NCBI GenBank assembly: GCA_951406725.2 | Contig: OX597822.1 | Span: forward strand, 48,670,001 to 48,734,000 | DNA length: 64,000 bases | DNA from: Octopus vulgaris | Lineage: Eukaryota | Direction: 5' to 3' | Shown: piece by piece, positions 1 through 64,000 of the stretch | How the letters are laid out: each line of letters opens with the position of its first letter | How positions within the stretch are numbered: position 1 is the stretch's first letter | Notes under the pieces: generated by a model | Database searches by the model: none | What the model saw: the letters and a program-made list of their open reading frames with translations, nothing else | Told to the model about the DNA's origin: nothing | Made by a program: the position numbers and the translations under genes

Positions 1-12090: not shown

Positions 12091-12878
12091 TACTTATTAA
12101 TAAAAATTAGGGTTTTCTTGGACATATATTCCACAAATTGAATCAATACACGGAACAGTCAAAGTATGCGAGACTTCTCTAAAGTTTAGACCACGAAAAC
12201 TTGTCATGACTACTTTTGACTTCTAAATTCTATTTCCAATGAATTCCAATGAAGCCTTTAGAATCCAAGAAATCAAAAAACATATACATACACACAAAGT
12301 GTATAATGAATGTTATAGATACATGTATAAAATAGATAATTTGCATATAGCTGTCACCTCGTGAGGCATGCCCGCTTATTTCAGTACTACAAAGTTTTAT
12401 GTAGATAGTATACGCGTAGGATTTGAAAATTCTGGGAAATATGTTTTACAGAGTAATTACATATCAGAACAGGAGAATATATATAAAAAATACTGGTATT
12501 GCTTATTCAACATTACACGTGTTTCATTTTCTAATAGGCGCTACAAAGTTGTACATGTACGAAAAACATGTAAGATATCTCCTATTAGAAATTCTTCAGA
12601 TAGAGAATCACAATATTTTATTAATAAAATCTTAGTAAATGAAACATGTGTAATGGGGAATAATCTTTTGTTTTGATGACTCACCTCCACATAGCTTGAA
12701 GTTTCGTGTGTGCATAGAATACGTCCGTCGCATCAGATGCTTGGCGCTGCAATCAAAATTATATGTAGCTCCTACGAAATGTGCGGAATGTTACTTGCTT
12801 TCGTTCGTTCGTTCGCTCACTCGTATACATTCACACGCACGAACACACACGCACGCACACACGCACACACACACACAC

Positions 12879-12943
<65 letters not shown>

Positions 12944-13216
12944 ACAATCTCTGATTCACTGGATTTAGTTTCGTTTCCTTTTTCTCTTCAGCAGCAAGGG
13001 AGACAATCCACCATTCCTCATCAGCTCTACGTCCTACCAGTCACATGATGTTTGACTCATTGAATAGATGGCGAGATAATGACATTCTGTCCAAAGAATT
13101 TCGAAGAGAATCTGATTTTAGTAGGATATCTTTTTGCTTTATTATTTTTTTTATATTCTACTGTTCTTTTTTTTTAATGATTTTTACATTTTTTCATCAG
13201 ATATTTTTATGATCTT

Positions 13217-13410
13217 TCAATCATTGGACTGCGGCCATGCTGGGGCATCGCATGAAAGGTTTTTAGTCAAACAAATCGATCCTAGTACAAGTTCGTTTAA
13301 GTTTGGTACGATTCTATTGGTATCGTTTGCCGAGCTGCTATTGTTACCGGGACATATACAAACCGACACCGCTTGTCAAGCGGTGGTGAGGTAAAGACAA
13401 AGACACCTAC
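13217..13410 (-). mobile_element. SINE family A 3' half
   Basis: GACTGCGGCCATGCTGGGGCA...TTGTCAAGCGGTGG. Confidence 0.75.
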
Positions 13411-13472
13411 TTCCCCACACCCTCACGCACATACTCATTAGTATGTATGTCTCTTCTATTTTTTAACTGCGT

Positions 13473-13830
13473 AGGCGCAGGAGTGGCTGTGTGGTAAGTA
13501 GCTTGCTTACCAACCACATGGTTCCGGGTTCAGTCCAACTGCGTGGCACCTTGGACAAGTGTCTTCTACTATACTCCCGGGCCGACCGAAGCCTTGTAAG
13601 TGGATTTGGTAGGCGGAAACTTAAAGAAGTCCGATCTGTGTGTGTGTTTTTGTGTCTGTGTTTGTCTCCCCACCATCGCTTGACAACCGATGTTGGCGTG
13701 TTTACGTCCCCGTAACTTAGCGGTTCGGCAAAAGGGTCTGATAGAGTAAGTGCTGGGGCGATTTGTTCAACTAAAAGCGGTGCTCCAGCATGGTCGCGAT
13801 CAAATGACTGAAACAAATAAAATAAAAGAA
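13473..13830 (+). mobile_element. SINE family A, near full length, inserted in a LINE 3' UTR
   Basis: AGGCGCAGGAGTGGCTGTGTGG...CAAATGACTGAAAC. Confidence 0.9.
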
Positions 13831-13834
13831 TATT

Positions 13835-14066
13835 ATAAATCTTCCACTGAGGAGGGAACCGATTTCCAACAAAGGTACAAGGCTCTCATCTTTGGGATAT
13901 AGTCAACACAGACAAATTCACATTTGGAACTTGAGAAAAGTCTTGCATATTTTTACTGTTCCACTCACAGATTGCACTTATAATGTACGAATCAGCCGGT
14001 TGATTTCTCTTTCTGAAAATCCCAGTTTATCCAGATCCCCCTTTAAACCTTTACTAACAAAACCTA
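13835..14066 (-). mobile_element. 3' end of an R4/Dong-like non-LTR retrotransposon
   Basis: Minus translation KGLKGDLDKLGFSEREINRLIRTL*VQSVSGTVKICKTFLKFQM* (stop 13918-13920); homologous to 47632-47820. Confidence 0.6.
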
Positions 14067-14171
14067 GTGTGTATGTATGTATGTATGTATGTATGTATGT
14101 ATGTATGTATGTATGTATGTATGTATGTATGCATGTATGCATGTATGTATACATGTTTGTATGTATGTATC

Positions 14172-14320
14172 TCTTTCAATCGATTCCCTTCAACCAATTT
14201 CACTCACAAGGCATTGGCCGGTCCGGGGGCTATAGTGGAAGTCACCCAAAATATTACATAGTGGGACTGAACTCGGAACCCTGTGATGGCAAAGCGAGCT
14301 TCTTAATCACACAGCCACAA
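14172..14320 (-). mobile_element. SINE family A 5' half
   Basis: CACTCACAAGGCATTGG...GTGGGACTGAAC...CACAGCCAC. Confidence 0.75.
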
Positions 14321-14336
14321 AGAACATCAATCCGCT

Positions 14337-14733
14337 TTATTACCTCCGCCCTAGCGGAGGTGGAGGCGTAGTTTTTCAGTCGTGTTTGTTTGTTTGTTTG
14401 TTTCTCTGTCCGTGGACAAGATATCTCAAGAACCGCTGGATGGATTCGAATGAAACTTTCAGAGATGTTTGGTCTTGTGACTGGCACGAACTGATTAGAT
14501 TTGGGGATCGATCCGGTACCGGACAAGGATTTCTGGATTATTTTTTCCGTTTTTTTTGTTGCTGCTTTTTAATTAATTTTCGAGAGCAATCGGGTTCATT
14601 TTTAGTATTCTCGTTTGTGAGAGCAGTTGAGTTTATTTTTGATATTCTCATTTTAAAAATCATCCCTGGCTAATCGTTGAGGGGACGTTGGTGTTGCCTT
14701 GGCAGAGGTTTGCGCTCTCTGAATGCTCTTGTT
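14337..14733 (+). mobile_element. Helentron-associated non-autonomous element (HINE/DINE-1-like)
   Basis: 5' subTIR ACCTCCGCC with nearby short inverted repeat GCGGAGGT, (TTTG)n microsatellite, 3' subTIR TTGGCAGAGGT followed by stem-loop GCGCTCTCTGAATGC; T-rich flanks, no TSD. Confidence 0.7.
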
Positions 14734-14943
14734 ATTACTGCTTTTTTTTGTTTTGTTTCGTTTTTCTTCACGTGCTGTGAGCATAAACAAGTTATCACAC
14801 AACTAAAATGCCTCTTTATTTTTCTGAATAAAACAAGAAATTCGAAAGCCTTTTTTTTATTTCGCCAGCATTATCCGTCATTTACCTGTTTAGAAATATA
14901 TCTGAGAAATTTCAGTTCAAAATGTGTATTAATAAGTAAGTTA

Positions 14944-15444
14944 CAGTAATCCTTCGACTAACGCAGACGTTACGTTCCAAAATCTGTCCCCACCCCCACC
15001 CGCGATAGGTGAAACTCCGCGAAGTAGAAACAGTACTGTGTTATATATTGTTTTATTTTTATAATTTGTATATACTTATTTTATTATAAATGCAAAACAA
15101 CATTCTACACTTGCCTCCCGACTTCCATTTTCCGTACAATACGTACGATTCTTTGTTTACTCATCTACGGTACACTACGTATTTTCTTTTAATATATTTT
15201 AATGTGATATACAGTGTAGTACTGCACTGTATTTTTATTTATGAATTCATTAATTTTATACGCGAAAATGCTTCTTTTACCACATGAATAATCAAAATCT
15301 AAGAAAAATATAAATACCTGTCGGCCGCAGAAACCCACGATATACTGACGAGTCCGCGATATGAATATACATTTATTAGCCAGAAAAATCCGCGAGGTAC
15401 TTACTAAGTGTGCGATAGGCGAATCGCGATATGGCGAATGATTA

Positions 15445-15447
<3 letters not shown>
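14944..15447. mobile_element. pogo/Tigger-like (Tc1-mariner) MITE
   Basis: TA-CAGTAATCCTTCG ... CGAATGATTACTG-TA; internal CCGCGA repeats; deleted sister copy at 53978-54183. Confidence 0.8.
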
Positions 15448-15502
<55 letters not shown>

Positions 15503-15559
15503 TAATCATTCGCCATATCGCGATTCGCCTATCGCGCACTTAGTAAGTACCTCGCGGAT
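15388..15559. repeat. 172-bp near-perfect palindrome centred on (TA)n
   Basis: Arms 15388-15444 and 15503-15559 (56/57 complementary). Confidence 0.95.
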
Positions 15560-15677
15560 ATAGAATTTTATTTGTTTATTTTTGTTTTTAGAGAGAGAAT
15601 ACAGCTCTTGCTTAATGCAGACCACCAATAAGTCCTTTGGAACTTGGAATTTTTTTTTTAAGTGGCTGCCTAGTTTC

Positions 15678-15718
<41 letters not shown>

Positions 15719-16259
15719 CATATATATCTGTATATGTATGTATTCGTTGTTCTATATACACCTCATCAATTTATCGTATCACTGCGATGCTCTTAAAAGA
15801 TACAAACAAAAACTGACAAAAATAATAGACACACATACACACACCCACACACACACACACATATTATTTTGTTTGTGTAAGAATCGCAACGATTGTTTTG
15901 GTTAAATAGTTTCTAATCAGATATTATGCAAGACCAGAAAGAAATACGAAAGCGCGTGCGCATGAGTGTGTGTGTGTGTGTGTGTATGAGACAGAGAGAG
16001 AGGGGGGAGGGAGAGGGTGGTGATGGTGGTGGTAGTAGTGGTGGTGGTGGTGAGAATGGGCTGTTTCTTATTGAAGGACCCTTTTTTTGAAATTCTCGAG
16101 TTACGGTTGTAAAACACACATAAAACGAAGAAAATATCGGAAACTAGGCAGCCACTTAAAAAAAGAAATTCCAAGTTCCAAAGGACTTATTGGTGGTCTG
16201 CATTAAGCAAGAGCTGTATTCTCTCTCTAAAAACAAAAATAAACAAATAAAATTCTATA
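15559..16259. repeat. ~125-bp inverted duplication (15559-15683 vs 16134-16259)
   Basis: Reverse-complement identical except one indel in a T run. Confidence 0.95.
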
Positions 16260-16834
16260 AAAATAATAATAAATAAATAAATGAATAATAATAATAAAAA
16301 ACAGAATTAAGTGTTAGAATTAAATAGCTTCTCCTCGCGGGACATATAATGTATCTAAAAAATTTTTTGCTGTATTTTGTTTGTTTTTATATATTTTTAA
16401 TGCTGTTGTTGTTGTTGGTGGTGGTGGTGTTGGTGGTATTTTTATCTGTGGTGATGATGGTGATGGTGATGGTGGTGCTGGTGCTGGTGGTGCTACTGCT
16501 TTGCGGTGGTGTTACTTGTAAGTGTCGACAACTTTGCGCTTCAAACGGGAAAACGATCTTTTAAACATGGCTGACAGAGATTTTTAATGTGGGATTTTTC
16601 TGATTTGCTTAACCACAAAGCAGCCATCTTCCAAAAAGAGATTTGAGCACAACCACACATACACATACACACACGCGTACACACACATATACTAGTGCAA
16701 TATGACTATATATGTGTATATGTGGCGACTTTTATCAATTCTTGTTTTTTCTTTCTTTCTTTTGTACGTAACCGAATATTTTATGGAATTGTTCGGGGTT
16801 TTTTTTCTCCATCTTTTTACCTTTTTTTAAAACT

Positions 16835-17074
16835 TTTTCAGTCACTAGACTGCAGTCACACTGGGGCACCGCCTTGAAGAATGTTTTAGTCGAATGAATC
16901 GACGCAGTACTTATTTTTTGTCCTTTTTAAACGTGCTACTTATTATATCGGTTCCTTTCTACTGAACCGCTAGGCTACTGGGACCTAAACACCAACACCG
17001 GTTGTCAAGCGTTGGTTGGGAACAAACACAGACACACATAAACACAGACACACATAAACAGAGAGAGAGAGAGG

Positions 17075-17108
<34 letters not shown>

Positions 17109-17250
17109 AACAGAGCGTGAGAGAGAGAGAGAGAGAGAGATTTCTTTCAGTTTCCATCTACGAAATCCACTCACAAGGCTTTGGTCGGCTCGTGGCTATA
17201 GTAGAAGACACTTGCCCAAGGTGCCACGCAGTAGGATTCAACCCTAAGCC
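16835..17250 (-). mobile_element. SINE family A with internal (GA)/(CA) tract
   Basis: TTTCAGTCACTAGACTGCAGTC ... CACTTGCCCAAGGTGCCACGCAGT. Confidence 0.85.
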
Positions 17251-17689
17251 ATGGAGGGCTTCGTGGCCTTCACATACCTTCCAATATCGATAAGCTAATC
17301 CGATTTATCGCTAATATTTATTTAATCTTATCCGAGGACATGGTGGTTTGTCTTCTAGAGCAAGGATTCTTATTCCACACAGGTTTGACACGAGGACCTA
17401 GGAATCCGGAAATGCAATGAATCCAGACCCACACGAGAGTAGTGTCTATGATAGACTAGCGCCCTATCCATGAGGTTGTGGTTTATCCCTCATCTCAATG
17501 ACACCACATTGCCTCAGTTCGCCTAGTTCTTGCTCAGAGTAAACATGTATCAGCGATTTATAAGGACACGTTATATGCAATACGCTAGCGTCCTAGCCAG
17601 GAGGTTGTAGAAAAATTCAGGCAAGCATCCATCTCCAACACTGATACTAATGTACCTAGGGCAACATTATCTAAAGTTTCCTACCATTT

Positions 17690-17772
17690 TTCATATGTGA
17701 TTCTGGATGCTATTTCTAGCGACTAGCGACTCTAGTTAGTGACTGCTTAAGTAGAGGTTCTCTCGTTAGCTC
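17690..17772 (-). mobile_element. Dispersed repeat family E head
   Basis: Minus GAGAGAACCTCTAC...GCTAGAAATAGCA, shared with the 18575, 22531, 23826 and 62085 copies. Confidence 0.5.
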
Positions 17773-17775
17773 CAA

Positions 17776-17957
17776 TGATGAATGACGATGAGATAGGTGG
17801 TAATGGTGGTCACTGTCGTCGTCATGATGATGACGATGATGACGATGACGATGACGACGACGATGATAATGATGGTGGTGGTGGTGGCGGCGGCGGCCGT
17901 GGTGGTGGTGGTGATGATGATATTGATTATGATGATGATGGTGACGACGACGACAAC

Positions 17958-18025
<68 letters not shown>

Positions 18026-18408
18026 CGATGACGATGATGATGACAAAAATAATTCTTTAGATCTCAACATTTATCAGCAAAAAAGAAACAATAATAAAAT
18101 GAATTTTATATTATGCAACTCAACTCATTTTTAATACGACGACCACCGCCTCCACCACCACCACCACCGTAGCCGCCACCGCCACTCTCGTCACCAACCT
18201 GTAATTCTCTTTCAACTGCCTTCGTTATTCTCGTATCTGCCACAACCGCCATTACTAAACCGTCCATTTTCACCACCACCACCACCACCACCACCACCAC
18301 CACCATCATCATCATCGTCATTTTCATTAGCACCTTCACCATGATGATAATTATCATCGTCATCATCATCATCATGGCCACTACGACAACCAACACCTTT
18401 ACCACCAC

Positions 18409-18442
<34 letters not shown>

Positions 18443-18480
18443 GACATCATTATTATTTCCTCAACCACCGTTACGACCAC
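17776..18480. repeat. Compound (GAT)/(GGT)/(CAC)/(CAT) trinucleotide arrays
   Basis: Directly visible. Confidence 0.9.
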
Positions 18481-18574
18481 TTTACCACACTTTTGATTGG
18501 GTCAACGAGATGGTCGCAGTTGGAGCGACGCCGATAAATGACTTGAAATGATTTGTCTGCACGAAAGGGCAAAA

Positions 18575-18775
18575 CGAGCCAACAAAGGGAGCAAACGTCT
18601 ACAGTGTTCACTTCTTGAAATAACAGCCAACAATTCCTCAAAATCACACGTTATCATCTTCAGATTAGGAAGGACACATCGAATGATATGGCTCTGCATA
18701 AAAGACGGCATGGTCACGGATGGGGCGCTTCTGATCTCGGGTTTGTTCAATCAGAATTGACCTAGGACTAAATAC
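18575..18775 (+). mobile_element. Dispersed repeat family E
   Basis: GAAATAACAGCCAA...AAATCACAC...GGAAGGACACAT...ATGGTCACGG...TTGACCTAGGACTAAA, shared with other copies. Confidence 0.6.
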
Positions 18776-18806
18776 CCACCACCACCATCATCACCACCAC
18801 CACACC

Positions 18807-18838
<32 letters not shown>

Positions 18839-18853
18839 CAACAGCAACAACAG

Positions 18854-18900
<47 letters not shown>

Positions 18901-20734
18901 ACAACAACAGCAATAACATGTATGACGACATCATTCATAAACTTGTAAATATTTTCCTCCTGCTGCTGAATGTCTCATCTTCACCGTCTTCAAACACATT
19001 GTTTTCACAACCATCAACGCCATTAACACCACTCACGCCACCACCACCACCACCACCACTATCGACACCGCCACCACCACCACCACCACCACCACCACTA
19101 CCGACACCGCCACCACTACCACCACTACTAACACTACCATCACCGCTACCACCCCTTTCCCTACTAACATCACCCCCACCCCCACCACTACCAACATCAT
19201 CATCACCACTACCACCACAACCAAAACCTCCATTGGCACCATCACTACCACCACCACAACCGCCAACACCACAAACAACCCCTCCATCACCACCATCACC
19301 ATCATCGCTTTCTCTGTCTCCACCACCACCACCATCAGCATCACATTACCCCGCCCCATTACCTACCACCTCAACTATATCCCATACTCCATTAACGCTC
19401 TTCCCATCATACAGCACCTTTGGCATCTCCACACACACACACCGCCACCATCACCGCCCTATAACTGATCAATAACCGATATAAACACACACACACACAT
19501 ACACACACATATACCTGACATACACAACACATACACACACATACACACACACACACGCATATACACGACATACACACACACATACACACACAGTGGCGTT
19601 AAACTCTTTACAAATAGTAATCCTCGTTTTGCCCAAAACACAGACTTTAACACTGTTGTTGTTGTTGTTGTTGGTTGTTGTTGTTGTTGTTGTTGTTGTG
19701 GTGGTGGTGGTGGTGGTGGTCACGGTTCTTTTGTTTGCTATCGTTATTGTTTGTTCTTCCTTTCGATCACCGCCGCCGTCGTCGTCACCTTCACCACCAC
19801 CACCACCACCATCGCCATCATTACATCCGTTACCATCATCATCATCACCACCAACACCACAAACCACCACCACCACCATCGCCATCGCAATCATCACCAT
19901 CGTTGTAATCTTTTCCCCTTTCATGTTTGTTGTTTTTTGTTGTCATTTAAATCTTCCCACCACACTTTACTCTCTTTCATTCGCCTATATTCTCTCTCTC
20001 TCTCTCTCTTTCTTTTCTTTTCTTCTTTTTCTTCTCTCTTTTTGTCTCCCAATCTCCACCACCACCACCACCACCACCGCCATCGTCATCATTATCATCT
20101 TCATTACCATCATCGCGTCAATCACATCATCATCATCATCATCATCATTAATATGATCGTTCCCGATCAATAATCTCTCTCTCCCACTCTCCCTCACACT
20201 CTAACTTCACACTTCACTTCTCCCCTCCCCCTCAATATCCACCCCCATACGTCACCTCCCCCACTACTTTTCCCACCAGACAAATAATCACGTTTTATTT
20301 TATTTATTTTTTTTTTTTCATCTTTACACTTTTTCCAATTTAATTCCTCCCCTCTTCCACCCCTCTTTCATCCACTAATTCTACGCATAAACACACACCA
20401 ACATAAACACACACATACACATACATATGTATACACACACTGTCTCTGCCTATCTTTCTCAGTGACACTCAATCATCACGGTCTTTATCCTTTATCTATC
20501 TATCCTTCTATCGATCTATCTGTCTATATCCATTTGTCTATCTATCTATCTGTCTGTCTGTCTGGTTGTCTGTCAGTCTGTCTGTCTATCTATCTATCTA
20601 TTTATCTATCGATCTATCTGTCTATCTGCCTCTCTGTCTGTCTATCTATCTACCTCTCTCTATCTCTCTCTCTCTATCTACCTACCTATTTACCTACCTA
20701 TCTATCTATCTATCTATCTATCTATATTCAATTG

Positions 20735-20792
<58 letters not shown>

Positions 20793-20846
20793 AATCTATC
20801 TATCTATCTATCTGTGTACGTATGTATGTATGTATCTATCTGTCTG

Positions 20847-20903
<57 letters not shown>

Positions 20904-21050
20904 ATTCATTTGTCTATCTATCTGTCTATGTGTCCGTCTGTCAGTCTGTCTATGTAGCCATCAATCTATCGATCCACCTATTAATTTATTTGCCAGTCAG
21001 TCAATCAATGTGTGTGTGTGTGTGTGTGTGTACATATGTCTATCAGTCTG
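18775..21050. repeat. Low-complexity block: (CAC)/(CAT)/(CAA), then (TCTA)n
   Basis: Directly visible. Confidence 0.85.
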
Positions 21051-21378
21051 TCTTGTATTTATGTCTAATCCGTCCCTTCCCCTCTCCCTCCAGCCCTTTT
21101 CCCCCTCCCTTTCCACCCCCTAATCAATAGATCCAATCTGGTATTACATTATATTTCATATTTAACATGAATATTCATTAACACATGCGCATACACGCAC
21201 GCACACCCTCTCTCCCTCTCGCACATGCACACACACCCACGCCCATGTACATCTCCCCACACTAAACGATAATGCATGTTTGATTTAGAACCCTAAGTAC
21301 TAATATACATAATATACACTTACACAGATAATATACACATATTTACGCATACATGCATGCATACACACACACACATAG

Positions 21379-21422
<44 letters not shown>

Positions 21423-21498
21423 CACCCACACGCACGCATATATATTCATATGTATATATGTGTATATATTTCCATTACATAGATATGTGCGTATATAG

Positions 21499-21578
<80 letters not shown>

Positions 21579-21625
21579 GTGTATATATATATGTGTGTGT
21601 ATATGTATTATATATATATATATAA

Positions 21626-21673
<48 letters not shown>

Positions 21674-21720
21674 ATGTATATGTATTATATATATATATAT
21701 ATATGTATATGTATATGTAT

Positions 21721-21847
21721 AGGCGCAGGAGTGGCTGTGCGGTAAGTAGCTTGCTTACCAACCACATGGTTCCGGATTCAGTCCCACTGCGTGGCACCTC
21801 AAGCTTTGTGAGTGGATTTCGTTGAAGGAAACTGGAAGAAGCGCGTC

Positions 21848-21891
<44 letters not shown>

Positions 21892-22056
21892 TATGTAGAA
21901 TAATACAAACTGGGACAAGAACGTAAAACATTTAGAAGACGATAAAAAAACACGGACGGGACATTCGAAGCCTTCAATCTTCAGTCAAGAACCGGATCAT
22001 CCTAGCAATTTCGGCTGCTTAATCTTGATGATAATGATATATTAATCTTGATGATA

Positions 22057-22092
<36 letters not shown>

Positions 22093-22330
22093 TGTATGTA
22101 TGTATGCATACATGCATGCATGCATGCATGCATTTGTGTATTTGTAGCTTGTCCCCACCATCATTGCTTGACAACGAATGTTGGTGTCTTTACGGCCCTG
22201 TATCCTAGCGGTTCGGCAAAAGAGAACGATACGATAAGTGCTAGGCTTACAAAGAATAAGTCCTGGGGTCGATTTGTTCGACTAAATAGCGGTGCTCCAG
22301 CATGGCCTCAGTCAAATAACTGAAACAAAT
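21721..22330 (+). mobile_element. SINE family A interrupted by a ~130-bp insert (21900-22030) in its internal microsatellite
   Basis: Head at 21721 and tail ending at 22326; insert related to 37988-38145 and 63693-63760. Confidence 0.85.
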
Positions 22331-22530
22331 AAATGGTTATAGTACATATGTGCGTGCGTATGTGTACAAAGAAACAGTCTCTCTCTCTCTCTCTCTCACA
22401 TACACACACACACACACACACACACCATAAGTATCATACATATTCTGCATCGTATATATACACCTCTATATATATTGCGAAATCGTCGCACATTGTCGTA
22501 CACATTCGTCATGTATAACAGTTTTTCTAC

Positions 22531-22971
22531 AATGGCCTGATTTAACGTGGTCACTCTACCTGTTAGAAATAGCAACCAAATCGCCATAAAATCACAGTTT
22601 ACTTAGTATTGAAAGAGTACATAAGTAACAGGATACAGGAGAATCGAAACTTTATACATTAGATAACTCCTTTTACAAGAGGCGCAAAGCCTAAAATTTT
22701 GAGGGGAGGAGCTTATTTCACCGAATCCGAAAACGTGAAAGACTATGTCGACCTCGGCGACATTTGAACTCCGAACATCGAGCCGGAAGAAATGTGCTAA
22801 GCGTTTTGTCCGATGCTTTAATGATTCTGCCAGCTCGACCCCTTACATGTTCGATACATTTGGTAACAAAGTCCTTGTTGGCGTTAAAATGATGGGACAG
22901 GCATGGCTGGAATGCCTTTGATCATTGGATTGCCTGATCAGGATTGATCCGGGAACTAAGCAATAACAACG
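22531..22971 (+). mobile_element. Dispersed repeat family E with nested SINE B (22668-22844, minus)
   Basis: ACGTGGTCACTCTACCTGTTAGAAATAGCAACCAAATC...ATGGCTGGAATGCCTTTGATC...; reverse complement of the SINE B head GATTCTGCCAGCTCG at ~22823. Confidence 0.7.
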
Positions 22972-22974
22972 TTG

Positions 22975-23810
22975 CTCACATACTTCACCTCACGTTGCAC
23001 AATTTCTACACATACTATACGACCGACACATTACACGGCACACACACTACGTTTTGTATAATGGACATAACACATATTACACACATATGTTGCGAACATA
23101 CGCATTCTCAAGTACACGTGCACACATTACACAGTACGCATCCATATTGCATAATGTGTTTATGCATTTACCGATATACGTGCATATTACCTAATACACA
23201 CATGCACATTATACAGGACATTCATATGGTACATATATTACACAATACTCACGCATACATTACACAATTTTCACGTACACATTATACATTACATATGTCT
23301 ACATTACCGAACACACATGCATATATTACACAATATTCATGCTTGTATTATGCAGTAAACACCCATACATTACACAATACACGCATTGCACAATACACAG
23401 ACGTTACATAATACCAGACATTATACAATGCATACCAAATACACAGTTTACACAATGCGCACGTATATTGCACAATATACAAATATTATACATCACACTT
23501 TACACAATACATGTGCACACTCTACATACACACATTATGCAATACACACAACATATTCTTAACATTACACAATACATTCTCACATATCATCCAGTACGCA
23601 CACATTAAACAATACACACACGTATTATTGAATATATATGTTATTCTATGTACGCACATATTACACGTTACACATGCGCATCACACATTACAATTCTCAT
23701 ATCACACATACAAAGTATACACATTGCATAAAATGCATAGATTACACGATACACCCATGTTACATAATACAGACATATTACAGAATGCACATACAATACT
23801 CAATCAAGGC
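22975..23810. repeat. Degenerate ACACATATTACACAAT-like minisatellite
   Basis: Recurrent CATTACAC / ATATTACACAAT words in C/A-rich sequence. Confidence 0.7.
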
Positions 23811-23825
23811 ATACGTATGGGAAAA

Positions 23826-24033
23826 TGTGGGGGGCCTCTATTCACTCAGAATAGCCCCTCCATCTGCAAGAAATAACAGCTGCATCTTCCTCATATCACA
23901 TTTTACTTTCTTTAAAGAAATGAAGGGCAGATTATATAATCTATTTCTAAATACATTTTCTAGAAAAGAGGCAGGATGGTCACGGCCAGAAACTTAAGTG
24001 TGCTCGATCGGGGCCGGCCTGGGATGAAACAAC
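23826..24033 (+). mobile_element. Dispersed repeat family E
   Basis: GGGGGGCCTCTA...CTGCAAGAAATAACAGC...TCTTCCTCATATCACA...GGATGGTCACGGC. Confidence 0.6.
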
Positions 24034-24416
24034 GAGGACGAAAACAAAAGGCAGAGGCTTGCATAATACAACACACACACGCATACACACACACACACAC
24101 ACTCCGTTGCTATAAAGGGCACACAAAGCCAGCTAGACCTTCAGTCAGCCTGACCCCCAAAGTCAGTTATTGCTACCCCACTCACCACCCCAAGTCCCTA
24201 TTACCCCCTCCACTCCTACCCCACCCCCAGACAACGTAACCTTTTCTTTACTTCTCTACTCTCACCACTACCTCAACCCCCCATCCCCACCCCCATCGGA
24301 CTCAGTCTGTTAAGTACTGGGGAGAGAGAGGACATACCCATCATCAAAGTGCACAATATCAGTTGACAAACACCACTACCGCCACCATCGCCACAACCAT
24401 TATCCCTACTACTACC

Positions 24417-24449
<33 letters not shown>

Positions 24450-24525
24450 GCTACTACTACTGCTACTGCTGCTGCTGCTGCTACCACCATCACCACCACC
24501 CACAACCACCACCACCTCCGCAACC

Positions 24526-24646
<121 letters not shown>

Positions 24647-25015
24647 TTTCCTGCACTGTACCCTCAATCATTACCACCACACTATCATTAACTACATCTA
24701 CTACCACCACAGCTACAACTAGCACCATTATTACCATTATCCAGCAACAGCACCACCACCACCACTACCACCGCAACCACTATTAACGCTACCCCATCCC
24801 CTCCCCCATTGCTATTAATACTCATCTGCTCTAGTTTTTTGTATGGGTTTGGTGAAGGGTTTGGTGGAATCATGGTGGTGATGGTGGTGGTGGTGGTGGT
24901 TTTATTGTTGATGATAAAGAAGAGGAGGAGGAAGTGGAGGAAGAAGATGTGGGTGGTGGCGTGATAGTTGTAATAATTTTGGTGGGGATGACAGTGCTGT
25001 TATTGTTGTTGTTGT

Positions 25016-25052
<37 letters not shown>

Positions 25053-25499
25053 ATAGTGGTAATGGCGGTGAAGATGACGCTGATCGATCGAGGTTGATAA
25101 TTGATGATGATGTGATGATGATGTGATGATGATGATGATGATGATGATGACGATGACGATGACGATGATGATGATGATGATGATGATGGTGATGGTGGTG
25201 ATGGTGGTGGTGGTGGTGGTGGCGGCCATGGTGGTGGTTTTGGAATGGAATGATGGACCCTTTACTTCCCTGACTTGTCTCCGACTCCTAAAACCTACTC
25301 AGCCCTCAGGGAGATATTGCGGGTAGTTCCACCCTTACCCACTACCCACTGACCCACCCTGTCCGCCCTCTCTTTTCATCTTTCCAAACACACAGACTCC
25401 CTCCATGAATTCACTTGCGTCGTTTTTATTGGCTTTTTCGCTATTGATCTATCTATCTATCTATCCATCCATTAGTCTGTCTGTCTGTCTGACTGTCAG

Positions 25500-25558
<59 letters not shown>

Positions 25559-25585
25559 GTCTGTCTGTCTGTCTGTCTGTCTGTG

Positions 25586-25625
<40 letters not shown>

Positions 25626-25643
25626 CATCTATCTATCTATTTA

Positions 25644-25706
<63 letters not shown>

Positions 25707-26339
25707 GTTTGTCTGTCTGTCTGCCTATTCACCTATCTATCTAACTATCTATCTTCCCATTTATCTATCTGTCTATCTACCTACCTATCTACCTACATCT
25801 CTCTCTCTCTCTATTTATCTATCTATCTATCTATCCTTCTATAACTTTATCTATCTGCTTGTCTGTCTGACTGTATATCTATCCATCTACCTTATTAATC
25901 AATTGATCCCTCTATGTCTCTGTTCCATTTGTCTGTCTATCTTTCTCTCTATCTATATATCTGTCTGTCTGCTTGTCTGTCAGTCTGTCTCATTCCCATT
26001 TACTTCATCGACTGCTTCACCCCACTCGTACACCTTTTCTTCCCCCCACCCTCTCTTCACTTCTACCTCATACTGCACCTCTCACGGTCGCCCCCACTTA
26101 CCCCGTCTTCCTCCGTATGCGTTCCGCTTCACTTCATCATGCGTAACTTGCATGTCTGTCTGCTAATGCAGACAATGTGTTCGGCGAGGCGTGACGTCGG
26201 CAGGGACACGGCTGAGAGAGAAGAAAGTGATGTGGGTACAGCACTGCTGCTGTGGAGAGTTTATAGAAAGGATGGCGATGGTGGTGTATGCGGAGGAGGG
26301 GAAGGAGAAGGGGAAAGTGACGATGGGAGGGGAAGAGGG

Positions 26340-27258
26340 CTTTAAGTAGGAGGTTAAAGAAAGACAAAGAATGATAAAAACAATTGGAAGAGGAGGCAAA
26401 GAGGAGAGAAGAGAGAGGTGAAGAGAGAGAGAAAGAGAGAGATAGACAGAGGGGAAGTTGGAGAGAGAGAGGGGGAAGAGAATTTGAGTGAGAGAGACAG
26501 AAAGAAAGAGACAGGCAGACAGTGGCGGAGAGAAACTGGTTGAAAGAGAAGAGAGGGAGAGAGGAAGTGTAAGAGAGAGAGAGAGAGAGAGAGAGAATGG
26601 GACAGACAGAGACAGAGTGAAGAGAGAGAGAGAGAGAATGGGACAGACAGAGACAGAGTGAAGACAGATAGAGAGGAAAAGGAAGAGAATGAGAGAGAGA
26701 GAGAAATTTAGACAGAAAGAGAGACAGACACAGACAGAGGAGAGAGAGGGGGAGAAGGAGAAGGAGCCTGACAGGAAGAGAGACCTGCATACAGAGGGGG
26801 AGTTATAAAGATAAAGAGAGGGAGAGAGAGAAACAAAAAGACGCATGAAGAGGGAGAGAAGGAAAGAAAGAAAGAAAGAAACAAACAAACAAACGAAAGA
26901 ACAAGAAGAAAAGAAAGAAGGCGAGAATCAAGACAGAAAGTATGTGGGAATAAATCAAAAATGATTGGAAATGATGAATGAGAAGAATGAAATGATTGAA
27001 GGAAGGAAAAAAGAGAGAGAGAGAGAGAGTGAATGAGTGAGAGAACGATAAAAAGACAAAAAGAACAGGTGAACGAGTGTGAGTGAAGGAGTGGAGAAGG
27101 AGAGAGAAAGAATGAGATATGAGGATTATAAATGAAATATAGAATAAAGGAAAGCGATTGATTGAGAGAAGGAAAGAAACTGAAAGAGGAAAATAATGAA
27201 AAATATATTAGAAAGGGGAAGAATGAAAGTATGGGTGAATGAGAAGAAGTAGAGAAAT

Positions 27259-27294
<36 letters not shown>

Positions 27295-27365
27295 AGAAAG
27301 AAAGACATGAAGAAAAAATGGATGAATGAAAAAATGCGAAAGAAAGAAAGGAAGGAGGAAGAAAG
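26340..27365. repeat. ~1-kb purine-rich (GA)n-type tract
   Basis: Directly visible strand asymmetry. Confidence 0.85.
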
Positions 27366-27407
27366 AATAATTACTTTTGTAAATTAGATTAATACTTCCA
27401 TTGAGTA

Positions 27408-28285
27408 ACTAGGTTAATCCTTCTGTAGTGTATCTAGGTTAATCTTTTAATGTGTATCTGGGTTAATCATTTTGTAGTATATCTAGGTTAATCTTCCTGG
27501 AGTGTATCTACGTTGATCTTTTATTGTATGTCAGGATAAATTTTTTCTGGCGTATCTAGGTTAATATTTCGAGTATCTAGGTTAATCTTTTAGTGTGTAT
27601 CTGGGTTAATCCTTTTGTAGTATATCTAGGTTAATCTTCCTGCAGTGTATCTACGTTGATCTTTTATTGTATGTCAGGATTAATTTTTTCTGGCGTATCT
27701 AGGTTAATATTTCGAGTATCTAGGTTAATCTTTTGTGTATCTGTGTTAATCTTTACCTCGTGCATCTACATTAATCTTTCTGTTGTGTATCTAAGTTAAT
27801 CTTCCTGTAGTTTGTCTACGTTCTTCTTTTATTGTGTGTCTGGGTTAATCTTTTTCTCGTGTAATCTAATGTTAATCTTCCTGTAGTGTACGTTAATCTT
27901 TTATTGTGTAGCAGGGTTAATCTTTTTCTAATGTAATCTAGGTTAATCTTCCTGTAGTGTAAGTTAATCTTTATTGTGTATCTGGGTTAATTTGTTTTTT
28001 TTGTGTATCTGGATTAATCTTTTTCTAGTGTAATCTAGGTTAATCTTCCTGTAGTGTACGTTAATCTTTATTGTGTATCTGGGTTAATTTTTTTTTTGTG
28101 TATCTGGATTAATCTTTTTCAAGTGTAATCTAGGTTAATCTTCCTGTAGTGTACGTTAATCTTCTATTGTGTGTCTGGGTTGATCTTCTTATAGTGTAAT
28201 CTAGGTTAATCTTTCTGTAGTGTATCTGAGTGAATCTTTTTTGTATTGTTGGCAGGTTAATACTTTCTGTAAAAAGGTTAATCTT
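27408..28285. repeat. ~24-bp minisatellite (GTATCTAGGTTAATCTT...) with higher-order repeats
   Basis: Monomer core GGTTAATCTT; 143-bp period at 27430/27573/27716; ~96-bp period after 27930. Confidence 0.9.
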
Positions 28286-28472
28286 TCTTCAAGAGAGTTA
28301 AGAAATTATTATTATTATTATCATTTTTTTTTTGTATAACAATCCTTTTTATAAAGACACTAAGCTTATCTAGCAAGCTAAGTGAAGATATGTTAAAATC
28401 TAAGCTTAAAACGAGGCTTCGGAATGCCATATCTTATCTTTTCCTTGCTTCAGTCATTGGACTGCGACCATA

Positions 28473-28665
28473 CAGTGGTTCTGGATTTTGTAGTATCCGC
28501 ATCAGATTAAAAACCTGGATTTTTTAAGGGCACGGACCAAAAAAGTAAGACGCAAATCAGTTAAATAATAGCTTACTATATTTATAGAAAGAAAACCGTT
28601 GAGGACCACTGGAAGGTTGCTCGAGGGCCGCATGTGGAAGTGGGAACCGTGGTTGAGAACCGCTG
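28473..28665. mobile_element. hAT/Charlie-like MITE
   Basis: CAGTGGTTCT ... TTGAGAACCGCTG termini; no clean TSD. Confidence 0.6.
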
Positions 28666-28807
28666 GTCTAGTCGAACAAATTGATCCTGGTATTTATTTT
28701 TTAAAAACCTGGTGCTTACTCTGTCGTTCTTTTTGCCGGACCATTGAGCTACTGGAACGTAAACTCACTCGGCTTAAAGCAGTGGTGGGGAGACAAATGC
28801 AAGCACA

Positions 28808-28846
<39 letters not shown>

Positions 28847-28922
28847 ACACACACACACACACATTTTCCGTCTACCAAATACACTAACAAGGCATTGATC
28901 GGTTCGGGTCTGTTGAAAAAGA

Positions 28923-29156
28923 GGTAAAATTACAGATTAACACCCGCACGATTTTGACTAAGAAAAAAAAAAAAAAATCGGATTTTTTGCGTGGAATCAA
29001 GTACCCTGACCTCCTAATATGCTGGAAATCCCATATTTTGGTTCGGAATTGGTCCGGAGGGGGGTTAACCCCCCCCCTCCGGAATTTTCACACAAAAAAG
29101 AACTCTGATTTTTTTTTTTAGTGAAAATCGTGCGGGTGTTAATCTGTAATTTTACC
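28923..29156. mobile_element. MITE with 39-bp TIRs and 8-bp TSD (Merlin/IS1016-like)
   Basis: TIR GGTAAAATTACAGATTAACACCCGCACGATTTT(G/C)ACTAA; perfect TSD GAAAAAGA at 28915-28922 and 29157-29164. Confidence 0.85.
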
Positions 29157-29496
29157 GAAAAAGATACTCACCTAGCGTGTCTTAGAGTGGGAATGAACTC
29201 GAAATCACGTGGTTATAAAGCCAACGTCTTTTCTCAACCCCTGCCCATAGGAACCCCTGTTGAGAAACTTGCATCTCTGAAAGAAATAAGATGTGTGGTT
29301 AGCGTGAGGGTAAAAGGTTGTGGAAGCTAGTTTGGAGAGAAGTGAAGAGAGAATTAACCAGGGGGTTGGGGGCTTATCTTTCCGCATCAAGTGGAAGCGT
29401 TTTGGTGTGGAAAGGTCCCTGAGATTTGCTACCCGGTGGCTTGGTCCAGATGCGTAAACCAAGGCGGACTTCACTAAAAGTAGGCAATAGCCAGGT

Positions 29497-29834
29497 CAGG
29501 GGTTCTCAAGGATTTTTTTTTTCTATTGACCCTTTTGATTGCTATTTTATTCATGCTGACCCCCATTGTCATTCGATGTTTTAAAACTAGTTTTATAGAA
29601 GCTTATTTCAAAATTCTTAATTTGCTTTTTCTCATATTAACTTTGTTAAATGTTAGAGAAAGAAACCTAGCTGTTTCTTGCAATACATACCAATACATAC
29701 ATCTGATACAAAACTTTTTCAGGGGTCCCTTAAAATACTAATGCGGATCCCCAATTTACAATGTTGTTCCGTAGACTCCCAAAAATCTTAAATGGACCCT
29801 CAGGGGCCATATGGACTCCGGTTGAAAACCACTG
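29497..29834. mobile_element. hAT/Charlie-like MITE
   Basis: CAGGGGTTCTCAA ... TTGAAAACCACTG. Confidence 0.7.
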
Positions 29835-30036
29835 GGCTAAGATGGTCGTAACAAACCAGGTAACGTTGCAGGACTGGCACCCAGTAAAAAAACAGACAGG
29901 CGGATAGTAGTAGTAGTAGTAGTTGAGACAAGTGTTATGCAATTGTGGGAACAGGCAGACCAGGAAAGTGGTAAACGGGTGTATATGCGTGTGCATGTGA
30001 TTATGCAAGTGTGTATGTATATATATTGTGTGTGTA

Positions 30037-30070
<34 letters not shown>

Positions 30071-30080
<10 letters not shown>

Positions 30081-30450
30081 TATGTTAAGCTGTCGTATGT
30101 CCAAAATTTGGCCAAATGCGTTTGTTTTTATTCAATATTTAATTTTGCTTGCAATAGCCGGTTCTTTTAGTCAAAGTATCGTATCTCCAGCTGCTTCAGA
30201 TGAAAGTTCTCAAAGTGTAGTACAAAGGTTTCAAAAGTATAGTGAATTCAACATACGACAGTTTTGCAAAAATATTTCTGACTGAAAATATCATACATGC
30301 ATGGAGTTACGATTTTATGCACCCAACAAAGTTATTATTGTTAGGCTGAAACTGTTGCTGATGTAAAAAGGAATGGAATGGTGAAACTATTTTTCGTTTC
30401 CTGAAAAAGCAATGTTTTGGACTTACGACACTTTTGCATAATGGCAACGA
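30071..30450 (-). mobile_element. MITE, longer sister of 6264-6499
   Basis: TA-TTGTTGTTATTATG ... CATAATGGCAACGA-TA; internal homology to 6264-6499. Confidence 0.7.
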
Positions 30451-30531
30451 TACACACACACACAGGTGGATGGATGGATACTGGCTAACAAATACATAGA
30501 TGGACAAGTAGACAATCAGAGAGGGAGAGGA

Positions 30532-30562
<31 letters not shown>

Positions 30563-31477
30563 GAGAGCAAAATTCCTGGAATAATACTAACTACTTTTTG
30601 ACCGACATCTACCATCGCTAGTTTCTCGGATTCTAGTTTTATTTTTTTTCTCTTCGTTACTATTAAGTGCAAGTTAAGATTAGACGAGGTAAAGATCTAA
30701 GCAAATTGTTATGAACTCTACACAAATATTGTTTCTGTGTGTGAAAGAGAGAAGACGTTGACAGACGACTCGTTCTCGCCCTTTGGAACGATGTTAATAA
30801 TAAAGCGTAAAATAACGAACTTGATACCAATGTTGAGATAATATAATCAACCAATATGAGATGATACAAAGAAGAAAATCCAAGAAAAAATTATTTTTAA
30901 AGATTTTCCATTATTTTTCAATCATTTCTTTCCTTCCTTTCTCTCTGTAAGATAGCCTTCATGTAGATGGAAAACTAAAAATGAAATAACGTAAGACAAC
31001 TAAACGAGATTAGAAATGAGATGAACTTCAACATCTATAATGTATTTCTGTCTGTCTGTATGTCTGTCTGTCTGTCTGTCTGTGTGTATGTATGTATAAG
31101 CAGGTATGTATGTATTTATAAGTATGTATTGATGTTTTTGTATGTGTGTACGGATGGGTGCACACATTCATGTATGTATATGTATGTATGGATGGATGTA
31201 TGCATGGTTGTATGGAAGAGTATAGATATATGCGTGTATACGTATTTATGGATGTATATATATTTACGTACATATATTTACGTATATATTTACGTATTTA
31301 CATTCGTTTATACATGTATATATAGTGTATGAGATTATATGGATATATATGTACATACATAGATGTATGTAGGTAGGTATATGTATGTGCGTACGTGCGT
31401 ACGTGTGTATAAATATATGCATACATATATATTTAAATATATATATATATATATATGTATATGTATATACATACACC

Positions 31478-31530
31478 GCCGGTACTCCGGTATAGCCACA
31501 CCCTTAGGGATGAAACATGTAAAAGAATAA
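31478..31530 (+). mobile_element. Isolated LINE/SINE-A-type 3' tail
   Basis: GCCGGTACTCCGGTATAGCCACACCCTTAGGGATGAAAC resembles 61808-61846. Confidence 0.45.
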
Positions 31531-32096
31531 ATGTGTATATATATATGTATCTACATATATATATATATGTATATATATGCATGTATATATGTATATATAA
31601 ATGCATATATGTGTGTGTATGTATATATATATATATATATATATGCTGGTGTGAGGGCGTATGAGAATGTAATTGACCCCCCCCCCCCATTACGATCCTC
31701 GATCACGTTGATTTTGATGTATATTTATTTATTTACTGGTTAGATATTTTTTAAGAATAGCTTTGTCGTTGATGAAATCGAACCAAACTCCCTACGCTAT
31801 ACTCATAATAACAAAAGCTGCTGCGTAGACTCCTCCCTGTCTTGTATTTGTATATCGTTGTTTTTCCGTCTGTTGCTACTTATATACATTTGTATATACT
31901 TGTTTCCTCGTCTGTTACGATATGGTTTATAGAAGCAGGCAAGAAAACAACAAGATTTAAAGCAGGGTCAGACCTAGTTTAATAAAGAAAGCCATCTGTG
32001 CACTGCAAAGGGATTGGGATGTTTAAGTATAAACATTTATATGCTCAGTAATTATTCTGATGTTATGCTGTGTTTCTGGAATTTGGAGAAATTTGC

Positions 32097-32486
32097 AAGG
32101 CGCGGATATTGCTGTGTGATTAAGAACTTTGTTTTCCGGTTCAGTCCCACTGCGTAGCACCTTGAGCAAATCAACCAAGGCATTGTGAATGAAATTGGTT
32201 GACGGAAACTGCCTGGAAGTCCGCCTCGTATATGTATGTATGTGTGTGTTTGAAGTGTTTGTGTGCCTGTCTCTCTTTGTGTTCATTCACATCACCACCG
32301 CCACCGCCGCCTCCACCGCCACTTGAAAACCGGTGTTGGCTTGTTCACGTCCCTGTAATTTAGCAGTTCGGCTACAGGAAACGCATAAAATAGCGCCAGA
32401 CTTCTAAATAAATACAAGAATCCCTTTGTTCGACAAAACTTTTCAATACGTTGTTCCAGCATGGCCCGCAACTCAGCGACAGGAAC
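32097..32486 (+). mobile_element. SINE family A, diverged
   Basis: GGTTCAGTCCCACTGCGTAGCACCTTGAGCAA ... CCAGCATGGCC. Confidence 0.75.
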
Positions 32487-32494
32487 GTGTAGAA

Positions 32495-32769
32495 CAGAGG
32501 TTCTCAAACTTTTTGGGCCACCGCCCCCTTCATGGCCACATAATCCCTTCATCGCCCAACGCCCATTTTATATATAAATAAATATTTCATATTTTACTAA
32601 TTTATATATACTATGAATCATTTGATATTTAATATATATTATACAATCCATTGCCTTCCTCCCAACGCCTCCTTTTTCTCTACCGCACCCCACTTAGGCA
32701 CAAGCGCCCATTTGGACTATCTCAACGCCCCACCCCCGGGGGCGGTAGCGCCCACTTTGCGAACCTATG
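32495..32769. mobile_element. hAT/Charlie-like MITE
   Basis: CAGAGGTTCTCAAACT ... ACTTTGCGAACCTATG; partial TSD GTGTAGAA/GTGTGAAG. Confidence 0.7.
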
Positions 32770-33297
32770 GTGTGAAGATAAATGACGAAACAGAAATATA
32801 CTCAACGATTTAGCGATCGTTCAATTGTGGATTTTACTTTCACTTTTGTCATTCTGCAATTTATGTCATTTCTGTTTGTCAACTGGCAAAGAAGTTTCAT
32901 TTTCTTTTCCTGTAGTTGCAACAAAACGTGTGTGTGTGCGTGTGTGTGTGTTTGTGTATGTGAAAGAGTAGTCTAAATACGGATACAGAGAATCGTGCGG
33001 CTGTCACACTAAGCTCCTCCTACGAAATCGGCTATCAGCCCACGTAGTGTGATGTAAAGTGTCCATGTAACTGTAAATCTAGAAAAATCTGAGCGATAAA
33101 TCATTCAGTGATGAGAATGAGTTTATGATGTGTTCATATATAACTCGTTACTAACCCAAACGAGTAGTTGCGCAGAACAAATAACACATGAAGCTGAATA
33201 TGCACACAGAATATACTGCGATGTGTGTGTGTGCATGTGTGTATGCGTGTGTGTGCGTGTGTGTGTATTTGTATGTATGTATGTATATATGTTTGTA

Positions 33298-33347
<50 letters not shown>

Positions 33348-33397
33348 CGTGTGTGTATATATATGTATATATATATATATACTTATATATATATGTT

Positions 33398-33428
<31 letters not shown>

Positions 33429-33459
33429 ATGTGTATATGCGTGTGTGCATTTATATGTG

Positions 33460-33529
<70 letters not shown>

Positions 33530-33709
33530 AAATACAAATGTGCTGCTCCAGCATAGCCGCAGTCAAATGAGTTAAATACGCAAATAACGAGAGCAAAACA
33601 AAAACAAGTAATACAAAAATGACCCACCATCAGTTGTCGGCCGTCAATCTACTCTCTATTTCGAGCACTATATATATATATATATATATATATATGATAT
33701 ATATATATA

Positions 33710-33807
<98 letters not shown>

Positions 33808-33899
33808 ATATATAGAGAAAAAATCCAAACTTACAGGGAAAATTAGATTTAGGATTAAATCCAATTTTATAGTATAAATATATTATATTATATTATATT

Positions 33900-34216
33900 A
33901 AATTAGAGATAAAACCACTATTAGGCAAATCAAACAGTGAAAAACATAAGCCAATACATAAAATTAATTTTAAAATATAAAAGTTAAAAATTAAAAAATT
34001 ATTAAAATAATTTAAACTTATAAATTTTAAATATATATATACAAATATATATATATATATATGTATGTATATTTTTATATTTATATATTATTTTGTTTAT
34101 TAATTAATTAATTAATTTACTTTTTATTTATTTATTTATATTTTTAAATTAATTTTATGTATTGGCTTATGTTTTTCACTGTTTGATTTGCCTAATAGTG
34201 GTTTTATCTCTAATTT
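33900..34216. repeat. Perfect 71-bp inverted repeat in a (TA)n-flanked cassette
   Basis: 33900-33970 is the exact reverse complement of 34146-34216; 175-bp AT-rich spacer. Confidence 0.95.
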
Positions 34217-34217
34217 G

Positions 34218-34270
<53 letters not shown>

Positions 34271-34505
34271 TTAAAAATAGGATAAAATCTTAATAAGAAA
34301 TTATCAGGTAGTTAGCGTGAAAAACCTCATAAGAGAAAAAGTCTGTAAATTTTTTCACTTGAAAATACTTATTTATATTATATAGAGGGCATTATTACAC
34401 ATAAATGCCACACGCTAGGAGGGACTTTTAAAGTCATAACTACCAAAAATAAACAAATCGTACCGAATGCAATTCTCGAAGCGAGACATTTAAAAACAGA
34501 ATTTA

Positions 34506-34569
34506 GTTCCAGATCACCTGTGATTTCGCAATTAACGTATTATCTACGTCTCTTGCTCTTCAGTGAAAC
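34506..34569 (-). ncRNA. Type I hammerhead ribozyme, intact core
   Basis: Minus GUUUCA-CUGAAGA-GCAA(GA GACGUA GAUAA UACGUU AA)UUGC-GAAA-UCAC AG GUGA-UC-UGGAAC; all three stems pair; predicted cleavage after AUC between 34512 and 34511. Confidence 0.88.
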
Positions 34570-34655
34570 GAATTCAAAATATATCATGAATGAACAAAAC
34601 CAACATACCAGGCGGAACCAGACAGACAACCGTCGCCTCCATCGTAGCATATGAA

Positions 34656-34717
<62 letters not shown>

Positions 34718-34830
34718 ATATATATATATTATATTATATATATATATATATATATACATTATATATATATATTATATATATTATATATACTATATATATT
34801 ATATATATATTATATATATTATATATATTA

Positions 34831-34870
<40 letters not shown>

Positions 34871-35148
34871 TATAATATATATATATATTATATATATTTT
34901 ATATAATATATATATTATATATTTTATATATATATAGAATATATATATATATATAGAATAGATATATATATATTATGTATATTATATATATTATATATAT
35001 ATTATATATATTATATATATATTATATATATTATATATATATATTGGTAAAAATGGTAAGACAACAAAAGAATGGAAGAAATCTCGATATTATGTAAATA
35101 GAGGAATTTATTTGTAGAGGTAACATATGACAATTATTCGGTAGCCAT

Positions 35149-35209
35149 GATAAAACTCCGAGTTTCAGATGCCGAGGTGGAAATTCACGCCGCCATCTCT
35201 TCAATTATC
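35149..35209 (-). ncRNA. Type I hammerhead motif, C3U variant
   Basis: Minus GAUAA-UUGAAGA-GAUG...CAUC-U-GAAA-CUC G GAG-UU-UUAUC. Confidence 0.65.
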
Positions 35210-35494
35210 CGGCCATCGGAAAAAATTTTATATATATATATATATATATACACCCCCTACGTGTGTGTGCGCGCGTCTATATCCTTTCAGTGTTTCTCTC
35301 TCTCTCTCTTCTCTCCCTCTCCCTGTATCCAAACCATGCCCAACACCACGTTTGTGTAACAATCCAACAAGGAATATTTAAATATATAACAAATATAGAA
35401 AATAACAGTCTTAAAGAGGTGTAGTTGCAATAAAATATTAAGTTGCTGGAGTTTGAGTATATACATACGAATAAATATTTGTACGGATACATAC

Positions 35495-35542
<48 letters not shown>

Positions 35543-35556
35543 AAGAATATTATTGA

Positions 35557-35599
35557 CAATGACTTCGAAGTTTCGGTCAGTTGAGCCATCGTCTGATTG
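35557..35599 (-). ncRNA. Minimal type I hammerhead motif, U4A variant
   Basis: Minus CAAU-CAGACGA-U-GG...CC-GAAA-CUUCGAAG-UC-AUUG; palindromic stem III. Confidence 0.7.
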
Positions 35600-35730
35600 C
35601 AATACATATGTAGATACAGGGAAGTATGTGCCTGTATGTGTATGCATACATACATACATCCATCCAAACATACATACATACATACATACATACATACATA
35701 CATACATACATACATACATACGTACATACG

Positions 35731-35766
<36 letters not shown>

Positions 35767-35879
35767 TACACACACGAAGTAGCGAGGCGGAGATGGAATC
35801 TCCCGACACAAAATCTTGTCAAGTTAACCGGCGTAACATCAAACTTGCTTAAAAGGTGATCAGACGCATAAAGTTACTT

Positions 35880-36220
35880 TCACTGATGTTATCATTATTA
35901 TTATTATCATTATTATTGAGGATGGTGGTGGTGGTGGTGGTAGTGATGGTGGTAGCCGTGGCTGTTGTTGTACTGATTATTGCTTTTTTTCTTCCTTTTC
36001 ATGTTGATTTTCTTTTTTTGTTTTTTTAATGAACGACACAATTTCGTACTTCAACAATTTACGTTGGAAGCTCTTGGTATTCTTTCTGTTGTTGCTGCTG
36101 TTGTCGTTTTGGCTGCTGCTGTTAATTCTTCTGCTTTTTCTCTTTCTTCTTCTTCTTCTTCTTCTTCTTCTTCTTCTTCTTCTTCTTCTTCTTCTTCTTC
36201 TTCTTCTTCTTCTTCTTCTT

Positions 36221-36258
<38 letters not shown>

Positions 36259-36347
36259 TGTTCTTGTTCTTCTTCTCGTTCTTCTTCTTCTTCTTGTTCT
36301 TCTTCTTGTTCTCCTTCTTCTTCTTCTTCGCCTCCTCCTCCTCCTCT

Positions 36348-36399
<52 letters not shown>

Positions 36400-36442
36400 A
36401 CTGCCACTGCTACTGCTACTACTACTGCTACTACTACTGCTG

Positions 36443-36491
<49 letters not shown>

Positions 36492-37470
36492 CTCCTCTTC
36501 TATCTTTTCTTTTCCTTCTCCCTATTATTATTATTATTATTATTATTATCATCATACTTCGCTTTCTTTATTTCTTCTTTTTCTTCTTCTCCTTCTTCTT
36601 CGTCACCTTCTCCCCTCCCTCTCATCACTATCATTATCATCATCATCATCATCATCATCATCTTTTTCGTCATCTCTCTTTCTCTGTTCCTTCGCCTTTC
36701 CTTTCTTTACTTCATCATCATTGTCGTCTTCATCAGCAACATACTCCCCTCCCGCCTTCCTCTTCGTACTCGTGATCCTCTCCACTTCCTCCTCCTCCTC
36801 ATCGTCGTCGTCGTCATTATCATCATGATCGTCATCGTCATCGTCATCGCCGTCTTTATCAGCTCATCAGCAACCTCCTCCTCCTCCACCACCACCACCA
36901 CCACTTCATCATCATCATCATTACTATCACCATCATCGCTTCCGTCTTCCTCTCCTTCTTACCCCCTACCCTTACCCTTTCCCCTCCTTTCTTACGGTTT
37001 GCTCTTCACAGCAGGAACCTATTCAGAAATCCATCATCACAGAAATCCCATCGTTTTGCCATATTTATTTATCTATTTATTTATTTGTTTATCTATATAT
37101 TTGTTTATTTATTTGTTCTTTCGTTCTCTTCCCCTCTTTTCCTTTCTTTTTCCCTTCTATATTATCTTTTCTTCGTCGTCATCTTTGTTTTTATATCTTC
37201 TTCACAATCATCTGTCTTGGGTTCCTCCTAGCTTCTTTTAATTCTTCCTTTCTCCTCCTCCCCCTCCTCTTCTTCGTCTTCTTCTTCACTGCAAGAAATT
37301 TAACCACCGCCACCACCACCTCCATCACCACCGTCACCACCACCAATTCCACCACCACCTCCATCACCGCCGTCACCACCATTGTTACCACATGGTTTCT
37401 CTATTTGTTGAATCTTTTCCTTCTTTCTCTGCCACGACTATCACCACCGTCATCATCATCATCATCAGAC
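35880..37470. repeat. Compound (TTC)/(CTA)/(CAT)/(CAC) trinucleotide and pyrimidine-rich block
   Basis: Directly visible; source of poly-S/L/R/E ORFs. Confidence 0.9.
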
Positions 37471-37727
37471 ACCCTCCCTCTCGCCCTTACTGTTATTCTA
37501 TAGGAAGTTAGCCAAGCAGAGAAAGAAGGAAAGTTAAAAAAAAACAATGTAAATAAGTAAATAAATAAATAAATAAAGTGTGAAATTGTTTGTAAGGAAA
37601 AGATTCTCTTGTTTCGGATTCTTGTCTTTTCTAAATTTCGAGGGAAAAAAAATGATATATAAAATATGATAAAAAATATTTAAAACGCTTTGTGTTCATA
37701 CACATAGATACACACACACACACACAT

Positions 37728-37958
37728 TGTGTGGTAAGTAGCTTGATTACCAATCACATGGTTCTGGATTCAGTCCCACTGCATGGCACCTTGGGCAAGT
37801 GTTTTCTACAATAGCCACGGGCCGACCAAAGCCTTGTGAGTGGATTTCGTAGACGGAAACTGAAAGAAACCCGTCGTATGTATGTATGTATGTATGTATG
37901 TATGTATGTGTGTGTGTGCGTGCGTGCGTGTGTGTGTGTGTGTGTGTATGTGTGCATG

Positions 37959-37989
<31 letters not shown>

Positions 37990-38335
37990 TCGGCCGAAAC
38001 TGCAACGACGATCTGGAACTCGACTGAGGATAGGAAGCTCCGAATGACCCGTCCTTGTTCTTTCCTGTCCTTCTTTGTGTCGTCTAATTGCCCGGATGTT
38101 TTGTTGTCGCCTGTTACGTTCTTCTTCGATTTTTCGTTTTCTTTATATATATATCGCTTGACAATCCATGCTGGTGTGTTTATGTCCCCGTAACTTAGCG
38201 ATTCGGCAAAAGAGTCCGACAGAATAAGTACTACGCTAACAGAGAATAAGTCTGGGGTCTATTTGTTTGACTAAAGGTGGTGCTCCAGCATGGTCGCAGT
38301 CAAATGTCTGAAACAAGTCAAAGAATAAAAGAATA
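37728..38335 (+). mobile_element. SINE family A with insert 37988-38145 in the internal microsatellite
   Basis: Head from TGTGTGGTAAGTAGC; tail CAGCATGGTCGCAGTCAAATGTCTGAAAC. Confidence 0.85.
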
Positions 38336-38450
38336 TATACATACATACATACACCCTTACACACATACACATACAAACATGCATACAAACACACACACAT
38401 ACATACATACATACATACACACACATACACAAACACACATACATAAGTGA

Positions 38451-38733
38451 AAGCGCGTGGCTTAGTGGTTAGGATAATCGGCTCACGATTGTAAAGTCAT
38501 GAGTTCAATTCCTGGTTGCGCATTATGTCCTTGAGCAAGACACTTCATTTCACATGACTCCAGTCTACTCAGCTGACAAAGGTAAGTTGTACCTGTAATT
38601 CAAAAAAGGCCAGCCTTGTCACATTCTGTACCCTGCTGAATACTCGTCCAGTTGCACGTTTATTTCACGTGCATGTTGTTCATCTGTTGATCGGATCAAC
38701 TAGAACGCTCGTCATCGTAACCGACGGAGTCCC
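38451..38733 (+). mobile_element. SINE family C (tRNA head, CORE-like, shared 3' module)
   Basis: A box TGGCTTAGTGG, B box GAGTTCAATTCC, GTCCTTGAGCAAGACACTT, tail GATCGGATCAACT...CGTAACCGACGGAGT. Confidence 0.8.
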
Positions 38734-38867
38734 ATTAATCTCTGTCCACCTTTCTATCTACCATCATAGAGGCCAGCTGTCCTGCTGATGTGAGTAGATC
38801 TCTTCGAAAATCAACGAGAAAAAAAGGATAACTACTACTTAAATTTAAAAAAAATTTTTTTCTTCTT

Positions 38868-39115
38868 TTACATGTTTCAGTCATTTGACTGCGACCATGC
38901 TGGAGCACAGCCATTTTAGTCGAACAAGGCAACCTCAGGACTTATTCTTTGTAAGCCTGCTACATATTCTCCCTGTCTATTCAGACAAAGTATTAGTCAG
39001 TCCAATATTGGCCAGTCCAGTGCTATGCGAGAAGATACTTGCCTAAGGTGCAACGCAGTGGAATTGAACCCCAAACTACGTAGATGCAAATATAGTTTCT
39101 TAACTATGCAGCCGT
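38868..39115 (-). mobile_element. SINE family A, internally deleted
   Basis: TTTCAGTCATTTGACTGCGACCATGCTGGAGCAC ... GAAGATACTTGCCTAAGGTGCAACGCAGTG. Confidence 0.75.
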
Positions 39116-39826
39116 GTCAAACCCCCCCCTCTCTCTCAGAGATATTATGCAACAGTTTGATGGAAACTCAAGTAACGAAATTTCTGCTGAAAACTATAAA
39201 TCATAAACCATTTTCACATGCGTTTAGGAAGCGGGTCTATAATTTTTTTTACGTATCGAAAAACAGCACAGGAGACTGAGCGCTGTAGGCTACAGAGCCA
39301 GTTCAACATAAGTCCACTAGATACAATAATTTTTATTAATGATAAAATATCAAATCGAGCCAAAGTACGAAAACTTGCTTACAGTATATCGGCAGTTACG
39401 TGGGGAGTTCACATCATCTCATCACATCTCCTTCCCCAGCATACATAAATCACACCTGACATGTGTCTTATATTATTTAACGTGTTGCCTTTAAGAAATA
39501 TTTTTGTTTAATTATCTAATGAAAAATTCGTCTTAGGCAACGAGTGGATGATAACAAAATCATAGCAATAGTGCATAACCCTGGTGGCCGATCGCAGTTA
39601 CCCAAAACATCACGGCCAGAAATACGAGCTTTGCATCTTGTATTGCAATTTCCTTGATTAAAATATAAACAGTTGATCTGAAAGAAAATAAGTTCGTAAA
39701 AATGGTTCTCGCATAATGTAATTTATATATGATCAATTTGTGATTCTGTACGTTATTACAATATACTCTCACAGCATTGCATTTACTTAAATTCGTACAT
39801 TTTATACCCTACAAAGCTCCTTTGTA

Positions 39827-40331
39827 GAGGTGCAATGGCCCAGTGGTTAGGGCAGCGGACTCGCGGTCGTAGGATCGCGGTTTCGATTCCCAGACCGAGT
39901 ATTGTGAGTGTTTATCGAGCGAAAACACCTAAAGTTCCACGAGGCTCCGGCAGAGGGAGGTGGTGAACCCTGCTGTACCCTTTCACAACAACTTTCTCTC
40001 TCTTTCTTCCTGTTTCTGTTGTACCTGGATTTCGAAAGGCCAGCCTTGTTACACTCTGTGTGACGCTGAATCTCCTCGAGAACTATGTTAAGGGTACATG
40101 TGTCTGTGGAGTGCTCAGCCACTTGCACGTTAATAAATTAGCTGCAACGTCACTGGTGCCAGCTGTATCGGCCCCTTTGCTTTTCCCTTGGATGACATCG
40201 GTGGCGTGGAGAGGAGAGGCTGGTATGCATGCACAAATGCTGGTCTTCTATAAACAACCTTTCCTAGACTTGTGCCTTGGAGGGTAACTTTCTAGGTGCA
40301 ATCCCATGATCATTCATGACCGAAAGGGGTC
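39827..40331 (+). mobile_element. SINE family D (tRNA head) with alternative 3' tail
   Basis: A box TGGCCCAGTGG, B box GTTTCGATTCC; colinear with the 43717-44082 copy up to ~40134, then diverges. Confidence 0.85.
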
Positions 40332-40429
40332 ACAAAAACAGAGTTCCTTCAAAATACCTTTCCATAAGAGGATAATGAAACACTAAAATTGATTTTTGCC
40401 TTCTTTTTTTTTGTTTTTTATTCAAATTA

Positions 40430-40668
40430 TATTCGTAAAATATGGGTGTTTCTTAACCGAGACTACGTATTTGTGTTTATATGCACGGAAACAGGTATTT
40501 TTCCCTACAAAAGTACGTCAGAGTATCTTTCCGTAGGTTTGTGACAAAGCATTTTAAAATTATTTTTTGCTCACAATTTATTTGTAAAATAAGGGTACGT
40601 CTTAAGGGTACGTCTTATGTAGGAGTACGTCTTATGTAGGAGTACGTCTTATACGTCGGCGAATACTG
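40430..40668. mobile_element. Probable pogo-like DNA transposon end with GTACGTCTTA subterminal repeats
   Basis: Four GTACGTCTTA repeats ending ATACGTCGGCGAATACTG; no partner end found. Confidence 0.4.
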
Positions 40669-41216
40669 GACTTTGTATGCGAATACACTTCACCATGTTT
40701 CATACAATTCATCTTATAATGTGTGTGTGTGTGCGCTCGTGCAATAGGAAGTTAGATATACTTTCAAGAAGATCACATACAATTTCCAATATCATTTGCA
40801 CAATTGGAAAATAGCGATATTTGATTTTATTCAACAAACTTTCAACTGCTGTTTTTATGAAAATGAAAACTACTGCTGTGTAGGAAGATGCATGTAAAGG
40901 TGTGTGTATTTGTATGCACATACAAGTGCGAGCGCGAATATATATACATATTATATAAAAATATATTATATTTATATAAAAATATATGTATATGCATAAA
41001 TATATATATATACATATGTAAGTATGTATGTATGTATATATGTATATGCATAAATGTATATATGTATAAATATATAAATATATATATATGTATGTGTACG
41101 TAAATATTATATATATATATACATATATATTATACCATTTATATATATATATATATATATACCATTTATATATATATATATATATATATACATATATATT
41201 ATACCACATACATATA

Positions 41217-41276
<60 letters not shown>

Positions 41277-41899
41277 CATATGTGTATATGTATACTCATA
41301 CACATACACTCACACACACGTGTATATATTTTATAGTATGCGTATATGCCGATTGTTTGTCTATGTGACTGTAGCTGCTTGGGGGAGGTATATATGTGTA
41401 TATATATGTGTGTGTGTGTGCATTTTAAGCGTTTGTAACGATGCGGTGCTGTTTGTGTGTACAGGATGCACCACTGCTGTCTGTGCGTGTAGGTTTTCTG
41501 CTTTGAAGTGGTTCTCCCTTTCCGACTCTCTCTCTCTCTGTCTTTCTTTCTCTCTCTCTCTCTCTCTCTCTCACTCGTTTTTTAAGATGATATTACTTGA
41601 TGTCAGTCCTCGTGCAGAGGTCAGGGTGAAGACAATGATGACGGTGATGATGATGATGATGATGACGATGACGACGACGACGGCGATGACGACGATGACG
41701 ACGACGACGGCGATGACGGCGATGGTGATGGCGGTGGGGGATGCTGAGGCTGCCGCTGCTGCTGCTGCTGATGCTGATGGTGCTAGTGACGATGATGTTG
41801 ACGATGGTGATGATCATGGTTGTGATGAAGCCGGTAGCCAACACGGTGGCGGTGACAGCAAAAAAAATAACATATATATATATATATATATACATATAT

Positions 41900-41934
<35 letters not shown>

Positions 41935-41941
41935 AATATAA

Positions 41942-42017
<76 letters not shown>

Positions 42018-42235
42018 AAGTGTGTGTGTGTGAGTTCGGATATATATGTGCGTGTGTTTATGTATAGAAGGTGTTTTGCTTCCTGCACGAAACATCAAAA
42101 AAGAGTAAATACTTTTATGTTCATCGATTTGCATTCAACATCCGCATGCCCCCCCCCCCCTACCCCCACTCCCCGCCACCAGCTCCACCCTGCTATTTTT
42201 ATTCATTGTTTAAATACAGATACACACACACATGC

Positions 42236-42268
<33 letters not shown>

Positions 42269-42275
42269 CGTATAC

Positions 42276-42306
<31 letters not shown>

Positions 42307-42444
42307 AGTGTGTGTGTGTGTGCATGTCTATGTATATATTTATGTATATATTTATATATACATATTTTTATACATATATATATATACATATGCATGTATA
42401 TGTCAAATATACATATCAATCTATCTGTCTATCTATCTATCTAT

Positions 42445-42490
<46 letters not shown>

Positions 42491-43019
42491 GCATACACAT
42501 GTATATATGTATGTAGGAGTGTATGTATATATATATATGTATATATGTGTGCATGTTATGTGTGTACGTATGTATGTGTATGTGTTCATCGTTATCTTTT
42601 CATTTGAAGATCTAAGAAACATGGAAAGTTCCAGAAAATTCTAATTTCTTCGTTTTTTTGGGGTTTTGCCTTCTTTTTTTTTTTTGCTTCTCTTTCGTTT
42701 CTTTCAATTCAGGTGTTTTTTCGTTTCATTTTCCTTCAGTTCCATCTATTTTTTCTCTCTTCTTAATTCTAGTTATCTTGAAGGTGTGTGTGTGTATGTG
42801 CAAATAGACACATATATACATGCATACATTCACACACGCACACGCACAAGTTATATATCTTTATATGAATGTGTATGCGTGTGTATTATATATATATATA
42901 TGAATGTATACATATATGTTCATATGAATACATACATATGTAGTAAGCGCGTGTGTATGTGCATCTATCTAAATATGCGCGTGTATGTGTGCGCGCGCGC
43001 GTATATATGAATACATGTG

Positions 43020-43068
<49 letters not shown>

Positions 43069-43183
43069 CATACATGTATATACACATATCTATATACATG
43101 CACGTATGTACGTTTGTATATATATATATATAAACGCATATGTATGCATGTATATATATGTGTATATAATGTATATATATGTG

Positions 43184-43235
<52 letters not shown>

Positions 43236-43243
43236 TATATATG

Positions 43244-43283
<40 letters not shown>

Positions 43284-43323
43284 TGTATAAATATATATGT
43301 GTATAAATATATATATATGCATG

Positions 43324-43361
<38 letters not shown>

Positions 43362-43716
43362 TGTATATATACATACGTGTGGTTATACATAAATGTGTTT
43401 ATGTGTGTGTGTTTGCGTATTTGTAATAGTGCGTGCACGTGCCTCCATAAGTAAAATTAGGAAGAGAGAGCCAGGATTTATCTTAGCCAATGAAATAATG
43501 AACTTTGTGCGCCATCTTGTATAAAGAAAAACTGTTTTCATTACAGTATACCATGCCATTTCGTGTTAACATGAAACTTAAAGTAGCAACACACATCAGC
43601 TGCTTTATCCGTATTTTTGTGAAGATGCGGTTACCATTTCTTGTAGCTTGAGCTACATAGAATCCTCATCATTTTTGTTGTAGTTATATACATATACGTA
43701 TTGATACATATATCGC

Positions 43717-44082
43717 GGTACTCCGTCGGTTACGACGACGAGGGTACCAGTTGATCCGATCAACTGAACAGCCTGCTCGTGAAATTAACGTGCAAATGAC
43801 TGAGCGCTCCATAGACGTGTCCTTAACGTAGTTCTCGAGGAGATTCAGCATGACACAGAATGTGACAAGGCTGGCCCCTTTGAAATACAGGTACAACAGA
43901 AACAAGAGGAAAGAGTGAGAGAAAGAGTACAGCAGGGTTCACCGCCACCACCCCCTGTCGGAGCCTCGTGGAGCTTTAAGTGTTTTCACTCAATAAACAC
44001 TCACAATGCCCGGTCTAGGAATCGAAATAGCGATCCTACGACCGCTATTCTGCTGCCCGAACCACTGGGCCATTGCGCCTCC
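43717..44082 (-). mobile_element. SINE family D
   Basis: Minus head GGAGGCGCAATGGCCCAGTGG; tail shared with family C copy 38451-38733. Confidence 0.85.
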
Positions 44083-44463
44083 ACTATACATATATATGTG
44101 CGAGTGTCTACATAGATACACACACACACACACACAAACACACATATATATATATAATATGTATGTATGTATATATATGCACCCCACCACATACACAACT
44201 ATGCTTATACACTCAGTTACCGCCTCAGTCGCCGCCATCGTGACCGTATAACTATCTCTACTACCACCTCTACTGCAATTACTACTATCATCAAGAACAC
44301 CTGAACCACGTATCACTACTACTGCTACTACACCGCCGCCACCACCACCACCACCACAACAACAACAACATCTTCCACCATGACGACCGCTACTACCACC
44401 GCCACCGTCATTACCACATACACACACACTATACTAAGATCGCAACTTCCACAACCACTGTCA

Positions 44464-44494
<31 letters not shown>

Positions 44495-45037
44495 TTACTA
44501 CTATGACTACTACTACTACTACTACTGCTACTACTATATTCACTAACTACTACCATCACCACCAACACCACCATCATCACCACTACTACAATCACTATCA
44601 CTACTACTACTACGACTACCTCCACCACTACTAGTACAGCATCTATTACCACTACCACCACCACCAATACCATTACCACCACCACCACTACTACTACTAC
44701 TATTACTACTACTACCACTTCTACTACTACTACTACAACAAAATCCTACGCAAACCACCATCCACCACCAACCCTTCCACCATTCTGAAATCTCGTCTGT
44801 TGTTCCTACGAAAAGAACTTCGTAACATATTTTCTTTCTTTTTTCCCTTTCTGTTTCCATTTTTTCTTTGTTCTTTCTTTCTCTTTTTTTTTTTTTTTTT
44901 ACTTTCCTACTTCCGACTTCTCCTCGCCTCCTTCCCACACAAGTTTAGCTCAGCATTCCTTCACTTTTTTAAATCGTTGGCTTGGTTATACACATACTCA
45001 CATATGCATCTTCACACAAATAGTCAATATGTATGTA

Positions 45038-45151
<114 letters not shown>

Positions 45152-45167
45152 TATATCTATACATATT

Positions 45168-45310
45168 GCGCTCAAATCGACTGGCGCTCAAATCGACTGG
45201 CGATCTAATCGACTTGTGATCTAATCGACTAATCCAGTTGCGATCTAAACGACTGGCCCCTCCCCCCAAAAAAAATTTCGGGCCTTGTGCCTAGAATAGA
45301 AAATAATATT
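45168..45310 (+). mobile_element. 5'-truncated SINE B with reiterated AATCGACT motif
   Basis: Five ~16-bp variants precede GGCCCCTCCCC...GGCCTTGTGCCTAG. Confidence 0.75.
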
Positions 45311-46030
45311 GTATTATTTGTTTACAAAATAAATATAAGATAATATATATAATTGTCAACTTTTATTATATCCATTATATATATTTTTTCCGGTATAAAT
45401 TAATATTACTAAGAAATATTACCGGTTTCTGGTACATTGGAAAGGAAAAAAACTTCTGGTACGCCACAACAGATAATTTGAGAAGCACTGTTGTAGAAGA
45501 CACTCGCCCAAAGTACCAAGCCGTGGGACTGAACCAGAAATCACGTGGTTGCAAGCGCCTTAAGCATACAGCCATGGCTATTTTGTTTTTCATCTGACTT
45601 TTTCATAGCGAGTTGTGCTTGCTAATGGTGTGTGCGTGTGTGTTCAGTTAAAATATATTATCTCGCACCAAGAAGTTTTACTGCAAACTTGAACATCAGC
45701 GAAATGAACAACAGAAAGAACTGATCATTTTCATATACTTCTATGGAATGGCACATTCCACTTGCCAAAAACGGGATCGTTCGTAGTGCAATTTCAACGA
45801 CATGTGCAAGACATCATGCTATCTCTCGAGTTTTGCTTTTATATTTACTGTTTTATTAAAAAATATAACAATTCACATATTAAACTTAACAAAAGTTATG
45901 ATTTAGTATTTCATGTTAAAAACAAAACACAGATTGCTAACACATACACATTCGTATTAGAGGCAGAGGATGTTTAAGCTATAATTCAATATAAACGTTG
46001 AAAAATATTTCCTTTAGAGGCATTACTAAT

Positions 46031-46598
46031 GGCGGCGAAGTGGCAGAATCATTAACATGCCGGACAAAATGTTTCGCAAGATTTCTTCCGTCTTTACGTT
46101 CTAGGTTCAAATTCTGCTTTGTCTTTCTTTCATTCTTTCTGGTTCGATAAAATAAGCACCAGTTGAGCATTTGGGTCGATGTAATCAACTTAATCCCCGA
46201 CCCCCGATCCTGCCGAAAATGCTGGCCTTGTGCCAAAATTTGAAGCCATTATTAAGGCAGCGAGCTGGCAGAATTGTTAGTACGCCGGACAAAATGTTCG
46301 CGGCATTTCTTCCGGCTTTACGTTCTGAGACCAAATTCCGCCAAAGAACCTCCTTTTGAGGTCGATAAAATAAAGTACCCGTTGAGTACTTGGATCGATA
46401 TATTCAACTGGACCCCTCCCCCAAAATGTCAGGCCTTGTGCGACACATCTTTCACGTCTTTATGTTCTGAGTTCAACCCTCACTGAGATCGACTTTGTCT
46501 TTCACTCTTTCGAAGTCGACAAAATAATGTAACCAGTTAGATAGTGGAGGGGGATCTATGTAGTCCACTCGTCCTCTCCCCTCAAAATCGCTGACCTC
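46031..46598 (+). mobile_element. Head-to-tail cluster of three SINE B copies
   Basis: Heads at 46031 and 46255; third body from ~46445. Confidence 0.85.
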
Positions 46599-46974
46599 GA
46601 ACACTGAAACAGACCAGGGTCCTGTTTAAGGGGCTGTTGTTATCTCGATCCCTTATACTCAATGGAAACTAGGTAACCGTGCTTATGAGCCTTAGCCCTC
46701 CAGGAAAAAAAATTGTCTTCGATGTTCATTATTCCTTGAAATTACATCAAAAGACTCCCGGTTACATAATTTATATATATAAATAATGGTTTCATGCAAA
46801 GAAGAATCTCTCAACAATTATCAAGCTTCCCACATGGCAACGTTGGATTGTGGCAGACTTGATATTGTTAAGGGTAGCATTGTTAATTCATAAATAAAGA
46901 ATATTTATTCACCATTGCGGTGTTGAGCATTCATTCTTACTGTTCGATATTTATACATACAAAGACAGCCAGGC

Positions 46975-47009
<35 letters not shown>

Positions 47010-47093
47010 TAGATAGATAGATAGATAGACAGATAGATAGATAGATAGATAGACAGATAGACAGATAGACAGACAGACAATACATAGATAGAC

Positions 47094-47147
<54 letters not shown>

Positions 47148-47441
47148 GATAGGATAGGATGGGATGGATGGATGGATGGATGGATGGATGGATGGATGGA
47201 TGGACGGACGGACGGACGGATAGATGTATAGATAGATAGATTACAGGATTCTACCTGCCGATGTACACTACACATTCAAATATCTGCGAGTCTTCATTCC
47301 CATCCTTTTAGGTTTTACGTCTCGCTGATGAATGTATTTGGTCACACGAAACTTTCCTGTTTGAACGAAATATTCATTTGAACATTGACATTATGTTTGT
47401 CAGTTAAATATGCTTAATACTCATAACTATCTATCTGTCTG

Positions 47442-47472
<31 letters not shown>

Positions 47473-47537
47473 GACTGAAACAAATAAAATATAAATACCT
47501 ATCGAATTATCTATCTGTTTTTCTGTCTGTATGTGTG

Positions 47538-47569
<32 letters not shown>

Positions 47570-47631
47570 TGTATGTATGTATGTATGTATGTATGTATGT
47601 ATGTATGTATGTATGTATGTATGTACGTATG

Positions 47632-47820
47632 CTCGCTTCCGTTTTTAATTATCTAAATTCTTCCATCGAGGAAGGAACTGATTTCTAACAAAGATACAAA
47701 GCTCCATTGTTACAGTGTAGATAACAAAAACAATGTCACATTTTAAACTTGAGAAATATCTTCTATAGTATTACTGTTCCGCTTACAGATTGTGCGTGTA
47801 ATGTGCGAGTTAGTCGGATA
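47632..47820 (-). mobile_element. 3' end of an R4/Dong-like element inside (TATG)n
   Basis: Minus translation IRLTRTLHAQSVSGTVIL*KIFLKFKM*; homologous to 13835-14000. Confidence 0.6.
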
Positions 47821-47869
47821 TTTATGCGTGCATGCATGCTTGTATGTATGTACCTATCTATGTATGTTC

Positions 47870-48155
47870 TGCCAGGTCACTCTTAGGAGGTACAACCTGT
47901 TGCATGGTCGAGTCGTCGGCAACTAAACTGGCAACCCCATCAAGTTTGCTTTGTGATGAGGGTGGTTGTTGGACACCCTGCAGGACAAAAAATAAGACCT
48001 TTCAAAGGGTGGAAGAGCACATGAGCAGTCAACGGCCATCCGACAATGTGTGTGCATGTGTATGTGTGCGCGGGGATGGAGAAATACGTAGGTTGATGTC
48101 CGGGCGCGCGGTTGGCCCACTGAGAGTGGGAGTGAGAGAAAATCTGCAACACTGA
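47870..48155 (+). mobile_element. Possible decayed RTE-type LINE 5' UTR / start of the endonuclease
   Basis: TGCCAG...CTAAA-CTGGCA enclosing pairing; downstream LRVGVRENLQH weakly resembles the APE start LRIGTWNVRTL. Confidence 0.35.
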
Positions 48156-49047
48156 CGATATTCAATGATGTAGACTTGTTCTTCTTTTCGAGTTTATGCT
48201 GTCCGTGTTCAGAGAGTGGGATTGTATTTGGGCAAATCCTTTTCCCACTAAGAAAAACTATCATGCACAGGCATCGCTTGAAAAAAATAAAGTAAGACCA
48301 ACCACAAAAATGGCTGGTCGTAGCCTTCGCATCTGTGGGACTTTCGAACAGGCGATGGCATTACTCGAGCACGAGTTTGCAGCCATCATTTATGTATGTT
48401 TGCATGTATACATGTATACATATAGCTATCCATCTATTGATCCATCCATCTACCAGACTTTCTGCGTCTCTATCTGCTATCCACCTGCTTAATGTTATTC
48501 CTATCTCTGTCAAGGCGCTTAAGTATTAAACCCTAATCCAGCAACAAACATCTTATTGTTTCTTGTATTTGTCTGTTTTACTTAATACTCTTTGATAATC
48601 TCGTCATTCAGTTAATCTTTGTTACTGCCATTGCCAGAAACCACATTTAACTGCAAAGTCAACATACTTGTATTTAGTATATACACACATATATACACAT
48701 GCATGCATTCAGATTTACGCACATAGATACGCATGTGTGTGCATGAGAAAGAATGTATGTGTGTATGTGCATTTATATACATGTATGTAGACATATCCTT
48801 TCCCTTTAATTTTCTGCCTTTGTAGCTTTTACATCTGTATGTGTATATGTATATGTGTTGTGCATGTGTGTATGTATGTATGTATATATGTGTTAGTGTA
48901 TGTGTATGTATGCATGTATGAATGTATGTGTATAGATGCATATGCATATATGTACGTGTATACACACGCTCACGCACATACGTATATACACACTTATGTG
49001 TGTATATATATATATACACTCTTATGTATATATATATGTATATATAC

Positions 49048-49090
<43 letters not shown>

Positions 49091-49252
49091 TACATATATA
49101 AATATACATATGTATATATACACACTTATGTATATATATACATATATATATACACACACATATGTATATATATAGATAGATATGTATATATGCATATATA
49201 AATATACATATGTATATACATATATATACATACGTACATATATATATATATG

Positions 49253-49320
<68 letters not shown>

Positions 49321-49589
49321 TACTTATGTATATATATATATATATATATACATATATGTATATATACTTATGTGTATGCCAGTCTATTCATAAAAACCAC
49401 GAGTAATTATCCTCAGGACTTTGTTTATATATAATAATAGTCTTGAACCAACATATCTGCTCTGTCTACAAACTGCTCTCGTCTAACAGCAGACAATAGA
49501 GTCACGTGACGTAGGATTGCAACCTCCAGTCAGCACTGCTCGCTCTATTGTTGGTAGAAACATTCATCCGATCTGATGCTGTTGTATTA

Positions 49590-49745
49590 ACAGAATCGTT
49601 AAAGTGTCTAGGGAACCGTTTTACCGTTTTTCTCTTTTTTTTTTCGTTACACTTTGTTCTGAGTTCAAATCCCGCCACGGTCGACTTTGTCTTTTGACAT
49701 TTTTGAGATCAATAAAACAAATGCTAGTTAGATATTGACCTATTG
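49590..49745 (+). mobile_element. SINE B, diverged
   Basis: CAGAATCGTT...GAGTTCAAATCCCGCCACGGTCGACTTTG. Confidence 0.7.
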
Positions 49746-50011
49746 TAACCGTTTTCTCTGTTGTTTTGTACAAGTTTCAGTCCCTTAGCTACGGTCGGTC
49801 AGTGGTTGTGCAGATGACTGCTATCTAAGCAGAAACACGTGTCTATGGCTGATTTCCTATCTCCAGACAATAAGCCGGTCCTTTTCCTTAATGGCATCTC
49901 AACTTTGAAGATATTTGATTTTTGAGATCGTCTCCCCTTCTCATGTGACGCCGGCCTCGACTGCAATTGGATTATTATGACACTCCAGATCATTTAAATA
50001 AATCAAGAAAT

Positions 50012-50081
50012 TAATTCGAATGGTATTTAATATAGCTATATATATATATATATATAGCTATATTAAATACCATTCGAATTA
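50012..50081. repeat. Perfect 70-bp palindrome centred on (TA)n
   Basis: TAATTCGAATGGTATTTAATATAGC-(TA)n-GCTATATTAAATACCATTCGAATTA. Confidence 0.95.
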
Positions 50082-50149
50082 TATATATATACATACACAC
50101 ACACATGTTCTACACGCGCGAGCATATATATGTGGATGTGCGTGTGTGT

Positions 50150-50575
50150 GTTGGCGTAGCCGGGTGGTAAGAAGCTTTCTTCCCAATCATATGGTTCTGG
50201 GTTCAGTCCCACTGCGAGGTCCCTTAGGCAAGTATCTTCTGCTATAGTCTCGAGCGGACCAAAGCCTTGTGAGTGGATTTGGTGGACAGATATTGAAAGA
50301 AGCCCGTCGTATATATGTGTGTGTCTGTGTGTGCGTTTGCTTTGTGTATCTGTATGTGTGTGTCTTTGTGTACGCGTTTGTACCTCACCACTGTTTGACG
50401 ACGGTTGTTGGTTTGTTTACGCCCCCGTAACTTAACGATTCGGCAAAAGATACCGATAGAATAAGTACCAGGCTTTAAAATCAATAATCCCTGCGATCGA
50501 TTCATTGGACTAAAACTCTTCAATGCGGTATCCCAGCATGGCCGCAGTCTAATGTCTGATACCAGTAAAAGACAA
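50150..50575 (+). mobile_element. SINE family A, full length
   Basis: GGGTTCAGTCCCACTGCG ... CAGCATGGCCGCAGTCTAATG. Confidence 0.85.
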
Positions 50576-50597
50576 AAACATAGATAACGTACCAGTC

Positions 50598-51075
50598 TAA
50601 TATTCGGTCGATATATTGTTCGTTATTCGGTCGATATATTGTTCGTTATTTGGTCGATATATTGTTCCTTATATATTGTTCGTTATTTGGTCGATATATA
50701 GTACCTTATATACTGTTCGTTATTCGGTCGATATATTGTTCGTTATTTGGTCTATATATTGTTCCTTACATATCGTTCGTTATTTGGACGATATATTGTT
50801 CGTTATTTGGTCGATATATTGTACCTTATATACTGTTCGTTATTCGGACGATATATTGTTCGTTATTTGGTCGATATATCGTTCGTTATTTTGGTCGATA
50901 TATTGTTCCTTATATATTGTTCGTTATTTGGTCGATATATTGTACCTTATATACTGTTCATTATTCGGTCGATATATTGTTCGTTATTTGGTCTATATAT
51001 TGTTCCTTACATATTGTTCGTTATTTGGACGATATATTGTTTGTTATTTGGTCGATATATTGTTCATTATTCGGT
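50598..51075. repeat. 23-bp minisatellite (TATATTGTTCGTTATTTGGTCGA) with 14-bp variant and ~241-bp higher-order duplication
   Basis: Directly visible. Confidence 0.9.
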
Positions 51076-51269
51076 TGTTCGCTAAAATTACCCCCAGACG
51101 CCATTCGTAAATTGTAAGCGCAACATATTGTACATTCTGTGTGCGATGTTCGAAATATATTTTGTACTTTTAAGCATGGGCAAAAAGCTGCAAATTTCGA
51201 TTAGATTTACTTTGATAAACATTGAATACTTTGAATATTCAGATATCTTAAATGTTTTTCCGTTTATTT

Positions 51270-51945
51270 GATTCGGTCACTGGACTGCGGCCATGCTGTG
51301 GCACCGCCTTAGGAGTGGGAGCGGGGTGTAAATGGAACAAATCGATCCCAGTGTGTTACTTTTTTCCTGTCAGTTCCTTTTGCCAAACTGCTACGTTACG
51401 AGGACGTATACAAACTAACACCGGTTGTCAAGCAGTGGCGGTGGACACAGACACAGACAAAACACATACACCTACACACACACATGCATATACAAACATA
51501 CACATATATGTGTGTGTATTTTTTTATTCTTTTACTGGGTTCAGTCATTTGACTGCGGCCATGCTGGAGCACCGCCTTTAGTCGAACAAATTGACCCCAG
51601 GACTTATTCTTTGTAAACCTAGTACTTATTGTATCAGTCTCTTTTGTCGAACCGCCAAGTTACGGAGACGTAAACTCACTAACATCGGTTGTCAAGCGAT
51701 GGTGGGGAAGACAAACACAGACACACAAACATATACATACATAAATATATATATTATATATATATATATGTGTATGTATGTATACGACGGGCTTCCACAC
51801 AGTTTCCGTATACCAAATTCACTGACAAGGCATTGGTTAGCGTGGACCAGTACTAGAAGACTTACCCAAGATGCCACGGAGTGGGACTGAACTTGAAACG
51901 ACGTGGTCGCAAAGCGAGCTTCTTAACCACTCGGCTATGCCCGCA
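51270..51945 (-). mobile_element. Two adjacent SINE A copies (3' half 51270-51470; full 51525-51945)
   Basis: Two GACTGCGGCCATGCTG tails; head reverse complement GTGGGACTGAAC...CTTCTTAACCAC. Confidence 0.8.
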
Positions 51946-52099
51946 CCTCCCTCCCATTTCCTCTCCATCCTCTCATTTCTCAATCTCTCTACTCCCAACA
52001 CCTCAGTCTCCCTCCCTCACACCACTCCTACTCTCTTCCCCGTTCGTCCACTGGTGTCACCTACGTCACAAATTCTGCGGCACTTTCGCCGCTTCCTGC

Positions 52100-52805
52100 A
52101 ATCTCCTCTCTCCCTCTCTCTCTAATTCCCGACATCAAACAGACGGACGAGAACGCTCCTTATCAATTAAACCCTTCTTTCTTCTCTCTTACCGTCCCCT
52201 TCCTTCTAACTCCTCTCTCTCTTTCTCTTTCTCCACCTCGTCTCCTATCTCTTACTCTCCGACCTCCATCCTTAACTCTCGTCTTCCTCTCCCACTTTTG
52301 TCTAACCCTCTCACTCTACTCTCTCTGTACCCCCTCACTTCTCCCCTCCACCACCAACATTACATGTCACTCTTACTTTCACACACTCTCTCTCTCTTCT
52401 CCCTTCCCGTTCTTCTTCTCGTACCACAACCCTTTCGGCCTATTTCACTCCACCACCACCACACTTACTATGATTATCAAATAGACACTCCATATCCGCC
52501 ACTCCCCTCCTCCGCTGTTGCTTTCACTCACTCACTCATTCACTCTCTCTCTCTTCTCCCTTCTCTCTCTCTCTCTTCTCCCTTCTCTCTCTATCTCTTC
52601 ATCTCTATTTATCTCTCTTTCTCTCTGTGCCTTCTCCCTTTTCTCTCACTCTCCCTTCTCTCTCACTCTCTCTCTCTGCCTCTCTTTCTCTCTGTGCCTT
52701 CTCTCCTTTCTCTCACTCTCCCTCATCTTTCTCTCTCTTATATTTCTCTCTCTGTCTCTTTCAGTCTGTCTCTCTTTCTCATTCTCTTTGTCTCTCTCTC
52801 TCACA

Positions 52806-52865
<60 letters not shown>

Positions 52866-52898
52866 TTATCTATCTTTATCTATCTATCTGTCTGTCTA

Positions 52899-52944
<46 letters not shown>

Positions 52945-52970
52945 TATCTGTCTCTCTCTCTCTACTTTTC
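52100..52970. repeat. Pyrimidine-rich (CT)n/(TCTA)n tract
   Basis: Directly visible. Confidence 0.85.
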
Positions 52971-53097
52971 TGTTCAGATATCTTCTAATCTCCCCTCACA
53001 CTCACAGACCTCACTCTTTCATCCTTCCGCTCTCTTATCTGTCATTATTTTTCCCTCACATTCTCTGCAATCCTTCCCTCACTCGTCTAATGCCACC

Positions 53098-53465
53098 ACT
53101 TCACTCACCTCAATCTCTCCCCTTCACTCACTTAAATCTCTCCCTTCACTCACCTCAATCTCTCCCTTCACTCACCTCAATCCCCCCCTCACTCACTTCA
53201 ATCTCTCCCCTTCACTCACCTCAATCTCTCCCCTTCACTCACCTCAATCTCCCCCCTTCACTCACTTCAATCTCTCCCCTTCACTCACCTTAATCTCTCC
53301 CCTTCACTCACCTCAATCCCCCCTTCACTCACTTCAATCTCTCCCCTTCACTTCCCTCAATCTCTCCCCTTCACTCATCTCAATCTCTCCCCTTCACTCA
53401 CCTCAATATCTCCCCTTCACTCACCTCAATATCTCCCCTTCACTCACCTCATCTCTTTCACTCAC
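53098..53465. repeat. 23-bp minisatellite (TTCACTCACCTCAATCTCTCCCC)
   Basis: About 16 tandem copies. Confidence 0.9.
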
Positions 53466-53759
53466 GTCAATCTCACCCACGCTCACCTCAGTAGTCTGCC
53501 AACACTTTCACCTCATTCTAACCTCCACTCGCCTAATGTCTCACCCCACTCACCCACACTCTCACTCGACTCAATCTCACCTAATGGCCCCTGTGTGTAA
53601 TGAACAGGAGCAACAAAGATCAATGCAAAGAGTTTTAACAGTTCTTAATCAGTAAAAGAAATTACGAGGGTTCCATCTGCACGAAACTCTCAGCTTTTGA
53701 GTCACTTTTGCAACATTTCTGCTGCAAAATACTATATTCGTATACATGTATATGTGTGT

Positions 53760-53965
53760 GTATGTTTTTGTGTCTGTGTTTGTTGCCACCGTTGCTCGAA
53801 AACCGTGTTGGTGTGCTTACATCCCCGTAACTTAGCGGTTCGGCAAGAGTTTGATGTAACAAGTAGAAGGCATAAAAAGCAATATGTACTGGAATCGATG
53901 CATTCGATTAAAAATTCAAGGTGGTGCCCTAGCATGGCCGCAGTCTAATGACCGAAACAAGTAAA
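53760..53965 (+). mobile_element. SINE family A 3' half
   Basis: CCCCGTAACTTAGCGGTTCGGCAA ... AGCATGGCCGCAGTCTAATGACCGAAAC. Confidence 0.8.
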
Positions 53966-53977
53966 ATAATATATATA

Positions 53978-54183
53978 CAGTAATCCCTGGACTATCGCGG
54001 ATGTTACGTTCCAAAACCTCCCACAGAAATAATTAAAATCTAAAAAAATATAAATATCTATCGGCCACAGAAACCCGCGATGTATTGAGGAGTCCGCGAT
54101 ATAAATTTACATACATTAGCCAGAAAAATCCGCGTTGTACTGAGTACGAGATAGGTGAACCGCGATATGGCGAGGTATTGCTG
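53978..54183. mobile_element. pogo/Tigger-like MITE, internally deleted sister of 14944-15447
   Basis: TA-CAGTAATCCC ... CGAGGTATTGCTG; colinear with both ends of the first copy. Confidence 0.8.
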
Positions 54184-56762
54184 TGTATATATATATATGC
54201 TTTTAAGCCATTCCCTCGGCAAGAACCCACAGAATTTTTTTTCAAACAATAGACAACTATACTCCCTCTCTTTCTCTCTAACACCTTGAACTCTATGCTA
54301 AACTGTATTTAAAGAAGACTCCAACAAAAAAACTAAAGACATGTTTTGACAACCAAGCAGAAGATAAACTGTTTTTACTTCAATTTTTTTATAATTTTTC
54401 ATCAATATGTGACAAGATGAAATTCATTTTCGAAACCGGTAATATTTTATATAACTTTCAAATCATTTTATTAAATTCTTTCTAAATTGAAATGTCTTAG
54501 ATTTACTTCCGTGCTGTTTCCACCTCCATCTTTTATATATAAAAATTTGATTTGTATAGATCTCTAATCTTTTTGAACTAGTATATGTGTGTGTATACAG
54601 TAAAATGTATGCGTCCGTGTGCACGATTATCGTATCAGTTACTCTAGTTTCACAAATTATTGTTTAAATGTCATATGTATTATTTTTTTTTTTCATATTA
54701 AAAACGTGCTTCTCTTGTTTTACAAGGTTTCGATTTGCACGTGGGCTCGCTGGACCAATCTACCGTGTAAACCGAGGTTCAATTAAATGCGCGCGCGTAC
54801 ATGCACCCCCTTCCCCCCCACACACACACATGTATACGATGTTATCCCATATACCCGCCTATCTGTTACGCTTCTTCCGCCACTAAAGTCACATACACAT
54901 GCACACTCACACAAACACACTGACACACACAAACACAAAACAGACATATGCACACATATACAGGAACTGAGAGTGGCGTGCTTACGCGACACACGCACAA
55001 ACACACACACACATACGGACAGGACGTCGTCACATCAGCGGAGTTTGTTCCTATTCCGTCATCACTATAAACGCCGCCGCCGCGTTTCCTTTCTCCTTTT
55101 TCTCTTTTTCTCTCTTTCTTTTAATCTTCCTTCTTCATCCATTCGTTCCCCCCACCCACCTCCACTCACCACACAACACTCTTTAAATTCACCTCAACCC
55201 CTTCATGACGAAACCCTCAACGCCAACCCCAACCCCAACCACCAAACCCTCTCACTTCTTCTCTTCCTCATTATTACTGCCACCGCTTATATTGACACAC
55301 ACACACACACATCTCTTTACCTACTTCTCACTATCTCTCTCTCTCACGCATCTCTCCTCTTCGTCTCTCTCTCTCTCTGTCTCCTACTCCCCGCTCTCAC
55401 CCTCGTCTTTCTTCTTCCTCTTTGTCTCTCCCATCCCATCTCCAGTCAGCCAAACATCAAACACTTTTACAAGAGACAATTACAAGCTCGTCTGTGTTTG
55501 CGCGCGCGCGCGCGTTTGTGTATGTGTCTGCTCGTGCACATGTATGTGTATATGTACATTCTTCCTACCGATGCCAGTATGCATATGTGTATGTGAATAT
55601 ACGTGAGTGTGTGCACAAATGTGTGCACAAATGTATATATATATATATATATATATGTGTATGTATTGGTGCATACGCGTTTATGCATGTGCTTATGCAT
55701 ATACAATTTGTTTATGTATGCGTATATGTGCATGTGTATATATGTGTGTGTATGTATATGTGTGTGTATGTATGTGTGTATGTATGTATGTGTGTATAGA
55801 TGTATATGTGCGCGCATCTGAGTATATCTCTATGCATGTGTTCCTTTAATTGATCCAAGAAATTACGCACAAATTTACCCACACAAACACGTACATACAT
55901 ACATACATACATACATACATACACGTACATATATATGCACACATATTCCCATCGCCATTTCATTTCCCCTCTGTTTCTCTCTCTTCCTCTCTCCCTCCCA
56001 TTCTCCCCTTCACTGTTACCCATCGACTACGCATGTGACGTGCATAATATGCATACCGTACATACCAAACTGTGACACACATCATGTCACACAGCCGTGT
56101 CACACCTCACTCTTGAGTGAATAGAGCAATGCCTCCTTACCAGGAAGCTTCCGCACTTCATAGACGTACAGCAGCGGCAGTAGTAGCCGCAGCAGCAACA
56201 TCTCTTTGACGCCTGAGTGGGAAGAGGAAACTCTGAGTAACGTCGAAGTTAATCCATCAACTTGTTTACACACACACACACACACACACAAGCGCAAACA
56301 CAAACACGCACACACACCGGACACGGACACACATGCACACACACACAAGCGCAAACACAAACACGCACACACACCGGGACACGGACACACATGCACACAC
56401 ACACACACACACACGCTTATCCATCAATCACACGTGCACAGACACATATTGTATACACACATCGTAAACACACACACTCTCTCTTTTCCCCCTCACACAT
56501 ATACACACGCATGCCACATACGCATGCACGTATACATCACACACATTTTAATTCACTCTAATAACTTTGTGTGTGTGTGTGTATGTGTGTGTGTATGTGT
56601 GTGTGTGTGTGTGTCTGTGTGTGTGACTGCGTTATGTAGTTATGTATTTTCGTCCAGCTCTCTGCTCTCTGATTTCAAATCCCGCCAATGTCGACTTTGG
56701 TATCATCTTTTAGGGTTCAGTATGATACCTCCATACTGTATATATGTATATATATGTATGTA

Positions 56763-56810
<48 letters not shown>

Positions 56811-56821
56811 ATGTATGTATG

Positions 56822-56899
<78 letters not shown>

Positions 56900-57959
56900 T
56901 GTATATATGTATATATATATATATATATATGCGACAAATTTTTAAGCAGTTTCCTTATCTATTAAATTTGCTCAAGGTATTAGTTGGTCAGAAGCTATAC
57001 TAGAAGATACTTGCCCAAGGTGCCGTGCTGTGGAACTGAATCCCAAAACGCGTTGTAAAATGAGCTTCTTAACCTCACAATTTCCACCGATTTATTTCCG
57101 CGTAACTGATTACTTGTTTTTCGACAACGAAACAGATGTCAAGCAAACCACTCTAACGAGAGAGAATGCATCAAGACATTTCATAGTTACTGAAGAATTT
57201 TATATGCAGTGGAATACATATATGCATGTGTGTGTGCGTAAGAGAGAAATGTCACTGTAAAAAAGCATATGGGGATCAGTAGCAGCTCTCAAGATCGGAT
57301 ATACAAAATATATACATTCGTTCAGAAATACAAACGAAAGCAACTCCTTTATAATATCAAAATATATTTGGTATCTAAAAAACAGAAATATATTTAAAGA
57401 ACAGATTTAATAACTGCAAAGTTACATACATACAACAGTCCCGGTAGCAATTTGAACTCGTATACCGAAGATGCTTGAGATACTGGCCTCACTGCTCAAT
57501 ATCTTGAATAGAGGAAAGAAGAAAAATTCAAAATTGCAATCTTTCAAACATATTCCTACTTAGTGTACATTCGAACCGGTTGAATATTTAAATCCTGAAT
57601 CAGCAATCGTGAAATTCATCACTTGACATAATGCATACAGCGCAAGACAGAAAATTCTCCTTAACTATTTGAAACATTCAGTTTAGGCTTTTCACCTGTC
57701 CATATTCTCTAGTTATCACATGAAAATCTAACACGGCGTTAATGCTTTACTGTTTTGTTACTAAAACAGCTCAGCTCCGCGCCAAATAACGATGACAAAC
57801 TCTTTATTTTACGTGTCACATTGTCATGTATCTGATTAGTAAACTATAATGTGAGTCACCTCATTAACTTTAACAAGCTGCTCATTCAATCAACAGTCGG
57901 ATTCGGTTCATAGACTTAAAAACTTCCACGTTGAAACACTTAAGCATTTAATTCTCAGA

Positions 57960-58600
57960 TCTTACAATGTGTAACCAGAATGGGCTGCAGAGCGTGATTC
58001 TGCTAAAATAACGTTCTAGAAACTTGTAACTGATAATGGACGGAATTCGCTGAATCTAGTAATGTATTTTCAAGGTTCGGCACTAATGGGTTTGCACTGA
58101 ATCTAAATAATGTATTTTAAAAGTTTGGCACTAATAGCTTTCGCAAAAGTCTAGAAATGCATTTTAAAGGATTGGCCCGAATAGATTTCGCTGAGTCCTG
58201 GAATGTATATTAAAGACTTGGCATTAATTAGCTTCACATTAATGGATTCTCAGAGTCTAGTGATGTATTTTAGTGGTCTGGCACCAATGGGTTTCGCGAA
58301 TCTGCGAATGCATTTTAATGGTTTGGCACCATTTTTGTCTGAACTTAAGAATGTATTTCAGGGTCTTTGCTCGAAAGAGTAACACTGTCTTGGCGCTGTG
58401 TTTTGAGGACCCTAGGAATGTATTTATAACGCTTGACACTAATGAGTTTTGCAGAACCTTATAATATGTTTATAATGCTGGCTATTGATAGAGTTCTGTG
58501 ATTTCCTTTCGAGAGATTGGCGATTTTGTTGATTCTAGTAATGTCTTAATAAGGAATGGTACTAATGGACTCATTCTGTAAACGTTCGGCATGCATTTCT
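57960..58600. repeat. Old ~46-48-bp tandem repeat (GGCACTAATGG...GAATCTAG.AATGTATTTT)
   Basis: GGCA/GGCC starts at about 58079, 58127, 58174, 58220, 58280 and 58325. Confidence 0.75.
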
Positions 58601-58838
58601 ACAGGAAACTGTCCAGGCCCCAAATGTTATGAAGGTTATCTGGCAGTGAAGTGGGTTTCTTGGAACACGTTTTATAAATGTTTTCATGCAGCTGGTAGAT
58701 CGTGAATTAGTTAACGAACGCGTAGAAAAGTTAGTTATTTTATACAGCAAATTAATGGGATTGCTAGATCAGTTCCATAAAAAAGAAACAAAATATTTTC
58801 AAAAAGAGGCGGCCCAAAATGAAATACTTGCTATTGAA

Positions 58839-58879
<41 letters not shown>

Positions 58880-58882
<3 letters not shown>

Positions 58883-59035
58883 AGAAAATGGAGGAATATA
58901 TTCCTTTCAATCATCAACTTCCAGATAATACCAATTCATATAATTTATTAACTAATTAATTAAATAATAAATTATATGAATTAGTATTATCTGGAAGTTG
59001 ATGATTGAAAGGAATCAATTCCTCCATTTTCTTAT
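58880..59035. repeat. Hairpin with 71-bp arms and a 14-nt spacer
   Basis: 58880-58950 vs 58965-59035, 68/71 complementary; abuts (TA)n. Confidence 0.95.
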
Positions 59036-59218
59036 TTTGTATTATGAATTTGAGGTAAAGCATTTTACCTTCGCCCATATAATACAATAAATGAACTAAT
59101 TGCATTGCAATTGTAAGCATTTATGTATTAGCCTTTTGGGTACCTTACTGGCAGTATATTGGATAAATGATATCCCACAGTGGGTTACACTCATAACCCC
59201 TATCTCACTTTGTACTTT

Positions 59219-59256
<38 letters not shown>

Positions 59257-59442
59257 CTTCAACTAAAATTGTAAAAAATAAAAAAATAACAAGGTAAAAA
59301 AAAATAATAACAAGGTAGATGTTTCTATTTTTCATTCCTTTCGAAAATTACTCTTAAATGTGGTTTTGGTCGTTTTTGGCTGCTTCTTCTAGAGTTTAAA
59401 ATTACCTATTATAGGTAGTTTCTCTTGTGTTTAAATGTACAC

Positions 59443-59480
<38 letters not shown>

Positions 59481-59484
<4 letters not shown>

Positions 59485-59703
59485 TTTCATAAGCTTAAAG
59501 CTTATAAGCGATCACTGTGCTATGACTAAAGAAAATAGTCTAATAATGGAGCATATAAGCCTTCGACGGAAAAAAGTAGGTTTTCCCACGTATACGGGAA
59601 AAACCTGTTTTTTTCCGTCGAGGGCTTATATGCTCCATTATTAGACTATTTTCTTTAATCATTGCATAGTGATCGCTTATAAGCTTTAAGCTTATAAAAT
59701 ACT
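59481..59703. repeat. 223-bp near-perfect hairpin
   Basis: Arms of ~107 nt with about 7 substitutions and 1 indel; centre CGTATACG; abuts (TA)n. Confidence 0.95.
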
Positions 59704-60579
59704 CTTATTTTTTACAGAATTGTAAAAATCGATGCTGCTTAACAAAAACCATCGCAGTAAAATTTATATATATTTGCATGTTTATATGTATGTATGCATG
59801 CATGCATGTATGTACGTATGCATGCATGCATGTATGTATGTATATATATGTATGCATGTATGTATATATAAGTATGTGTGTATCATGTCTGTGTGTTTGT
59901 ACACTACTAACCGATGTCGGTTCGTTTACGTCCCTGTAACTTAGAGACCGATAGCGTAAGTACCAGATTTTATTAAGTAAGTGCAGCGGTGGATTTCTTC
60001 AACTAAAACCTTTCGAGGCTGTGCCCTAGAACGGTCGTTGTCTAATGACTGAAGCAAGCAGAAGACAAAAACCTCATTTCGTTTTAAAGAAATCGTATTG
60101 CTTGTTACTATGACGATATCTCGTCTAAATTTGCTCAAATTCTGGATAATTGATGGTGGTTATTCAATTTAAAATGTCGATGTTGTAATTTTTTTTTTTT
60201 TTTCTTTTACATTCATCAAACATGATTAGAATTTGTCATTGTGATGAAGTTTCTCTCCCCTCATTGAATCTTAAAACCAGTAACTTTAATTAAATGATTT
60301 TTTTCCATGCTCGCTACATTAATCATGTTAGCACTCACTTAACTATTGTGCTTCACGTGGATGGCGCCCCTAAGTATTTCCCTTCGGTTATTAATTACAA
60401 AAACTGAGCCACATTCAAAGGGATTATTGATTTGGATGAAACTTATTATGAGATGTATGGCTTCCCAATGAAACGCTTGCAAATTTTGATTATATTTAAT
60501 TAATTTTTAATTAATATATTTTTCAGTAATGCCTATTTCTTGAATAATGCCAATTTCTTCGTAATATTTATTGGGTTTT

Positions 60580-60716
60580 CATTCCGCCGAGGTCAACTTT
60601 GCTTTTTATTCTTTCGAGATCGATAAATTAAGTACCAGTTGCATACTAGGGTCGATCTAATCGACTGGCCCCCTCTCCTTAAATTTCGGGTCTTGTGCCT
60701 AGAGTAGAAAAGAATA
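60580..60716 (+). mobile_element. 5'-truncated SINE B inserted in a minisatellite
   Basis: TTCCGCCGAGGTCAACTTTGC...GTGCCTAGAGTAGAAAAG; array-like words on both sides. Confidence 0.8.
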
Positions 60717-61075
60717 TTGGTTTCTCGAGTATTGCCAAATTATCGAGTAGTGATAGTTTTTCGGGTAATGCCGGTTTCTCGAGTGATATTAGGTGCTAAA
60801 TTAATACCGGTTTCTCGAGTAATGCCGGTTTCTCAGTAATATTGGCTTCTCGATTAATGCCAAATTATCAAGTAGAGCTGGTTTCTCGGGTAATGCCGGT
60901 TTCTCGAGTAATGCCGGTTTCTCAGTAATATTGGTTTCTCGATTAATGCCAAATTATCAAGTAGAGCTGGTTTCTCGGGTAATGCCGGTTTCTCGAGTAA
61001 TGCCGTTTTCTCGAGTGCTATTGGGTGCTCTAAATTAATACCGGTTTCTCTTGCAATGCCGGTTTCTCAAGTAAT
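60716..61075. repeat. 18-bp minisatellite (GTAATGCCGGTTTCTCGA) with ~88-bp duplication
   Basis: Directly visible. Confidence 0.9.
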
Positions 61076-61178
61076 GTTTGTCTTTAACTGCTGACTGACT
61101 AACTTTCGACATTCCGAAGGCGTCCTCTTCAATTTGCCTTTTGACTGCTGTCACACCAAAACTCTTTACAAACCGATA

Positions 61179-61213
<35 letters not shown>

Positions 61214-61460
61214 CATTATGTCACATGCTGCATAGTATTACGTATAATTAAAGTGCATCCATCCAACCCCCATCATCCCGTTATTAAAATAAAAGGGTCA
61301 CCTGATTTCTAATGAAATTTGTAAATCTTAGAAGAGCCCCATGACACAATATGGTTAAGATATTCCGTCTCCGTCTCTACTTCTGTGCGAGTATTTATTC
61401 GCTCGCGTACGCGCGCGTTGACTTTGAAGTAGGCACATATGCGTGTATATATAAAAATAT

Positions 61461-61869
61461 ATCCCAAACTTTGGCATCGAGAGTTACACAAATGCCAGAA
61501 CTGGGCGCCACTGCGTGGTGCCTAGGACTCCAAATTTGCCATCAAGATGTAGGACAAGATACTGTGATAGCCTGGGCTTCCAAGGCCCACAGTTCTTCAA
61601 TATCCTCCCGAAGAACCTAAGAGACCTGCATGGGGTGGATGCAGATGTCTTTAAAATGAAACTGGATCTTTTCTTGTCAGGTATCCCAAATGAACCAACT
61701 TCACGGCAGGAGGTGCAGATGAGGGCAGCTGCATCGAACTCTCTCATGCACCAAATGGCAGTTGCTAAAAAGCATTCGTGAAGTAAAACCATGTAGCAAC
61801 ACCAAATGGCGGTGCCCCAGCATAGCCACAGCTCGTGAGCTGAAACTAGAATCAATCAATCAATCAATC
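61461..61869 (+). mobile_element. 5'-truncated CR1/L2-group LINE 3' end (ORF2 C-terminus, 3' UTR, (AATC)n tail)
   Basis: Open frame IPNFGIESYTNARTGRHC...GPQFFNILPKNLRDL...FKMKLDLFLSGIPNEP...NSL, stop 61779-61781; N.LP...FK..LD motif typical of CR1/L2-group ORF2 ends. Confidence 0.8.
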
Positions 61870-61883
61870 ATATATATATATAT

Positions 61884-61995
<112 letters not shown>

Positions 61996-62084
61996 GCGTA
62001 GGAGTAGCTGTGTGGTAAGAAACAAGGGTCAATTTGTCTGCGAAATAAAGTAACGTTACCCCTCTTCGGTCTCACTCTTGATGT

Positions 62085-62280
62085 TGCTAGTTTTTTCAGC
62101 CCCAAATCAAGCAGATGCATCCTCAAAGACATTCCATCTTTGACCATCTGGTCTTTTTAAATGGCTGTCTTTAACAACATTCTCAAAAATGCCTCTGTTT
62201 TCATTGTTTTTCAATAAAATAGGCGATGCAATTCGAAGGATTTAACTAATGTTTCCAGCAGGTCGAGCGACGGACAACGT
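62085..62280 (-). mobile_element. Dispersed repeat family E
   Basis: Minus GTCGCTCGACCTGCTGGAAA...GATGGTCAAAGATGGAATGTCTTTGA. Confidence 0.6.
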
Positions 62281-62322
62281 TGACGCTTTTTCTTTGACTC
62301 ATTGTATCTTTTATCTTGTTTT

Positions 62323-62650
62323 GCAGTCATAGGACTGCATAGGGGATTTTATCGAACAAATCTTCATTTTTTTCAAGCCTGGTACTTCTATGGGTCTCAT
62401 CTGCTGAACCGTCAATTTACGAGGACATAAACAAACCAACACCACTTGTCAAGTTGTGAGGTGTACAGACGAACGCACGCACGCGTGTATGCGCGCGTAC
62501 CACGCGCTTCCATACAGTTTCTGTCTACCAAGATCACTCACGGTTGGCCTATGGCTATAGTAGAAGACATTTGCCCAAGGTAGCGTGCAGTGGGATTGAA
62601 TCTGGAACCCTGTGGATGGGAAGCAAACTTTTTAACCACACAGCCATGCC
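62323..62650 (-). mobile_element. SINE family A, diverged
   Basis: GGCTATAGTAGAAGACATTTGCCCAAGGT...ACCACACAGCCATGC. Confidence 0.8.
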
Positions 62651-62915
62651 AGCCTCCGTTTAATCTTTGTTTAACCTCCTCATATCTGCTGTTCGTGTCG
62701 TCCAGCAGTCTTTCTGTCGGTGGTCCTAGCAGCCATGTTTATATGGACTCAAAGAAAACAGACGATCGTCTACTTCAACAAAACTACTAACTACAACGCT
62801 ACAACACTAGTAGCAGCAACAACAACTACACCTACGATTATTACTACTATTAGTACTACTACATCAACTACTACTACTACCACCACCACCACCACCACCA
62901 CTACTGCTGCTGCTG

Positions 62916-62970
<55 letters not shown>

Positions 62971-63516
62971 AGCAGTAACTTAATCCTTCATTAAGCAATT
63001 CTTTCCTTTCCTCTCGTTCTTTCTTTCCTTTTTGTAAGAGATATTAAGAATGGCTTTTGTTTTATTTATTTCTTAATTTGCCCAGATCCTCACCCCTCTA
63101 CTTACTCGTTCCCTAAAAACTATTCGCCAACCCACCCAGCCCCGACTCCAGCCGCAATTTGTAGCAGGGTAACGATTTAAGGGTGGACCAGCTGTTATCA
63201 CCAAACGCAAAATGGCGGTGACACAAAATAATGCAATTTTTCACTGCCCAGCAGCAGCAGCAGTACCGGTGGTTGTGGTGGTGGTGGTGGTGAAAATAGG
63301 GAATCAGGGTGAGGTGAGGTAGAACTGCTTGGTTATATCAATGAGCTCTCATTGCATTCTACGGTCTTGGAGAAGAAGGAATCTGTAGGATGTGTGAAGA
63401 GAGGGAGAGAAGGCGGAGGAGGAGGAAGGAGAAGAGGACGAGGGGAGAGAGAGATATATAGAGAGGAAAGGAGAGCTTTATATACCTGAACGGATTTCAT
63501 ACTCAAACACCATCAG

Positions 63517-63559
<43 letters not shown>

Positions 63560-63795
63560 TACACACACACTCATATATATATATACATACATGCATGCAT
63601 ACATACATGCATACATACGTCCATACATACATATATATATATATATATACATACATACACACACACTCACACACACACACACATATATATATAATACAAA
63701 ATGGGACAAGAACGCAAAACCTCCGGACTGTCAGGTGATACAAAAATGGGACACAAACATATATATGCATATACATATACATATATCTGTGTGTG

Positions 63796-63843
<48 letters not shown>

Positions 63844-64000
63844 TGCGTGTGTGTGTGTGCGTGTATATATATATATGTGTATGCATATATAATGTATGTA
63901 TACATATAGCTATAGATAGATATATAGATACATAGGCAGAGAGATAAACCGAGAGACAGATGGATAGATGGATTTACAAGAAGACCGGCCCACGGTGGTT

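Follow-up and report, generated by a model that had tools for sequence, protein, structure and literature searches.

The window, meaning the whole 64-kb stretch of DNA that was analysed, is repeat-rich, of animal type and cephalopod-like in appearance, with tandem repeats making up 33% of it and dispersed repeats a further 22% in self-comparison. It contains an interval in which hammerhead motifs and a mirror-image insert neighbour one another within a stretch of TA repeats, an arrangement that is already known. The features of this interval, together with one element outside it, are as follows (PLE, Penelope-like element).

33669..33814, no strand: (TA)n tract found by TRF; left boundary and presumed insertion target
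33815..33872, no strand: one-sided stub of ~55 nt outside the left arm of the fold-back, without a mirror copy
33900..33981, no strand: left arm of the fold-back, without a hammerhead
34135..34216, no strand: right arm of the fold-back, mirror of the left arm
34268..34654, minus strand: cassette 2, one copy of a repeat of very high copy number, interpreted as the 5'-truncated end of a PLE
34499..34575, minus strand: hammerhead of cassette 2, type I, intact core (descriptor motif 34506-34569)
34655..35044, no strand: degenerate (TA)n tract of 390 nt found by TRF
35045..35228, minus strand: cassette 3, a 184-nt stub whose 5' start lies ~13 nt ahead of its own hammerhead
35142..35215, minus strand: hammerhead of cassette 3, type I, C3U (descriptor motif 35149-35209)
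35540..35635, minus strand: cassette 4, a stub of ~95 nt with (TA)n on its left and (CATA)n on its right
35551..35604, minus strand: hammerhead of cassette 4, minimal type I, U4A (descriptor motif 35556-35600)
2164..2894, minus strand: partial-tandem element outside the stack, with an intact-core hammerhead at 2341-2392

These positions bear out the cassette boundaries drawn in an earlier, sequence-only reading of the same DNA: 34268-34654 and 35045-35228 lie between (TA)n tracts, 35540 to ~35635 lies between (TA)n and (CATA)n, and the fold-back with its stub occupies 33815 to ~34220. Hammerheads were sought with a type I descriptor that allows at most one core mismatch and demands a stem I of at least 4 bp, of which at least 3 are Watson-Crick pairs, and a short stem III. 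Applied strictly to both strands of the 64 kb, it returns exactly four motifs (2341-2392, 34506-34569, 35149-35209 and 35556-35600), all on the minus strand. One match appeared in each of five out of 100 block-wise dinucleotide shuffles, a chance expectation of 0.05 motifs per window, and the reversed sequence gave none under the strict descriptor; the frequency of hammerheads in this window is thus above that of shuffled controls. A G-U-permissive form of the descriptor yields six matches where 0.08 are expected (25 shuffles). The two additional candidates, 45960-46015 and 49803-49851, are on the plus strand; both are weak, and neither of them is placed directly within a TA tract. The U4A change is common to three of the six relaxed matches, 35556-35600 on the minus strand and the two plus-strand candidates. 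This sharing probably reflects decay plus chance matches, and may instead mark a lineage-specific variant core. Candidates from a looser scan at 47322, 57187 and 43543 were dropped for failing the short-palindrome or Watson-Crick criteria.

The three stacked minus-strand type I hammerheads reported within 1.1 kb are all present, but only one of them retains an intact core. In the strict set, an intact core with three helices is confined to 34506-34569 and 2341-2392. The (near-)palindromic stem III noted earlier recurs in all four motifs, where its pairing between two copies is predicted to yield -9.7 to -12.5 kcal/mol, and in all four stem I can be extended by 4-5 bp past a small loop or bulge. 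The cassette 2 hammerhead combines a 6-bp stem I and its 5-bp extension with a stem II of 4+6 bp and, as a monomer, a stem III of 4 bp closed by a 4-nt loop. Its cleavage triplet is AUC (GUC-type), with a predicted cut between 34512 and 34511, and its modelled active fold (-15.7 kcal/mol, 2.3 above the MFE of -18.0) suggests that it could fold as a monomer. The cassette 3 motif carries U at core position 3 (C3U) with G8 unchanged; it has an extended stem I and is predicted to be impaired (active fold -18.2, MFE -23.2). In cassette 4, which ends ~20 nt past its predicted cut, the core has A at position 4 (U4A), a perfect 10-nt palindromic stem III, and an unpaired U before G10.1-C11.1, a feature also described for PLE minimal hammerheads (PMC4209133); this hammerhead is predicted to be inactive (active fold -2.7, MFE -11.7). 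The motifs of cassettes 3 and 4 are hammerhead-derived, and their core changes look like decay. Neither U4A nor a C3U that lacks a compensating A8 resembles the reported U3-A8 variant (PMC4209133).

The description of the cassettes as unrelated is mostly correct: no pair of the three stacked cassettes beats shuffles, though cassette 2 faintly shares a junction with 2164-2894. Rescue by heterodimer formation among the three neighbours was considered and rejected: the stem III strands of cassettes 3 and 4 could cross-pair at -7.8 kcal/mol, but their stem I strands form 0 pairs. Cross-family stem I pairing amounts to 0-2 pairs, against 4-6 for self-pairing, which leaves the neighbours unable to complement one another. 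The Rfam search that had been proposed as a check (RF00163, Hammerhead_1) detects none of the four motifs, with no match at the gathering cut-off and, across 33500-35900, 38 matches at E<=10 of which none belongs to a hammerhead family; a check against RF00163 would therefore overlook them. Unconstrained folding produces the active hammerhead for no motif (z of -0.8 to -1.7 for five candidates and +1.4 for 2330-2403) and is uninformative for motifs of this kind. Metagenome contigs searched for an exact match of 27 nt gave none.

The interval is the most TA-rich 2.3 kb of the window (556 nt, where the median is 58) and holds 17% of its TATATA 6-mers in 3% of its length. For three of the four motifs to fall within 1.1 kb, the probability is p=0.003 if placement is uniform and p=0.027 if it is weighted by TATATA, the latter before correction for the choice of this window on account of its cluster. 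The location of the stack in the most TA-rich stretch therefore accounts for much of the clustering, and a residue remains after the weighting. TA adjoins all four clear elements in the window, and new PLE copies reportedly insert next to existing ones (PMC6765202).

Cassette 2 gives access to a large repeat family. Whole or in part, its sequence (34270-34652) occurs in 20 of the 24 runs listed, under four organism labels and from nine studies, and the run search returned no recorded RNA run containing the family. Contigs of four runs (X1, X6, X10 and X16) were compared with 34262-34660 at 80% likeness, giving 2,332 family contigs in DNA run X1 and 2,464 in DNA run X6. A further 54 and 108 came from two runs guessed to be RNA, which show neither strand nor locus and are therefore not used as evidence of expression. 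Summed depth is 364,093 in X1 and 821,114 in X6 at 34402-15, in the 3' part, and 1,784 and 2,900 at 34640-53, 5' of the hammerhead; this is a fall of ~100-fold or more, in contig depth as distinct from copy number, and is as expected of 5' truncation with the minus strand as sense. In X1 the depth drops at the predicted cut, from 101,486 at 34486-99 to 8,680 at 34514-27. In X6, X10 and X16 it drops inside the variable stem II (34528-34555), where subfamilies diverge, which accounts for some of the gradient, and the drop in these three runs is not clean evidence of copies that start at the cut. Alternative 3' ends lie at ~34370, a TATATA junction, and at 34268, after a tail of ~100 nt. Loose ends of TA at 34370 are found in 27, 7 and 3 contigs of X1, X10 and X16, and others continue to ~34268-34280; the ~100-nt tail is therefore optional in the family. 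Among eight joints, each represented by one contig per run, six pass to the opposite strand and one steps back by 219 nt, so other copies of the family form fold-backs and a partial tandem.

Variation within the family follows the helices. The stem I pair 34568/34507 switches from U-A to C-G, with both alleles at 71% of depth in X1 and at a non-matching 38% and 11%, unphased, in X6. An X6 loose end (two contigs) has the stem II pairs 34536/34548 and 34538/34546 swapped on both sides and one G-U converted to A-U. Among the 40 variants listed (72 more lie beyond these), the only core position that varies is the free N7 (34559); one subfamily changes G10.1 (34556). These compensatory stem changes indicate that the fold is conserved, and under selection, in the cassette 2 family.

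The element at 2164-2894 is probably recent, as its direct repeats of 175 nt are 99.4% identical; it has a unit of ~556 nt, is flanked by TA and contains a TATATA junction. Read on the minus strand, the 5' repeat sets in 7 nt past the predicted cut between 2345 and 2344, a layout that matches the partial tandem of PLE pseudo-LTRs. Its 3' end with the TATATA junction is 79% identical over 42 nt of AT-rich sequence to the inner end of cassette 2 (E 0.006), and the two may be distant relatives. A hairpin in the direct repeat (2205-2247 and 2761-2803) duplicates the 5' half of the hammerhead core but lacks the 3' half. For tests of cleavage or circular RNA this element is better suited than the stack.

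The mirror-image insert at the left of the interval is a real fold-back, as had been claimed: the left arm (33900-33981) matches the reverse complement of the right arm (34135-34216) with 98.8% identity over 82 nt, and the ~150 nt between them are AT-rich and loosely symmetric. The stub at 33815-33872 could be the 'tail' of a PLE or a truncated end in its own right. A kinship between the fold-back arm and the tail of cassette 2, plausible by eye, did not beat shuffles. Fold-backs are not special to the stack, and the window holds at least five others (15388-15559, 15559-15683/16134-16259, 50012-50081, 58880-59035 and 59481-59703, with 92-100% arm identity), each of different sequence and most of them adjoining or centred on TA runs. 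The window also contains a MITE-like element of ~235 nt at 28923-29156, with 48-nt terminal inverted repeats (96%).

Taken as a whole, the interval is likely a landing pad, in which the 5'-truncated ends of three different PLE families and an inverted doublet were probably inserted successively into one long TA microsatellite. The sequence-only reading had proposed that TA tracts were targeted repeatedly by several Penelope/retrozyme families, and support for this comes from the family data, which concern cassette 2 only, from the anatomy of 2164-2894, and from published features of PLEs. A hammerhead with palindromic helix III is found in a terminal repeat, and partial tandem or pseudo-LTR structure, inverted truncated copies and an optional tail are found for 2164-2894 and the cassette 2 family. 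PLE insertions are described as 5'-truncated and partly tandem, often with an inverted truncated copy, with an optional tail and a bias toward microsatellites (PMC8557442, PMC3846280), and for Naiads a bias toward insertion in (TA)n is reported (PMC8557442). The elements here share 5' truncation, pseudo-LTR partial tandems, inverted 5'-truncated copies, an optional one-sided tail and an apparent AT-rich or (TA)n target with the EN+ PLEs Neptune, Naiad and Penelope/Poseidon (PMC8557442, PMC3846280, PMC11167929). They differ from the published elements in having no ORF and in a tail of ~100 nt rather than 30-40 bp (PMC8557442, PMC11167929). Naiads prefer (TA)n but are without canonical hammerheads, which makes a hammerhead-bearing clade such as Neptune the likelier source. 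Neither a reverse transcriptase nor a GIY-YIG ORF turned up within or beside any cassette, or among 149 ORFs of the window, as expected of truncated ends; we therefore infer PLE membership and the parent elements.

Under such a mechanism, a PLE reverse transcriptase/GIY-YIG endonuclease encoded elsewhere would nick AT-rich DNA, and reverse transcription would begin close to the RNA's 3' terminus and halt early, so that only the hammerhead-bearing terminal repeat is deposited. Each insertion would leave TA on either side and could be targeted again. Purified PLE protein is reported to nick AT-rich DNA and to start reverse transcription at internal sites matching the tail, with hammerhead cleavage described as unnecessary for insertion and dependent on protein (PMC11167929). 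The hammerheads would be cargo of the parent elements, acting in tandem transcripts as homodimers through the palindromic stem III; those of the stack, two of three with changed cores, are solitary and without mutual complementation. PLE-type hammerheads are described as inactive or slow as lone motifs (PMC4209133), and metazoan genomes as normally containing diverse minimal hammerheads by the thousand, solitary and associated with truncated PLEs (PMC4209133, PMC6765202). The present motifs resemble the PLE minimal hammerheads of PMC4209133 in being type I, with a helix I of 4-6 bp, a long helix II and a palindromic helix III, and in forming many sequence families per genome that are mostly solitary and tied to truncated PLEs. 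They differ from that published description in a longer helix III (8-12 nt), in the predicted ability of cassette 2 to fold as a monomer, and in the further 4-5 bp of helix I past a small internal loop.

An origin of the cassettes as monomers of independent non-LTR retrozymes, which are circular-RNA parasites, rather than as truncated ends of coding PLEs is unlikely, although several features would suit it: the ~556-nt non-coding unit of 2164-2894 with a repeat beginning 7 nt past the cut, cassette sizes that overlap the retrozyme range of 51-972 bp given in a preprint that also reports monomers as common (bioRxiv 2026.07.22.740005), and the presence of the cassette 2 family in runs guessed to be RNA. 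Short non-coding units, type I hammerheads, low GC and common solitary monomers are likewise shared with the animal non-LTR retrozymes described so far (PMC7229834; bioRxiv 2026.07.22.740005), from which the locus differs in having no tandem with two complete hammerheads. A head-to-tail array of that kind, by which the preprint recognizes an active retrozyme (bioRxiv 2026.07.22.740005), is absent from the window, where self-BLAST and descriptor scans find one hammerhead per family; cassette 2, moreover, shows a truncation gradient, a tail and inversions rather than a constant unit length. As the preprint derives retrozymes from PLE ends, the two origins differ mainly in name. It is highly improbable that the stack consists of chance motifs or of TA runs that collapsed in the assembly. 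Mis-joining can affect long TA runs, and cassette 2 is not covered from end to end by any listed contig, but a mis-join would touch the adjacency of the motifs only, and for the motifs themselves the shuffle controls and compensatory changes exclude chance.

For the fold-back, a real if lesser possibility is that 33900-34216 is a TA-targeting non-autonomous DNA transposon (MITE or Mutator-like, of the SaTar type) and not an inverted PLE doublet. Near-perfect terminal arms of 82 nt, an AT-rich interior and the lack of a hammerhead would all fit a transposon, and in plants TA-targeted TIR elements unrelated to one another are reported to form non-nested arrays (PMC5907723). The one-sided extension at 33815-33872, on the other hand, fits a PLE tail, the neighbouring cassette 2 family makes inversions of this kind, and several other TA-adjacent fold-backs of differing sequence lie in the same window, all of which argue for the doublet. 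The plant SaTar arrays share with the interval the stacking of unrelated, non-nested elements through TA microsatellite targeting, but are described as Mutator-like DNA elements without a ribozyme (PMC5907723), so that the likeness is one of layout only, except possibly for the fold-back.

With the interval read as a series of truncated PLE ends, the common orientation of its hammerheads calls for comment. The statement that four of four clear motifs are on the minus strand stands for the strict scan and is qualified by the looser one, with its two weak plus-strand candidates. The two-sided probability is p=0.125 for four of four and p=0.69 for four of six, which makes the shared orientation indistinguishable from chance, and chance is probably its cause. 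The orientation had been ascribed to selection against self-cleavage of a plus-strand host transcript, an explanation that finds no support here, given this p of 0.125, the weak plus-strand candidates, the changed cores and the failure to find a host gene in the window. No plus-strand host gene was found there: none of 149 ORFs of at least 45 aa (150 unmasked ORFs less those of low complexity, plus some others, a set that misses shorter exons) reaches the Pfam cut-off, and the single sub-threshold match is at 7668-7817 (E 0.007). The strand balance of other repeats was tried as a guide to host transcription and rejected, with families at 9:9 and 9:8 and a third at 2:6 (merged loci).

That the interval nevertheless lies inside a plus-strand host transcript, from which sense hammerhead insertions were purged since they would cut pre-mRNA, is improbable. 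The minus orientation of all clear motifs would agree with it, as would a cassette 2 hammerhead that could fold alone (a modelled 4-bp stem III, 2.3 kcal/mol above MFE) and the reported under-representation of retrozymes in Xenopus introns and exons (bioRxiv 2026.07.22.740005). Against it, in addition to the p values, are the failure of the 149-ORF Pfam scan to find a host gene or gene direction, the core changes in two of the three stacked motifs, the reported lack of detectable cleavage by a lone minimal motif (PMC4209133), an anole PLE hammerhead that is said to have needed protein and to show no RNA-seq reads ending at the cut site (PMC11167929), and the ~43% of Xenopus retrozymes that are still intronic (bioRxiv 2026.07.22.740005). 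A broader proposal, that TA-targeting PLE families seed introns with monomer-cleaving hammerheads, of the kind that the fold of cassette 2 would allow, and that selection strips sense intact copies genome-wide, is a long shot; if true, ribozyme orientation would read out host transcription, and PLE hammerheads would be shown to cut RNA in vivo. A thin literature search found no published sense/antisense test split by intact and changed cores, and the words 'orientation' and 'antisense' are absent from the retrozyme preprint (bioRxiv 2026.07.22.740005).

What is new at this locus is a set of uncatalogued PLE hammerhead families from one animal lineage, for which the supplements of the cited papers may contain matches. 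The interval illustrates clearly how elements can stack as modules in a TA tract. On the present reading its importance is small, and it would be greater if an orientation bias held genome-wide.

Elsewhere in the window, 49440-50000 is a unique complex sequence with a stretch near 49780 that follows a pyrimidine tract and looks like an exon, and a palindromic motif near 49502 that we take to be E-box-like; a plus-strand promoter or exon is possible there. The ORF at 61455-61778 on the plus strand, which has no Pfam match, has a likely resemblance to the C terminus of a LINE reverse transcriptase. A minisatellite of ~900 nt at 27375-28290 has a basic unit of ~25 nt and shows higher-order periods at 72, 97 and 143 nt.
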